64,000 nucleotides of DNA, taken from IMG/VR virus record IMGVR_UViG_3300008266_000014, positions 1-64,000 of that record; one strand, 5' to 3'. Position numbers and translations under genes: made by a program. The DNA is from a virus. The notes beneath the pieces were generated by a model that made no database searches, was not told the origin of the DNA, and saw only the letters and a program-made list of their open reading frames with translations. Position 1 is the stretch's first letter. Every line of letters begins with the position of its first letter. Of this stretch, positions 1 to 64,000 are shown piece after piece.

Positions 1-95
1 TTTTGATATGGTATTCAATATCAAGGGGTGATTTATTTGGGATTGCTCTGGTATCTGTGGGATTCTTATTCTTCATGGCTTTGCTAGAAGATTGA
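1..95 (+). CDS. 3' end of a small hydrophobic hypothetical protein (partial)
   Basis: Frame from nt 3 reads LIWYSISRGDLFGIALVSVGFLFFMALLED*; truncated by the window edge. Confidence 0.35.
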   Translation, partial: LIWYSISRGDLFGIALVSVGFLFFMALLED

Positions 96-119
96 TTGTA
101 TACTTTGGGGGTGTTAGGA

Positions 120-701
120 ATGGTATCTGATTTTATTGGGGTATATCCAAACTTGTTAAGTGATGAGGCTTGTGATACGACGATAGATTTGTTTGAGTTG
201 TTTGATAAGACGGGGCTTGCGAAGACAAGGCAGGAACTAGGTGATTATAACAGGCTTTCGAAAGATGACAAGAGCGTCTTTTTATCGTCAGCATATCAAA
301 AAGATACCTTTAATATCGAGAGTTATGTAGTGGGTAGTTATGTTGTGAATTCAGTATGGAGAGGCTATGAACAGTATAGCTCTGAGTATGGGATTTTATC
401 TGATCTGGGTGAGCATAGAATATATTCGTGCAAACTTCAGAGAACATATGTTGGTGGCGGATACCATATTTGGCATTGCGAACAGTCGGAAAGAAGTAAC
501 TCAAACAGGATTCTTGCCTATACTGTATACCTGAATGATGTTGATGATGGAGGTGAAACTGAGTTCCTCTATCTCCACAAACGAATTCCAGCTAAAAAAG
601 GAACTGTATGTATATTTCCAGCATCGTTCACCCATACACATCGAGGCAATCCCCCTCTCTCAAATACCAAATATATTGCAACAGGGTGGATTGAATTTTG
701 A
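120..701 (+). CDS. 2OG-Fe(II) oxygenase (prolyl-4-hydroxylase-like)
   Basis: GGGYHIWHCE, YLNDVDDGGETEF, HTHRGNPP and KYIATGW motifs typical of phage 2OG oxygenases; ATG at 120 preferred over TTG at 96. Confidence 0.85.
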   Translation: MVSDFIGVYPNLLSDEACDTTIDLFELFDKTGLAKTRQELGDYNRLSKDDKSVFLSSAYQKDTFNIESYVVGSYVVNSVWRGYEQYSSEYGILSDLGEHRIYSCKLQRTYVGGGYHIWHCEQSERSNSNRILAYTVYLNDVDDGGETEFLYLHKRIPAKKGTVCIFPASFTHTHRGNPPLSNTKYIATGWIEF

Positions 702-874
702 GATACTGGGTATATGACGAAGACAACGTGTTGATTCGTAAGTTTCACATGAAGGAAGATGCAATCAAGTTTCTTCAAGAAGGCTGGAGACTCGAGGTAA
801 TCAAAATACCAAAGGTCAAAAGAAAAGATGTTCTTGAAGAGATGATGAAAAATCTAGGTGAATCCCCGATATAG
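698..874 (+). CDS. hypothetical protein (58 aa)
   Basis: TTG start overlapping the upstream TGA; reads (M)RYWVYDEDNVLIRKF...LGESPI*; fills the gap between genes. Confidence 0.5.
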   Translation: MRYWVYDEDNVLIRKFHMKEDAIKFLQEGWRLEVIKIPKVKRKDVLEEMMKNLGESPI

Positions 875-884
875 GAGAAAGACA

Positions 885-1151
885 TTGTATACTGTATATG
901 AAATGACGTTCAATAAAACTGGTGAAGTGTATGTAGGCTGTACCTCATCCCCCCTCAATATCAGAATGTCACATCACAAGTACGATCAGTACCGCCGTGA
1001 TAACAAACTTCATAAGCACATTCGAAAGCATGGATTTGATGTTACTATGAAGGCTGTCAAAAAATTTAACGATCGCCGTGATGCTCTGAATTTTGAAGCG
1101 AAGCAGATCAAAAAGTCTGGGACGTTAAATATGAATCATGCTACCAAGTAG
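885..1151 (+). CDS. small GIY-YIG nuclease-domain protein
   Basis: YTVY...VYVGCT...R..HH...E motif pattern; AGGAG SD precedes TTG at 885. Confidence 0.7.
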   Translation: MYTVYEMTFNKTGEVYVGCTSSPLNIRMSHHKYDQYRRDNKLHKHIRKHGFDVTMKAVKKFNDRRDALNFEAKQIKKSGTLNMNHATK

Positions 1152-1160
1152 ATATACTTA

Positions 1161-1355
1161 ATGATGGAAAAAGATCAATTGAAAAGGTTGATCGAAGAAG
1201 AGCGTGCCAGAGTTCTTGACGTGTACAGGGGAATTCAAAATGGCACGCTCTCTTTTGACGACTTCTGGTATGGGTTCCTTGATGATGCAAGAAATCAGGC
1301 TTTTGGTGAAGGATACCTGCACGCCAAGGACGAGATGTCAGAGGATTACAAATGA
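1161..1355 (+). CDS. hypothetical protein
   Basis: ORF track; tightly packed with neighbours. Confidence 0.6.
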   Translation: MMEKDQLKRLIEEERARVLDVYRGIQNGTLSFDDFWYGFLDDARNQAFGEGYLHAKDEMSEDYK

Positions 1356-1513
1356 TCAATAAAATCAGACAGTGTTGTAATAATAATTGCAATCAGGGAA
1401 GATATTGCGAAATACGAGCACTCGAGAAACATCAGAGTAAAAACAAATTTCCGCTCGATCAACTCCTCCTTGCTGTTCTGATTATTTTTGTGATGTACCT
1501 ATTCTTATGGTAA
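1352..1513 (+). CDS. small Cys-motif membrane protein (53 aa)
   Basis: ATGA overlap; MINKIRQCCNNNCNQGRYCE...LLLAVLIIFVMYLFLW* with a C-terminal hydrophobic helix; not in the ORF track. Confidence 0.6.
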   Translation: MINKIRQCCNNNCNQGRYCEIRALEKHQSKNKFPLDQLLLAVLIIFVMYLFLW

Positions 1514-1911
1514 GATATAACAAAAAAGGAATTCATAGTAACAGCTACCAAGGAGACTATAAACGTGTTCTTTGTGTTTGCTCTGCCGGCATACTGCGCT
1601 CTGCAACTGCTGCACACATTCTTTGCCAACATCCATATCACTTCAATACTAGAAATGTTGGGACAGCTTCCTATGCGCTCATTCCTCTGACCGAAGATGT
1701 GATCCAATGGGCAGATGAAATAGTCTGCATGGAAGCAGAACATGAAGTAAAGGTCCGCGATATGATGATCGAAGCAATGTACAATAAACCAATTGTGACA
1801 CTCGATATCGAGGATATCTACGAATACCGTGACCCAAAACTAATTAAACTAATCCAGACGAAATATAATCAGCACATCGCAAGCCAGCTTCCGTACGACG
1901 ATAACTTCTAG
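1507..1911 (+). CDS. low-molecular-weight protein-tyrosine-phosphatase-like protein
   Basis: VLCVCSAGILRS P-loop (CX5R-S), WADEIVCME and LDIED.Y motifs. Confidence 0.8.
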   Translation: MVRYNKKGIHSNSYQGDYKRVLCVCSAGILRSATAAHILCQHPYHFNTRNVGTASYALIPLTEDVIQWADEIVCMEAEHEVKVRDMMIEAMYNKPIVTLDIEDIYEYRDPKLIKLIQTKYNQHIASQLPYDDNF

Positions 1912-1921
1912 GAGAAAATAG

Positions 1922-2152
1922 ATGGGAAGATATAGATCATACACTTCCGAAATTGAAGTAACCCTCGACGATTGGAATGACGAAGAATTACTCACCGAGA
2001 TCCAAAACCGTGGTATCTCAGTAGCAGCAGTTGATAACCCAGAAGAATCAAACGACCTTCTAAACGAGATCTGGCGCCTGAGAAGGAATGGTGAGGAATA
2101 CGATCACCTGATGGACAAATTACTATACAACACCCTTGGAGTAGTGGTATGA
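1922..2152 (+). CDS. hypothetical protein
   Basis: ORF with AGGAG SD. Confidence 0.65.
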   Translation: MGRYRSYTSEIEVTLDDWNDEELLTEIQNRGISVAAVDNPEESNDLLNEIWRLRRNGEEYDHLMDKLLYNTLGVVV

Positions 2153-2190
2153 TTATTGAACTACTATATTCTGGCTTATAGAACTATTCC

Positions 2191-2877
2191 GTGAAAAGAG
2201 AACTCCTCTTCCCCACTTGTGTTTTTCGCACATCGATTAACGCTCTTACCTACGATAAAGAGCAACTTGTTGCAGATATGATGTTTAACTACAACAAGAC
2301 CCCTCAATACAATAAATGGGATGATGAGTCAATCACCCATCATATCTACGCAAGCAGCGATACAGACTTTCATGCCATGGGTATGAAAGCCGTTAAAGCC
2401 GATAAGTATGGGCTGATTAAAATTTATGACAGTGTGGTGGAACAGTTCTTTAGAGAGCTAAATCACCTTGGCAATATTGAATACTTTTGGGATGTTCAGA
2501 ACATTTCAATCAACACTCAATATATGCGCGAACACCACCACTATGATATTGATTTTGACAGAAAACAAAACGGGTTTCCATTTTACTCTTTCGTTCATTA
2601 CATATCATTCAATCAATCTGTTCACGGGGAGACAGTATTTGTGAACCCAACAACAGCTATGTCGTACGATTTTCTTACACCCCTATCCAAACACTTCGAC
2701 AACCAAAATTGTGATGCCTCTGTTTATTTTTCTGACTGGGTTTTAAATGTAAAAGAAGATGAGATTGTCTTTTTTCCATCTTTTTTAAAACACAGAGTTG
2801 CAAGTACACTCGATCCAAACTATCCAAGAATAACATCTGCTGGTAATATCTCTGTTGTAACTAATAACTATGTTTAA
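2191..2877 (+). CDS. putative 2OG-Fe(II) oxygenase (TIGR02466-like)
   Basis: N-terminal LFPT, HHH, FVHY and FFPSFLKHRV...RITSAGN double-stranded beta-helix signature. Confidence 0.7.
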   Translation: MKRELLFPTCVFRTSINALTYDKEQLVADMMFNYNKTPQYNKWDDESITHHIYASSDTDFHAMGMKAVKADKYGLIKIYDSVVEQFFRELNHLGNIEYFWDVQNISINTQYMREHHHYDIDFDRKQNGFPFYSFVHYISFNQSVHGETVFVNPTTAMSYDFLTPLSKHFDNQNCDASVYFSDWVLNVKEDEIVFFPSFLKHRVASTLDPNYPRITSAGNISVVTNNYV

Positions 2878-3625
2878 CTTCTTTAAGAAACCCCCCAAGG
2901 TAGAGTTCTTCAACGTCAACCCAGGCGTTGCTCAGTTCATGCCTCTGATTCCAGCAAAAGATCTAAAAAGAAACTGGGTGGAGAATGCGCGCAGGGATTT
3001 TTCTGAGGTGAGAAAAAATCCCGACTGGAAAAACCACGAACTTTCACATACTGCCAGATGTCCAGGAATATTCAGCCTATTAAGACATGGTTGGGTATTG
3101 CGCACGTGGTTTGATGTAGTCGTTGAAACCAATGGGGATGGGAGAACATTTAAATGGAGAGCACCAGCCAACCCTTCGAAAGATGTGCCCTTTGATTGGC
3201 ATGGTGAACAGCAACTTTTCGATTACTTCTCTCAGTGGCCAAGTAACACACTTACAAGTGTGCTCAAGTTCATGACAGGGTGGAGATGTAATGTTCCACA
3301 CGGATACTATTTGATGGAAATCCCTATACCCTACAACGAAGAAACAAGATTCACTACACTTCCAGGATTTTTTTATAGGGAGTCTGGTATAGCTCATATG
3401 AACACCCAGATTCTTTGGCATGTAATGAATGGTAACACACTTATAAAAGCTGGCACTCCCATCAGCCAACTCATTCTCCTACCAAAGGAAACTCATGATT
3501 TTGTGTGTAGGGATGAAAAGAAAGAGGATAGAATGGTGATCGACACACTTTACAAATCCTCAAAGTTTGTGTACAATTATGGTGAACTGAAAAAGCTTTT
3601 TGGAGGTAGAAATGAGTCTTTATGA
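2870..3625 (+). CDS. conserved phage protein with CPG motif, possible dUTPase-like fold; paralogue of 6613-7272
   Basis: HTARCPGI...GW...TNGDG...IKAGTPISQ shared with 6613-7272. Confidence 0.6.
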   Translation: MFNFFKKPPKVEFFNVNPGVAQFMPLIPAKDLKRNWVENARRDFSEVRKNPDWKNHELSHTARCPGIFSLLRHGWVLRTWFDVVVETNGDGRTFKWRAPANPSKDVPFDWHGEQQLFDYFSQWPSNTLTSVLKFMTGWRCNVPHGYYLMEIPIPYNEETRFTTLPGFFYRESGIAHMNTQILWHVMNGNTLIKAGTPISQLILLPKETHDFVCRDEKKEDRMVIDTLYKSSKFVYNYGELKKLFGGRNESL

Positions 3626-4064
3626 ATATGCAGAACGTGAGCTGGATTTAATAGGTTTAACCGATGATGGTAATATGAATGGGATGATGCGAAAGCATAT
3701 CCTCCATATGGTTAATGAATTTTCAAAAGAAGGTCATACTGGCTTTTCTGCTAACTATGCTCTATCGCTTCTAAAAAAACTGCTTGCATTTGAACCGCTG
3801 GCTCCACTCACAGGTGAAGACTGGGAGTGGTCTGATGTATCTGATCAGGCTGAGAAACCACTATGGCAAAACGCTCGCTGCAGTAGAGTCTTCAAAGACG
3901 AGAATGGTGCTTATGATATTGAAGGTAAAGTATTCTGGAACTGGGTAGTTGAAGAGAACGGCGAGAAGTTCAAATCATTTTATACATCAAAAGACAGTCG
4001 AGTCTATATCAGCTTTCCCTATGTTCCTGAGACTGTTTACGAAGAAGTAGACAACCATGAGTAA
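3612..4064 (+). CDS. conserved hypothetical phage protein
   Basis: GGAGG SD before ATG 3612; FSKEGHTGFSA, PLTGEDWEW and QNARCSRVFK motifs. Confidence 0.7.
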   Translation: MSLYEYAERELDLIGLTDDGNMNGMMRKHILHMVNEFSKEGHTGFSANYALSLLKKLLAFEPLAPLTGEDWEWSDVSDQAEKPLWQNARCSRVFKDENGAYDIEGKVFWNWVVEENGEKFKSFYTSKDSRVYISFPYVPETVYEEVDNHE

Positions 4065-4587
4065 AAGATCCATCTATATCGACATGGACGGAGTCGTTGC
4101 AGATTTCGATAAGTACATCTCTGCATTTCTTGGCCGCCAAATTGGATGGGATGTCCTGGACATTACCGAAGAAGAATGGGCTCGTATTGCGGAAATCGAT
4201 AATTTATACTATCAACTTGATCTAATTGATGAGTCAACTCGCATGGTTGCACTCTGCAAGTCGTTTTCTACTCGGTTTGACATCAGTTTCTTGACTGCGA
4301 TCCCACGTCAGACAACAATGCCATCCGCAAAAGACGATAAAACACGCTGGCTATACAAATATTTCCCTGGAATTCCAATTAATTTTGGCCCTTTTTCGCG
4401 CGATAAACAGAAGTGGTGCAGAGAATTCGACATTTTAATTGACGATAAGCCCGAAAACATCGAGCAATGGGCAGCAAAAGGCGGTTGCGCCATCCTCCAT
4501 AAAGGAACATCTCGTCAAGATTACGACAAAACCATTACAAATATATTAATGGCAGTTGAAAACCCACAATCAAGAATGTATTTATAG
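4057..4587 (+). CDS. HAD-family 5'(3')-deoxyribonucleotidase-like protein
   Basis: IYIDMDGVVADF motif I, FLTA motif II, ILIDD motif IV. Confidence 0.85.
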   Translation: MSKRSIYIDMDGVVADFDKYISAFLGRQIGWDVLDITEEEWARIAEIDNLYYQLDLIDESTRMVALCKSFSTRFDISFLTAIPRQTTMPSAKDDKTRWLYKYFPGIPINFGPFSRDKQKWCREFDILIDDKPENIEQWAAKGGCAILHKGTSRQDYDKTITNILMAVENPQSRMYL

Positions 4588-4631
4588 TTGTTAAACATGT
4601 AATTCTTGCAAAAAACGCGGGAAATTAAGCC

Positions 4632-4670
4632 AAAAAAATAGTTGACCCCTAATTATTTTTGCATGACCAT
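4632..4670 (+). promoter_or_regulatory. candidate sigma70-type early promoter
   Basis: A-tract, TTGACC at 4642-4647, 17-nt spacer, weak -10 GACCAT; sits in an intergenic gap before DUF932. Confidence 0.4.
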
Positions 4671-4711
4671 GCACTTGTAGTTTTCATTTGAACTCTTTTT
4701 GGAGATACATT

Positions 4712-5671
4712 ATGGCACACATGGTCGAAACAATGGCTTACGCGGGTGAAACTCCTTGGCACGGTCTTGGCAAACCAGTTCCAGCAGATCTTTCACCCTG
4801 GCAAATGCTTGATGCAGCTGGGCTAGATTGGAAAGTAGAAAAGATTCCTTCTTTTGCCAACATTAAAGGTAAACAAGTATACACCGGTAAAGATGCTCTT
4901 GTTCGTTCTACCGATGGTCGTATTCTGGATGTGGTGTCGCAGGACTGGAATCCTCTTCAAAATGAAGAAGCATTTGAGTTCTTCAATGATTTTGTTCACT
5001 CTGGTGATATGGAGATGCACACCGCTGGTTCGTTGAAAAATGGTCAGATTGTGTGGGCTCTTGCAAAAGTGAAAGAATCGTTCGAAGTGTTCAATGGAGA
5101 TCAGGTTGATTCATATCTATTGTTTACTCTACCTCACAAGTTTGGTCAGTCTATTGACGTTCGCTTTACCCCGATACGTGTGGTCTGCAACAACACTCTT
5201 ACACTATCACTTAGCACTAAATCAGATAATATGGTGAAGGTATCACATCGCCGCCAGTTTGATGGTGATGAAGTAAAACAGATGTTGGGTATTGCATCTG
5301 ATAAGTTGGCCAAGTACAAAGAGATGGCAAAATTCTTGGGCTCCAAGAAATACAAACAAGAATCCATTATTGAGTATTTTGATCGCATCTTTCCTGTTAA
5401 TGCTTACGGTCGTTCTAAGAACGAGGAAACCAAGGTCAAGAAACAACATTCAGATAATGCTGTTCTTGCAATGCAGGCTCTTGAAGAACAGCCTGGAGCA
5501 AACTTTGCGAAGGGGTCTTGGTGGCAAGCATTTAACGCAGTCACATTCTTGACTGACCATATCGTTGGTAAGACTCAGGAAAATCGTTTGACGTCTGCTT
5601 GGTATGGTCCTAACAAGGCATTGAAGGTAAAGGCGCTTGAGACTGCTGTTGAAATGGCGGAGGCAGCATGA
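4712..5671 (+). CDS. DUF932 / TIGR03299 phage-plasmid-like protein
   Basis: MAHMVETMAY.GE.PWHGLG, TAGSLKNG and TPIRVVCNNTL signature; GGAG SD before ATG 4712. Confidence 0.9.
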   Translation: MAHMVETMAYAGETPWHGLGKPVPADLSPWQMLDAAGLDWKVEKIPSFANIKGKQVYTGKDALVRSTDGRILDVVSQDWNPLQNEEAFEFFNDFVHSGDMEMHTAGSLKNGQIVWALAKVKESFEVFNGDQVDSYLLFTLPHKFGQSIDVRFTPIRVVCNNTLTLSLSTKSDNMVKVSHRRQFDGDEVKQMLGIASDKLAKYKEMAKFLGSKKYKQESIIEYFDRIFPVNAYGRSKNEETKVKKQHSDNAVLAMQALEEQPGANFAKGSWWQAFNAVTFLTDHIVGKTQENRLTSAWYGPNKALKVKALETAVEMAEAA

Positions 5672-5790
5672 AGAAACTAGCATCGGTTCTGCTGGTGCTA
5701 GCTCTTACTGGATGTGGTACCGTTGGTGGTGCCATGTCCGGGATGGGTAAGGACCTATCGAAAGCAGGTGATTGGATCAGTAATAAATAA
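5668..5790 (+). CDS. entericidin A/B-like small lipoprotein (40 aa)
   Basis: MKKLASVLLVLALTGCGTVGGAMSGMGKDLSKAGDWISNK*: lipobox LTGC plus G.G.D...G..I pattern; ATGA overlap. Confidence 0.75.
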   Translation: MKKLASVLLVLALTGCGTVGGAMSGMGKDLSKAGDWISNK

Positions 5791-5871
5791 TGGTTTTCCC
5801 CAGTTAATTTTTAGCATTAACTTACTAGATAGTTAGTAGCCAATACTGGCTCAACTCATAAGGAGAAAAAT

Positions 5872-5946
5872 ATGAAGTGGACTGTTCCTACTGCAAATGA
5901 TATGCGTTTTGGTTTTGAAATCACAATGTATATCGCGAATCGTTAA
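5872..5946 (+). CDS. pqqA: coenzyme PQQ precursor peptide PqqA (24 aa)
   Basis: MKWTVPTANDMRFGFEITMYIANR*: W..P...D.R.GFE.TMY.ANR with the E-x3-Y core; TAAGGAG SD; own terminator. Confidence 0.93.
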   Translation: MKWTVPTANDMRFGFEITMYIANR

Positions 5947-5972
5947 TCAACCATCAACTAACACTTGATTGT

Positions 5973-5999
5973 TGAGCCCCTACTGGGGCTCATTTTTTT
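5973..5999 (+). terminator. rho-independent terminator after pqqA
   Basis: TGAGCCCC-TACT-GGGGCTCA followed by T7. Confidence 0.85.
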
Positions 6000-6011
6000 A
6001 CTGGAGACAAA

Positions 6012-6446
6012 ATGAACTTAAAAGGCACAAAGACTGAGTTGAATCTCAAAGAGGCATTTGCAGGTGAATCACAAGCGAATCGCCGTTATCTATACTTCGC
6101 AAACATGGCTGACATTGAAGGGTCTCCTGAAGTAGCTGCTGTGTTCCGCCACACTGCTGAAGGTGAAACAGGTCACGCACATGGCCACATGGAATACCTT
6201 TTGAACGGTGCTGCTGGTGATCCTGCTACAGGTATGCAAGTTAAGAACGTAGCTGAAGCTCTTGAATCAGCTATTGAAGGTGAGACACACGAATACACCG
6301 ATATGTATCCTGGTATGGCAAAGACTGCTCGTGATGAAGGGTTTGATGAAATTGCTGACTGGTTTGAAACTCTTGCTAAGGCAGAACGTAGCCATGCTGG
6401 TAAGTTTAAGAAAACACTTGATGCTTATAACGCGGGCGTACAATGA
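6012..6446 (+). CDS. rubrerythrin, short form lacking the rubredoxin domain
   Basis: [44 protein letters not shown] and AERSHA di-iron motifs. Confidence 0.92.
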
Positions 6447-6580
6447 GTCTCTCGCCAGAATCAAAAAACTCTGGCAGCAAGACTTGGTTAGACCACTTTG
6501 AGCGTTGGTTTGATATTGCTCTAAGGTTTGGTTGGGTCTTGTTCATCTACGTTGTCGTAACAGGTAATTACATTAGATAG
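6443..6580 (+). CDS. small membrane protein (45 aa)
   Basis: ATGA overlap; MSLSPESK...FGWVLFIYVVVTGNYIR*. Confidence 0.5.
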   Translation: MSLSPESKNSGSKTWLDHFERWFDIALRFGWVLFIYVVVTGNYIR

Positions 6581-6612
6581 TAAACTTTCATTAGTTTTGA
6601 CCCAGCTATATC

Positions 6613-7272
6613 ATGTTAGAGTTTTACACATTTATACCTGATCTGGTAAGTAGTATGCCCATTGAGAAATCAAACATAAGTGATTTTGTTTGGTACAATA
6701 AAATGGTTGCTGATCTCAAGCAGTGCAGGCGTGTATCGGCCCACACATCCAGGTGTCCAGGTATTATTGGTATTGGTAATATGGGGTGGATTCAAAGATC
6801 CTATCAGGACTTTGTAATCCACACTAATGGCGATGGTGTTAGTTTTGATTTTGAGTGTGAAATAGATCAAAAAAAATTAATGTACGGGGATCTAATGAAC
6901 GACTACATCAGCCTGCATCCAGCCTCACAGCTATTTGATTTTGGTAACTTTAAAAAAAACACACTCAAAACTATCGTAAAAATTCAGTCTCCCTGGGTAG
7001 TTAAAATACCCAAGGGATACTCTGTAATAGCCATGCCTATTCCACTTAGCGATAGAAACGAATTTACATCTGCTTGTGGAATCTTAAAACATACTAATTT
7101 TCTGAATGTCCAGTTATTTTGGCACAGTCTTAACGATAGTGTTGTAATAAAAAAAGGGACTCCCTTGCAGCAGTATATTATGGTTATGGATGAGTCACTT
7201 CCTTACAGCGTAAACCAGATTGAAAGTTCACTGGTAGATAATATTATCGATGATATTAGGGCACAGAAATAA
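6613..7272 (+). CDS. conserved phage protein with CPG motif; paralogue of 2870-3625
   Basis: HTSRCPGI...GW...TNGDG...IKKGTPLQQ. Confidence 0.6.
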   Translation: MLEFYTFIPDLVSSMPIEKSNISDFVWYNKMVADLKQCRRVSAHTSRCPGIIGIGNMGWIQRSYQDFVIHTNGDGVSFDFECEIDQKKLMYGDLMNDYISLHPASQLFDFGNFKKNTLKTIVKIQSPWVVKIPKGYSVIAMPIPLSDRNEFTSACGILKHTNFLNVQLFWHSLNDSVVIKKGTPLQQYIMVMDESLPYSVNQIESSLVDNIIDDIRAQK

Positions 7273-7445
7273 TGGAATCTCATAAGCGAACGTTGATAAG
7301 ATCGGTATCTTGGCGTATTGTTGCAACTTTGGTTACAGCTGCATGGACTGGTATTCAGGGAGCTGTAATCATAAATATTTTTATGACAGTAGCTCACTAC
7401 ATACATGAAAGACTCTGGCTTAAAATCAAGTGGGGACGTGAATGA
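7272..7445 (+). CDS. DUF2061-like small membrane protein (57 aa)
   Basis: MESHKRTLIRSVSWRIVAT...HYIHERLWLKIKWG; matches the R...K..SWR / HER.W..I.WG pattern; not in the ORF track. Confidence 0.75.
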   Translation: MESHKRTLIRSVSWRIVATLVTAAWTGIQGAVIINIFMTVAHYIHERLWLKIKWGRE

Positions 7446-7636
7446 TTATTTGTGTTTGTAGAAACATAAAACAATCAGATTACAAATCTAAGAACGAATT
7501 AATCAGTCGGCTGACTGAGGATGATGTTAGTTGTGGGCAGTGTTTAAACTACTGCAAACAACTCAAAGAACACACTATTCATCTAGAAGTGGCAAAGGCG
7601 ACGAATAGACTAAGATACCGCTGGTCGGTAACGTAG
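7442..7636 (+). CDS. BFD-like [2Fe-2S] ferredoxin
   Basis: MIICVCRNI...CGQC (CxC-x~25-CxxC). Confidence 0.7.
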   Translation: MIICVCRNIKQSDYKSKNELISRLTEDDVSCGQCLNYCKQLKEHTIHLEVAKATNRLRYRWSVT

Positions 7637-7657
7637 GGGCGGATCCTACATAGTGTG
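7571..7657 (+). ncRNA. tRNA-like cloverleaf of unknown function
   Basis: CACACTAT/ATAGTGTG 8-bp closing stem; GTAGG-GGCGGAT-CCTAC 5-bp stem with 7-nt loop; TACCG/CGGTA hairpin; no anticodon arm or CCA. Confidence 0.45.
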
Positions 7658-7664
7658 TAACATA

Positions 7665-7982
7665 TTGTTGTAATTCCTTCAAAGTGAAGGCATTCTGGAC
7701 GTGGGTTCGACTCCCACCTAGTCCACCAGAAGTGTTGTTTAGGGTGATATGTAAGAGTTTAACAAGACTCTGAGGATTGGAATTCCTGACCTGTGAACAG
7801 CAGGACACTTCTGATGGGCTAGACATGGTTTCGACAGGGTGAGATAGCAGAGACGGCAACACGGTAGGCGATGACCGTAAATCAAGCAAAAAAAGTAACC
7901 GCAAATGATAGCGAGTACGCTCTAGCAGCTTAAGCTCTAGATGAGGTTTCGCCAGCTGTCCTTATCATCCAATCAGCTGGCA
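7665..7982 (+). ncRNA. ssrA: circularly permuted (two-piece) tmRNA
   Basis: Acceptor piece ends GTGGG-TTCGACT-CCCAC-CTAGTCC-A-CCA (7701-7728) and precedes the coding piece starting GGGCTAG..TGGTTTCGAC (7816). 7-bp acceptor stem with G3:U70. Tag frame ANDSEYALAA* at 7901-7933. Outer ends approximate. Confidence 0.93.
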
Positions 7983-7997
7983 TCACTCCAATCTTAT

Positions 7998-8669
7998 ATG
8001 TTTGAACAACGTCTATATCAAATTGTCAGAAATTCTGTTTCTGAAGATATGTGCTCTCTAATCGATCGCCAGGCTGAGATGGTGAGAAAATTTACTTATT
8101 TCAACGAGGGTATCGATCAATCGGACACAAACTATTTCTCTGACAATCTATGTAAAAATAGTTTTCCTTTGTATGGGTGGAGTTGTACAGATGCGTTATT
8201 GCAGATGTTACAGCCTAAGATAGAAGAAATTACTAAAAAGAAGCTTCTTCCAACATATAGCTATATGAGAATATATTATCCTGGCTCGGACATGAGGAGA
8301 CATATAGATAGACCGAGTTGTGAATACTCTGCGTCTCTATGCATATCAAATGATCCGGATCCCTGGGAACTGTGGGTTGAAAATCTAGAAGGTAGAAACT
8401 TACCTATATTACTATACCCAGGCGACATGCTGGTGTATAGTGGTGTAAAACTCCCACATTGGAGAACTCCTTATCAAGGCAACAGACAAACACAAGTTTT
8501 TTTTCATTATGTTGATGAGGAAGGCAAATATAAAGATTTCAAATATGATTGCAGGCAGGATCTAGGTATTGGATCTGCAGAAGATGCCAATTTGAAGTTA
8601 ATCGAACTATTTGATACACACGGAGACGAGCTTAGGAAAGACGCTAAGAGATTAGGTCTCACCGTATAA
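7998..8669 (+). CDS. 2OG-Fe(II) oxygenase-like protein
   Basis: LLPTYSYMRIY, HIDRPSCEYS, PGDMLVYSG..HWR and QVFFHYVD motifs; start moved to 7998 because ATG 7941 lies inside the tmRNA. Confidence 0.8.
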   Translation: MFEQRLYQIVRNSVSEDMCSLIDRQAEMVRKFTYFNEGIDQSDTNYFSDNLCKNSFPLYGWSCTDALLQMLQPKIEEITKKKLLPTYSYMRIYYPGSDMRRHIDRPSCEYSASLCISNDPDPWELWVENLEGRNLPILLYPGDMLVYSGVKLPHWRTPYQGNRQTQVFFHYVDEEGKYKDFKYDCRQDLGIGSAEDANLKLIELFDTHGDELRKDAKRLGLTV

Positions 8670-8673
8670 TTAT

Positions 8674-8681
8674 TATAAATA
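8674..8681 (+). promoter_or_regulatory. T4-type late promoter
   Basis: Exact TATAAATA in an intergenic region. Confidence 0.75.
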
Positions 8682-8826
8682 CCATTATCTACAATAGGGT
8701 CAACGGCCCAAAGCATTATGAGCAGTTCTTGATAAGGATGTCATTGTGATATTTAAAAATCTGGTAACTGAAAGTAGTATATCCTCGTATTCTAAATTTC
8801 CCGTAACAACAAAAGAGGAAGTAAAC

Positions 8827-9354
8827 ATGAAAAAGATAGTGTTAATAGCACTTCTTGGTTTATGTTCGCTTGTACTTGCTGATGACACGCAGTATGAAAC
8901 CGACACGTCATTGTTGTACACATCTAGCACATTCAGTCAAGTATCAGAACGACAAGTAGAGTGTTTAGCGAAGAACATGTATTTTGAAGCCAAGAATGAA
9001 CCCGAAGCAGGAATCAGAGCAGTTGGTTTTGTTACTCTCAATAGAGTATCTGATCCACACTTTCCGAAAACAATCTGTGAGGTAGTGTACCAAAAAGAAA
9101 GAAGTATGTGCCAATTCTCATGGGTATGTTCTCGTGGCAAGAATCCCAAGATTGATGATCCAAGTAGGTATCGGTGGATTAGACAACTTGCATCTGATAT
9201 AATATACAACTACTCCGATGAAGATGCTAAAGACCCCAGCAAAGGATCTTTATTCTTTCACGCAACATACATCAATCCCAACTGGAAGTTGAAAAAGACC
9301 GTTCGCATAGGTCAGCACGTCTTCTATAAGAGACCAACAAGGAAAACTCAATGA
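8827..9354 (+). CDS. SleB-type cell wall hydrolase (Hydrolase_2) with signal peptide
   Basis: CLAKNMYFEA, NRV..P.FPKTICEVVYQ, CQFSW, IGQHVFY; GAGG SD before ATG 8827. Confidence 0.9.
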   Translation: MKKIVLIALLGLCSLVLADDTQYETDTSLLYTSSTFSQVSERQVECLAKNMYFEAKNEPEAGIRAVGFVTLNRVSDPHFPKTICEVVYQKERSMCQFSWVCSRGKNPKIDDPSRYRWIRQLASDIIYNYSDEDAKDPSKGSLFFHATYINPNWKLKKTVRIGQHVFYKRPTRKTQ

Positions 9355-9587
9355 TTCAGGATCTTAACTTTGTTAGTATTGTTGAGTTCTCAAAAGAAAT
9401 AGAAAAACTTGTCAGTGAAAAGAAGATGGAGTACATTGATGCTGTTGTTTATTTCTGTGATAAAAATAGCATCGATATAGAAACAGCTGCTTCGCTAATT
9501 AAAAATAACTCCAAGCTCAAGGCGTCTATCCAAGAAGAGGCTGAGCAACTTAACTATTTGCCTAAGACACAAAAGCTACCACTATGA
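9351..9587 (+). CDS. 33: late transcription coactivator gp33
   Basis: F..EIEKLV....YIDAV..FC....ID.E...LK..I..EAEQLNYL pattern; order 33-59-32. Confidence 0.85.
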   Translation: MIQDLNFVSIVEFSKEIEKLVSEKKMEYIDAVVYFCDKNSIDIETAASLIKNNSKLKASIQEEAEQLNYLPKTQKLPL

Positions 9588-10174
9588 CTGATTATGAAGC
9601 GTATAAACTGTACTGTGCGCTCAAAAGACATTTTCAGTTAGATTCATACGACTATTTTAAGTATCTTGGAAAGATAAAAGTATCGTATGGTGCTTTTGAG
9701 AAAAGAAACGACAAGTACTTCTTTTCGAAGCTAGCAAAACATAAAGATCCTATTGGCTTCCTTGTTGCAAATCTCTATCAAAACGGAGATCTCTGGATAG
9801 GAGATCTTGTTAATGAGAATGCAACGGAAAAGAACTATAGAGATTGGTTGAAGAAGATTCAATCCCTGAGTTACTTTTTTAAGAATGATCTAGAACAGAT
9901 AGACAATCTTAAAGAAGAATACAAGGTCAAGAATCGTCAGCACCCTCAGTTGTTCAGGCGTTATCTCAGCAAACAAATAACGGCTGAAACCCTAATCATC
10001 ATTGACAAGTTAAATAAGAGTTGTCTTTTTAGGTACTGGGATCAGAATCTTGACGATCCAGTCTGGAAATCAGAGGGTGTAAAATTATCTAAATTATCGC
10101 CATTTATTTCGGTTGATCTAGATAAATACAGAAGTATAATAGAAGAGTCTCAGGCTCATTCTGTTGTGCAGTAG
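9584..10174 (+). CDS. 59: helicase loader gp59
   Basis: Y.ALKRHF...YDYFKY.GK, KRNDKYFF.KL; synteny. Confidence 0.85.
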   Translation: MTDYEAYKLYCALKRHFQLDSYDYFKYLGKIKVSYGAFEKRNDKYFFSKLAKHKDPIGFLVANLYQNGDLWIGDLVNENATEKNYRDWLKKIQSLSYFFKNDLEQIDNLKEEYKVKNRQHPQLFRRYLSKQITAETLIIIDKLNKSCLFRYWDQNLDDPVWKSEGVKLSKLSPFISVDLDKYRSIIEESQAHSVVQ

Positions 10175-10232
10175 ATCATGAGTCTGTGGATACGAAACAT
10201 ATACAAACATATATTTAAATAAGGAAAATACG

Positions 10233-11159
10233 ATGTCATTTTCAAATCTCAAAAAGTCTTCCAAGTCGTCCCTCGAAAAGCTCACTCAGCAAGTTCAGAA
10301 GCTATCAAATCCAGAAGGTAACACTCGCGAACAAGACACTCGTTTCTGGCAACCAGAAGTTGATAAGTCTGGTAATGGATATGCTGTGATTCGCTTCCTA
10401 CCTGCACCTGATGGTGAAGATGTGCCTTTTGTTCGTATCTTCGATCACGGATTCAAAGGTCCTGGTGGTCAGTGGTATATCGAGAAATCACTAACTACAA
10501 TTGGTAAGGCTGATCCTGTCTCGGAGTACAATACCCAACTATGGGCAACTGGTACAAAAGAAAATCAAGATCAGGTTCGCAAGCAAAAGCGTAAGCTGAA
10601 TTTCATCTCGAACATCTACGTTGTAAGCGACAAATCTCATCCAGAAAACGAAGGCAAGGTATTCTTGTTCAAGTACGGCAAGAAGATCTTTGACAAGTTG
10701 AACGCAGCAATGAATCCAGAGTTCGAGGACGAGGATCCAATTAATCCATTTGATCTTTGGGCGGGTGCAAACTTCAAACTGAAGATTCGTAATGTTGAGG
10801 GGTATCGCAACTACGATAAATCAGAGTTTGAAGAGCAATCACCTTTACTCGATGATGACTCGGAGCTCGAGTCTATCTGGAAGCAGGAACACTCTCTACA
10901 GGAGTTCCTCGATGAGAAACACTTCAAACCTTATGATGATTTGAAGCAAAAGCTCTATCGAGTGCTTGCCCTTGATGGTAGTGGTTCAACAAAACCAGTT
11001 CAAAATGCATCTCAGCGTACTATCGTTGATGAAGAGGATTTTGAACAGTTGGCCAAACCAGCAAAGAGTGCTAAGCCAGCTTCTAAACCCAAGCAAGATG
11101 CTCCTTGGGATGAGGATGAAGATCTCGAAGCGTTTAAGTCGTTAATCAACGACGACTAA
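10233..11159 (+). CDS. 32: single-stranded DNA-binding protein gp32
   Basis: DKSGNGYAVIRFLPAP, YGKKIFDK, GANFKLKIR..GYRNYDKSEF, acidic tail. Confidence 0.97.
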   Translation: MSFSNLKKSSKSSLEKLTQQVQKLSNPEGNTREQDTRFWQPEVDKSGNGYAVIRFLPAPDGEDVPFVRIFDHGFKGPGGQWYIEKSLTTIGKADPVSEYNTQLWATGTKENQDQVRKQKRKLNFISNIYVVSDKSHPENEGKVFLFKYGKKIFDKLNAAMNPEFEDEDPINPFDLWAGANFKLKIRNVEGYRNYDKSEFEEQSPLLDDDSELESIWKQEHSLQEFLDEKHFKPYDDLKQKLYRVLALDGSGSTKPVQNASQRTIVDEEDFEQLAKPAKSAKPASKPKQDAPWDEDEDLEAFKSLINDD

Positions 11160-11163
11160 AAAG

Positions 11164-11187
11164 AAAGGGGCCAGATGGCCCCTTTTT
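11164..11187. terminator. bidirectional terminator between convergent genes
   Basis: AAAGGGGCC-AGAT-GGCCCCTTT flanked by A and T runs. Confidence 0.85.
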
Positions 11188-11188
11188 A

Positions 11189-13687
11189 TTATGCTAATCC
11201 AGCTAATGTCTTATGTTCAAATTTGTTTCTTGCCATTACTGGATAAACATCCTTTGACGCACCAGCTGACGAGGAACTTGTATTGTTGTTTGTGATGTTG
11301 TTTATAACAGTGGAATGTGGAGCGTTCATACCATCACCAGCTTCAAGTTTTTGAAGGTCGATAACATCTCTTGTTATTCTGAGGGTATCTACTAATGTGT
11401 TTTTCAGAGCTTCTGGATCACTTTCTGAGTACTTCCCCTTCATTTGCTCTCTTATGGATTTGGATCTTTCGTCCATATAATCTCCTACTTTATTCCTCAC
11501 ACTTTCAATAACATCTACACCTCTGGACGTGATAAGTGGTGTTTCGAGGATTCCATCATCCTTGGTGAGCTCTGGTAAAAGCTCTTTTATTCTGTCTAAC
11601 GCTTTCTTTCTTTGAATCTCTGTCTTAGGAATAATTTTACCTTCTTCACTAATAAGTCTTGCTGATTCAGTACCGCTTTCTTTTTTCATAGCAACAAGGT
11701 ATTCTCTCAGTTCTTTTTCGGCTTTGGGTGTTCGGAATGCTTCCCATTGCCCTTTCATAATCTTCGTGAATTCATCCACATCAATCGTACCGTCCATATA
11801 CTGTTGGTATGCCCTTCCAATCAGACTCACGAACAGTTTATCCTGTAGTGCTTTATCAAATATAGCATCGTCTTTCACTCCCATCGTGCTCAGAAGAGCA
11901 GCAAGGGTTGTCTCTGTAAACTGATATCTTCCAATCGCGCCTGTTCCAACTACCTTTCCAGTCTTGTCACTCTTACCAATACCAGCTTCTCTCGTCATCC
12001 TTACCTGCTCAGCCTGGAGCTTTTTAATTTCTCCAACAGTCATTTCAGTAATTGGTTTCCCAGAATCAACAAAAGGCTTACCAGTTTTAGGATTCAAAAA
12101 CATCTGGTTGTAACCAGCAGGACCGCTTTCGTATCTTTGTATAAATCCTGCAAGTCCAGATATACTTTCTCCAGAAGTTCTTGTCGTCTGGGATCCAGTT
12201 ACCGTGCTTGTATCAGTTCCAGGAGCAATCTGAACTTCGTTGTCGCGCATCAGCCTAGTTTTTAGATCATTGACCATCTTTTCGTATGTGTCACGTCTCT
12301 CGACATACACGTCTGGAAAATCTATAGTTTCTTTTGAGATAGTACCTACCATCATTCTAACAAATGCAACCTGATCTCCTTTACCGGTTCCTTTTGCTCT
12401 ATACACCCATCTCTTACTAACAACCAGTACTGAGCCTGGTCTGAGATCCTTGTTATCAAGTCTTTCATTACCAGCATCACGTAGAGCGTATGCAAGGGCT
12501 ACCATGTTAGGATCACTATCGCTTGACATGAACTCCCTTCTCTTTGGGTTATCCTTGGAGTTCAACATACCAACTCCACGATCATCCTCCCAAGATTCGA
12601 AAGATATATTACCGCCAGATGGTTCAAGAGCAAGTAATGCCACCCCAGCAACATTTAAACCTTTACCTGCAACAGTCAACGCTTGAGATCCTATCGCTCT
12701 CATTCCTGCAGTTACTCTTTGCCCAGTCGTCATCGCTGGAGATGTTCTTAGTATAGGTCTTCCACTGGCATCAACAATTGCTTTCCCAGCTTCACCAACA
12801 AAAACATTCTCTGCAAGAGATACCCCAGCCTTTTCTGCGAACTCTGCAGCACCCCTTGCCCCCATTGATTCACCTAAGGTTCTACCAGTTGCCATAGCAC
12901 CAACTCCTCCACCACCGGCTGCAAGTAGTTGAGAAAGCTGCCTAGTCATCACTCCTTTAAAGATCGTGGTTGTGACAACACCAGCAACGATAGATCCAAG
13001 TATAGCTAGAATTTGAGGAGAAAGATATGCACCCAGTGCAGCTGCAATAGCTGTTTTAGGATTCTCTTTTGCAAAATCAAACAGGTCTTGAGCATAAGAA
13101 GAAACTACTTTCATAGACTCGCTTATAATGTCAAAGAATACACTAAGTTTTTTTCCAATCTTATCTAACATTGGAAATCTTAGATCTAGATCGTCATATG
13201 CTTTTTTGATCTGTTGAACTGTCTTTATTATACCAGCTACGAGGCCATCAAAAGTATTCTCAACAAAGGAGAAGAGTTTACTGAACAACTTTCCAAATGA
13301 GCTGGAGAGCTTAGATTTTGTATCACCCGACATGCTGTCCCAAAGGAAGATCTTAGCGAACACTCCTCCAATAGCTAGTGGTAGAGATTTAATTAATCCA
13401 TCGACAATAGCAGCAGAGAGGTTAGTTACACCGGAAGCTGCTGCTCCCACGGCAGCGCCTCCTGTTTTACTTACAGCATTAACAAGACTGGTAACGGTTG
13501 ATGTTAATTTATTTCCCAAGCTGTTTATACTAGAAACAAGTTTCTCGTTACTTCTTAACACGCTTCTTTGATAATTGAGCATCGAAGTCTGATATCTTTG
13601 ATCAGCGGACTGCTGCCTAATTTGCTGAAGACGTAATGCTCGCATCTCCTTAAGCTGCTGTACAAAACTATCTGTATTAGTTGCCAT
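11189..13687 (-). CDS. tape-measure-like / hub protein with lysozyme-like domain
   Basis: Ala/Gly-rich helical N-terminal half; ES...YN and GAIGRYQF..TL muramidase-like motifs; NNITNNN near the C-terminus; follows gp26/gp51. Confidence 0.65.
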   Translation of the reverse strand: MATNTDSFVQQLKEMRALRLQQIRQQSADQRYQTSMLNYQRSVLRSNEKLVSSINSLGNKLTSTVTSLVNAVSKTGGAAVGAAASGVTNLSAAIVDGLIKSLPLAIGGVFAKIFLWDSMSGDTKSKLSSSFGKLFSKLFSFVENTFDGLVAGIIKTVQQIKKAYDDLDLRFPMLDKIGKKLSVFFDIISESMKVVSSYAQDLFDFAKENPKTAIAAALGAYLSPQILAILGSIVAGVVTTTIFKGVMTRQLSQLLAAGGGGVGAMATGRTLGESMGARGAAEFAEKAGVSLAENVFVGEAGKAIVDASGRPILRTSPAMTTGQRVTAGMRAIGSQALTVAGKGLNVAGVALLALEPSGGNISFESWEDDRGVGMLNSKDNPKRREFMSSDSDPNMVALAYALRDAGNERLDNKDLRPGSVLVVSKRWVYRAKGTGKGDQVAFVRMMVGTISKETIDFPDVYVERRDTYEKMVNDLKTRLMRDNEVQIAPGTDTSTVTGSQTTRTSGESISGLAGFIQRYESGPAGYNQMFLNPKTGKPFVDSGKPITEMTVGEIKKLQAEQVRMTREAGIGKSDKTGKVVGTGAIGRYQFTETTLAALLSTMGVKDDAIFDKALQDKLFVSLIGRAYQQYMDGTIDVDEFTKIMKGQWEAFRTPKAEKELREYLVAMKKESGTESARLISEEGKIIPKTEIQRKKALDRIKELLPELTKDDGILETPLITSRGVDVIESVRNKVGDYMDERSKSIREQMKGKYSESDPEALKNTLVDTLRITRDVIDLQKLEAGDGMNAPHSTVINNITNNNTSSSSAGASKDVYPVMARNKFEHKTLAGLA

Positions 13688-13850
13688 TCTTTGCTATTTC
13701 CTCTTGGTTTTTAACGTGCTGTTTTAACAGTTCTAGATATATGTCTTTTTCAAAAGGTATGAGATTTTCTACTTCAGCTATTGAATAGTGGTGATGCTGA
13801 GCCAACACAAAAACTACCTTATAATAGTTTTCTAAATTATTGTGACTCAG
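13677..13850 (-). CDS. 51: gp51-like baseplate hub assembly protein (no ATG; possibly the frameshift extension of gp26)
   Basis: Reads LSHNNLENYYKVVFVLAQHHHYSIAEVENLIPFEKDIYLELL...; not in the ORF track. Confidence 0.8.
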   Translation of the reverse strand: MSHNNLENYYKVVFVLAQHHHYSIAEVENLIPFEKDIYLELLKQHVKNQEEIAKNGN

Positions 13851-14557
13851 CCCAACATAAAAAAATCTTCAATAGATTTAAACTCAATTTCTCTCTCTGT
13901 TCCCTTTTCATTGGTGTAACTTATTTTGTGGTACAGTTTTGGCATCGTATCAAAAAACTTTTCGAAACTTTTAAGCACATTGGTTGGTAGACTTTCAATA
14001 AAGACATCTACTTCTTCTGGTTTAGAGTCCTTGAAATAATGGATATGATCTTCTTCAAAATAATGGTCCATGCACCCTCTGATCATGAAAAACAAGATGT
14101 CTGCAACATCATCTTGGGAAACAACATCGGTCATCAGTCTTGCACTGGGGTATCTCATAACAATCCCAGATGTGTCAGATAATTGGATAACTCGATTGTG
14201 TTCATCGTTTTCCTTGACTTTGATATCATCAACTAGAATACTAAAGTCATAGGTTTTTTCATCTTCTGGATCAACGTATGTTATTTCTATTGCTTCACCG
14301 ATTGATTTTGCTCTAAGCTGTAAAAACAAGTATTCTAGGTCAAAAGAAGCCAACTCTTTTGGGTTCAGCACTTCCTCTACGTCGCAGTTGACAATAACTT
14401 GCTGGACTACGTTAATAATATCTTGCTGCTCTCCACTTTGTTTTGCCATGAGCAATAGTTTTTCTTCTTTAACAAGAAATGGTCTGAAAGTTACCTTTTG
14501 TTTTGTTGATGGAATAGTCAACTCAAAGGTTGGATGCATTAATTTTGGTAAAGCCAT
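13847..14557 (-). CDS. 26: baseplate hub subunit/chaperone gp26
   Basis: MALPKL..P.FELTIPS, FRPFLVKEEKLLL, LRAKSIGE, FF..MPKL. Confidence 0.92.
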   Translation of the reverse strand: MALPKLMHPTFELTIPSTKQKVTFRPFLVKEEKLLLMAKQSGEQQDIINVVQQVIVNCDVEEVLNPKELASFDLEYLFLQLRAKSIGEAIEITYVDPEDEKTYDFSILVDDIKVKENDEHNRVIQLSDTSGIVMRYPSARLMTDVVSQDDVADILFFMIRGCMDHYFEEDHIHYFKDSKPEEVDVFIESLPTNVLKSFEKFFDTMPKLYHKISYTNEKGTEREIEFKSIEDFFMLG

Positions 14558-14577
14558 AATAATCTCCTGATATAATT

Positions 14578-15357
14578 TTAAAATATTCCACCAAACAGAC
14601 CGCTAGACGAACTATCTGCAGCTGCTTGTTCAGCCAAACCTAGTCTGTAATTATGATATGCAAATGTTACAGTAAATGTTGAGTATGCGTCTGTGGAACT
14701 TGATGATAAACCAACCTCACTCATTGCAATTGGATATGCTTTAAGAAGTGCAATCCTTCTAATTGGCTCCAACTGAAATTCTGGAGCGGCCCTGCTTCCA
14801 AACAAAGAACCAACAAAAGGAACTCCTAGTCCAGAAGAAATTGCAGAAAGAGCTAACTGTCCTAAACCAGATCCTCCGAACTTGCCAGGCGAACCTCTAT
14901 AGGTGGTTATGTTAATTTCTGACACATATGTGTCTTGATATGAAAGGACAAAAGCAGGGTTAGCTACTTCTTCACCATCAATCTCGCTTGGCGTACCAGC
15001 TGCAGGAATTCTGTTATCTGCAGGATTTATTGACCTGATCCAGTTGTAAAAAAGAGTATAAAGTCTAGCTGATGCGTCGTTAATATACGTTATACTGACT
15101 GTATTATTGAATTCAACACCTACAGGCATTAACTGATTGGGTCCAAACCCATATCTTTTTACGGGATTGGTTGAAATACGAATATCAGGCATCGATACAT
15201 TCTGAGCAAAAAGACGCAACGGATTATAGAGAGAACTCATATATTCCTGAAGATCAGGATGCATGCTTCTAGGCATGTAAATGTACGTTGTAAAAAGATT
15301 AGGTCTTTCTACATCATACTTTTGTATTTCTGATTTGAACTTGTTAATGTCTAGCAT
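14578..15357 (-). CDS. tail-tube-family protein (gp54/gp19-like tube initiator)
   Basis: RPNLF, VSMP, YP..MSEV.L and TFTVTFAY tube-fold motifs. Confidence 0.65.
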   Translation of the reverse strand: MLDINKFKSEIQKYDVERPNLFTTYIYMPRSMHPDLQEYMSSLYNPLRLFAQNVSMPDIRISTNPVKRYGFGPNQLMPVGVEFNNTVSITYINDASARLYTLFYNWIRSINPADNRIPAAGTPSEIDGEEVANPAFVLSYQDTYVSEINITTYRGSPGKFGGSGLGQLALSAISSGLGVPFVGSLFGSRAAPEFQLEPIRRIALLKAYPIAMSEVGLSSSSTDAYSTFTVTFAYHNYRLGLAEQAAADSSSSGLFGGIF

Positions 15358-15899
15358 TATTTCTTCTTGTAAACAAAATCCTCTAGTGGAAGCACTAGCG
15401 CTTTAGTCCATTCTTGGGGTGATACCAATAGAAATCTGGATCTTACGTGGCTATTTAGATACCGCTTCACACAGGGTTCATAAAGTTTTGATTTTGCAAC
15501 AGATTTTAACAATCTATAGCTTAAATTCAATCTCATACTATCGGTGAATGTTTTATTGTTCGCAAGACCCATTAGACTATCAAGAAGCCTTGCCCTTTGA
15601 ACATAAGGGATATAATGGAAGTTTAATCCGTAGAACCCACCTTCCGCATAATCAAAAGGAAATATAAGAGGAAACCTATCATAAAGAGGAAGAACATCTT
15701 TCCACTTGGGATCGTAGTGAAAAAGATACATTTTCCCGATTACGATCTTTTTCGTAAGTCTTTCAGGTTCACCTTTTTGAATTAAAGCTCTCGTGTCAAG
15801 TTTGTCTAATTCTTGAAACGTATTAACAAACCAATCGGAAGCATCTTTAATGTTTCCCTTGGTCATTGCCTGCCTTAGTGTTTGGCTATATGTTGCCAT
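15357..15899 (-). CDS. 2: DNA end protector gp2
   Basis: GKMYLFHYDPK.K..LPLYDRFPL, GLNFHY, CVKRYL..HVRSRF. Confidence 0.92.
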   Translation of the reverse strand: MATYSQTLRQAMTKGNIKDASDWFVNTFQELDKLDTRALIQKGEPERLTKKIVIGKMYLFHYDPKWKDVLPLYDRFPLIFPFDYAEGGFYGLNFHYIPYVQRARLLDSLMGLANNKTFTDSMRLNLSYRLLKSVAKSKLYEPCVKRYLNSHVRSRFLLVSPQEWTKALVLPLEDFVYKKK

Positions 15900-16336
15900 T
15901 ACTTGATTCCTAGCTCGTTTTCAGTCATGATCTGAAACTTCCATTTCCTATCTTCGCAAAATTTCCTGGCATAATGCCACTTAGAACTATTTATTCCCCA
16001 GGTCTTGACTTCTTGAAGATAAGTCTTCGTCATTCTTTTCTGTGGTTTTGGCGCCTCAGTCTGTTTTTTGGGTTTGATCTCTACAACAATTACTTCTACA
16101 AGCCCCTGCCTGTTTCTTTTTTTAATCCAGAAATCAGGGAAGTATCTGTGCATTCTATTGTCAATGGGTGATAAATATGGAATGGAAAATTCTTCACTTG
16201 CCCACTCAATCACATCTGGGTGGGTGTCAAGATACCCCATGAACCTACACTCCCAGAGAGAGCGATAAATAATATTACAAGGATTACCTCTGTATTTTGA
16301 GGGGTTTCTAGGTTTAAATATACCTTTGTAACTCAT
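15899..16336 (-). CDS. 4: head completion nuclease gp4
   Basis: YKG.FKP.NP.KY.G, YRSLWE, HRYFPDF, EIKPKKQT. Confidence 0.93.
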   Translation of the reverse strand: MSYKGIFKPRNPSKYRGNPCNIIYRSLWECRFMGYLDTHPDVIEWASEEFSIPYLSPIDNRMHRYFPDFWIKKRNRQGLVEVIVVEIKPKKQTEAPKPQKRMTKTYLQEVKTWGINSSKWHYARKFCEDRKWKFQIMTENELGIK

Positions 16337-16345
16337 AGGAAAAAA

Positions 16346-17329
16346 ATGATAGTATCTAAAGAGTTGGGGACAAGTGCTGTTCCTCCAAAAACAGATGGAG
16401 CAAATTCCTCCCTACCTGATAAAAAAGTAGAACAAAAAAGAACAAGTCTGCTAACATCCATTTCCCCTCTTGTATTTCCGTCAGATTTGAGAGATGAGTT
16501 TTACATTGAGTTCAACGCGTTTTCCTGCAATCAAGACAGGCCCCAAGAAGCTAAACGAACTTTTAGTTTTGAAAAGTCGATATATCTCCCGTTCCCTGCA
16601 ACGCTGACTGATCAGTATGGTGCTTCATATAGTAGAGAAGATCTTTTTTTTGGTGGTGAGTTTATGAAAAATTCACTTGATTCTCTCATGACTACAAATG
16701 GTACGAAGAGTGTATCTAACCTATTCGGTAACGGTGTTGCTGATCGTGCAGGAAACATTGCTGCGGATGTTGCTAACAGAATTGGGCAGTCACCAACACA
16801 AGCAGCTGCAGCAGCTGGGACATATTTATTAACTGGGGTAGGTGGTCCGATAGGTGCTGCAGCCAAGGCTGCCTTTAACGTCACAACAAATCCTTATCCA
16901 GTAATGATATATCAAGGAACTGGGTTCAAGAGCTTTGGATTTTCATGGACGTTCTATCCAGAGTCTAAACAAGAAACAGATGTAATTAAAAAAATTATTG
17001 GGTATTTCAGAAGAGAGATGCTTCCAGAGAGAGTTGAAAACATGCCCTCAATATTAAAATACCCAGCTATTTTTGAAGTTTCTGTTCAGCCAGAACTTAA
17101 ACAATTTAAGAGGTGTGTTATTACTAATATTGATGTGAATTATACAGCAGCAGGAGGACCAGCATTTGTAAAGGAATTCCCAGTAAAGAGTTCAGACTTC
17201 ATTGAAGCTGCAGCTATCTCTCTTACTATACAAATGCAAGAGATAGAAATATGGCTAGCAAATGATTTTTATCCTGATGAAGGCAATGATTTTGATTTTA
17301 TAAAAACAAAACGTCGTAGAAGAGCATAA
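16346..17329 (+). CDS. 48: baseplate tail-tube cap gp48
   Basis: IYLP.P, NP.....Y.G..F.SF.FSW.FYPES..E, YP..F, CVITNIDVNY. Confidence 0.8.
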   Translation: MIVSKELGTSAVPPKTDGANSSLPDKKVEQKRTSLLTSISPLVFPSDLRDEFYIEFNAFSCNQDRPQEAKRTFSFEKSIYLPFPATLTDQYGASYSREDLFFGGEFMKNSLDSLMTTNGTKSVSNLFGNGVADRAGNIAADVANRIGQSPTQAAAAAGTYLLTGVGGPIGAAAKAAFNVTTNPYPVMIYQGTGFKSFGFSWTFYPESKQETDVIKKIIGYFRREMLPERVENMPSILKYPAIFEVSVQPELKQFKRCVITNIDVNYTAAGGPAFVKEFPVKSSDFIEAAAISLTIQMQEIEIWLANDFYPDEGNDFDFIKTKRRRRA

Positions 17330-17331
17330 CA

Positions 17332-18195
17332 ATGGCAGATAATTATTTTCTACACCACCCAACGATAACATATAGTAATACTACAGTAAGAAATATAATT
17401 TCTAGAGTGGTATTTTCAAAAGAAAATGATACGAATTATTACACTTATCATCCATACACGATAGTAGAGGGTGATAGAGCAGACACGTTGGCGTACTTGT
17501 ACTATGATGATCCTGGGTATGATTGGGTAATATATTTTAGTAACCTTGTTGTTGATCCATATTTTGAATGGCCTTTAGATTCGAGATCTTTTAAACGATT
17601 TGTAGAAACAAAATACGGCTCTTTGACCAATGCTCGATCAAAAATAAAGTTTTACAGAAATAATTATCTAAATGACACGTCAACAATAACAACTTCTGCA
17701 TACAACGCTCTTTCTGAAAAACAAAAACGTTTTTGGGTTCCCGTAGTAGGTAGTAACGGCCAGATCGTAAACTACGAGAGAAAGAGAGAAGAAATTAATT
17801 TTAATACCAATAAAACTTTATCCCTTTCTGTATCTGTTGTTGGTAACACACAGTTCATCACAGACGAGCAAGTTAAACAGACAAGTGGTGGCGTTGTAGT
17901 GGCACTTGGGAGTGTCAAGTTAGCTAACTCTTCCGTTGTTATACTCGATGATATTCAAGGAAGTTTTTCCAATACTTACAACTTAGTAGGAGTTACGAGC
18001 GGTGCTAACTCTACTGTTTCTTCAGTTGTGACGATTTCTACCAGTATTGATCCAACAATTCAAAATTATTTCACACCAGTTACTTTCTATGAGTATGAAG
18101 AAGAACTTAATGAACAAAGAAAGAACATAAGATTGTTGGACTCTTCATATGTCACTGATCTTGAAGAGAAATTTAAGGAACTGCTGCGATCATGA
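17332..18195 (+). CDS. 53: baseplate wedge protein gp53
   Basis: YF...P.I.Y, GDRADTLAY.YY.D..YDWVI, WPL, YEYEEELNE.RK.I. Confidence 0.88.
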   Translation: MADNYFLHHPTITYSNTTVRNIISRVVFSKENDTNYYTYHPYTIVEGDRADTLAYLYYDDPGYDWVIYFSNLVVDPYFEWPLDSRSFKRFVETKYGSLTNARSKIKFYRNNYLNDTSTITTSAYNALSEKQKRFWVPVVGSNGQIVNYERKREEINFNTNKTLSLSVSVVGNTQFITDEQVKQTSGGVVVALGSVKLANSSVVILDDIQGSFSNTYNLVGVTSGANSTVSSVVTISTSIDPTIQNYFTPVTFYEYEEELNEQRKNIRLLDSSYVTDLEEKFKELLRS

Positions 18196-19490
18196 TTCTT
18201 CGCCCAGGACAGTGTGACATTAAAGAGATATCTTTATCTAATAATGATGGAGATGTTAATTTTGATAGATCAAGAGGTTTACTGAATTATATTCAGACTG
18301 TAGACATATTTGAATCAATTTACACCCCATACATCACTGCTGATGTTACACTAACGGATGGTACTAGCCTTAAAGAAAGCTTAAACCTATCTGGTGGTGA
18401 AAATTTTAATATCAAGTTTGTTGGTTATGGGAATGACGACCCTCTCACGTATAATTTAAAACTAGGAGAAGTTAACGGAGTAATGACAGCTCAAAATCTT
18501 CGCAGCAAGATATACTCAATGAGAATGTACAGTGGTGAATATTTACTCAATTCAGCAAAAACTGTTGCCAAGAGCTACAGCACATCAACAAAAAATATTG
18601 TAACTGATATTATTTCTAATGTTCTTGCAAGTAAAAAAAGCATTACCGTGGATGACACAAAGGATTTACCAGTTATTATCATACCTTATCTCAATCCTTT
18701 CACTGCACTGTCTTTTATTCGTCAGAGATCAGTAAGTCAAAGTGATATTTCCAGCCCAATTCTTTTTTTTGAAAATCAAAAAGGATACTTTTTTGTTTCT
18801 ATAAACACAATATTTAATAACAACGGTGCAGGCTCAAATGAGTTGCAGACATTTTTTCAGCGAGAAGGAATATCATCAAACATAAAGGGATCACAAGGTT
18901 CTATAAGTGATTCAAATTCACATAAGTTATTTGCAAATTACACTGTTCAAACCCCAGTAGACGTAACTAATCTTCTTGACGAGGGAGGTATCAACTCTGT
19001 TGTAGCTGATTACGACATCAACACAAAAACATACAGAAGAAGATTATTCACAAACAGTCCAAGCAATGCTTCTTTTGTTGATTTTACTAATAGAAAGAAT
19101 AGTCTTATAACTAACAAACTTTTTAATGATTATTCTCAATACGTTTCAAAAGGATTTCTCATTCCCTTTGCAAAGTATAAGGATGTGAATGATCCAACAA
19201 CAAATTTTTTGTATGATTCTCTAGCAGAAAAATACAGCTATACAAACATACTAACCCAACAAAAGACTTATATTGATATTCCTGGAAACACAAAAATTAT
19301 GGCTGGGAGTATTATCAATCTTGAAGTGCCAAGACATGACTCCATGTTCGACAACAAGGAAAAAAATGAAGTTGAAAGCGGCAAATATCTTGTATCATCA
19401 GTAAGACATTCAATAAGTGTTTTGGTGGATTCAAAGTATGATACACATCTTGAACTTATTAGATATGGCAGAGGGGTTCTCACTAAATGA
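18192..19490 (+). CDS. baseplate hub protein (gp27-like)
   Basis: IFESI..P, FFEN..GY.F, SGKYLVSSVRH; lies between gp53 and gp5. Confidence 0.65.
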   Translation: MILRPGQCDIKEISLSNNDGDVNFDRSRGLLNYIQTVDIFESIYTPYITADVTLTDGTSLKESLNLSGGENFNIKFVGYGNDDPLTYNLKLGEVNGVMTAQNLRSKIYSMRMYSGEYLLNSAKTVAKSYSTSTKNIVTDIISNVLASKKSITVDDTKDLPVIIIPYLNPFTALSFIRQRSVSQSDISSPILFFENQKGYFFVSINTIFNNNGAGSNELQTFFQREGISSNIKGSQGSISDSNSHKLFANYTVQTPVDVTNLLDEGGINSVVADYDINTKTYRRRLFTNSPSNASFVDFTNRKNSLITNKLFNDYSQYVSKGFLIPFAKYKDVNDPTTNFLYDSLAEKYSYTNILTQQKTYIDIPGNTKIMAGSIINLEVPRHDSMFDNKEKNEVESGKYLVSSVRHSISVLVDSKYDTHLELIRYGRGVLTK

Positions 19491-20389
19491 CAACAGCATA
19501 CTTAGGAGAAGAAGGGTTTAGATGGTTCATTGGAAAAGTAGAGGATAGAAACGATCCTAAAAAAATAGGAAGGGTACGAGTCAGAATATATAATGTTCAC
19601 CCATTTAAAGAGGATGGTACTTCTGATACTGTAAATGTGCCCACTGCTCATCTTCCATGGGCTACACCAATATCATCAATAATGAGTGCAGGAATTATAA
19701 GTGATACGACAAATGATGGGGTCGGTATCAGTGCCGTTGGATTAATGGTTGGATCCACTGTGTTTGGTTTTTTTGCTGATGGTAACGATTGCCAGATGCC
19801 TATTGTGTTGGGATCTTTGGCTGGCTTATCTGGTGGCGATGAGCTAAGTGAACTTCCAAAATCTTCTATAGAAGAGAATTCTGTTGGAGCTCAGAAAAAT
19901 AAGACTAGAGTTAGTCCATACTTACCATTCCCAGGAGAGCCACCTTCTCCGTACCAAGCTAAATATCCCTATAATAAAGTAATGAGGACGGAATCAGGTC
20001 ATTTAATCGAAGTTGATGATACTCCCAACAAGGAAAGAATCCACATCCATCATAAAACTGGTACATACCTAGAAATGGATGATAGCGGTCAGGTAGTCAT
20101 AAAATCAGTAGATCAAAAATTTGACATTACAACAAAAGATAACAATGTTTATGTTGGTGGGAATGTGAATATGTTTGTGAGTGGAAATATTAATACCAAA
20201 GTCGGCGGTTCATATTCTCTTGATGTTACTGGTAACATTAATATCAACGGACGTGTTATTAATCTTAATAGGGGCGTGAATGGTGCTGCTCGTTTAAATG
20301 ATACTACGTTGGATAGCGACAGCGAGACGAACGGACCAGATTCAGGAAAAATTACATCTTCTTCCACCACAGTATTAATTGGGGATTAA
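19487..20389 (+). CDS. 5: central spike gp5 (OB-fold plus beta-helix, no lysozyme domain)
   Basis: WFIGKVEDRNDP..IGRVRVR, LPWA, VFGFFADG, YPYNKV..TESGH..E.DDTP. Confidence 0.92.
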   Translation: MTTAYLGEEGFRWFIGKVEDRNDPKKIGRVRVRIYNVHPFKEDGTSDTVNVPTAHLPWATPISSIMSAGIISDTTNDGVGISAVGLMVGSTVFGFFADGNDCQMPIVLGSLAGLSGGDELSELPKSSIEENSVGAQKNKTRVSPYLPFPGEPPSPYQAKYPYNKVMRTESGHLIEVDDTPNKERIHIHHKTGTYLEMDDSGQVVIKSVDQKFDITTKDNNVYVGGNVNMFVSGNINTKVGGSYSLDVTGNININGRVINLNRGVNGAARLNDTTLDSDSETNGPDSGKITSSSTTVLIGD

Positions 20390-20815
20390 ATGGCTGTTAC
20401 ATACGCAGATAAATTTACAACAACACCTCTATACAACGAGAGGTTTAGTGATTTTTATAGCAATCTAGGCAAGAATTTTGGTACCGGGGATGTTGCTCGG
20501 ATTACCAATGAAGAATCAATTTTTAGTTCACTTAGAAACATTGTACTAACCAGGAAAGGGGAAAGGCCATTCTTTCCAGAATTTGGTTGTAATATAACTT
20601 CCCTGCTTTTTGAAAATTACAACCAATTCACACAACGGGCTGTGGAGACGGAAGTTCGAACTGCGATAGAAAACTTTGAACCTAGGGTATCACTAATTCG
20701 TCTCTTAGTAAATGGACAGCCAGATGAAAACACCGTAGATGTGTCGCTTTATTTCACCATAATAAATAGACCAGAAACTTTTTCACTAAGCTTCCTTCTT
20801 TCAAGAATAAGGTAA
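20390..20815 (+). CDS. 25: baseplate wedge protein gp25
   Basis: NIVLT.KGERPFFPEFG, IENFEPRV. Confidence 0.93.
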   Translation: MAVTYADKFTTTPLYNERFSDFYSNLGKNFGTGDVARITNEESIFSSLRNIVLTRKGERPFFPEFGCNITSLLFENYNQFTQRAVETEVRTAIENFEPRVSLIRLLVNGQPDENTVDVSLYFTIINRPETFSLSFLLSRIR

Positions 20816-20816
20816 A

Positions 20817-22607
20817 ATGGCAAATTCTTCAATTAATCTAGTTGACTTAGATTTTAATGCTTTAAAGGCATCATTCAAAGATTATCTTGCTTCTCAGTCA
20901 AGATTCAAAGATTATAACTTTGAAGGGTCGAACATCAGCGTTCTTCTTGATGTACTTGCCTACAATACGTACCTCAATAGCTTTTATCTCAACATGGTTG
21001 CTAGTGAAATGTTTCTTGATAGTGCCCAACTAAGAGATAGTGTTGTCTCACATGCCAAGGAGTTGAATTATCTGCCTCGTTCATTCGTATCATCTGTTGC
21101 AAACGTCAATATATCTATTACACCTTCTACTGCTCAATCGTCTGTCACCATCCCTGCAAAAACATCTTTTACATCAAGGCTTGGTTCAAACACGTATACG
21201 TTCACCACAAAAGAATCCGTCGTGATTAACACAAGCAACAGTGGAGTTTTTTATGCAAACAGTGTATTGCTGTACGAGGGTGGGTATGTTACTGACAGCT
21301 TTGTAAGGAACACATCTGCTGATAACCAAAGATATATTTTAACAAACCCCAATGTTGATACTTCTAGTTTAGAAGTAACTGTTACTGAAGATGGGGGAAG
21401 TAGTGTGTACACATATACCCAGGCATTCTCTTTACTTGATATCATATCCACATCACAAGTTTTCTTTGTTCAGGCTTGTGAAAATGAGCAATATGAGATA
21501 ATTTTTGGTAATGACTTTTCTGGGAGATCTCCAAGAAACGGAGCTGTGATTGATGTAACATATAGGGTGTCTAGTGGAGAGCTACCAAATGGTACCGATA
21601 ATTTCATTAACAATTCAAGTATTGATGGACATTCGAATGTTTCAATAACAGTTAATCAGGATGCGTTTGGTGGGGCTGTTTCTGAATCAGTAAGCTCAAT
21701 TAAATTCAATGCACCTAGAAGCTTTGCAACCCAGGAAAGAGCTATCACAGAAAACGACTATAGATCATTATTGTTGCGAAGGTTTCCAGAAATTCAGGCT
21801 ATATCGGTATTTGGAGGTGAGAAAGAAGATCCTCCTCAGTACGGTAAAGTTTTCCTAGCCATAGACATAAAAGATTCTGACGGTATACCAGATACAAATA
21901 AATTTAATTACGTGGATTACCTTTCAGATAAAGTCCCGTTAGGAATAACACCAGTAATTGTATCCCCTGGTTTCGTATATTTGTCTGTAGAATCAACGGT
22001 AAAATACGACTATAACAGCACTACATTATCAAGTGGAGAGATTAAAACCACAGTGCTTAATGCAATCAATCAATTCAACGAGACGTATCTAAATGACTTC
22101 AACAAGACTTTTAGATTCAGTAATTTTGTTTCGGCAATAGATAGTAGTAATCTGTCAATCATCAACAACGACACTTTTGTTAGCCCATATTTTTTACTGT
22201 CTCCTACAATTAATACCGCAAGTAGTTTTTCAGGTTCGTTCAACACTGCTATTACAGTAGCAGTTCCCACTACTAAAACTCACTCAGATATTGATCCTGT
22301 GAAAGGAATATACTCGTCTCCTTTTGTTGTAAATGGACTGAGTTGCATTCTAGAGGATGATGGGGAAGGTAATATTCGTCTTGTGAAGGTTACCGATGAT
22401 ACTCACTTAGAAATATCCAAAGTAGGAACAATTGATTATTTAACAGGTACCTTTGCTATTTCCGATCTCAATGTTTCTAGTTATTCAGGTAACGGTATTA
22501 AACTCTTTGCGGATCCAGTTTCTCAAGATTTTAGTGTAACTCTCAAAGATATTTTAAAGATTAATATGTCTGACGTAATCGTCAACGTTGTTCAAGATAG
22601 AAGATGA
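20817..22607 (+). CDS. 6: baseplate wedge protein gp6
   Basis: LDF..LK, DYNFEGS, LAYNTY, FLDSAQLR.SVVSHAK.L.Y.P, QERAIT..DY. Confidence 0.95.
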   Translation: MANSSINLVDLDFNALKASFKDYLASQSRFKDYNFEGSNISVLLDVLAYNTYLNSFYLNMVASEMFLDSAQLRDSVVSHAKELNYLPRSFVSSVANVNISITPSTAQSSVTIPAKTSFTSRLGSNTYTFTTKESVVINTSNSGVFYANSVLLYEGGYVTDSFVRNTSADNQRYILTNPNVDTSSLEVTVTEDGGSSVYTYTQAFSLLDIISTSQVFFVQACENEQYEIIFGNDFSGRSPRNGAVIDVTYRVSSGELPNGTDNFINNSSIDGHSNVSITVNQDAFGGAVSESVSSIKFNAPRSFATQERAITENDYRSLLLRRFPEIQAISVFGGEKEDPPQYGKVFLAIDIKDSDGIPDTNKFNYVDYLSDKVPLGITPVIVSPGFVYLSVESTVKYDYNSTTLSSGEIKTTVLNAINQFNETYLNDFNKTFRFSNFVSAIDSSNLSIINNDTFVSPYFLLSPTINTASSFSGSFNTAITVAVPTTKTHSDIDPVKGIYSSPFVVNGLSCILEDDGEGNIRLVKVTDDTHLEISKVGTIDYLTGTFAISDLNVSSYSGNGIKLFADPVSQDFSVTLKDILKINMSDVIVNVVQDRR

Positions 22608-25600
22608 AAGAGATAGAAGATAGCATAAGTGTTCTTGTACAGAACCATTTTCCAGAGTTTTACAAGGAAGAGGGTGATACGTTCGTGGCTTTTGTCAAAG
22701 CATATTACGAGTGGGCCCAGCAAACCAACAACCACGTATATTTTGCAAGAAATCTTTTAGAATATAGAGATATTGATAAAACTATTGATGATTTCCTTGT
22801 CCACTTTAAGGAAAAATATCTGGTAGAAGCTCCCGTATCATATGATACAACAAGACAAAATATTAAAAATTCTTTAGACTTTTATCGATCAAAAGGAACC
22901 AAAAGAGGCACTGAACTCTTTTTTAAAGAAGTTTTAAACTCATCGGAAGTAGATGTTTATTTTCCTGGAAAGGATGTTCTATACGCTTCTGATGGAGAGT
23001 GGTTTGTTCCTGTATATCTAGAGGTATCACTATCGGATAAAACTAAGACATTTGTTGGAAAGCAAATAACTGGATCATTCTCTGGTGCTACAGCTTTTGT
23101 TGAAAGCGTAGGGCGAAAAGCTGTTGGTGGTAAGTTTTTTGATGTGGTTTTTATTTCTAACGTGAGAGGTAGCTTTCAGTATGAAGAAGTTATAACATCA
23201 GATGGAGTTCTTGAAAACTGTCCAAAAGTCATCGGTTCTTTAACCAACATTACGATAAACGATTCTGGTAGAAATTTTAATGTTGGTGATGTTGTAAACA
23301 TAGTTTCTTCACAGACAGGGAAACAGGGAAAGGCTAGAATTGATTCAATTGAATCTTCCACTGGAAAGGTATCATTTGATCTTCTTGACGGGGGAACTGG
23401 TTACAGAATAACGACTATTCCTCTCATTTCCGAAAAAACAATAAAAATAAACAGTGTTAGTTCTACGAATACGTATGTTACTTTCTTCACACCTGATGAG
23501 ACAATATACCAGCCACTTGCTAACCTAGTATTTAATACGTCTAATGCTTATTTTGATGTAGGTAATTTAATCACCTTTTCCAACTCTACTGCAAATGTAG
23601 CAACAGGGAGATTGGTGGGGACTACTCAGGTAGAAATATCTGGTGTTGCAACAAGCAATTCGACTTCAAATCTTGTTATTGGAACTGGTACTTCCTTTTC
23701 CTCTGAACTTGATGCCAATGACTATATTAGATTCAGCTCGTGTACATCTGTATTTCAAATAAACTCTATATCTAATGATACCCATCTGTATTTAACTACT
23801 AATGGTACTAATGTGGTTTCTAATACACTCACTATGGCAAATGGTGTCATGCTGTTAGTACCTGTTTCTGGTAATTTTACCCTAGCTGATAGAATTGCAA
23901 ATACAACAGCACTGGTGTCTTCCTACTCCAATGTAACAGCATCTGGAAAGTTTGTTGGTGGCAATACGACGTTTATTGGTCTTTATAATGTTAGTAATAC
24001 TTTCACAGCTAATGGGTATAACTACATCTATGGAGCATCATCTAATGTTTATGCCAACGTCGAGATAGTGGGTACTGGATCTGGTGCTACCTTTAGTATT
24101 GGTAGTTTATCTGATACTGAAACAGTGTATTTAAATTTGGATATAATTAGTGAAAATAACGCTATTGTTACAACTCAGCTCACTGGAACAGTTACGTCCA
24201 ACTCAACTAGCCCAGATGTTGTAGGGACAACAACTCTATTCTCAACAGAGCTTTATGATGGTGCTTATGTGAAGTTTTCTGGAAATACTCTAGTGTTCCA
24301 GGTAAACGCAATTACAAATAATACGTTTCTTTCTCTTAAAACCAACGGACCAGATGCAACATCAAACACCATCTCTATAACCAATGGGACGTATCTCTCC
24401 ATCCCACTTAACTGTTTGAAGTATGGATTTCCAAAATCTCTTAACTCAAATTCCACTACAATCATCAACAATGCTTTAACAAAGAATAGTTATACTTTGG
24501 GAACTATTGCTTCTTTAGCACAAATCAACCCTGGTAATAATTACAGCATTTCTCCAGTAGTAAGAATTAGGGATGATGAAATAGTTGGATTTGATAGAAG
24601 AAATTTAAATCTTGTTATTTCTGGGACGAGTGGAGTGTTTGTTGTTGGGGAGGAGCTGACACAGGACTTTTCAGATCCAGGTTTTACTTTGGAGATAAGT
24701 GGATCCAATACTGCAATATCTGTTACCGAAACCATTACTCAGCAGATAAACAACACATCTAATGCATACGGAGAAGTATCTTCTTCTAATCTATCAGTGA
24801 TTGTTGTTTCGACCAGCTCGAACTTTGTTAATTCTGCTTTGGGATCCAACCTGACAGGAACAATAACCTCAAACACAACAAGTCCTAGAGTTAATGGTTC
24901 TTCAACACTATTCTCGAGTGAAGTCACCGCTGGGGATTATATTAAATTTTCTGGAAATTCATTAATTTTCCAAGTTAACAATGTAGTTAGCGACACGGAG
25001 CTGTACCTAACAACAAATAGCTCATTATTAACTGCTGGAAACACATACGCTCTTGCTACAAATGTGGCAATAGGAATGACATCCAATACTAAATTTTTTG
25101 TAAATACAGCAATATCAAACAATATCCTTTCTATTTCCAGAGGTACAGTACTTTCAGTATCCAATACGTCACTGAATGTAAAAAGGAAGACATTTAATCA
25201 GTCATTCACACCAGGGGTTCTAATAACTGGAAGCACGTCTGGGGCATCTGCTAATGTTACATCAGTAACACAGATAGAAAATTCTGCAGTTATGGGTAAT
25301 AATGCAGTAGTGAATAGTTACGCTGGAATTGTAGAGGGATCAATATCTGGCATTAATGTGATCGACTCTGGTTTTTCATATGAAAACGGTGAGTCAGTAA
25401 ATATCGTTGGATCAAACACTTTATATATCGCTACTGGGTATGCTAATCTGATAAACCAAGGTGTCGGTGAAGGGTTCTTCAAATCCACAAAAGGATTTTT
25501 GAATAGTGATAAATACCTTCACGATGGGCATTTCTATCAGTTCTATTCATATCAGGTTAAGTCTCCACTCCCATTAAATGAATATTCTGAGACGCTCAAG

Positions 25601-25702
25601 AAATTCATGCACGTAGCAGGAATGATTTTATTTGGTAACGTATTCAAAACCAGTGTTGCCAATGTTACGATATCTTCTTTAGGTGTGACAATAGAAACAT
25701 GA
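22604..25702 (+). CDS. 7: baseplate wedge protein gp7-like, with inserted repeated beta domains
   Basis: FVKAYYEW, FYRSKGT and C-terminal D..FYQ.YSY.VKS...H.AG; lies between gp6 and gp8. Confidence 0.75.
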   Translation: MKEIEDSISVLVQNHFPEFYKEEGDTFVAFVKAYYEWAQQTNNHVYFARNLLEYRDIDKTIDDFLVHFKEKYLVEAPVSYDTTRQNIKNSLDFYRSKGTKRGTELFFKEVLNSSEVDVYFPGKDVLYASDGEWFVPVYLEVSLSDKTKTFVGKQITGSFSGATAFVESVGRKAVGGKFFDVVFISNVRGSFQYEEVITSDGVLENCPKVIGSLTNITINDSGRNFNVGDVVNIVSSQTGKQGKARIDSIESSTGKVSFDLLDGGTGYRITTIPLISEKTIKINSVSSTNTYVTFFTPDETIYQPLANLVFNTSNAYFDVGNLITFSNSTANVATGRLVGTTQVEISGVATSNSTSNLVIGTGTSFSSELDANDYIRFSSCTSVFQINSISNDTHLYLTTNGTNVVSNTLTMANGVMLLVPVSGNFTLADRIANTTALVSSYSNVTASGKFVGGNTTFIGLYNVSNTFTANGYNYIYGASSNVYANVEIVGTGSGATFSIGSLSDTETVYLNLDIISENNAIVTTQLTGTVTSNSTSPDVVGTTTLFSTELYDGAYVKFSGNTLVFQVNAITNNTFLSLKTNGPDATSNTISITNGTYLSIPLNCLKYGFPKSLNSNSTTIINNALTKNSYTLGTIASLAQINPGNNYSISPVVRIRDDEIVGFDRRNLNLVISGTSGVFVVGEELTQDFSDPGFTLEISGSNTAISVTETITQQINNTSNAYGEVSSSNLSVIVVSTSSNFVNSALGSNLTGTITSNTTSPRVNGSSTLFSSEVTAGDYIKFSGNSLIFQVNNVVSDTELYLTTNSSLLTAGNTYALATNVAIGMTSNTKFFVNTAISNNILSISRGTVLSVSNTSLNVKRKTFNQSFTPGVLITGSTSGASANVTSVTQIENSAVMGNNAVVNSYAGIVEGSISGINVIDSGFSYENGESVNIVGSNTLYIATGYANLINQGVGEGFFKSTKGFLNSDKYLHDGHFYQFYSYQVKSPLPLNEYSETLKKFMHVAGMILFGNVFKTSVANVTISSLGVTIET

Positions 25703-27990
25703 GTAAACTTATCACAAACAATCTAAGACTTTTTAATGTTGATCAGTTTATAGAGTCTTTTACTGAACCCGGGTTCAACATCTACTATTTTTTTGTAGGC
25801 AATCCCCTTCCTTTTGCTATTGACAATTCTCCACCTACTCTATATGACAATGCTCAGACAGTGTTGGTAGATTCATACGAAAATATGATTTACGGTAAGA
25901 GAGTGTCATCCAATGATGTTGTGATGATGGCACGTCGTATTGACTGGCAAACCAACACCGTATACCAAAAATATACACACGATAGCAATACTCTCTATTC
26001 GCAGGATTATTTTGTTGTTGTGGATGAAGGGTCTTCATATAATGTTTTTAAGTGCTTGGATAATAGTGGGGAGACTCCTTCTACAGATCCTCCTTCATTA
26101 CTAGAGACAGCAGCTGACGATGATTTCTACTTCACTACTGATGGTTACCAGTGGAAGTATATGTATTCTATAACACCTACACAATTCTCCAAATTTTCTA
26201 CAAGTGAGTATATTCCAGTTTATGTAAACTCAAATGTTGTTGGTAATGCTGTTAGTGGGTCAATTGATAACATAGAAGTTGTTGCTGGAGGTAACAATTA
26301 CTCATCTTATGCAAATGGATCTTTTCAGGAAGTAAGAGTAGGGGGTAATCCATTAATTTTTGCAATTGATCCGTCAAATGCGTCCTCCAATACTAACTTC
26401 TATATTGGGAGTGCTATCAAGGTAGTTTCTGGAGCGGGTAGTGGTCAACAAAGAACTATTACTGGATATACTGTTTCAGGATCAACGAGACGAGTAATAA
26501 TTGATACTCCATTTAGCACAGCACCAACAACGTCATCAACATACGAAATCACTCCCTTGGTATCTATATCAGGAGATGGGACTGGTGCAATAGCAAGAGC
26601 GATTGTTAATTCAGTTAGTAACACAATATACAAAATTGAAGTTGTGGATAGGGGATACGGCTACACTTACGCGTCCGCAGTGATTACAGGAAATACAGGT
26701 GTTATCAATGTGTCCACAGGAACTGCTATAACTGCAAACAGTGCAACAGCAAAAATTATCATCAGTCCTCGTGGAGGACATGGGTCAAATGCAGCTATGG
26801 AGTTAGGATCCAGGCATGTAGGTATCAGTGTTACTTTTGATAGCTCTCTTTCTGGTAATAAGGTTGTTGATGATAATGATTTCCGAAGCATAGGAATACT
26901 ACGAGATCCACTTTTTTCGAACGCTGTTCTAGATGTTAGTAGTACTACAGGAACATTTACTGTTGGTGAATATGTTTACCAAACCCAAGGATCTCCAATA
27001 GCTGGTATTGTTATAACCAAACCTGGATCTGGGTACACTTCTAATGCAACAGTAACTATTTCTGGATCAAGTATTGCAGCTGCAGTTGCCAATGCTCAGT
27101 CAAATTCAACTGGCCGTATATCGCAAATAAATATATCAAACAACGGGCAAGGATACATTTCACCAACTGCAACAATTTCCGCACCATCTGCAATAACATT
27201 CAATGCAAACACACAAGTTTCAAATACAGACGATTTTATCGTAGTTTCTAACAATGTGTTTCAAAATAATGATATTGTGACATACTTGGTTGCTGCTGGT
27301 AACACTGCACTTACTAATTTATCAAATGGCTCTGCGTATTATGTTGTGAGTGCAAATGCTACTGGAGTCAAACTTTCTTCCACACTAAACGGAAGTGCTA
27401 TTAACTTGACCGCTGGTGCAAGTGAAGCAGGCCACAGTCTGAAGGGTGAAACAGCCACAGTTTCAGTGGTCGTTGATTCTGGTAAAATCACTACTGCAAC
27501 AGGTGTTGTGACAAGTGCAAATGATTCCGTAGTTAAGTTATCTAATGTGTTTGGTTTTTTTGTAACAGGTAACTCATCAGTTAACTTACTGCAGGGAAAT
27601 ACAAGTGGGTTTCAAGCGGCATGCGATACGGTAACACAACCAACTACATACTTTGATCAAACCTATAAAGTTGTTGGCTCACTACAGAGTGCAAATAACT
27701 TTGTTGAGGATGAGCTAGTTTTTCAGAGTGAGAATGCGAACGCCTACTTTTATTCATCAAACAACACAGTTGTAAGATTGATAAAAAAACGAGGAACAAT
27801 AAACCAGAGCGACATAGATACGAGTTATTATATTGAAGGCGATACCTCATCAGCACAGTTTCTTGTTTCTGGAGTTGTGGAATCTGATGTTGTCAAGGGT
27901 TCTGGGCAGGTAATGTACCTTGAAAATTTCACACCTGTTACAAAAACAAACGGACAGACAGAAACAATTAAATTACTTTTAGAGTTTTAA
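25699..27990 (+). CDS. 8: baseplate wedge protein gp8-like
   Basis: R.DW, VFKCLDN, DGYQWKYMY, SPRGGHG, DNDFR.IG, ETIKLLLEF. Confidence 0.85.
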   Translation: MSKLITNNLRLFNVDQFIESFTEPGFNIYYFFVGNPLPFAIDNSPPTLYDNAQTVLVDSYENMIYGKRVSSNDVVMMARRIDWQTNTVYQKYTHDSNTLYSQDYFVVVDEGSSYNVFKCLDNSGETPSTDPPSLLETAADDDFYFTTDGYQWKYMYSITPTQFSKFSTSEYIPVYVNSNVVGNAVSGSIDNIEVVAGGNNYSSYANGSFQEVRVGGNPLIFAIDPSNASSNTNFYIGSAIKVVSGAGSGQQRTITGYTVSGSTRRVIIDTPFSTAPTTSSTYEITPLVSISGDGTGAIARAIVNSVSNTIYKIEVVDRGYGYTYASAVITGNTGVINVSTGTAITANSATAKIIISPRGGHGSNAAMELGSRHVGISVTFDSSLSGNKVVDDNDFRSIGILRDPLFSNAVLDVSSTTGTFTVGEYVYQTQGSPIAGIVITKPGSGYTSNATVTISGSSIAAAVANAQSNSTGRISQINISNNGQGYISPTATISAPSAITFNANTQVSNTDDFIVVSNNVFQNNDIVTYLVAAGNTALTNLSNGSAYYVVSANATGVKLSSTLNGSAINLTAGASEAGHSLKGETATVSVVVDSGKITTATGVVTSANDSVVKLSNVFGFFVTGNSSVNLLQGNTSGFQAACDTVTQPTTYFDQTYKVVGSLQSANNFVEDELVFQSENANAYFYSSNNTVVRLIKKRGTINQSDIDTSYYIEGDTSSAQFLVSGVVESDVVKGSGQVMYLENFTPVTKTNGQTETIKLLLEF

Positions 27991-28000
27991 AGAGGAATAA

Positions 28001-31000
28001 ATGTCACTTGAAACTAATTTCAACATATCACCCTATTTTGATGATTATGACGAGACGAAGAATTTTCAAAGAATTCTTTTCAGACCAGCTGTGCCTGTAC
28101 AGGCTAGAGAGCTAACACAGCTTCAGACAATACTTCAGAAGCAGGTTGAGAGATTTGGTGATAATATCTACAAGCAAGGGACAATTATCAAAGGATGTAC
28201 TTTCACCTATGATTATAATTACGAATATATAAAAATTAAAGATTTGCAGGTGAACGGCTTAGCTGCAAATCCATCTAGTTATGCTAACCTATATGCAATA
28301 GAAACCACTTCCAATCTTTACTCTATCGTAGTTAATAGCGCCCAAGGATTAGAATCTCAAGATCCAGATACAAATATATTATATGTGAAGTATATTAATA
28401 CTGGTACAGGAGAAAAAAAGAAATTTGCTAATAATGAGACTGTCACCCTCTACAATCAAGATTTTAGATTAGTATCTGTTTCCATCAATAGTGGTGGTAC
28501 TCTTTACAGCAACACTGACTACATTACTTTCAGCGGTGGTGGTGGGTCTGGGGCGTCAGCAAACATCGTCACATATTCAAACGGAACGATTAGATCCATT
28601 ATATTTTCCTCAACTGGAACAGGTTACGTTACTACTCCCTCAGCCAACATTGTAAACTCTACTGGTGGTTCGACAATAACAGGATCCGGAGCAAGTTTAT
28701 CAGTAATCAACTATGTTGCACAGGTAGTAGTTGCTAATAGTTCTTTCACTGCTAACAGCACAACTCCAGTAGGTGTTGGTACAGCTGTAACTGTTAGTGA
28801 TGGAATTATTTACCAGAAAGGCCATTTCCTAAGAGTAGAGCAACAAACAGTTATTGTTGATAAGTTTTCTAAAACACCTAACAATGTTGTGTTGGGCTTT
28901 TACACACAAGAATCCATTGTTAATAATAGCGTTGATACTTCTTTATTGGATAATGCTCAGGGATACTCGAACTATACAGCTCCGGGAGCAAATCGATTAA
29001 AACTTACTCCTATTCTTCAAGTGGTATCTGCAGCCAATGCTGCTTCAAATACCGAGTTCTTTAAACTTGTAGAATTTGAAAATGGGAGAGTTATTAAGAG
29101 AAAAACCGAGACAGAGTTTAACTCTATTGATAAAAAACTCTCGCAGAGAACCGCAGAGGAAAGTGGTGACTATGTTGTTAATCAGTTTCAGATCAGCACA
29201 TCAGATATTTCGAGCAATACAACCCATCTTAATGTAGTCGTTGGTCCAGGTGTTGGTTATGTTGATGGAACTAGAATCGAAATTAATGATTCCGTTACTC
29301 TTAAAGCGCGTCAAGGTGTAGATACAAACACTGCGTCATCGCAATCAATTGCAACAAACTATGGTAACTACGTTCTTGTAAAGGAAATGCTAGGTACATT
29401 TGATTTTACAACAGGGGCTACAGTAAATCTAAAAAATGCTTTGAACACTGATGTGTCCGATAATTTTGGAGGTGCTCCTAGCTCTGCCGGATCAACAATC
29501 GGCACAGCTAAAATTAGATCCTTGGAATATGAATCTGGCACTATAGGTGCACCTTCAGCCGTTTACAGACTGTATCTTTTTGATATTACAATGTCAAAGG
29601 GGTATACTTTTAAAGACACACGTTCAGTACAAGCTACGGGTGTTGTGGCAGATGTAGTTCTAGAAGATGGAAATGCAGTATTGAAGGATACTGATTTTGA
29701 CACTTTGGTATTTACGTCTGGATTTACTTCAGTCAACTCAATTGCTAATGTTGATTTAATTTATAGAACTGTTACAACAAACACTTTCAACACCAGTGGT
29801 AATACAACTATTGAAGTTACAGGTACGTACGATACATTCCCATACACTGCCGGTGGCACACTCAATTCAGTACAAGAACGAGAGTTTATAGTAATTCCTA
29901 CCGCAAATGCGATCAGTTCATCAAATCTAACCGGAACTGTGTCTTCATCTGGAAATGTGATTACCGGTTCAACAACTAATTTTATAAACCAGCTTGACGT
30001 GGGAGACTATATTAAATTCCAGGGCAACACAGGGATTTATAGAGTTTCTACTATCGCTAGCGCCACTTCAATGACTATTGAAGGAACCGGTGATCCTACA
30101 GTTTCTGCTAACAGTTTCGTACTTGCTTATCCTGCAAATGTACCTATAAGATTGGATAGAACTGGTGCAAATGTTCAGATTGGTGCTTTGGGAACAACTG
30201 CAGCAATCAATATTGGTAATACAATTACCGGATCTACCGGAGTCAAAGTTGTACACAATGTAAAGGTATCACCTGGTTCTAATATTATTCATAAAGCAAA
30301 GAGTGTAGTTAAGAGAGTATTTGTAAAACTATCCACTGATAAATTAACTGAAACTACAAAAGGACCATGGTGTCTTGGTATACCGGACGTATTCCAGCTT
30401 AACGCTGTTTATGTAGGAACAAGTAATACGTACTCAAATACCACAACAAATTATGTCTCAAGTTTTCAGCTTGAGACTGGCCAGACAGATAACTTATACG
30501 GTTTATCTTATCTAAGATATAAACCTGGAAGTACTCTTTCTCTGACTTCCTCCAGTTGTCTTTTAGTGGAAGTAGATTTATTCACACATGGATCGGGGTA
30601 CTACATCTCGTCTAGATCATATCCAGTCGATGATACTACAACCCCACTTCCTTCTAATAAAATTAGAACTGAGTCTATCCCTAATTTTACATCACCTAAG
30701 ACTGGTAAAGTAGAGAGTTTAAGAAATGTAGTTGATTTTCGTCCAATTGCTGCTAACACTGCTAACGCGGCTGCAACAACAGTAGCTTCTGCAACTATAG
30801 ATCCATCGTCCACAGAAACAATTACTGGCACTCTATATTTCCCAACACCCAATGAAGTGTTTGAGGCTGATGTTCAATACTACATGAGTAGAGCGGATAG
30901 AGTTATTCTTGATAGAAATGGTAACGTAACTATTAAGGAAGGTGTCTCAAGTACAACTCCAGTGCCACCGCAGGTACCAGATAAATCAATGTTGTTGGGT

Positions 31001-34000
31001 ACTATTTTAGTGCCTCCTTATCCTTCTCTTTCTCCAAAAAAGGCAGCAGAAGTGAAACGTCAAGACTACGCTACGTATGTCAAGATGGACCAGGTTAAGC
31101 GCTACACTATGAAGGATATTAAACAGATTGAAGAAAGACTAAAGAATCTTGAATACTATTCACTTCTCAATACACTAGAGAAGAATGCAAAAGATCTTGT
31201 TATCCCAAGTGAATCCAATAATGCTATTAACAGATTCAAGAACGGCTTCTTCGTTGATCCGTTGAATTCGTACGATGTAGCTAATGTTGATGATCCAGAA
31301 TTTAACATTTTAATTGATGATAAACAGTCTTACGCCCGTCCTCCAATAGATCAGAACACTATTGATTTAAAAATTAAATCTGCAAACTCGGTTAATGCGA
31401 CTGTGAAGGGTGACGTTGCTCTACTGTCGTACACAGAGGATGTTGCTTTCAATCAACCTCTTGCAACAAGGTACAGAAACCTTGCCCAGCTTGCATGGGG
31501 TTTTGAGGGAGCAATAAGAATCTTCCCAGAGTATGACAATTACTATGATTCAACTAGAAAAGCAGTTAAATTTACTTTTGATCTTTCCACACCACTGAAC
31601 GGTCTTATCAAAACCATTAATGATACAGTTGTGTTCAAAGCGGATTCGAAAAAAGTTACTGTTAAACAGTCAGACTGGGTTAATGTTGGTCCTACGTGGT
31701 GGCAGAATGGTCAAAACCAGCAGCAGGTTGCAACACAGACAACTACAACACAAACAACCACTGGAACAATTCAAGCTGGGTCTTCAGTACAGAGTAACCA
31801 AGAAATTGGTGACTTCCTCTCTGATTTTGATTTCAATCCTTTTATTCGTGGCCAAGAAATTTATTTTGTGGTTACTGGATTGAGACCTGGTGCTAGACAC
31901 TACGCATTTTTTGATAAGCAGTCTGTGGAGTCAAGACCAGGAGAAATTGTAAATATTTCTAGTATTACAAGTTCGGCGTCTCTAGAAAATGATAATAATT
32001 TTAGATTTACTGGGGTCAAGAACGCTAATCTCGTTGCAAATAGCACTGGAGGTCTCGCAGGTGTATTATATGTTCCTGCTGGCACCTTTAATGTGGGCCA
32101 GAGAGAAATTTTAATTACCGATGTCAATGACGTCGATAGTCTTGATACATCTATATCAAAAGCTACGTGCTCTTTCAACGCTTACAATTTCACCAAGCAG
32201 ATATCAAATCTGACTATGGTGACAAAGCAGCCGTCTACATACTCACCCGTCACCACAGTTAATACCATTGTAAACACAGTCCCTATTTCAAGAGTTAGAA
32301 GATGGGACCCACTTGCCCAGACATTTAATATCAACTTCAATGATGGTAGTGATGGGTGTTTCTTGACTAAGTTTGATTTATTCTTTAAACAAAAAAGTTC
32401 CACTCTTGGTTTAACAATACAAGTGAGGGAAACTGACAACGGATATCCATCGCCTACGGTGTTGACGCAAAAACAAATTGCAGCTTCTTCTGTGAATGTT
32501 AGTGATGATGGAACGTCTGCAACAACGATTGTTTTAGACACCCCAGTCTTTATAAGAAATAATAAAGATTATTGTATTACAGTAATGCCGGATCAAAATT
32601 CGCCAGATTATTTAATATGGACAGCTGTACCTGGACAGCCAGACGTAGCTACAAACAACGTTGACAATGGTGATTTTGGGATAGGAGTTCTGTTCCTCTC
32701 TTCTAACGATAAGGTTTGGACCCCGATTCAGAACGAAGATGTAAAAATTAAAGCATATTATGCTAAATTTACACCTACGTCTGGAACAGTCTTGCTTGAG
32801 AATGATAACTACGAGTTCCTTTCTATATCAAATACTGAGGGTTCTTTTGTTGGTGGAGAGCGAGTTGCACAGAAAGCAAATTCATACGTCACAGCAGCTA
32901 CCTTCACCGGAAATACCACCAGTGGTGTAGCAAATACGTCAGCAAGTCTAACCTCTACTGTCAGTGCTGGTGATTATTTACTGATTGTTTATGGAGACAG
33001 TGTCACATCTGCAAAGACTGGAACTGTTTCAGTGTCGTCTGGAAACACAACGGTCACAGGATCAGGCACGAGCTTCAATACCGAATATACTGTTGGTGAT
33101 TATTTACTAATCAGCAGTAATGTGAGAGAAGTTGTTGCTATAGCGAATTCAACCCAGATGACTATTGATGCTCCGCTAACAGCAGTCGCAGCTTCTGTTG
33201 CTCATTATGGAGTTACTGATACACTACAAATTAATAAAGTTCTTTCAGTCAATGCTACTTCTGTATCACTGAGAGACAACTTAATTAAAACAATCGACAA
33301 TGCAACAGTATATGCTGGTGTACAGAAAGTTGTTACAGGTATTGTTGACAAGGTAGGAACTGATAACACAATTGTTATTAAAAATTCTACCGCTGCTAAT
33401 AGCTCGTTTGTGTTTGCTTCTACGAAGTCCTTGGTTGGTGGCATTTCGCAAGCAAGAAGCACCATCAGTAGTGTGGATGATTTTACTGTTAATTATGTCG
33501 AACCACATATTTCTACAGTTGTTCCTAATCCTACAGGTGTGTCATTGACACAATCTATTGCTGGAACCTCAGCAGCAACTGCGAATCAATCAGTATCGTT
33601 TGGTGTTTCTAACAAAACTCTCTATGAAGCTGAAATTAGATCAAGAAGTAATGAAATTATTTTAGATTCAGGAAACAAATCTTTCAATCTATTTGTTTCT
33701 TTGACAAGACCATCAAATGTAAATAAAATAAGCCCTATCATCGATTTGAATCCTGCAAGTGTGGTTGTGTTGCAGAATAAAGTGAACAATTCAAGCAGTA
33801 ATGAAAATACGAAGTATGGATCTGCAACTGTTAAATATATTTCCAAGCAGGTAGTTCTTGCTGATGGGCTCGATGCTGAAGATTTGAAGGTTTATCTCAC
33901 AGCCTACAAGCCAGTGAGTACAGATGTGCTGGTCTATGGTAAATTCCTCAATAGTTCTGATACGGAATCGTTTAACGATAAAGATTGGACGCTTTTGGAT

Positions 34001-34507
34001 CAAACTACGGAAACAAACTTGTACAGTGACCTTGCTGACGCCCAAGATTACTTGGAGTATGAGTATTCGGTACCAAGAAGTCCTTTATCAACCTCAGTTG
34101 CTGGAAAAGTAACTACAAACTCTAATACAACATTGACTGGTGTAGATACTACATTCACGTCAGCTCTTTCAAGTGGTGATGTGATTAAGATTGTTAGTCC
34201 ATCTTCTCCTTCTGCGTTTGAGATAAATGTTGTGCAGTCGGTTTCTAATAATACAACTGTTGTGTTGTCAAACAGTAACGGACCTTACTCCAACACCAGT
34301 TCAAGTGGGTTTGATTTAGAGAAAGTAACATATCCAAAAACTGCATTTAAGTACTCAAATGATAATAACATAATTAGATATTACGATTCTAACCAATCTG
34401 GATACTCAACATATAAGATTTTTGCAATAAAAATTGTACTTCTTTCAGGGTCTACAGAAGTTGTTCCGGTTGTTAAGGATATTAGAGCTTTGGCGGTATC
34501 GGTATGA
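28001..34507 (+). CDS. large virion structural protein (VrlC/DUF4815-like)
   Basis: N.SPYFDDY, LFRP..VQARELTQLQ, APGANRLK, RT.EESGDY, RYTMKDI..IE.R, FKNGFFVD, DPLAQTF, DIRALA. Confidence 0.85.
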   Translation: MSLETNFNISPYFDDYDETKNFQRILFRPAVPVQARELTQLQTILQKQVERFGDNIYKQGTIIKGCTFTYDYNYEYIKIKDLQVNGLAANPSSYANLYAIETTSNLYSIVVNSAQGLESQDPDTNILYVKYINTGTGEKKKFANNETVTLYNQDFRLVSVSINSGGTLYSNTDYITFSGGGGSGASANIVTYSNGTIRSIIFSSTGTGYVTTPSANIVNSTGGSTITGSGASLSVINYVAQVVVANSSFTANSTTPVGVGTAVTVSDGIIYQKGHFLRVEQQTVIVDKFSKTPNNVVLGFYTQESIVNNSVDTSLLDNAQGYSNYTAPGANRLKLTPILQVVSAANAASNTEFFKLVEFENGRVIKRKTETEFNSIDKKLSQRTAEESGDYVVNQFQISTSDISSNTTHLNVVVGPGVGYVDGTRIEINDSVTLKARQGVDTNTASSQSIATNYGNYVLVKEMLGTFDFTTGATVNLKNALNTDVSDNFGGAPSSAGSTIGTAKIRSLEYESGTIGAPSAVYRLYLFDITMSKGYTFKDTRSVQATGVVADVVLEDGNAVLKDTDFDTLVFTSGFTSVNSIANVDLIYRTVTTNTFNTSGNTTIEVTGTYDTFPYTAGGTLNSVQEREFIVIPTANAISSSNLTGTVSSSGNVITGSTTNFINQLDVGDYIKFQGNTGIYRVSTIASATSMTIEGTGDPTVSANSFVLAYPANVPIRLDRTGANVQIGALGTTAAINIGNTITGSTGVKVVHNVKVSPGSNIIHKAKSVVKRVFVKLSTDKLTETTKGPWCLGIPDVFQLNAVYVGTSNTYSNTTTNYVSSFQLETGQTDNLYGLSYLRYKPGSTLSLTSSSCLLVEVDLFTHGSGYYISSRSYPVDDTTTPLPSNKIRTESIPNFTSPKTGKVESLRNVVDFRPIAANTANAAATTVASATIDPSSTETITGTLYFPTPNEVFEADVQYYMSRADRVILDRNGNVTIKEGVSSTTPVPPQVPDKSMLLGTILVPPYPSLSPKKAAEVKRQDYATYVKMDQVKRYTMKDIKQIEERLKNLEYYSLLNTLEKNAKDLVIPSESNNAINRFKNGFFVDPLNSYDVANVDDPEFNILIDDKQSYARPPIDQNTIDLKIKSANSVNATVKGDVALLSYTEDVAFNQPLATRYRNLAQLAWGFEGAIRIFPEYDNYYDSTRKAVKFTFDLSTPLNGLIKTINDTVVFKADSKKVTVKQSDWVNVGPTWWQNGQNQQQVATQTTTTQTTTGTIQAGSSVQSNQEIGDFLSDFDFNPFIRGQEIYFVVTGLRPGARHYAFFDKQSVESRPGEIVNISSITSSASLENDNNFRFTGVKNANLVANSTGGLAGVLYVPAGTFNVGQREILITDVNDVDSLDTSISKATCSFNAYNFTKQISNLTMVTKQPSTYSPVTTVNTIVNTVPISRVRRWDPLAQTFNINFNDGSDGCFLTKFDLFFKQKSSTLGLTIQVRETDNGYPSPTVLTQKQIAASSVNVSDDGTSATTIVLDTPVFIRNNKDYCITVMPDQNSPDYLIWTAVPGQPDVATNNVDNGDFGIGVLFLSSNDKVWTPIQNEDVKIKAYYAKFTPTSGTVLLENDNYEFLSISNTEGSFVGGERVAQKANSYVTAATFTGNTTSGVANTSASLTSTVSAGDYLLIVYGDSVTSAKTGTVSVSSGNTTVTGSGTSFNTEYTVGDYLLISSNVREVVAIANSTQMTIDAPLTAVAASVAHYGVTDTLQINKVLSVNATSVSLRDNLIKTIDNATVYAGVQKVVTGIVDKVGTDNTIVIKNSTAANSSFVFASTKSLVGGISQARSTISSVDDFTVNYVEPHISTVVPNPTGVSLTQSIAGTSAATANQSVSFGVSNKTLYEAEIRSRSNEIILDSGNKSFNLFVSLTRPSNVNKISPIIDLNPASVVVLQNKVNNSSSNENTKYGSATVKYISKQVVLADGLDAEDLKVYLTAYKPVSTDVLVYGKFLNSSDTESFNDKDWTLLDQTTETNLYSDLADAQDYLEYEYSVPRSPLSTSVAGKVTTNSNTTLTGVDTTFTSALSSGDVIKIVSPSSPSAFEINVVQSVSNNTTVVLSNSNGPYSNTSSSGFDLEKVTYPKTAFKYSNDNNIIRYYDSNQSGYSTYKIFAIKIVLLSGSTEVVPVVKDIRALAVSV

Positions 34508-34734
34508 GTATAGTAAAAACCGATGTTTCTGATTTTGATAGGGATGTTGGTAATGGTGCGTTAATAAATAATAATGTTAACGCATTCACCCTCTATAAGC
34601 AAAGAAGACAGCAGCAGCAAGATGCAAATAGTCTTCAAACCCAGGTTGATAACTTGAAAACAGATATCAATGAAATCAAGAGTTTATTAATGGTCCTAAT
34701 TCAAAGAGATAGCAATGGCACTTTCAACAGCTAA
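34504..34734 (+). CDS. small coiled-coil protein
   Basis: RD...GALIN...LK.DINEIKSLL; typical gene downstream of VrlC-like genes. Confidence 0.7.
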   Translation: MSIVKTDVSDFDRDVGNGALINNNVNAFTLYKQRRQQQQDANSLQTQVDNLKTDINEIKSLLMVLIQRDSNGTFNS

Positions 34735-35836
34735 TGTAAACACAAGCACGGATTCTTTCCAAAACTGGATTGATAAAACTAACATTCTTCTTGATGCTTA
34801 TTCCACGACTATTGTAACCACCGCTGCAAATACCGGGGGTGGTACCACAGTCGGTAATGCTGTCATAAACGGCACTTTCCGAGCAAATACTTTAGTAGCT
34901 GGGGAAAATCTTAGAGGTGGTAACGTCACTACCAGTGGAGTCCTTTCAATATCCAGTAACGTATCGATAGGCAACTCTACTGTTAATACTGTTTTTAGCA
35001 CTACTACTATTGATACAGACCTGGCTCTAACAGTTGGGGGAGCAGCGACTCTCTCAGGTACTCTTTTGGTTAGTGGGGTGGCTACTCTTGCAGGAAATAC
35101 AATTCTTTCCGGAACATCCCACACAATTGCTGGTAATTCTAGTTTTGATTCTGGTGTTCTGTTTGTTGATGGTACAAATAATAGAGTTGGAGTAAATGAT
35201 AATACTCCTTCCGTTGCCCTTGACGTAACAGGGGACATTAACGTAACAGCTACTGCAAATGTTCAAGGAAATGCTAACGTAGGTGGAACATTTGGTGTCA
35301 CAGGAATTACTACACTAGCTGCTAACGTGAATATCGGCGGGGTTGCTACAGTATCCAACAACTTCAGTGTCACTGGAGATTCGAGACATAGTGGCGACAG
35401 ATTCGTTGTTACTACTTCAGGAGTGAGCGTTAATAGTGTAGCAACATTCACTGCAAACGCAACATTCCAGCAGCAAGTAGTTTCTCAGTCTAACACCCTT
35501 ACAATTAATGTTGCTACATTCATTACATCGTCAAATGGAGATCTAGGTTCAAATACAACATCCCCACTCTTGGTAATGAGTGTACCCAAGGCTACTTACA
35601 AAGGCGGCGAATTAATCGTAAGTATTACTAAATCCACAAAGTCCCAAATATCCAAACTTCTTTTTGTTCATGATAGTAGTGATGTTGAAATGACTGCGTA
35701 TGGAACAATAATGACTCCAGCACTAGACCCTGATCTTGGTACAATTACTGCGGGTATAAATAATGCCAATGTAGAAATAAAAATACAACAATCAACAGGA
35801 AATACGGCCGTTAAAATGATGGCAACCTTATTCTAA
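34715..35836 (+). CDS. tail fibre-like structural protein
   Basis: N-terminal TDSF.NW..KTN motif; Thr/Asn/Gly-rich beta repeats. Confidence 0.7.
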   Translation: MALSTANVNTSTDSFQNWIDKTNILLDAYSTTIVTTAANTGGGTTVGNAVINGTFRANTLVAGENLRGGNVTTSGVLSISSNVSIGNSTVNTVFSTTTIDTDLALTVGGAATLSGTLLVSGVATLAGNTILSGTSHTIAGNSSFDSGVLFVDGTNNRVGVNDNTPSVALDVTGDINVTATANVQGNANVGGTFGVTGITTLAANVNIGGVATVSNNFSVTGDSRHSGDRFVVTTSGVSVNSVATFTANATFQQQVVSQSNTLTINVATFITSSNGDLGSNTTSPLLVMSVPKATYKGGELIVSITKSTKSQISKLLFVHDSSDVEMTAYGTIMTPALDPDLGTITAGINNANVEIKIQQSTGNTAVKMMATLF

Positions 35837-35847
35837 ACAGGTTATAA

Positions 35848-38622
35848 ATGGCAAATACAAGATTCAAAACCCACCACGGTTTAAACTCCACAGCTAATAG
35901 TTATGTCCAGGGTGATTTGGAGGTTACAGGAAATGTGCAAATTGGAGGTGTATTAGCTTATAGCGGTGTTGCTGTTGGTAACTTTATTCCAGATTCTGAC
36001 CAGCGTGATTTAGGAAATACGACAAATAGATGGGATCTTTTTGGTTTTACAGCTAATATTGCCAGTACATTAAGAGCTAATGGAGCAGCATCTCTCGGAA
36101 ATACGTTAACAGTCACTGGTGCTGCTACATTTTCCAACACTATCACTATTGAAAATAATGCAAATTTAACGAGCACGTTATCAGTTAACGGAGCAGCCTC
36201 TTTTTCAAATAGTATTACGGTTGTTGGGGATGTTATATCTAATAACACATTAACGGCTAATGGTAATACGTCTTTTACCAACACCCTCTTTGTTCTCACT
36301 ACTAACAGCACCTCAAATGTATTAACGATTGGTGCTGTCAATACCTCGGTAGATTCGGGTGTTCTTTTCGTTGATTCAGTGAATAACAGAGTCGGTGTTA
36401 ATAATACTGCTCCTGGAGTCGCTTTGCGTGTCACTGGTGCAGTTGACATTTCTTCTACTGCAAATATTCAAGGTAGTGCCAATGTAAGTGGTACTTTTGG
36501 TGTTGGTGGCAATACAACACTCAGTGGGACTCTCCAGACAGTTGCTGGTAATGTAAACTTTGATTCTGGTGTTCTATTTGTTGATTCTGTAAATAATAGA
36601 GTTGGTGTAAATAACACGACACCAGATGCGTCCTTCGTAGTTACAGGTACAGCAAATATTAGTGGCAATACTGTTATTACTGGTACATCACACTCAATAA
36701 CTGGTAATGTTAATATTGACTCTGGAGCGCTCTATGTTGATGGAGTAAGCAACAGAGTAGGTATCAATAATACAACACCAGATGCAGCGCTAACGCTGAC
36801 AGGTTCTGCAAATATATCTGGACTGATCACAGGATCTTCTGGTGCATCTTTAACGGGTACTGTTAATGTTTCTAGTGGCATTAACATTGGTTCAACTTTA
36901 AGTGTAAACACGTCTTCACTTCTAGTTAATACTTTTGTTACTGTATCGGGACTGCTGTCGTCTAATACAACAAGCCCGCAAGTAAATGGATTCAGCACAT
37001 TGTTTCTTTCAGAAGTATCTCCAGGAGATCAAATTCTTTTTTCAGGAAATACATCTTTATTCACTGTACAGTCCATAACAAATAATACAATATTAACACT
37101 AACAACTAATGCACCAACATCAAGTTCAAATACTGCTCAGCGTTTGGCAACAACAAGAATATCTGTTTCCGAAGTAACAACGAATGGTACCCTCTCTGCT
37201 CAGAGATCGGCTAATCTGTTTGGCAATGTTGCATTGACAAATCAACTTCTTTCTCTAACATCTAATAGTACTTCTAATGTTGTTACCTTTGGATCAGGGA
37301 ATGTGAATTTTGATACCGGTACTTTATTTGTTGATGCGGTAAACAATCGTGTTGGTATAGGTAACACTGCACCAAATGTAACTTTACAAGTATCCGGTAC
37401 TGTTAACACATCAACACTAACAACAACCACAATAACATCTGGTAATTCTACCAGCAATGTCGTAGCAAACAGTGTAGGTGTAACGGCACCAAATATTAAC
37501 TCCGCTACTCTATTTGTTGGCAACACAACAAGCAATGTGTTTGCAAATAGTACAGGTATTTACACACCTCTTGTTAATGCAACGTCACTTAATGTGAGTT
37601 CTTTCACATCTGGAACCATTGCTGTTGGTAATTCAACTGTTAATGCTTCTATTAACAGCACCTCAATTGTAGTTGGTAACTCAACTTTCAATACGTTTAT
37701 CGGATCTACATATCTTGATATAGATGGATATGTAAACATTGCTGGTGATTTTGCTGTGGATACCAATGTATTAAAGGTAGATGTAACAACAAACCGTGTC
37801 GCTGTGAACAAATCAGTACCAGCAGCAGCTTTAGATGTTGTGGGTGAAGCGCTTATTTCTACAAGTGTTAACTCTGCCTTGTATACCATTGGTAGTACAT
37901 TCATTGCAAATACTACTGGGGTGTATCATACTGGTACTGTAAATGCAACTTCATTTACAACAACTAATTTTATTGCTAATACTAGCCAGATTGGTTTCAC
38001 TAACCTAATTGCAAACTCTATTGGCATTTACCATACGGGCACTGTTAATGCAGCATCGCATACGATTGGATCAAGCTTAATTGCTAACTCTGCTGGTGTG
38101 TATCATACGGGTACAGTCAACGCTGCTTCTCATACTGTTGGTGGTAATTTTACTGCTAACTCCACTGGAGTATATGCTGGAGTAATTTCTGGAACTACAA
38201 CAACCATTACTTCATTGGGTGTTGGAACAGCGCCAACAGGAACGACAGGTGAAATTGTTGCAACAAATGATGTTACAGCTTACTACTCTGATAAACGTCT
38301 CAAAAACATTTTAGGTAATATTGAAAATCCACTGGAAAAGATTAGCAGGATTAATGGTGTGTATTACAAGCAGAACGAGCTTGCTGAGCAGATGGGATAT
38401 AGAAACTACGATACACAAGTTGGTCTAATTGCTCAAGAAGTGCAGAGTATTTTACCGGAAGTAATTAAAATAGCTCCTTTCGATATGGGTCCAGAAAAAG
38501 AAAGTAAGTCGGGTGAGAATTATCTCACTATCCAGTATGAAAAATTAGTGCCATTGCTCGTAGAAGCAATTAAAGAACTTAAACAACAATTAGACGAGTT
38601 AAAAAATGGCAACAAAGGCTAA
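35848..38622 (+). CDS. tail fibre with C-terminal intramolecular chaperone (peptidase S74)
   Basis: YYSDKRLK...GLIAQEV...YEKLVPLLVEAIKEL; repeated LFVD..NNRVG.N modules. Confidence 0.88.
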   Translation: MANTRFKTHHGLNSTANSYVQGDLEVTGNVQIGGVLAYSGVAVGNFIPDSDQRDLGNTTNRWDLFGFTANIASTLRANGAASLGNTLTVTGAATFSNTITIENNANLTSTLSVNGAASFSNSITVVGDVISNNTLTANGNTSFTNTLFVLTTNSTSNVLTIGAVNTSVDSGVLFVDSVNNRVGVNNTAPGVALRVTGAVDISSTANIQGSANVSGTFGVGGNTTLSGTLQTVAGNVNFDSGVLFVDSVNNRVGVNNTTPDASFVVTGTANISGNTVITGTSHSITGNVNIDSGALYVDGVSNRVGINNTTPDAALTLTGSANISGLITGSSGASLTGTVNVSSGINIGSTLSVNTSSLLVNTFVTVSGLLSSNTTSPQVNGFSTLFLSEVSPGDQILFSGNTSLFTVQSITNNTILTLTTNAPTSSSNTAQRLATTRISVSEVTTNGTLSAQRSANLFGNVALTNQLLSLTSNSTSNVVTFGSGNVNFDTGTLFVDAVNNRVGIGNTAPNVTLQVSGTVNTSTLTTTTITSGNSTSNVVANSVGVTAPNINSATLFVGNTTSNVFANSTGIYTPLVNATSLNVSSFTSGTIAVGNSTVNASINSTSIVVGNSTFNTFIGSTYLDIDGYVNIAGDFAVDTNVLKVDVTTNRVAVNKSVPAAALDVVGEALISTSVNSALYTIGSTFIANTTGVYHTGTVNATSFTTTNFIANTSQIGFTNLIANSIGIYHTGTVNAASHTIGSSLIANSAGVYHTGTVNAASHTVGGNFTANSTGVYAGVISGTTTTITSLGVGTAPTGTTGEIVATNDVTAYYSDKRLKNILGNIENPLEKISRINGVYYKQNELAEQMGYRNYDTQVGLIAQEVQSILPEVIKIAPFDMGPEKESKSGENYLTIQYEKLVPLLVEAIKELKQQLDELKNGNKG

Positions 38623-38935
38623 TATTGTTATTGATCAGGGTACTACGTTTTCTACGAGTATTTCTCTTACTGATGAAAATGGAGATGCTATAGATCTTAC
38701 TGGATATACTGGTAGATCGCAGATGAGAAAACACTATACATCTTCCAACTCTCAGAGTTTTACAGTTGTCTTGAATACATCTGAAGGAACAGTTGCTCTA
38801 TCATTAACACCAGTTCAAACTGCCAACCTTACCCCAGGTAGGTATGTTTACGATGTGGAGATAGTTAGTGCTGCAAATGTGGTATCAAGAATTGTAGAGG
38901 GAATAGTAACAGTCACTCCAGAAGTCACAAGATAA
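38606..38935 (+). CDS. virion structural protein (BppU-like Ig fold)
   Basis: IDQG.TF...DLTGYT...QMRK...GRYVYDVEI...RIVEG.VTV.P.VT. Confidence 0.7.
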   Translation: MATKANIVIDQGTTFSTSISLTDENGDAIDLTGYTGRSQMRKHYTSSNSQSFTVVLNTSEGTVALSLTPVQTANLTPGRYVYDVEIVSAANVVSRIVEGIVTVTPEVTR

Positions 38936-39199
38936 ATGAGTGTTAATAACGCAAGAGTGAGGCTAGTAACAGGCTCAAACATAACCGCAAGAGTAGGAAC
39001 TAGCAACGGTCAGATCCAGGCATCTGCGCCAGTTACTCTTACCACCAGACCAAACAGACTTGATTTGCTCGACGATGTTGAGGAGGGGGTTTCACCCGCA
39101 AATGGCGCTGTCCTCATGTACAGAGCTTCGGATGATAAATATGTTGTAGATCAGATTTCTTTTAGTAATTTAGGTAATCTTGATGGTGGCACATTCTAA
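38936..39199 (+). CDS. small fibre-associated protein
   Basis: L.DV...NGAVL.Y module and C-terminal LDGGTF. Confidence 0.65.
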   Translation: MSVNNARVRLVTGSNITARVGTSNGQIQASAPVTLTTRPNRLDLLDDVEEGVSPANGAVLMYRASDDKYVVDQISFSNLGNLDGGTF

Positions 39200-39224
39200 A
39201 AAAGAACAAAAATAAGGTAGGGAA

Positions 39225-41399
39225 ATGGCAAACTTAATCCAGATTAAGAGATCAACGGATACAGCAACACCACCAACGTTGGCTAATGGTGAATTGGCTT
39301 ATACGTCTAACGGTAACATACTCTTCATCGGCGACGAGGGTAGTATTCTTGCAATTGCTGGTGAAAGGGTTCCAGGTACCCTGACAGCTAATCAGGCACT
39401 TGTTGCAAACTCAACCAGCGGCATCGACAAGGTTATTGTAGCTAACCTTGTTCCTACTTCTGTCTATGCTAATGGATCATCTGGCGCCAATGGAACAGTT
39501 TTAACATCAAATGGGTCTGCAGTTTATTGGGGACCTGGAACCGTTTCCGGATCAAACACTCAAGTACAGTTCAACGACTCTGGTTTTGCTAACGGATCTG
39601 CAAACTTCACGTTTGATAAAGTAAACGGAGATCTATCTGTCTCCAATAATGTTTTACTAAAGTATGTTGCTGGTACAAATGGCTCTAGAAACATAACAAC
39701 CAACTACAATACAGAAAATGGTACTGTAGGAATCCAAGCTAATTTGTTTGTTGGAGTTGCAGGTGGTGGTAGTGTTTTAATTGGACAAACGTCTAACAAC
39801 CAACTGGTTAACCTCTCCAACACCACCATGGAGGTGAGAGGTGGTTGGGAAGCAAACAACGGTGCGTTGAGTCTTTTTGGTGGTAGCTTCACTGATAGTA
39901 ATTATGCAAAAATATTCTTGCAGGGTAATACCAGCACCGCAACAATTGAAGCTAACACCACTGTAGTTAAAACAATTGGTGGAACAACTCTTTCCACAAC
40001 AAATAGTACAGCTCTAACAATTTCTTCAGGGCTGGTATTTAGCGGTAATGGTGCATCAGTCACTTCTGTAAATGCAGCCACGGTTGGTGGTAATTCTGCT
40101 TCGGATTTGAGAACATATACTGAGGATAAAGCAGCGAACGCTTACTCCAATGCAATGTCCGACACACTGTCGAGAAGTGGTAGCTACACAGGTAATAATA
40201 CGTTTGGTGGAACAAACACCGTATTCAATTCTAATGTAAGTATTGCAGGAACAATTAATAGAGACCCTGTTATTACTCTTGCTGGTGATTTAACTGGCTC
40301 TGTAACTCTTACAAACTTAGCAAACGGTACGCTGACTGCAACAATTGCAGCAAATTCTATAGCACTTGGTGTCGATACAACTGGTGATTATGTTGCAAAT
40401 GTAACAGCAGGCAACGGTCTTTCTGGAACAGCATCAGGTGAAGGATCAACACCAACACTAGCTGTTGTAGCTAACAACGGTCTTGCAAGCAACTCTACAG
40501 GAGTGTTTGTTGTAGCAAATAACGGACTTGCATCAAACTCTACAGGGGTATTTGTTGTTGCTGGTACAGGTGTCACCTCCAATGCAACTGGTGTTCATAT
40601 TGGACAGGCTGTTGGAACAACTGATAGTGTAACATTCCAAGACTTAACTACCAATGGTAATACAGTTCTTGGTAGTGGTTCAATGGACGTTGTTTCATTT
40701 AATGCATCTGTTAATACTAACATACTACCTGCTGCCAACGCCACATACAATTTTGGTAATAATACACTAAGGTGGTATCAGGTTTTTGCTCAGAATGTTC
40801 ATTCAGAATATGGATATTTTGACAAAGATGTTACTATCTCAGGTAACTTGACTGTTTCAGGTAATGTTACTACCATCAATGTATCAACCTTGTCTGTTAC
40901 CGACTCACTAATTCAGCTTGCGTCAAATAATACTTTATCTGATTCGTTAGATATTGGTTTCTTTGGTAGCTATCAAACGGGTGGTGGAGATCATGAACAT
41001 ACTGGTCTTTTCAGAGACGCATCTGACGACAAATACAAACTGTTCAAAGGGTTGACCGTATCGCCAACAACAACAGTTGATACCTCTAACAACACATATC
41101 AGGTAGCAACTCTTGTTTCTTATCTTGAGTCCGGTGCGCTATCAACAAATTCGACCAGCATTACGCTAACAGCTAATGCAACAGTCAACGTATCTATAAC
41201 AGCTAACTCGCTTACTCTCAGTTCACCTCTTGCTGGAACTAGTGGTGGTACAGGGTTAAGTTCGGTTACTGCAGAGGATATTCTTGTTGCTAACTCAACC
41301 AATGGATTCCGCACACTGGCATTAGGTACCGATGGGTATGTGCTTCAATCAAATGGAAGTGCTGTTGTTTATGCTACTCTTGATGGGGGAACATTTTAG
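39225..41399 (+). CDS. tail fibre-like protein with Mtd-like N-terminus
   Basis: IQIKRS....P..L..GELAY N-terminus; ends LDGGTF. Confidence 0.75.
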   Translation: MANLIQIKRSTDTATPPTLANGELAYTSNGNILFIGDEGSILAIAGERVPGTLTANQALVANSTSGIDKVIVANLVPTSVYANGSSGANGTVLTSNGSAVYWGPGTVSGSNTQVQFNDSGFANGSANFTFDKVNGDLSVSNNVLLKYVAGTNGSRNITTNYNTENGTVGIQANLFVGVAGGGSVLIGQTSNNQLVNLSNTTMEVRGGWEANNGALSLFGGSFTDSNYAKIFLQGNTSTATIEANTTVVKTIGGTTLSTTNSTALTISSGLVFSGNGASVTSVNAATVGGNSASDLRTYTEDKAANAYSNAMSDTLSRSGSYTGNNTFGGTNTVFNSNVSIAGTINRDPVITLAGDLTGSVTLTNLANGTLTATIAANSIALGVDTTGDYVANVTAGNGLSGTASGEGSTPTLAVVANNGLASNSTGVFVVANNGLASNSTGVFVVAGTGVTSNATGVHIGQAVGTTDSVTFQDLTTNGNTVLGSGSMDVVSFNASVNTNILPAANATYNFGNNTLRWYQVFAQNVHSEYGYFDKDVTISGNLTVSGNVTTINVSTLSVTDSLIQLASNNTLSDSLDIGFFGSYQTGGGDHEHTGLFRDASDDKYKLFKGLTVSPTTTVDTSNNTYQVATLVSYLESGALSTNSTSITLTANATVNVSITANSLTLSSPLAGTSGGTGLSSVTAEDILVANSTNGFRTLALGTDGYVLQSNGSAVVYATLDGGTF
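40464..40553 (+). repeat. 45-bp tandem duplication encoding VVANNGLASNSTGVF twice
   Basis: Identical peptide with synonymously diverged DNA. Confidence 0.85.
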
Positions 41400-41593
41400 T
41401 GGAAGCTGAATTTGTTAATGTTTATATTCAGAAACAAAAAGCATGGATTGAAGATCTTACAGCAAAGCAAATAATTCTAGAAACAAGACTTCAGCTAGCC
41501 GAAACACAGTGTGCAAAGCTAGCTGAAGAGTTATCCAAGCTAAATAGCAAGATAGAAAAAACAAAAAAGAAATCAGAACATTCTGATTTTTAG
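41399..41593 (+). CDS. small coiled-coil protein
   Basis: GTG start overlapping the upstream stop; heptad pattern. Confidence 0.65.
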   Translation: MEAEFVNVYIQKQKAWIEDLTAKQIILETRLQLAETQCAKLAEELSKLNSKIEKTKKKSEHSDF

Positions 41594-41621
41594 TGCTCTA
41601 TATAGAGTCTGAAAGGCCCAC

Positions 41622-41936
41622 ATGGCTAATAAATTACAGATCAAACGTACGGCTGTTTCAGGACGTACTCCTAATACTACCAACTCTGGTAACACTCACT
41701 TCATAGATACTGGTGAGTTAGCATTGAATCTGGCCGATGGGAAACTCTTCTCGTCAAATGGATCGGCATATTTTGAAGTTGGTGCAAATATTTCAAGTCT
41801 TTCAGTCACCTCTATTGTTGCAAACGGCTCCACAGGAACAGCTGATCAGGTGTTGGCATCCAATGGTACTGGTGTCTATTGGGCCTCCTCTTCTGCCGAA
41901 TCGGCAGCTATTGTTTATGCAATCGCTTTAGGATAA
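41622..41936 (+). CDS. short fibre adaptor with Mtd-like N-terminus
   Basis: LQIKR..V.GR.P...GELALN.ADGKL; ends AIVYAIALG. Confidence 0.7.
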   Translation: MANKLQIKRTAVSGRTPNTTNSGNTHFIDTGELALNLADGKLFSSNGSAYFEVGANISSLSVTSIVANGSTGTADQVLASNGTGVYWASSSAESAAIVYAIALG

Positions 41937-41939
41937 AAA

Positions 41940-42305
41940 ATGGCAAGTACTTTTAAAAGATATTTTTATCAGAGTGTAGGAACTGCTAATACAACAGTTT
42001 ATAACCCTACAACAACTGGAATTCAATCTACTATTATCGGATTTTCTTTATGTAATAAAACAAACAACACTATCGAAGCTAGTGCAACATTTTCTCAGGG
42101 TGCTAATTCTGCTAGTGCCGGTGCCAACACAGTTTACTTAATTAAAAGTGCTGTTATTCCTGCTGGTTCATCTCTTGTTGTTGTTGGTGGTGATCAGAAG
42201 CTAGTACTTGTTGCAAATAGTACATCAAGTGATGTCCTTGAAGTATCAAGTAATACTTCTTCTTCTGTTGACGTTATGTTATCTGTTCTTGAGGTAACCC
42301 CATAA
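41940..42305 (+). CDS. virion structural protein
   Basis: MASTFK...IP.GSSL..VGG.QKLVL...DV.LSVLE pattern common in T4-like fibre regions. Confidence 0.7.
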   Translation: MASTFKRYFYQSVGTANTTVYNPTTTGIQSTIIGFSLCNKTNNTIEASATFSQGANSASAGANTVYLIKSAVIPAGSSLVVVGGDQKLVLVANSTSSDVLEVSSNTSSSVDVMLSVLEVTP

Positions 42306-42820
42306 TGTCTTACATAGGAACCCCAGCTCAAAACTTTGAAGAGACCTACGAGACCAGAACTGATTTCTTTTCCGGTAATGGTAGCAATACACAATTCACT
42401 CTAACCTATCCTGTAACCAAAACAATTGATATTGAGGTACTTGTTAATAATGTACAACAAAATCCTCACTCTGGATCATACTCTGTAAATGGTACAACTC
42501 TGACATTTACATCTGCACCAAGTGCAGCGTCAAATAATGTATACGTTGTTTATAGGAGCTTCTTCAGAACAAGTCCAATATTAAACACCAGTGCAGTAAT
42601 TTCCGATTATATTGCCCCACTAGCTGTTACGACATCCAAAATAGCAGCACAGGCAGTCACAACAGAAAAAGTTGCTAATACTATCACGCTTGGAAATGTA
42701 ACACTTACAGGCCCAGCAACATCAGCTAATAATATTTCAATTAACACAAGAGCAACGTCTGCAAATCATGCAACACAAAAACAATATGTTGATGCATTGA
42801 CGATTATCTTTGGAGCATAA
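42305..42820 (+). CDS. fibre-associated structural protein
   Basis: MSYIG.P, F.GNGS.T.FTL, V.VNNVQQ.P...Y...GTTLTFTSAP. Confidence 0.7.
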   Translation: MSYIGTPAQNFEETYETRTDFFSGNGSNTQFTLTYPVTKTIDIEVLVNNVQQNPHSGSYSVNGTTLTFTSAPSAASNNVYVVYRSFFRTSPILNTSAVISDYIAPLAVTTSKIAAQAVTTEKVANTITLGNVTLTGPATSANNISINTRATSANHATQKQYVDALTIIFGA

Positions 42821-42822
42821 TA

Positions 42823-45681
42823 ATGGCACGTAAATTTGTATCTAACTATTCATTCACTCCTGGTACTAGCACGGTTAAGGTTCAGGGGTTTGTTCCAAAA
42901 AATAAGTTTTTGATGATAACTCACATTCCTTCAGGGGCTGTTATTCATCAGTTTGCATCTCCAGAAAACGGGATTTCATCTCATAGCTTCAATGATTCAT
43001 CTACAGATCTTGACTCGACTTCTGGTGTAACAACAATTGTTCTTGAAAATCCTTGCACTGGTATGAGTAGTAGTGATGAATTACAGATTGTTATTGAAGA
43101 AGATTTTATTAAAACAAGACCTTTTGATTTTGGCACTGATGCAATTGAAAGAGCAAGAGTATCAAATCCTCAGAGCTTGATTGATGCTGACTTTGAGTAT
43201 GGACTACAAGGTACTAAATGGCAAACATACCAGTCGATTAATAATATTCCTGGTATCTACGAGTTTCCAGGACAGGATATTCCAATTTCTAATGTGACAA
43301 CGAATAATACATCGCCATATTCAACAATCACTGTTACATCTACATCTGCCCACGGATTAGCGAATGGAAATGCGATAACCATTGTTGGACTAGAAAATGA
43401 TCCACCTACATCTGCAAGAGCAGAGGGCTCATTCTTAATTACAACATCAAATACAACGGTGTTCACATATCTTGCAAAAGGGTATGTTGGACCTGCAAAC
43501 AACACTTCTTTGTTTACTCAAGCAACTCTTGTGAGAAAAGCAGGCTTTTATACTGGTGCAGGCATTCCTTTTGATGCAATGACTTCCGATGGGGCCAGCC
43601 CTTCAGTTATTACTGCAAACACTGCTACTCCTCATGGACTGGTTCCAGGACATACAATCTCTATTACAACCACAACTACAGGCAATAACCACACTCTTAT
43701 TAGAGGTAACTTTTTTGTAGAGCAGATTCCAACAGCCAACTCAATTAAATTTACTGCTTTGACTGGTGGTATTGTTGGTGCTGGGTTGTCAAACACAAAT
43801 GTAACAATCTACTCGAGAACTGATGCGTTTAACATCCACAGACCATTTGATGGTGGTGTGCTGATTGGTCCAGATAGTTCTGCTCATGGAGCTCAAGTTC
43901 TTAGACAATCTAAAAAATATTTTAGATATCAGTCCGGTAAAGGCTTACTTTGGACATCTGGTACCCTATATCAGCCAAATTATGACGTAGAAGTAGTCAA
44001 TGCATCGAGTACTTCAATTGGTGCATCCATTACAATCAAGACAGAGCAAAACCACGGTCTTCAGTCTGGTGCGACAGTAAAATTAACAGGAACAGAAACC
44101 TCGGGATATGCAAATACCTACACAGTAGGTACTATTGTATCAGACCAAGAATTTACTGTAACAGCTGTTACTGCCTTAGGAGCCACTACCTGTGTTCTGA
44201 GTTCACAGCCAAGAATTGTTGTTACTGGATGGCATGGGTCATCTATTAGAGCTGGTATTTTTGATGATCAAAATGGTTTGTTCTGGGAGAGTGATGGACA
44301 AAAAGTATATGTTGTAAAACGAAGTTCGACATTTCAGCTAGCTGGAACACTAACCATATCAAATAATAGTACATCTATTACTGGATCTTCTACCAGATTT
44401 GCAGAGCAAATTAGAGCTGGAGATAGGATTGTTGTTAGAGGTCAGTCAAGACTAGTAACGCAGGTTTCAAACAATACGCTAATGTATGTTTCTCCTCCTG
44501 TTCGTATATCAGGAGCGACATCTGTTGCTGGTGTCAAAGGAACACTTACTATTGACAATAAAACTCCTCAGGAAGATTTTAATCGCGATAGAATTGATGG
44601 TACCGGTGATTCGGGATACAACTTTAACTTTAATAAAATGCAAATGACTGGTGTTCAGTATTCCTGGTACGGTGCTGGGTTTGCTGATTTTATCATCAGA
44701 GGATTAAATGGTGATTTTGTATATGCTCATAGAATCAAGAACAACAACGTAAATGATGAAGCATATATGCGTTCTGGTAACCTACCAGCAAGATATGAAA
44801 TTATCAACGATGGTGCTAAATCATATCTTACAGAAGCAGCTAATGCAACCCAAACTTTTCTGAAACTTGCCAACACATACGCCTTTCCATCATCTGGAAC
44901 ACTGTATGTTGACAACGAGATGATCTCTTATACAGCAAAGACAACTAATAATACTGGTCAGTTTATTACTAGCTGTACAAGAGCAGCAAACCTTACTCAG
45001 TATGCTGGTGGATCAAGTAGAACATTCTCCGCTGGTGTAGCAGCAACACATGCAAATAATGTAGGGGTTCAGATTTTTAGTGTTACTTGTTCACCAACAC
45101 TTTCTCACTGGGGATCTTCTGTAATTATGGATGGTGGGTTTGATTCTGACAGAGGATATTTCTTTAATTATGCAAGAACTAACTATTCTGTTGGTAGTGG
45201 TGCAACCGGTACAGCATTCATAATCAGACTTGCTCCAACGGTGAGTAATAGCTTGCCAGGTGATATGGGAATTAGAGAATTAATTAACAGATCCCAGATT
45301 GTTTTGGAAAAGATTGAAATTATTTCTACACAGAATGTATTGGTAACTGGTATTCTGAATCCTGCTAATACATCATCTATTACGTGGAGTAACTTAAATA
45401 CGTCTGCTCTTGGTTCACAGCCCTCATTTACTCAATTCTCACAAACATTTACTGGGGTTGCTGCTCCTGGAGAGCAAATTCTTTCCACGATTGTTTCTTC
45501 AGCTGGCGGTTTAACTACGGTTGATCTTACTTCTCTGAAAGAGCTTGGTAATGCTGTAAACGGTGGAAACCAACAATTCCCTGATGGTCCAGACGTACTA
45601 GCTATCAATGTGAGAAACTTGAGCGGTCTTACAGCGGCAAACGTACAGATCAATCTATTCTGGTCGGAGACACAGGCATAA
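42823..45681 (+). CDS. large virion structural protein (fibre/spike)
   Basis: RVSNPQSLIDADFEYGLQ.TKW, RQSKKYFRYQSGKG, YSWYGAG, HWGSSVIMDGGFD. Confidence 0.75.
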   Translation: MARKFVSNYSFTPGTSTVKVQGFVPKNKFLMITHIPSGAVIHQFASPENGISSHSFNDSSTDLDSTSGVTTIVLENPCTGMSSSDELQIVIEEDFIKTRPFDFGTDAIERARVSNPQSLIDADFEYGLQGTKWQTYQSINNIPGIYEFPGQDIPISNVTTNNTSPYSTITVTSTSAHGLANGNAITIVGLENDPPTSARAEGSFLITTSNTTVFTYLAKGYVGPANNTSLFTQATLVRKAGFYTGAGIPFDAMTSDGASPSVITANTATPHGLVPGHTISITTTTTGNNHTLIRGNFFVEQIPTANSIKFTALTGGIVGAGLSNTNVTIYSRTDAFNIHRPFDGGVLIGPDSSAHGAQVLRQSKKYFRYQSGKGLLWTSGTLYQPNYDVEVVNASSTSIGASITIKTEQNHGLQSGATVKLTGTETSGYANTYTVGTIVSDQEFTVTAVTALGATTCVLSSQPRIVVTGWHGSSIRAGIFDDQNGLFWESDGQKVYVVKRSSTFQLAGTLTISNNSTSITGSSTRFAEQIRAGDRIVVRGQSRLVTQVSNNTLMYVSPPVRISGATSVAGVKGTLTIDNKTPQEDFNRDRIDGTGDSGYNFNFNKMQMTGVQYSWYGAGFADFIIRGLNGDFVYAHRIKNNNVNDEAYMRSGNLPARYEIINDGAKSYLTEAANATQTFLKLANTYAFPSSGTLYVDNEMISYTAKTTNNTGQFITSCTRAANLTQYAGGSSRTFSAGVAATHANNVGVQIFSVTCSPTLSHWGSSVIMDGGFDSDRGYFFNYARTNYSVGSGATGTAFIIRLAPTVSNSLPGDMGIRELINRSQIVLEKIEIISTQNVLVTGILNPANTSSITWSNLNTSALGSQPSFTQFSQTFTGVAAPGEQILSTIVSSAGGLTTVDLTSLKELGNAVNGGNQQFPDGPDVLAINVRNLSGLTAANVQINLFWSETQA

Positions 45682-48600
45682 TGGCATACATTGGAATAGA
45701 ACCTGGAAGTAGGTCGGTAAGAACAGTAACAAAGCATACTGCTACTGCTAATCAAAGTGTTTTTAATGTTAGTGGTGGATATGTCAAAGGGTTTGTTGAT
45801 GTTTTCAAGCAAGGTTTGAAACTTACAGAAGGCACAGACTATACTGCTAACGACAATCTAACAATCACACTGACAGCCAATGCTTCGTTAAATGACAAGG
45901 TAGATGTGGTTGCTTTCAGTCCATTAGCTATTTACAGCGTTGTATCAAAAGCAGGTGATGCAATGACTGGAAGCCTTACAGTTCCGGATATATCTTCTAC
46001 TGCTAATGTGATAGGGGCCAATGGATATTTTACACATTTGAAGGTAGATAGTAACACCGTTGTTAACAGCTCACTTTTTGTCACCGGCAACACTATTCAG
46101 ACAGGTGATTATAATCTTACCGGTAACATTAATCTTACAGGTAGTTTAACCATCACTGGTGCTGCAACATCTGTATCTACACAATCTTTGAATGTTCAAG
46201 ATTCCATTATTATTATGGCGTCCAACAACAGTGTTGATACCCTTGATATTGGTTTTGCGGGTAGATACAATAACGGTTCTGCGAACGTCTATACCGGTAT
46301 GGTGAGAAATGCTACCGATAAAGAATTCTATGTGTTTGAAGAATACGACACCGTACCAGGTAATGATATTGATATCAATGATGCGTCATTTAAACTTGCT
46401 AATCTTCATGCGAACTTTAACGGTAATCTAATATCAAATAGTGTCACAGTTGTTGCTCTCAATGCTACCAACGGTAACTTCACCTCTTCAATCACACTGA
46501 CTGGTGATGCATCTGGTTACAGACAAGATACAACTACAATATACGGAGGTGATGCGGGAGTTGGGTTTGGAAGACTAGAATATCACAATAACCAGTGGAT
46601 TCTTAACGCCGGATCTGATAGCTCTAATGTAGTGGCTTTCCAGCGAGGAAACCTAATCAAGTCGCACATTGATAACAATGGTGCCTATAATGGTCCTCTT
46701 GTTATTTCTGGTACTGTAACAGCGAACGGAGGAGTGGGTACTTCTGGACAGGTTTTAACTTCAAACAGTACTGGAGTCTACTGGTCCACTGTAACAGCTG
46801 GAGCAACTCCTGGTGGAACAAATACAACTATTCAGTTTAATGATAGTACTAATCTTGGTGGTAGTGTTGGGTTCACATTTGATAAAACAACAAATAATGT
46901 AGTAATTGCTAACACATTAACTGTTGGAACAGCGACAGTAAACTCCACGTTCTTCTCACAAACAGCTAACAATACTAACAATCTTGGCGGGGTAGCTGCT
47001 GCAAATTATGTACAAAATACTGACTCTAGAACTCTTTCTGGCAATCTAGTAATTTCAGGTACTTATTTTAATCCTGATTCTAATACAGTTCTTCTTGGAA
47101 ACAGTACTCAACGTTGGGTATTGTCTGCTAATACGGGATCCTTTTCTGGAGCAGTGTCAGGTATTACCACACTAGCAGCTGGAAACACAACTATTACTGG
47201 TTTTGCGAATGCTTCTGTTAGTGTCAACTCTGCTTTATTAACTGTTGGCACTAGTTTCATTGCTAACACTACAGGTGCTTACCACACTGGTACTATAAAC
47301 GCTGCAAGTTATACAACATCTGGTATTATTGCAAACACATCCGGCGTATATCCAACATCCAACACAGTTGGTACTGCCTTGGGTAGTACAACCAACAGAT
47401 GGAATATTACTGCTAACGCTGGCTTTTTCACCGGCCAAGTTGAAATTGATCATACATGGAATACAGCAACAGGTGCAGGTGCACTGTACCTTGATGCTTT
47501 AACAGGTAATAGAATTGATTGGAATACTACCGGCATTGCAGCTCCTGCAGTAACAACAAGAAGCGTTGGTACAAAACTGGTTCTTTATCCTGGAGTATCG
47601 GCCACATCTGTTGACTATGGTATTGGTGTTGAATCAAATCATTTATGGTTGAGTGCTGCTGATGCAGGTAGTGGTATTAAGCTGTACGCAAACACTACTC
47701 AACTTGCTGTTGCAAATATATCAGGCATAACAGTCAATTCGGGTGGCATCTTTCCAACTTCGAATACATCTGCAACTTCACTAGGATCATCAACTCAAAG
47801 ATGGGTGCTGAATGCTAATACTGGTTCCTTTGCTGGTGCTGTTTCAGGCATTACTACCTTGGCAGCAGGCAACACAACTATTACAGGATTTGTAAATGCC
47901 ACGTCAACAATTCAAGGTGGTTCAAGTTTAACCATTGCTGGTGCTGCATCAGGTATTACCACACTAGCGGCCGGCAACACCACTATTACAGGGTTTGCAA
48001 ATGCTTCTGTGAGTGTTAACTCAGCACTACTAACAGTTGGTACCAATTTTATTGCTAATACCACAGGAGCATATCATACCGGTACAGTAAATGCTGCATC
48101 GCTTACAATTGGTACCACCTTTATTGCTAATACAACCCAGGTTACTTTAACTGGTATTCCACTTTCTGCAAACGGGTCTGTAGGAACAGCGGGACACACT
48201 CTACACTCAAACGGAACCACGGGATCTCCGTACTGGGCAGCAGATGATCAGGGAGTTACATCAGTTGCATCCGGTGATGGTCTTACAGGTGGTCCAATAA
48301 CATCCACTGGTACATTATCTGTTAGTGCTCAGAGTGGTTTACTTGCTAACTCAACTGGTCTTTACGTCAATGCAACGTCAATTGCACTAGGCACTGTTCC
48401 AACAGCAAGACTGGGATCTGGTACTGCAAACTCAACTACATATCTTGCTGGTGACCAGAGCTGGAAAACAATTACTGGAGGATCTGGCACTGTAACATCT
48501 ATTGCAAACGGTGCTGGGTTAACAGGTGGAACAATTACCACTTCTGGTACTTTAGCAGTAAGTACAACCCAAGATCAAAGATTAACTTTTAACGCTGGTC

Positions 48601-49226
48601 AGTCTAGCGGATCACTGCTCAATGCTACCGGTAGCTTGGGTGGTATAGAACTGAACTGTGTCAGTGGTGCAAATGCAGCTTTTCTGGCATTTCATCGTCC
48701 AGGTTTATATGCTGCTTATTTTGGACTAGACACTGACAACCAATTTGCAGTGGGTGGTTGGTCAGCAGGGGCGGCTCTTGCAAACATGAAAGTTGGGTCG
48801 TTTGGTGTCGGCACTACAGCATCTGGTACCGCTGGCGAAATACGAGCAACAAACAATATTACTGCATACTTCTCTGATAAACGACTCAAAAAAGATATAG
48901 AACTGATACCAGACGCCTTGGATAAAATTAAATCCATATCTGGTGTTTATTATAAATCCAATGATGTTGCAAAGAAGTATGGTTATACTGATGAGTCTCA
49001 ACAGGTTGGTGTGTTAGCTCAGGAAATAGAGAAAGTACTTCCACATGCTGTAAAGATGGCTCCTTTTGATAGTAAATATGATTCTGAAGGAAATATGTAT
49101 TCTGAATCTGGAGAGAACTATCTCACTGTTCAATATGAGAAATTAATCCCTGTATTAATTCAGGCAATCAAAGAACAGCAGCAGCTTATAGAGAATTTGG
49201 AAGAAAAAGTCAGGAATTTGAGTTAG
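45681..49226 (+). CDS. long tail fibre with C-terminal intramolecular chaperone (peptidase S74)
   Basis: YFSDKRLKKDI...GVLAQEIE...YEKLIPVLIQAIKE; internal duplicated modules. Confidence 0.88.
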   Translation: MAYIGIEPGSRSVRTVTKHTATANQSVFNVSGGYVKGFVDVFKQGLKLTEGTDYTANDNLTITLTANASLNDKVDVVAFSPLAIYSVVSKAGDAMTGSLTVPDISSTANVIGANGYFTHLKVDSNTVVNSSLFVTGNTIQTGDYNLTGNINLTGSLTITGAATSVSTQSLNVQDSIIIMASNNSVDTLDIGFAGRYNNGSANVYTGMVRNATDKEFYVFEEYDTVPGNDIDINDASFKLANLHANFNGNLISNSVTVVALNATNGNFTSSITLTGDASGYRQDTTTIYGGDAGVGFGRLEYHNNQWILNAGSDSSNVVAFQRGNLIKSHIDNNGAYNGPLVISGTVTANGGVGTSGQVLTSNSTGVYWSTVTAGATPGGTNTTIQFNDSTNLGGSVGFTFDKTTNNVVIANTLTVGTATVNSTFFSQTANNTNNLGGVAAANYVQNTDSRTLSGNLVISGTYFNPDSNTVLLGNSTQRWVLSANTGSFSGAVSGITTLAAGNTTITGFANASVSVNSALLTVGTSFIANTTGAYHTGTINAASYTTSGIIANTSGVYPTSNTVGTALGSTTNRWNITANAGFFTGQVEIDHTWNTATGAGALYLDALTGNRIDWNTTGIAAPAVTTRSVGTKLVLYPGVSATSVDYGIGVESNHLWLSAADAGSGIKLYANTTQLAVANISGITVNSGGIFPTSNTSATSLGSSTQRWVLNANTGSFAGAVSGITTLAAGNTTITGFVNATSTIQGGSSLTIAGAASGITTLAAGNTTITGFANASVSVNSALLTVGTNFIANTTGAYHTGTVNAASLTIGTTFIANTTQVTLTGIPLSANGSVGTAGHTLHSNGTTGSPYWAADDQGVTSVASGDGLTGGPITSTGTLSVSAQSGLLANSTGLYVNATSIALGTVPTARLGSGTANSTTYLAGDQSWKTITGGSGTVTSIANGAGLTGGTITTSGTLAVSTTQDQRLTFNAGQSSGSLLNATGSLGGIELNCVSGANAAFLAFHRPGLYAAYFGLDTDNQFAVGGWSAGAALANMKVGSFGVGTTASGTAGEIRATNNITAYFSDKRLKKDIELIPDALDKIKSISGVYYKSNDVAKKYGYTDESQQVGVLAQEIEKVLPHAVKMAPFDSKYDSEGNMYSESGENYLTVQYEKLIPVLIQAIKEQQQLIENLEEKVRNLS

Positions 49227-49236
49227 TATTTTTATT

Positions 49237-49244
49237 CATAAATA
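49237..49244 (+). promoter_or_regulatory. late promoter variant
   Basis: CATAAATA in an intergenic gap. Confidence 0.55.
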
Positions 49245-49323
49245 CCATAAACCGTAGAATAAATAAAAGATGTACAACACGCAAATTTTTTTAATTACTT
49301 TAAAGATTTAATGGAGTAGGAAG

Positions 49324-50226
49324 ATGCCTTTAAATCCCAGTGGTCAGATAAGCATTGGTGGGTCTACAGTCGGACAATCTATTAACTTGGAATTAGGTAG
49401 AGCCGCAACTGCAACATCAAGTTTAAATGAATCAGCATTACGCACGCTAGCAGGTGTACCTAGTGGTGCAATATCTTTGTCTAATTTTTATGGTAAATCT
49501 AACCAGTTTTCTTTCAGTATTGCTGCAAGCACGAATAATCTTGATCTAAGAACTGCTGCAGTTAATGCAGGTTGGAATCAGTCGACTAAAGTTGTTGCCA
49601 CAATTAATGGCGGGGTAACTATTAGTTCTACCTCTACTGGATCTGCTGCAATGACTATTTCTGGATCTTTCCCAGGTGGTGTTGAGCTAATAAACAACGG
49701 TACAATTATTGGTCGCGGCGGTAATGGTGGAAGAGGTGGTGGATTTGCTCCAAGTCCGCCTACAGGTGGTACTGCCGCGGGTACAGGTCTTTCTGTTTCG
49801 ACTGCTGTATCAATAACTAATAATGGAACTGTTGCTGGCGGTGGCGGTGGCGGCGGTGGTGGTGGTAATAGAGTTGGACCACGTGGTATAGCGTTTGGTG
49901 GCGGTGGTGGCGGTGGTGGTAGAGGAGGTTCGACAGGCGGTCCAGCAGCTATACAATCATCTTACTACGGACAAGCTGGTCAGCCAGGAACTACTGCTGC
50001 AGCGGGAAATGGTGGAGCGGGTGCGGGTCCTAACCCGGCAAGCTTACCTGGAGTTGCTGGGGGTCCAGGTGGCGCTGGTGGATCTGCAGGAACCAAGGGA
50101 ACCAATGGAAACACAGCTACCCCACTTGGATTTGGTGGTGCAGGTGGTGCCGCGGGCTCAGCAACGTCAGGCGGGGGTAACATCACATGGTTAGTAAATG
50201 GAACAAGACTTGGTCCATTGAATTAA
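49324..50226 (+). CDS. glycine-rich adhesin (gp38-like receptor-binding tip)
   Basis: LINNGTIIGRGGNGG, GGGGGGGGGG, GGAGGAAG and terminal G.R.G motifs; follows an S74 fibre. Confidence 0.75.
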   Translation: MPLNPSGQISIGGSTVGQSINLELGRAATATSSLNESALRTLAGVPSGAISLSNFYGKSNQFSFSIAASTNNLDLRTAAVNAGWNQSTKVVATINGGVTISSTSTGSAAMTISGSFPGGVELINNGTIIGRGGNGGRGGGFAPSPPTGGTAAGTGLSVSTAVSITNNGTVAGGGGGGGGGGNRVGPRGIAFGGGGGGGGRGGSTGGPAAIQSSYYGQAGQPGTTAAAGNGGAGAGPNPASLPGVAGGPGGAGGSAGTKGTNGNTATPLGFGGAGGAAGSATSGGGNITWLVNGTRLGPLN

Positions 50227-50236
50227 GGAAACATAA

Positions 50237-50704
50237 ATGGATATTAAACACGAAATATTAGATTTTGAACCTTCTATTGGTGGAATATTGGTCAGGTATT
50301 ATACTGACAATTTCCCTTCTGGGTTTACATACAATATAGACCTTCCAGTTGTTGATGGGAAGTACCCAACCGAAGAAGAAATCCAAGAAATAATTAAGCA
50401 TTATGAGCCTAGAGGGCAGATAGAAAGAGCTCTTGCAATAGAGTCTACTTCTGTCCCAGCAAGCCTATTAAACCTAGTCAAACACACTGGACAAAATCCA
50501 GAAACAAAAGCTGTGAATGTAAGATTAGAAAGAGACGAGTTACTTAAGGATTCAGATTTCTCTCAGCTGCCTGATGTTCCATTTTCAGAAATTGAAAAAC
50601 AAGCATGGGCTTCATATCGCCAGCAATTGAGAGATATAACAGAGCAGGAAGGATTTCCAGAAAACGTAATATTTCCTAAGCGGCCTGATGAAGAACCAAG
50701 ATAA
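50237..50704 (+). CDS. tail fibre assembly chaperone-like protein
   Basis: R.ERD.LL..SD..QLPD.P...W..YRQ.LRDIT.Q.GFP..V.FP..P. Confidence 0.85.
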   Translation: MDIKHEILDFEPSIGGILVRYYTDNFPSGFTYNIDLPVVDGKYPTEEEIQEIIKHYEPRGQIERALAIESTSVPASLLNLVKHTGQNPETKAVNVRLERDELLKDSDFSQLPDVPFSEIEKQAWASYRQQLRDITEQEGFPENVIFPKRPDEEPR

Positions 50705-50715
50705 TTTAATATATT

Positions 50716-51255
50716 ATGGCGGCGGAGATCTGTTTACAGCAAATAATTCCTAAAGATCAACACTTAACTTTTTTAGAAGTGGGTGTACTAAGAGCAACAA
50801 ATCTTGTTGCTCTTGCAGAAGTTTACCCACATATCATCTTCACCGGTGTTGATTCATATGATGTATACTATGATTATTTACATGGGTATTATGTAACAAA
50901 AGAAACTAGTACCCTCAATAAATATCTCGCAGAACAGAATATATCAAAATCACGCCACAGAGATAGAATTAATCTTATTATCAAAGATTCATCAGACTAT
51001 AATAAAAGTGTTGATGATACTTCGTTAGATATTGTTTTTTTGGACAAAAGTTTAACTGAAAAAGAGATGATTCAAGATGTATTGGATTGGTTTCCCAAGG
51101 TAAAGTATGGTGGAATTCTTTGCGGACATGACGCATACACAAGAGGAGTAATGGAGGGAGCTTTCAAGGGTCTGAGGTATTTTCTAAGAGACGACCAACT
51201 TAATGATGTAAAAATTATTGATGAGGAAGTGTGGTATGTTGTCAAGACTGAGTAG
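50716..51255 (+). CDS. class I SAM-dependent methyltransferase (Methyltransf_24-like)
   Basis: FLEVGV, GVDSY, LDIVFLD, W.PKVK.GGILCGHD. Confidence 0.8.
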   Translation: MAAEICLQQIIPKDQHLTFLEVGVLRATNLVALAEVYPHIIFTGVDSYDVYYDYLHGYYVTKETSTLNKYLAEQNISKSRHRDRINLIIKDSSDYNKSVDDTSLDIVFLDKSLTEKEMIQDVLDWFPKVKYGGILCGHDAYTRGVMEGAFKGLRYFLRDDQLNDVKIIDEEVWYVVKTE

Positions 51256-51283
51256 ATTGATTTGAATTTTTTAAGGATTGATT

Positions 51284-51886
51284 ATGTTATATGAAGTTCC
51301 ACCAAGATACAATCATGAACAAAATTATGGTGCTTACTGGGAAGGATTTCTTACAGAAGAAGACATTAATCTTATTCTTGCCCAACCAGAATGGCTTGAT
51401 CTGAGTCTAGGGGAAGTAGCTGATGAGAAATTGAACTCTGAGTTGCAGGTTCGCCGGTCAAAAATTAACTGGCTGAATAAAAAACCCGAACTAGATGACG
51501 TGTGGGAAAAGATTGTTGGTGCTGTTGCTGATGTTAACAGTAGATTTTTTCATTTTGATTTGAGAGGTCTTTATGAGCCAGCTCAGCTCACTGTATATTC
51601 CGGTCAAACCCAGGATACATATGAGTGGCACGTAGATTGCGTTCCTAACACGTCCATAAAAAGACCTCCTCGAAAGCTATCATTATCGTTACTGCTTTCC
51701 GATCCGGCTGATTATGAAGGTGGCGACTTGATGATTAAATCTATTTCTGATGAACCCATGGTATTAGAACAAAGAAGAGGCAGAGCTTGGTTTTTTCCTT
51801 CTTTTACCCTCCACAGAGTTAGTCCAGTAACTAAAGGTATTAGAAGATCTTTGGTTTTGTGGATTGGTGGGCCTCCTTTCAAATAA
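51284..51886 (+). CDS. 2OG-Fe(II) oxygenase (PKHD-like)
   Basis: Y.WHVD, RKLSLSLLLSDP.DYEGGDL, FFPSF..HRV.PVTKG.RRSLV.W..GP. Confidence 0.9.
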   Translation: MLYEVPPRYNHEQNYGAYWEGFLTEEDINLILAQPEWLDLSLGEVADEKLNSELQVRRSKINWLNKKPELDDVWEKIVGAVADVNSRFFHFDLRGLYEPAQLTVYSGQTQDTYEWHVDCVPNTSIKRPPRKLSLSLLLSDPADYEGGDLMIKSISDEPMVLEQRRGRAWFFPSFTLHRVSPVTKGIRRSLVLWIGGPPFK

Positions 51887-51931
51887 CCGATTATTCTGTA
51901 ATAATAAATACTCCAAAAATAAGGAGTTATA

Positions 51932-52672
51932 ATGGCCGTCCCAACAACAAGATCTGAATTCAAAGAGTTTTGCCTAAGAAAACTAGGTAAACCTGTCATT
52001 GAAATTAATGTTGATGATGATCAAGTGGAGGATAGAATTGACGAGTCGTTAAAGTATTATTATGACTATCATTTTGATGGCACGGAAAAATTATATTATA
52101 AACACCAAGTAACAGCAAACACAGTTTCTGACAAGTATATTACCATGCCAGAAAATATTATTGGTGCTGTGAAAGTGTTTCCTATCAGCAATTCTCTCAT
52201 ATCCACAAACATATTTGATATCAGATATCAGATTGCGTTAAATGATCTTTACACTCTGACGTCGGTTTCTATGGTGCCATATTACATGGCATTCCAGCAC
52301 ATTCAGTTGATTGAGCAGCTGTTAGTTGGACAGCAGCCAATAAGATATAACAGACACACAAATAAACTCTTCATTGATATGAATTGGGACAAGGTAAAGG
52401 TTGGTGACTTTTTGTTAGTAGAAGCTTATGAGGTTATTGATCCTGCGACATACTCAGATGCATGGGGTGATAGATGGCTCCAGGAATACTGTACAGAAAA
52501 AATCAAGTATCAGTGGGGAACAAATCTCAGTAAGTTTAATGGGATGCAGTTACCAGGTGGTGTAACTTTCAACGGACAGGCTATTAAAGAAGAAGCAAAG
52601 GAAGCTATTGAAGCTCTTGAAAAAGAGATGATTTCTAGCTATTCGCTACCGGTCATAGACATGATTGGCTAG
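51932..52672 (+). CDS. 13: neck protein gp13
   Basis: CLRKLG.PVIEINVDDDQVEDRIDE, QWG.NL.KF.G.QLPGGV. Confidence 0.95.
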   Translation: MAVPTTRSEFKEFCLRKLGKPVIEINVDDDQVEDRIDESLKYYYDYHFDGTEKLYYKHQVTANTVSDKYITMPENIIGAVKVFPISNSLISTNIFDIRYQIALNDLYTLTSVSMVPYYMAFQHIQLIEQLLVGQQPIRYNRHTNKLFIDMNWDKVKVGDFLLVEAYEVIDPATYSDAWGDRWLQEYCTEKIKYQWGTNLSKFNGMQLPGGVTFNGQAIKEEAKEAIEALEKEMISSYSLPVIDMIG

Positions 52673-52682
52673 GAGATAAAAA

Positions 52683-53408
52683 ATAGCTACCTCGTTCTAT
52701 TTCAATAATTTTGGAGCAAGTCAAGAACAGCTCCTCATAGAAAATCTTGTTGTTGAATCCATTAAAATTTATGGACACGATGCCTATTATCTGCCAAGAA
52801 CAAGAGTCAATGATGATTTGATATACGGTGAAGAATCGTACTCCAAATTTGATTCTCAATACTTTGTTGAAATGTATATCAAGAATGTTGAGGGGTTTGG
52901 AGGGCAGGGTGACTTTCTTTCCAAGTTTAACCTCGAGATTCGTGATCAGGTAACTCTAACAATTGCAAGAAGAACATTCTTTGATGAGGTAGGCACATAT
53001 ACTTCATTCTCTCGCCCAAGAGAGGGTGATCTCGTGTATTTCCCACTGAACAAAAAACTCTTCGAGATCAAGTTTGTAGAACATGAAGCTATTTTTTATC
53101 AACTAGGATCTTTACAGACATTTGATCTTACCTGTGAGTTGTTTGAATACAGTAATGAAATATTGAATACTGGTATTCAGGAGATTGATGAAAAGCAAAA
53201 AGATATCACCTTCAATATGTCTGATTTTGCTATCAAACTGGAATCCGGACTTGCTCTTGCAGATGAAGAAGGATACGATTTGATTCTTGAGGCATACAGT
53301 TTAGATACGCAGGATCCAATATCCGATAACACAGATATTCAGACAGAGTCTGATGGAATTTTGGACTTCACAGAAATAGATCCATTCAGTGAAGGAGAAA
53401 ATTACTAA
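52683..53408 (+). CDS. 14: neck protein gp14 (probable ATA start)
   Basis: Conserved N-terminus (M)ATSFYFNNF...EQ.L.E.LVVESIKIYG.D.YYLPR is in frame upstream of the track ORF; also RPREGDL.YFP and NPFSE-like end (DPFSE). Confidence 0.88.
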   Translation: MATSFYFNNFGASQEQLLIENLVVESIKIYGHDAYYLPRTRVNDDLIYGEESYSKFDSQYFVEMYIKNVEGFGGQGDFLSKFNLEIRDQVTLTIARRTFFDEVGTYTSFSRPREGDLVYFPLNKKLFEIKFVEHEAIFYQLGSLQTFDLTCELFEYSNEILNTGIQEIDEKQKDITFNMSDFAIKLESGLALADEEGYDLILEAYSLDTQDPISDNTDIQTESDGILDFTEIDPFSEGENY

Positions 53409-54205
53409 TGTTTGGTCAGGTATTCTATCACGACACTATTCGTAAGTATGTAATCTTATTTGGCACTCTTTTTAATGATATCTACATTAAAAAGGGAGAT
53501 GGTACCGACATCACACAGACGATGAAGATACCAATTTCTTACGCTCCCAAGCAGAAGTTCTTGGTAAGATTAACTCAAGATCCAAATCTTAACAAACCAG
53601 TTGCCATTCAACTCCCGAGAATGGGGTTTGAAATGACTAAAATAAGTTATGCAGGTGAGCGAAAGCTTCCAACAATGAACAAAATAGCTGTTCAGGATCC
53701 TACTAATTCTAACAGACTTGCATATCAGTACTCACCAGTACCATATGATCTCGAATTCAGTCTGTACATCTTTGTAAAACAAGCGAGAGATGGAACAAGA
53801 ATACTTGAACAGATTTTGCCTTACTTTACTCCTGACTGGACTGCAACTTTAAATCTCGACAATACAATGCAGCATAAGTATGACATACCAGTGATACTAG
53901 ATTCAGTATCAAGTGAGGATTCATACGAAGGTAGTTTCACTGAGCGAAGAGCTATTATTTGGACGCTAAACTTTACTCTCAAAGGGTATATCTTTGGTCC
54001 CACAAGAAAGGCCAAACCAATTAAAACCAGCTTTATTAATCTTTACAGTATTGGTGCAGATCAGCCAATGAGTAACGCAGTAGGTAATACACAAATTTAC
54101 GACACAATAACGACTATCCCTACTGTTACAGGTAAGACTTTGAGTCAAGTAGAAGCAGATGATGACTACACAATCACCCAAACAATTGACCAATTCTACG
54201 AGTAG
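53408..54205 (+). CDS. 15: tail sheath stabiliser/terminator gp15
   Basis: FYH.TIRKYV..FG.LFN.I, LPRMGFE, EQILPYF.P. Confidence 0.93.
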   Translation: MFGQVFYHDTIRKYVILFGTLFNDIYIKKGDGTDITQTMKIPISYAPKQKFLVRLTQDPNLNKPVAIQLPRMGFEMTKISYAGERKLPTMNKIAVQDPTNSNRLAYQYSPVPYDLEFSLYIFVKQARDGTRILEQILPYFTPDWTATLNLDNTMQHKYDIPVILDSVSSEDSYEGSFTERRAIIWTLNFTLKGYIFGPTRKAKPIKTSFINLYSIGADQPMSNAVGNTQIYDTITTIPTVTGKTLSQVEADDDYTITQTIDQFYE

Positions 54206-54575
54206 TGATCCGATAGCGGATGCACTAGAGCTGACTCCTATTCAGGAAATCCTTCCTAAGGAAGTATCTACTACTGAAGCAGTCGACTCGGATTATGAAT
54301 TTGCAAGATCCAATCTCATTAATGTCATAGGCAAGGGAAGTGAAGCACTTGATGATATGCTGGGTGTTGCTCAGATGTCACAGCAACCAAGAGCGTACGA
54401 GGTGATAGCAACTCTAATAAAGACACTTTCTGATTCTAACAAAGATCTTCTTGAGTTATCAAAGAAAGCAAAGGAACTCAAGAAGGATGAGGATCAGGGT
54501 CCGAAGACAATCAATAACAATCTTTTTGTGGGGTCAACTGCAGAACTGCAGAAGCTTTTGAAAAATAATGAGTAA
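54159..54575 (+). CDS. 16: terminase small subunit gp16
   Basis: DYEFARSNL, PRAYEV, NNNLFVGSTAELQKLL. Confidence 0.92.
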   Translation: MMTTQSPKQLTNSTSSDPIADALELTPIQEILPKEVSTTEAVDSDYEFARSNLINVIGKGSEALDDMLGVAQMSQQPRAYEVIATLIKTLSDSNKDLLELSKKAKELKKDEDQGPKTINNNLFVGSTAELQKLLKNNE

Positions 54576-56250
54576 AAATGATAGTTATTTGGGTAATAAA
54601 AACCTAAAAAAGGTTGATGTTCCTATAGAATTCACCAAACAACAAATTCAAGAATATGTAAAGTGTGCAAGAGACTGCACATACTTTATTGAGAATTATG
54701 TTAAAATTATTAATGTTGATAGAGGTTTAATTCAGTTTAAACCTTATGAGTACCAAAAAGATATTGTAAAACTGTTTGAGAAAGAGCGTTTTGTAATATG
54801 CAAGATGCCTCGCCAGGTTGGAAAAACAACCATAGTTGTTGGGATTATTCTTCATCATGCTCTATTCAATGAGAATTATAGAATAGCAATTCTTGCTAAC
54901 AAAGAGAAGCAAGCACATGAGATTCTTGGGAGAATCCAGCTGGCCTATGAGCATCTACCAAGATGGCTTCAGCAAGGAATCAAAGAATGGAATAAAGGTA
55001 GTATTGAACTTGAAAATGGATCAATGATTCAGGCAGAAGCAACAGGATCATCTGCTATTCGTGGTACTTCTCAGAATCTAGTTTACCTTGATGAGTTTGC
55101 TTTTGTCCCAAACAATATTCAAGAAAGTTTCTTTTCTTCTGTCTACCCAACAATCTCTTCTGGTGAGACAACAAAAGTATTAATCACTTCAACACCCAAT
55201 GGTTTAAATCTATTTTACAAACTATGGGTTGATAGTGAGAATGAACGTAACTCGTATAAGAGAGTAGATGTTCACTGGTCGGATGTACCAGGTAGAGATG
55301 ATAAATGGAAAGAAGAGACTATAAGGAACACTTCTAAAGAACAGTTCCGTCAGGAGTTCGAATGTGAGTTTATTGGTTCTTCTAACACACTGATCTCCCC
55401 AGAAGTACTAAGAAGGCTTGTTTTTGAAACCCCTATACACTCAAATGATTTTCTAAAAGTATACTCAGAACCATCACAAGATAGATTGTACATGATGATT
55501 GTTGATGTGTCAAGAGGGTTGGGTGGCGACTATTCAGCCTTCATTATATGGGATATCACATCTGCACCGTATTCAGTTGCTGCGACGTATAGAAATAATA
55601 ACATATCAACGCTAGTATTTCCAGAAGTAATTTACACAAGTTGTAGAAAGTTTAACCACTGTTATGTATTGATAGAGACCAACGACTTGGGTCAACAGGT
55701 TGCAGATATACTTCATGAAGATCTTGAATATGAAAACATCATATACACTCAGAAGAATCCTAAAGGACTGACAGAAGTTTCACAGGGTTTCAGGCAGAAT
55801 TCTGTAAAGGGTGTAAGAACAACAAAGACGACGAAGAAGATTGGGTGTAACAACTTCAAAGCTCTTGTTGAAAATGATAAGGTCGTTCTTAAAGACATGG
55901 ATCTTATTTCTGAACTTTATAGATTTGTGAGTGATGGACAGAACTATTCTGCAGAAGAAGGCAATGACGATCTTGCCATGTGTGGAGTTTTGTTTGGATG
56001 GGTAATGACCCAGAATTTCATCAGGGAAATAACTAACCTTGATATTAGACAAAGAATATTAGTAGAGCAGCAGAGAGTCCTTGATGATGAGATGCTGCCG
56101 TTTGGTTTTGTGGAGGATGGGCAACCAGAACCTGAAGAGCTTCCACTAACGAAAGACATACTTCAGGAGCTCATGTTTCCTTCAGAAGATAAGCAAGAAC
56201 TTCATGAAAAATATGCTACTTTTGTTGAAAATAAACAATATTATAAATAG
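54568..56250 (+). CDS. 17: terminase large subunit gp17
   Basis: PRQVGKTT Walker A, YLDEFAF Walker B, STPNG, DVSRG, DDLAM. Confidence 0.97.
   Translation: MSKNDSYLGNKNLKKVDVPIEFTKQQIQEYVKCARDCTYFIENYVKIINVDRGLIQFKPYEYQKDIVKLFEKERFVICKMPRQVGKTTIVVGIILHHALFNENYRIAILANKEKQAHEILGRIQLAYEHLPRWLQQGIKEWNKGSIELENGSMIQAEATGSSAIRGTSQNLVYLDEFAFVPNNIQESFFSSVYPTISSGETTKVLITSTPNGLNLFYKLWVDSENERNSYKRVDVHWSDVPGRDDKWKEETIRNTSKEQFRQEFECEFIGSSNTLISPEVLRRLVFETPIHSNDFLKVYSEPSQDRLYMMIVDVSRGLGGDYSAFIIWDITSAPYSVAATYRNNNISTLVFPEVIYTSCRKFNHCYVLIETNDLGQQVADILHEDLEYENIIYTQKNPKGLTEVSQGFRQNSVKGVRTTKTTKKIGCNNFKALVENDKVVLKDMDLISELYRFVSDGQNYSAEEGNDDLAMCGVLFGWVMTQNFIREITNLDIRQRILVEQQRVLDDEMLPFGFVEDGQPEPEELPLTKDILQELMFPSEDKQELHEKYATFVENKQYYK
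56242..56249 (+). promoter_or_regulatory. T4-type late promoter for gp18
   Basis: Exact TATAAATA. Confidence 0.8.
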
Positions 56251-56280
56251 AAAGAAAACTCTTGTCCTTAGGAGAACAAA

Positions 56281-58353
56281 ATGGCATTTCAAGTTAGTCC
56301 AGGCGTAAATGTATCCGAAGTTGACCTAACTACCGTTATCCCAGCTGTTTCAACATCCGTTGGAGCTGTTGCTGGTGTATTTAGATGGGGTCCTGTTGGA
56401 AAAAGAACTTTAGTGAGTTCTGAAATCGATTTAGTATCCAGATTCGGAAAACCTACCAATTATAATTCAGAAACATTCTTCACAGCTGCAAACTTCTTAT
56501 CGTATGGTAACGCTCTTTACGTCGTAAGAGCTGCTAATACAACTGACTACTCCAATGGAGTGATTTCAGCTGTTGCTAATACAGGATCCGTTACAAACGC
56601 TCAAGTATTTGTTGTAAAAAACGATGACGTATATGAGTCTGTTAATACCGCAGTAGATACTGATGTTTTGTATATCGCAAGATATCCAGGTGAACTAGGA
56701 AACTCGTTGAAAATATCGGTTTGTGATAGCATCAACGCCTACAGCAAATCCGTTGACATTCAAAATGGTAACGCCAACCTCGAGTTTGGTTTTATTGAAG
56801 CTGTTGTCGGAAGCAATACAATTACGTTTGGTGTTGCTAATAGTGCTACGGGAACTTTAGCAGAAGCAAACACTAGAATGGTTGCTGTGTTGGCAGAATT
56901 AACTGTTGGTGATGTCGTTGAGGTTGGAAATAATTCTATAGGTAAGCAGTATTTGAAAATTACCTCACTACCAGCTTCAATAGGAACCAACTCCTCTTTT
57001 GCTAATTCGACATATAGATACTTCACTGCAAATGTTGATTCAGTTTATCAGCTTTCTACAGACTATGATAGCAATACATTCTCTAGATATTGGGAATACT
57101 TCAACAATGTAGATGGAGCTCCTGGCGTGTCTACTTTCCAATCTTCTCAGGGTAATTCTGCTGCTGTGGATGAGATTCACGTTGTTGTTGCTGATGAAGA
57201 TGGAAAAATCACAGGTGTATCTGGTACGGTACTTGAAGTTTATGCAGGTCTTTCTAGATCAACCGATGCTAAAACTTCTGACGGTTCCACCAATTACTAC
57301 AAGACTGTAGTAAACGATAATAGTAAGTATGTGTGGTGGGCCAATGACAGATCAACAGCTCCTTCCAACACAGCACTAAATGTTGCTAGTGTTGACACTA
57401 AACCTATCACAATCTCTTTCCAACTAGGTCAAGATGGTGATGGTGAAGATGTGGTAGCTATTGGTACAATCTTAGCGGGATATGATTCGTTTACTTCTGC
57501 TGAAGAGGTTGATATTTCTTTAGTAATGACTGGAAAATCAAGAGGGGGAGCTAATAGTGCCCAGATTGCTAATTACCTAGTAGACAATATTGCTGAGGTA
57601 AGAAAAGACTGTGTAGTGTTTGCTTCGCCAGACAAATCAGACGTTGTTAACAACAGCGCAGCAGATGAGGCTCAGGATATCGTTGATTTTAGAAACGGAG
57701 CTCGTGCTTCTTCGTATCTTGTGATTGACTCTGGTTACAAATATCAGTACGACAAGTATAATGATATTTTCCGTTGGGTTCCTTTAAACGGAGATATTGC
57801 TGGTTTGTGTGTTAGAACAGATTCAACAAGAGATCCTTGGTTCTCTCCAGCAGGATTTAATCGCGGGCAGATTAAGAATCTCGTGAAGCTAGCGTTCAAT
57901 CCTGACAAGGCAGAAAGAGATCTTCTATACAAAAACGATGTTAATCCTGTTGTAACATTCCCTGGTCAAGGTACGGTTCTGTTTGGAGATAAAACAGCAC
58001 TAGGCAAGCCAAGTGCTTTCGATAGAATTAACGTACGTAGACTATTCATTACCCTTGAAAAAGCTATTTCCACTGCAGCAAGATCCTCGCTATTTGAATT
58101 CAATGATGAATTCACAAGAGCTCAGTTTGTTGCTCTTGTAGAACCATTCTTACGCGATGTACAAGGTCGCAGAGGTATTTTGGATTATAGGGTTGTTTGC
58201 GATGAAACAAACAATACTGGCGATGTAATTGATAGGAATGAATTTGTCGGAGATATATACGTGAAGCCAGCAAAAGCTATCAACTTTATTCAACTCAACT
58301 TTGTTGCTGTTAGAACGGGTGTTGCGTTTGAAGAAGTTGTTGGTAGATTTTAA
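56281..58353 (+). CDS. 18: tail sheath protein gp18
   Basis: SPGV.V.EVDLT, WFSPAGFNRG, FDRINVRRLF. Confidence 0.97.
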   Translation: MAFQVSPGVNVSEVDLTTVIPAVSTSVGAVAGVFRWGPVGKRTLVSSEIDLVSRFGKPTNYNSETFFTAANFLSYGNALYVVRAANTTDYSNGVISAVANTGSVTNAQVFVVKNDDVYESVNTAVDTDVLYIARYPGELGNSLKISVCDSINAYSKSVDIQNGNANLEFGFIEAVVGSNTITFGVANSATGTLAEANTRMVAVLAELTVGDVVEVGNNSIGKQYLKITSLPASIGTNSSFANSTYRYFTANVDSVYQLSTDYDSNTFSRYWEYFNNVDGAPGVSTFQSSQGNSAAVDEIHVVVADEDGKITGVSGTVLEVYAGLSRSTDAKTSDGSTNYYKTVVNDNSKYVWWANDRSTAPSNTALNVASVDTKPITISFQLGQDGDGEDVVAIGTILAGYDSFTSAEEVDISLVMTGKSRGGANSAQIANYLVDNIAEVRKDCVVFASPDKSDVVNNSAADEAQDIVDFRNGARASSYLVIDSGYKYQYDKYNDIFRWVPLNGDIAGLCVRTDSTRDPWFSPAGFNRGQIKNLVKLAFNPDKAERDLLYKNDVNPVVTFPGQGTVLFGDKTALGKPSAFDRINVRRLFITLEKAISTAARSSLFEFNDEFTRAQFVALVEPFLRDVQGRRGILDYRVVCDETNNTGDVIDRNEFVGDIYVKPAKAINFIQLNFVAVRTGVAFEEVVGRF

Positions 58354-58369
58354 TCAAGGAGAAACATAA

Positions 58370-58879
58370 ATGGCTTTCAATATTAATGCATTTAAATCGG
58401 TAGTTAGTACTACCGATTTTGCAAGACCATCGTTATTTCAGGTATTCATTTCTACTCCACCAGGAGTTACTCCGCTAATTCCTTTCAGCCCATTTTTGGT
58501 TCGTTCAGCAAGCTTGCCAGCCTCTACAGTAGGACAGATTGCTATTCCATACGGTGGAAGAACAATCAAAATTGCAGGTGAAAGAACATATGGAGACTGG
58601 TCGACTACCGTTATGAATGATGAGGGATTTATCATCAGAAACGCAGTTGAACAATGGATTGATATTATCAACCAAAGAACAACTAACTTTAGAGCATTTC
58701 CTAGCGAGTACAAAGTTGATCTTACTGTATCACAATACTCTAAAAAAGGTCCTCCACTAAAGCTAATCAAACTTGTTGGATGTTTCCCAACAGCGGTTAG
58801 TGAAATTGGACTTGATTGGGGTACACCTGACGCGATTGAAGAATTTAGTATTACTTGGTCTTACGACTACTGGGAATGA
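58370..58879 (+). CDS. 19: tail tube protein gp19
   Basis: ARPSLF, ASLPAS.VG, GR.IKIAGERTY.DW, IEEF..TW.YDYW. Confidence 0.95.
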   Translation: MAFNINAFKSVVSTTDFARPSLFQVFISTPPGVTPLIPFSPFLVRSASLPASTVGQIAIPYGGRTIKIAGERTYGDWSTTVMNDEGFIIRNAVEQWIDIINQRTTNFRAFPSEYKVDLTVSQYSKKGPPLKLIKLVGCFPTAVSEIGLDWGTPDAIEEFSITWSYDYWE

Positions 58880-58883
58880 AATG

Positions 58884-58904
58884 AGAGGGGCTCTGCCCCT
58901 CTTC
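58884..58904 (+). terminator. GC-rich hairpin after gp19 (weak terminator or processing site)
   Basis: AGAGGGGC-TCT-GCCCCTCT with only a short T tail. Confidence 0.55.
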
Positions 58905-58919
58905 TAACAAGAGGATAAT

Positions 58920-60440
58920 ATGGCCAGTTTGTTTGGGTACGAGTTTAGAAAGCAGGTACCAGAAGAGGAACCAGTTTCTTTTGCACCACCGTCTAATGAT
59001 GACGGTGCTGTTGTTGTGGCTGCTGGTGGTGCTTATGGTACTTTTGTAGACTTAGAAGGTACTGCAAGAACAGAAGCAGAATTAGTAACAAGATATAGGG
59101 ATATGTCTCTTGTCGCTGATGTGGAGCGTGCAGTAGATGAGATTGTAAATGAATCTATTGTTACGGACGTACGACATGATACAGTTAAGATAAATCTTGA
59201 TAAATTAAACTATCCAGAAAACATTACAACTATTATAACTCAAGAGTTTGATAATATCAAAATGCTCTTGGATTTTGAAAATCAGGCATATGAAATTTTC
59301 AAAAAGTGGTATGTGGATGGAAGGTTGTACTACCATGCAATCATTGACGACGCTAATCCTCGTCTTGGTATTCGCGAACTAAGAAACATCGATCCTAGAA
59401 AGATCAGAAAAGTAAGAGAACAGAAAAAGAAAAGAGATCCTAAATCTCAAACTGTTCTCACACAAAATCAACGTGAGTATTTTATATACAATGAAAAAGG
59501 TTACAACGCGCAAGGAATTGGTAGTGGTGCAGTAGCTGCATCTACTACAGGAGTCAAAATTGCAAAGGACTCTATTGTTCACTGTGTGTCAGGTTTGATG
59601 GACAACAATGGCTCAATGGTGCTCTCTTATTTGCACAAAGCCATTAAACCTTTGAACCAGCTAAGAGTACTTGAAGATGCAACAGTAATTTACAGACTTT
59701 CAAGAGCTCCAGAAAGAAGAATATTTTATATTGACGTTGGCAATCTACCGAAGATGAAAGCCGAGCAATATCTTCGAGATATGATGATCCGTCATAAGAA
59801 TCGGCTAGTATATGACGCATCTACTGGTGAGGTGAGAGACGACAGAAAATTCATGACAATGCTGGAAGACTATTGGCTTCCTCGTCGTGAAGGTGGTAGA
59901 GGTACCGAGATTACAACTCTTCCAGGAGGAGAGAATCTAGGTAAGATTGAAGATGTGGAGTACTTCCAACAAAAACTATACCAATCTCTCAGCGTTCCAG
60001 TAACAAGACTTCAGTCTGAGCAAGTTTATTCTATTGGACGTGCAACAGAGATCACAAGAGACGAAGTTAAATTTAGTAAGTTTATTAAAAGACTCAGATC
60101 TCGCTTTTCAATGCTTTTTCTTAAGTGCCTTGAAAAACAATTAGTATTAAAAGGAGTGGTGACAACTGACGACTGGAAATTAATGTCTCAGTTTATTGAG
60201 TTTGACTTTGCAAGCGACGACTATTACGAAGAACTAAAAGAAACAGAAGTACTAACTACAAGAGTACAGGTTGCAAGCCAAATGGCTCCGTACATTGGAA
60301 AGTATTATTCGCACGACTGGGTTAGAAAACAGATCTTCAAACAGAATGATGAAGAGATGTCAGAGCAGGATTCTAGGATAAAAGATGAGTTAAAAAACAA
60401 TCTTTTATATCCTCCTCCACCAGAAGAGATTCAACAATAA
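58920..60440 (+). CDS. 20: portal protein gp20
   Basis: WYVDGR, YRLSRAPERRIFYIDVGNLPK.KAEQY, EDYWLPRREGGRGTEI. Confidence 0.97.
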   Translation: MASLFGYEFRKQVPEEEPVSFAPPSNDDGAVVVAAGGAYGTFVDLEGTARTEAELVTRYRDMSLVADVERAVDEIVNESIVTDVRHDTVKINLDKLNYPENITTIITQEFDNIKMLLDFENQAYEIFKKWYVDGRLYYHAIIDDANPRLGIRELRNIDPRKIRKVREQKKKRDPKSQTVLTQNQREYFIYNEKGYNAQGIGSGAVAASTTGVKIAKDSIVHCVSGLMDNNGSMVLSYLHKAIKPLNQLRVLEDATVIYRLSRAPERRIFYIDVGNLPKMKAEQYLRDMMIRHKNRLVYDASTGEVRDDRKFMTMLEDYWLPRREGGRGTEITTLPGGENLGKIEDVEYFQQKLYQSLSVPVTRLQSEQVYSIGRATEITRDEVKFSKFIKRLRSRFSMLFLKCLEKQLVLKGVVTTDDWKLMSQFIEFDFASDDYYEELKETEVLTTRVQVASQMAPYIGKYYSHDWVRKQIFKQNDEEMSEQDSRIKDELKNNLLYPPPPEEIQQ

Positions 60441-60449
60441 ATAGGAGAT

Positions 60450-60686
60450 ATGATGGAAGTCGAAACACAACAATATGAATTAAGTGATCTTGTGAAGCTT
60501 GCCTATGAGGATCAACCAGCTCAAATGCAGGATGTTTTTAATGAGCTGATGGGAAGTAGAGTTCAAAACTCTATCGGACAAAGAAAATACGAGATTGCAC
60601 AGAATTTTTTTAATTCTGCACAAGAAGTAGATGCAGATTACGAAGAACAAGAAGAAGAGGATTTAGTAGATGGCCAAAACTCTTAA
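60450..60686 (+). CDS. small acidic prohead-core-like protein
   Basis: Position after the portal gene; acidic C-terminus; AGGAG SD. Confidence 0.55.
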   Translation: MMEVETQQYELSDLVKLAYEDQPAQMQDVFNELMGSRVQNSIGQRKYEIAQNFFNSAQEVDADYEEQEEEDLVDGQNS

Positions 60687-61665
60687 ACAAATGCTGGAGG
60701 TATACGCTCCTAAGTCGAAAGACGAGAAGCGTTTTAAAGACAAGCACGTTGTCGCTAAGTACAAGCTGGATGAGCCTTCAAAGGACGATAAAGTTTTCAC
60801 TGGAAGTAATGTGAAAGAAGTTGACAGAGAAAACACTCGTCATGGGTATAAGACCGGTAATGATGAAAAAGTCTATGAGCAACACGATTACACAGATGGT
60901 AAGATTGGTACTGTAGAAGTTATCCATCCAAAAGCCATTGTCGTAAGCCATGCAGGAAAAGGCAAGTACAAAGTTCACAAGGTTGGCAAAGAGTTTAGTG
61001 ACGGTATCAAAGTTGGAGAGCATCTGACTGACTCTGAACTCGATGATGCTACAGAAATGGGTGCTAAGATCTATAACAGAAATACTCAGACCAAAACAAA
61101 AATCAAAGAAGAAGCTCTTGACGAGAAGAAACTTACTCCAGCTGAAATGAAGAAGCGTGAGCAAGTAGCAAAAGCTCTCAAGCGTGAAAATCCTAATATG
61201 CCAATGGCCAAGAAAATGGCAATCGCTACTGCTACAGCAAAACGTGTTGCTGAAGAAGATCTTCACGAGAGCGAAGACTCACATAAGGCGTTTCAGGATC
61301 ATCATAATAAAGCTGCAAAGACAATCAAAGATATCACAAAGACACTTTCAGATCACTACAATACTGTAACAAATAAGAACCAGTATAATAAAGGTGAAGC
61401 TCAGTGGCATCATGTTAGTGCAATTAAAAACATCAACAGACAACTAGAAGATTTGCAGCAGGTGGTTGCTCAGGAAGTTGATTATAGCAAACCACCAAAG
61501 CCACTTAAAGAAGGTATTCAACTTGACGACGAAGGTCTTGAACTACTGAACATTGTGTACGACAGTCTCACAGACGAGAACAAAGTAGTGCTAGAAGATA
61601 TTATCGAAAACAATCCAGACCAATTGGTTGAGTTCCTTGATCAGCTGGAGGTGGATAATGGCTAG
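60670..61665 (+). CDS. charged head-associated/internal protein
   Basis: Lys/Glu-rich; lies between the portal and gp21 genes. Confidence 0.55.
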   Translation: MAKTLKQMLEVYAPKSKDEKRFKDKHVVAKYKLDEPSKDDKVFTGSNVKEVDRENTRHGYKTGNDEKVYEQHDYTDGKIGTVEVIHPKAIVVSHAGKGKYKVHKVGKEFSDGIKVGEHLTDSELDDATEMGAKIYNRNTQTKTKIKEEALDEKKLTPAEMKKREQVAKALKRENPNMPMAKKMAIATATAKRVAEEDLHESEDSHKAFQDHHNKAAKTIKDITKTLSDHYNTVTNKNQYNKGEAQWHHVSAIKNINRQLEDLQQVVAQEVDYSKPPKPLKEGIQLDDEGLELLNIVYDSLTDENKVVLEDIIENNPDQLVEFLDQLEVDNG

Positions 61666-61999
61666 AGTTCTTTCTAATCAGCTAGGTGGTAAATATGTTG
61701 TGCAGTGTACTGCCAACGATACAATTCAAGTTGCCTCTGCAAACGCTACTGCAAGTGAAACAGTAACTGGTCTAACTATCAATCAAGTGTGGTTCGGATT
61801 AGATTCTGGGTACTGGAAGATCAGCAGGGGAGCAAACACTCTCGTCATTTCAGACACAACTGGATACCTGGACTTTTCAGGTGCTGGTCAAGCACTGACT
61901 CTCGATTCAGCTGCAAATGTAGTTGTTAACTGCACAACTGCCAACTGCACACTAATCATAGATTTCACCAAGCAATCCTCATTCACTAGCGAGTACTAA
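61658..61999 (+). CDS. hypothetical virion protein
   Basis: GGAGG SD before ATG 61658; MARVLSNQLGG... Confidence 0.65.
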   Translation: MARVLSNQLGGKYVVQCTANDTIQVASANATASETVTGLTINQVWFGLDSGYWKISRGANTLVISDTTGYLDFSGAGQALTLDSAANVVVNCTTANCTLIIDFTKQSSFTSEY

Positions 62000-62000
62000 G

Positions 62001-62648
62001 ATGAAGTTAATTAGCGAAGTATATGAAAAGGTAAATTTCCTTATAGAAGAAAAGGAAGGTAAGAAGAACTTCTTCATCGAAGGTATCTTCATGGTTTCTG
62101 AAAAAGGCAATAAGAATAATAGAGTCTACAGAAAACATATTTTGGATAGAGAAGTTGAGAGATACAATAGAGAATATATTAAAGAAAACAGAGCATTTGG
62201 AGAATTAGGCCATCCACAAGGTCCTAACATCAATCTCGAGAGAACAGCTATTCTTATCAAGTCTTTAGTTAGCGAGGGAAATAACTTTATTGGCAAGGCC
62301 AAGGTTATGGAAACTCCTTATGGAAATATTGTAAAAAATATTATTATGGAAGGAGGAACTGTTGGTGTTTCTTCAAGAGGCATGGGTTCACTAAAGATGA
62401 ATGACAGCGGCTTAAACGAAGTTCAAGACGACTTCTATCTTGCAACAGCAGCAGATGTTGTTGCCGATCCTTCTGCTCCAGGCGCATTCGTGCGAGGAAT
62501 CATGGAAGGTGTTGAGTGGGTATGGGATAACGGAGTTCTTAAACCTCAGCAAGTAGAAGAAATGAAACAAACAATTCAGAAGGCATCAAGTAGAAACCTA
62601 GAAGAGGCCCAGCTTAAAGTCTTCAAGCAATTCATCAATTCACTGTAA
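62001..62648 (+). CDS. 21: prohead protease gp21
   Basis: IEGIF, N.RVY, GELGHP, GVSSRGMGS, DVVADPSAPGAFV. Confidence 0.96.
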   Translation: MKLISEVYEKVNFLIEEKEGKKNFFIEGIFMVSEKGNKNNRVYRKHILDREVERYNREYIKENRAFGELGHPQGPNINLERTAILIKSLVSEGNNFIGKAKVMETPYGNIVKNIIMEGGTVGVSSRGMGSLKMNDSGLNEVQDDFYLATAADVVADPSAPGAFVRGIMEGVEWVWDNGVLKPQQVEEMKQTIQKASSRNLEEAQLKVFKQFINSL

Positions 62649-62658
62649 ATCTCAATTA

Positions 62659-62666
62659 TATAAATA
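62659..62666 (+). promoter_or_regulatory. T4-type late promoter for gp22
   Basis: Exact TATAAATA. Confidence 0.8.
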
Positions 62667-62692
62667 ATAAAGATACTTTAAGGAGTAAACAA

Positions 62693-63679
62693 ATGGCAAC
62701 AAAACAACAACTAGATGAATTACAAGTGGGTGGTGGTGCTACTGGTGTCTCAATGGTTCCAGATGCTGGCACTAAGAAAACCACTTTGCCTAATTCTAAA
62801 AGTCAAGGTGACATGGCATCTCAGAAACTTGCTGGTGATCAAGAAGAAACAGATCCAGCAAATAACACAAAGCCAACTGGTGATATGTCTGCTCAAAATG
62901 CAGCTACTATCGCAACTAAACCTAGCGCAGCAGGTGCAAGCATGAAAGAACACATCGACGCAATGTTTAATGGTGAAGATCTCTCAGAAGACTTCAGACA
63001 AAAAGCATCAACAATCTTCGAAGCAGCTGTCCAGGCTCGCATTGCTGAAGAGTTGGTCTCTATTGAAGAGCAGTACGAACAAAAACTAGAAGAAGCTGTT
63101 TCTGAAATCGCTTCTGAGCTAACTGCTAAACTAGATGACTATCTAGATTACTGTGTTGAGCAGTGGATGGCAGAAAATGAAGTTGCTATCGAAGCTTCGC
63201 TAAGATCAGAAATCACAGAAGAGTTCATGGACGGTCTAAAGAACCTCTTTGCTGAAAACTATATTGAGATCCCAGAAGACAAGCTAGATGTTCTAGAGCA
63301 ATTGACTGCTAAAGTCGAAGAGCTAGAGAACAAACTCAACAGCTCGATCTCTGAGAATATCGAACTCAACAAAACAATCGACGAATACACAAAGCAAGAA
63401 ATCTTCGACAACGTTGCTGAGGGTCTAGCTCTTACCCAGGTAGAGAAGCTACGCCAGCTAGCAGAGGGTATTGATTTTGATGGTATGCAATCGTATCAGA
63501 AGAAGTTGGTCCTCGTCAAGGAAAACTATTTCCCAAGCCAGTCTCCTAAAGCTGCTGCAGCTAAAGAAGAAGATGATGCTATCGGAAACAATGATCTAGC
63601 AGAAGACACCCAGATCACTTTCCAGGATCAGTCAGTTAAGCGCTATTTCTCGGCTATTTCGCGCACAACAAAAGTATAA
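62693..63679 (+). CDS. 22: prohead scaffold gp22
   Basis: LSEDF..KA.TIFEAAV, DDYL.Y.VEQWM.ENE.A, KENYF. Confidence 0.93.
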   Translation: MATKQQLDELQVGGGATGVSMVPDAGTKKTTLPNSKSQGDMASQKLAGDQEETDPANNTKPTGDMSAQNAATIATKPSAAGASMKEHIDAMFNGEDLSEDFRQKASTIFEAAVQARIAEELVSIEEQYEQKLEEAVSEIASELTAKLDDYLDYCVEQWMAENEVAIEASLRSEITEEFMDGLKNLFAENYIEIPEDKLDVLEQLTAKVEELENKLNSSISENIELNKTIDEYTKQEIFDNVAEGLALTQVEKLRQLAEGIDFDGMQSYQKKLVLVKENYFPSQSPKAAAAKEEDDAIGNNDLAEDTQITFQDQSVKRYFSAISRTTKV

Positions 63680-63682
63680 ATA
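63675..63682 (+). promoter_or_regulatory. T4-type late promoter for gp23
   Basis: Exact TATAAATA. Confidence 0.8.
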
Positions 63683-63719
63683 AGAAGAATTATTATCAAC
63701 CCCGTAAGGAGAAGTAAAA

Positions 63720-64000
63720 ATGATGTTAGCTGAAGAACTACAATCCAAATGGGATCCAATTCTGTCTCATCCAGATTTGGCTCCTATCAAGGATGCACAT
63801 CGTCGTGGTGTTACCGCTGTTGTTCTAGAGAACACAGAGAAAGCACTTCGCGAAGCCAATCAGTATGTCCCACAAACACTTACTGAAGCCCCTACTAACG
63901 TAACCGGTGCTGACATTGACACTTTCGACCCAGTTTTGATTAGCTTGGTTCGTCGTGCAATGCCTAACCTAATCGCTTATGATATCTGCGGTGTCCAGCC
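63720..64000 (+). CDS. 23: major capsid protein gp23 (5' part, truncated by the window)
   Basis: MMLAEELQSKWDPIL...FDPVLISLVRRAMPNLIAYDICGVQP; TAAGGAG SD. Confidence 0.95.
   Translation, partial: MMLAEELQSKWDPILSHPDLAPIKDAHRRGVTAVVLENTEKALREANQYVPQTLTEAPTNVTGADIDTFDPVLISLVRRAMPNLIAYDICGVQ

Follow-up and report, generated by a model that had tools for sequence, protein, structure and literature searches.

The genome of an uncultured T4-like myovirus carries a stand-alone gene of 75 bases for a PqqA-family peptide, and it appears quite likely that this gene is functional and sustains the supply of the consumable PQQ substrate during infection, which is the best available reading of the data. 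The window analysed here consists of the first 64 kb of an IMG/VR record of 155,530 bp, which is estimated to be ~86% complete. The G+C content is 39.2%, and 194 of 216 long ORFs are located on one strand. The same contig as pqqA encodes a T4-type large terminase, a tail sheath, a portal, a scaffold and a baseplate wedge protein, and the portal protein shares 53–56% identity with its counterparts in distant T4-like phages (56% with Stenotrophomonas phage DLP6 and 53% with cyanomyoviruses). Judged by this gene content, the source is an uncultured T4-like myovirus, and pqqA is part of a genuine viral genome rather than of host-flanking DNA.

An earlier note on this DNA had described a 24-aa ORF for a PqqA precursor, and the ORF is present exactly as stated, at positions 5872..5946 of the plus strand with 24 codons, a TAA stop and the product MKWTVPTANDMRFGFEITMYIANR. 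The proposed identity, including the comparison with model TIGR02107 suggested in the note, was confirmed with a margin by both curated models: the 24-aa peptide scored 33.3 bits with TIGR02107 (cut-off 20; profile positions 1–21 of 21) and 34.2 bits with PF08042 (cut-off 21.1; profile positions 1–19 of 19), and the E-values of 3e-8 (NCBIfam) and 2.5e-8 (Pfam) place the match far above chance. In a six-frame search of the 155,530 bp, it was the single PqqA match of the entire record (E = 6.4e-8). The core motif of the phage peptide reads E16-I-T-M-Y20, in which Glu16 and Tyr20 make up the E-x3-Y pair that PQQ is built from, and its 24 aa fall within the size range of PqqA peptides (about 20–40 residues). 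By these profile matches, the ORF is a genuine PqqA-family peptide gene. PHROGs contained no family matching the PqqA peptide, and positions 4600–7400 gave zero matches to GenBank phages by megablast.

Curated models for PqqB, PqqC, PqqD and PqqE, as well as the model for PQQ-dependent alcohol dehydrogenase, detected nothing anywhere in the 155,530 bp of the record, even when matches up to E = 1 were accepted. Because the PqqC model matched nowhere, the control included, the search was redone by tblastn with verified PqqB, C, D and E queries from an Albidiferax MAG locus, which were checked against NCBIfam. As a positive control, this search found adjacent PqqB–E genes at 30–39 of the 120 bacterial pqqA loci listed, and it found none at the 120 viral pqqA loci listed and none in the whole phage record. 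Because pqqB–E were detected neither by the models nor by tblastn, we regard the phage pqqA as a stand-alone gene; linkage to pqqBCDE is absent in the phage and is not universal in bacteria either. The statement of the earlier note that pqqBCDE are missing from the window is therefore correct and extends to the complete record, and co-encoding of pqqB–E in viral genomes, which the note had proposed to check, was not seen at any of the viral loci listed. The stand-alone status applies to ~86% of the genome, and pqq enzymes may be encoded on the missing ~14%.

Searching GenBank phages with the PqqA peptide by tblastn resulted in 14 records. The matches included four Melnitz isolates, Venkman, P19250A, MEP301, MEP401 and MEP402, which infect OM43 or LD28 Methylophilales, belong to differing groups and range in size from ~35–44 kb (Venkman, P19250A, MEP301, MEP401 and MEP402) to 141 kb (Melnitz). 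The pqqA ORFs of these cultured phages are mostly unannotated: a hypothetical CDS was called on the opposite strand of pqqA in Melnitz-1 (MZ577095.1, 4001–4075), and the gene of P19250A (KX815270.1, ~1498–1569), coding for the peptide MWTTPAATEMRFGFEVTMYVMNK, is located in an unannotated gap. Two matches to 'Acinetobacter phage MD-2021a' (CAKLQF020000010.1) were excluded as a phage example, because this contig is part of a bacterial chromosome and carries fur, ppk and entB together with a complete pqqABCDE cluster; its pqqA is therefore not a phage gene.

The prevalence check proposed in the earlier note gave a clear result, since a degenerate DNA pattern for FGFE[VI]TMY matched at least 120 viral contigs, and every match listed contained a 22–26-aa ORF of the form M(K)WT[KT]PxAx[DE]MRFGFE[VI]TMY[VI]xN[KR] followed by a stop. 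To avoid circularity, we used a second pattern covering the leader only (W-T-x-P-x-A-x-[DE]-M-R-F-G-F), which also matched at least 120 viral contigs. All of the 120 leader-pattern matches listed retained E-[VI]-T-[ML]-Y, with E and Y invariant, and continued with four further residues and a stop. Within the nine codons of core and tail, which were unconstrained in this search, 78 distinct nucleotide versions coded for only 12 peptides, with a mean pS of 0.80, a mean pN of 0.12 and a pN/pS of 0.15. The tyrosine of the core was encoded by TAC in 42 and by TAT in 36 versions, and all four threonine codons were used. The leader showed a pN/pS of 0.36, as measured in the FGFE-pattern set, in which it was unconstrained. 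The many nucleotide versions of few peptides and the difference between these ratios indicate selection on the protein, which is strongest on the part that becomes PQQ. The earlier note had named a lack of purifying selection on E16 and Y20 as an argument against its proposal, and such a lack was not observed.

The pqqA gene is preceded by the Shine-Dalgarno sequence TAAGGAG (5859..5865, plus strand), 6 nt 5' of the ATG, and is followed by an intrinsic terminator (5973..5999, plus strand) composed of TGAGCCCC-TACT-GGGGCTCA and a run of seven T; both signals had been claimed before and are located as expected. The stem of the terminator (5973–5992) has 8 bp with 6 G-C pairs and starts 26 nt past the pqqA stop, and only one other terminator-like site was found within positions 4500–8200. 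A similar hairpin is known to follow pqqA in bacteria. An SD-like motif was present at the corresponding position in 132 of 140 distinct viral pqqA units, compared to 16 of 140 random positions from the same loci, and a strict intrinsic terminator occurred at a distance of up to 90 nt in 56 of 140 units compared to none of 140 random positions. Because such signals are shared by so many units, the architecture observed here is typical of viral pqqA genes. The leader or intergenic spacer (5790..5858, plus strand) contains three small predicted hairpins. The "hairpin-rich leader" of the earlier note did not hold up, as the 76-nt leader folded no better than expected by chance (z = −1.5, with 18 of 200 shuffles folding equally well or better). 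The full 205-nt unit reached a z of −3.4 versus shuffles, and most of this structure we ascribe to the terminator and to a hairpin within the ORF. Scanning positions 4500–9000 with Rfam revealed no known RNA family over the pqqA unit.

A search for sigma-70-like promoters on the plus strand upstream of pqqA gave no site, and pqqA may share a transcript with the genes before it, which code for a DUF932 protein and an entericidin-like lipoprotein. The late-promoter-like element of the earlier note, AATAAATA, is present at 5782..5789 (plus strand). It lies 83 nt before the pqqA ATG, overlapping the stop codon of the 40-aa ORF upstream, and is a one-off variant of the T4 late-promoter box TATAAATA. 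Its meaning as a promoter was not substantiated, since AATAAATA was observed 16 times on the plus strand versus ~14.8 expected occurrences, with three copies in intergenic positions and most of the others inside genes. Some copies do precede late genes, such as the one at 20761, at a distance of 49 nt from the baseplate wedge gene (20817). The canonical TATAAATA box is enriched before late genes, occurring 10 times on the plus and twice on the minus strand, and 7 of the 10 are intergenic in a genome that is 94% coding. The boxes at 8674, 35755, 56242, 62659, 63675, 78245, 94037, 104179 and 130670 (whole-record coordinates, plus strand) are positioned 26–86 nt upstream of plus-strand genes, which include those for the tail sheath and the scaffold. 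As a separate observation, several viral units with pqqA of this subtype (contigs L005, L048, L033, L056 and L102) have in common, upstream of the gene, a TATAAT-like box, then ACATAC and a short hairpin in the leader (CATAC...GTATG), an arrangement that is not seen in the phage window.

The upstream neighbour of pqqA is a 40-aa ORF for an entericidin-like lipoprotein (5668..5790, plus strand), which scored 23.3 bits with PF08085, exactly at the cut-off of 23.3, gave weak matches to NCBIfam lipoprotein models and contains a lipobox-like LTGC. Its ATG overlaps the stop of a DUF932/TIGR03299 gene (4688–5671), which is shared with viral contig L073 at 79% identity. Downstream, a gene at 6012..6446 (plus strand) codes for a rubrerythrin-type diiron four-helix-bundle protein of 144 aa, which scored 95.7 bits with PF02915 and 125.9 bits with NF045767, under the equivalog cut-off of 200, and is devoid of a rubredoxin domain; PHROGs contained no family for it. 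Because its ATG (6012) is located 12 nt beyond the T-run of the pqqA terminator, the gene is probably reached by read-through. One may speculate about a link between rubrerythrin and peroxide from PQQ synthesis or quinoprotein respiration. Two paralogous proteins without assigned function bracket the pqqA region, one of 251 aa (2870–3625, plus strand) and the other of 219 aa (6613–7272, plus strand); both carry a ...HT[AS]RCPGI...NGDG... core, and the latter matches phrog_7084.

A tmRNA gene of the betaproteobacterial type follows at 7613..7985 (plus strand; 137 bits with RF01850 and 142.8 bits with RF04321), for which ARAGORN predicted the tag ANDSEYALAA. ARAGORN and RF04321 indicate a circularly permuted form, and RF01850, the one-piece beta model, matched over its full length. 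tmRNA genes are also located close to pqqA in the related viral contigs L067, L110, L073 and L033, and rubrerythrin homologues are found close to pqqA in L056 (80% identity), L102 and L110, with the order of the three genes varying between the contigs. Because these neighbours are kept in differing orders, we place pqqA in an accessory region that has been shuffled within this phage group.

With its ending ...DMRFGFEITMYIANR, the phage peptide falls into a minority subtype among the viral ones. The ending EITMYIANR occurred in 7 of the 120 leader-pattern matches listed and at nine FGFE-pattern viral loci among the matches listed. The nearest relatives on the nucleotide level are viral, with 65 of 75 identical positions in L067 and 62 of 75 in L005 and in L048, a 166-kb contig. 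The nearest bacterial peptides among the matches listed (20–21 of 24 residues) belong to Albidiferax, Rhodoferax and Polaromonas MAGs of the Comamonadaceae, whose pqqA loci exhibit a G+C content of 60–64% versus 39% for the phage. Searching one genome per prokaryote species with the pattern MRFGFE[VI]TMY yielded at least 120 loci. The matches listed were mostly from Methylophilaceae (Methylotenera, Methylophilus, Methylovorus, Methylobacillus and Ca. Methylopumilus), and further ones were from Methylophaga, methanotrophs and various Burkholderiales. Among the matches listed, the commonest viral peptides were identical to the commonest Methylophilaceae peptides, and the P19250A peptide was identical to that of a Methylopumilus locus (L174).

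The tmRNA pointed to other genomes. In a blast search of 401 genomes of the order, the best DNA matches of the phage tmRNA showed ~81% identity over 80–100 nt and came from genomes of 1.9–2.3 Mb with tmRNA loci of 40–45% G+C. Neither pqqA nor pqqE was found in the genomes with the tmRNA most like that of the phage, and none of the tested genomes with the most similar PqqA gave a DNA match to the phage tmRNA. Were the tmRNA a good marker of the host, that host would be unable to use the peptide; this link is weak. Because the matches of PqqA and tmRNA fall in different genomes, the host is resolved no finer than Betaproteobacteria/Burkholderiales. The hint of the earlier note at a betaproteobacterial host can therefore be followed at this level, at which peptide type and tmRNA sequence place the putative host, and not at any finer one.

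Quinoprotein dehydrogenases of the periplasm, such as methanol dehydrogenase, depend on PQQ as a cofactor, and one PqqA molecule is destroyed per PQQ made. Because of this consumption, PqqA is a plausible bottleneck after host transcription has been shut off. In the proposed scheme, the phage would contribute the PqqA peptide only, PqqD and PqqE of the host would cross-link Glu16 to Tyr20, and a host protease together with PqqB and PqqC would complete the cofactor. Periplasmic quinoprotein dehydrogenases (in methylotrophs, methanol dehydrogenase) would thereby receive as much PQQ as before or more, and the energy metabolism of the host could go on during the shutdown of its transcription. The strong ribosome binding site and the terminator right after the ORF would favour an abundant short transcript, leading to much PqqA message and less message from downstream, with the rubrerythrin gene presumably expressed by read-through only. 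The earlier note had likewise favoured supply of the substrate; this reading fits the data best. The sequence data establish that the peptide is a member of the PqqA family, encoded on its own in a virus, under purifying selection and widely distributed; that the gene is expressed, that host enzymes process its product and that the phage benefits is our inference.

As an alternative, the note had considered that the phage peptide acts as a decoy or inhibitor, which binds host PqqD or PqqE and blocks PQQ synthesis, either lowering quinoprotein activity or redirecting radical-SAM and SAM resources. PqqD has been reported to bind the leader of PqqA, and a peptide encoded alone, without pqqB–E, and with a leader conserved among the viral copies would suit such a function. 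However, a decoy needs the leader only, yet core and tail are the most constrained part of the peptide (0.15 versus 0.36), and E and Y are invariant in all of the 120 contigs listed. Moreover, numerous viral copies match host peptides exactly, as in the case of P19250A and Methylopumilus, and published relatives add a methanol dehydrogenase, which argues for boosting rather than blocking. We therefore disfavour the decoy and consider it extremely unlikely. Similarly slim chances are assigned to a role outside of PQQ synthesis, be it as a signal, as a small regulatory peptide or, in a variant of this explanation, as an RNA that is itself the functional product. It would agree with the 205-nt unit being more structured than shuffles (z = −3.4), including the hairpin inside the ORF, and with the apparent lack of pqq enzymes in the genomes nearest by tmRNA. 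Yet selection on amino acids with free synonymous change is the opposite of what a functional RNA predicts, and the curated models cannot tell the phage peptide from bacterial PqqA.

The gene may also be a neutral passenger, namely a recently acquired fragment of host DNA in a hyperplastic region of a T4-like genome without any role in infection. While the variable accessory region with its differing gene order between relatives and the apparent absence of an upstream promoter are in line with this, the nearest nucleotide relatives are viral (65 and 62 of 75 positions) instead of bacterial, and synonymous sites are saturated with the protein conserved over at least 120 viral contigs. In addition, SD and terminator are conserved among the viral units, and pqqA is present in phages of differing sizes and groups. 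A neutral passenger is thus very unlikely. Another possibility concerns the host, which may lie outside the Methylophilaceae: the peptide is of a Comamonadaceae-like subtype, and pqqA and pqqE were not found in the genomes with the nearest tmRNAs. If such a host had PQQ-dependent enzymes with an incomplete pqq pathway or none at all, the gene would either be a general helper of quinoprotein respiration well beyond the phages of methylotrophs, or the pqqA/rubrerythrin/tmRNA block would move between phages of different hosts regardless of its use. We regard this as unlikely.

Sustained supply of the substrate, the reading we prefer, has a counterpart in the gene dosage of methylotrophs. We counted three pqqA copies in Ca. 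Methylopumilus universalis, four in a Methylophilaceae isolate, seven in Methylobacillus flagellatus and 12 in a Methylotenera MAG, which are dispersed in genomes with one pqqE each, and the same range of 3–12 copies has been reported for Methylophilaceae (Beck et al. 2014, PMC4109929). At the peak of PQQ synthesis in a production strain of the Methylophilaceae type, orphan pqqA copies ranked among the most highly expressed (PMC9851590). The dispersed copies and the high expression of orphans suggest that extra copies are the hosts' own means of raising the precursor supply, which implies a dosage-limited precursor, and the phage pqqA looks like one more host "orphan" copy. Like the phage gene, the orphans are tiny, stand-alone and far from the single pqqBCDE cluster; they differ from it in being chromosomal, and the phage peptide deviates from the Methylophilaceae type at 9–10 of 24 positions, whereas most of the viral peptides listed have exactly the sequence of such orphans.

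The closest published case is that of T4-like Methylophilaceae viruses from Lake Baikal, which encode PqqA (population VP_266), read as an auxiliary metabolic gene supporting PQQ-dependent methanol oxidation (Coutinho et al. 2020, Microbiome 8:163, PMC7678222). These viruses share with the phage studied here the T4-like type and a stand-alone PqqA precursor. In contrast, they also encode a methanol dehydrogenase and have a G+C content of 35%, whereas no PQQ dehydrogenase was found in our phage with its 39% G+C; the subtypes differ as well, with ...EITMYIANR in the phage compared to the common Methylophilaceae form ...EVTMYVMNK, VP_266 being compared by its published description. According to the same study, phage P19250A lacks these helper genes (PMC7678222), a statement contradicted by the intact, unannotated pqqA in the P19250A sequence. 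In general, the cultured Methylophilales phages have known methylotroph hosts and contain intact PqqA ORFs of 22–24 aa that are 64–71% identical to the phage peptide. In Melnitz, a T4-like phage (Kyanoviridae), pqqA is located among small accessory genes and tRNAs, and the locus displays no synteny with that of our phage. This 75-base gene, missed by gene callers, appears among the commonest helper genes of phages of methanol oxidisers, and because it is missed, the influence of viruses on one-carbon cycling is probably under-annotated.

The PqqA peptides of Comamonadaceae (Albidiferax, Rhodoferax and Polaromonas) are identical to that of the phage in their C-terminal half, ...DMRFGFEITMYIANR. 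Unlike the phage gene, theirs are located in loci of high G+C content (60–64%) and are operon-linked in the one genome checked, that of the Albidiferax MAG, which contains a single pqqA copy with pqqBCDE directly after it. Viral PqqA with the same interpretation was published in 2020 (PMC7678222), and the phage gene adds a member to this group and no new mechanism, leaving the published picture unchanged as one more example of a less common subtype. What is particular here is the combination of a Comamonadaceae-like peptide subtype with a shuffled pqqA/rubrerythrin/tmRNA accessory region.
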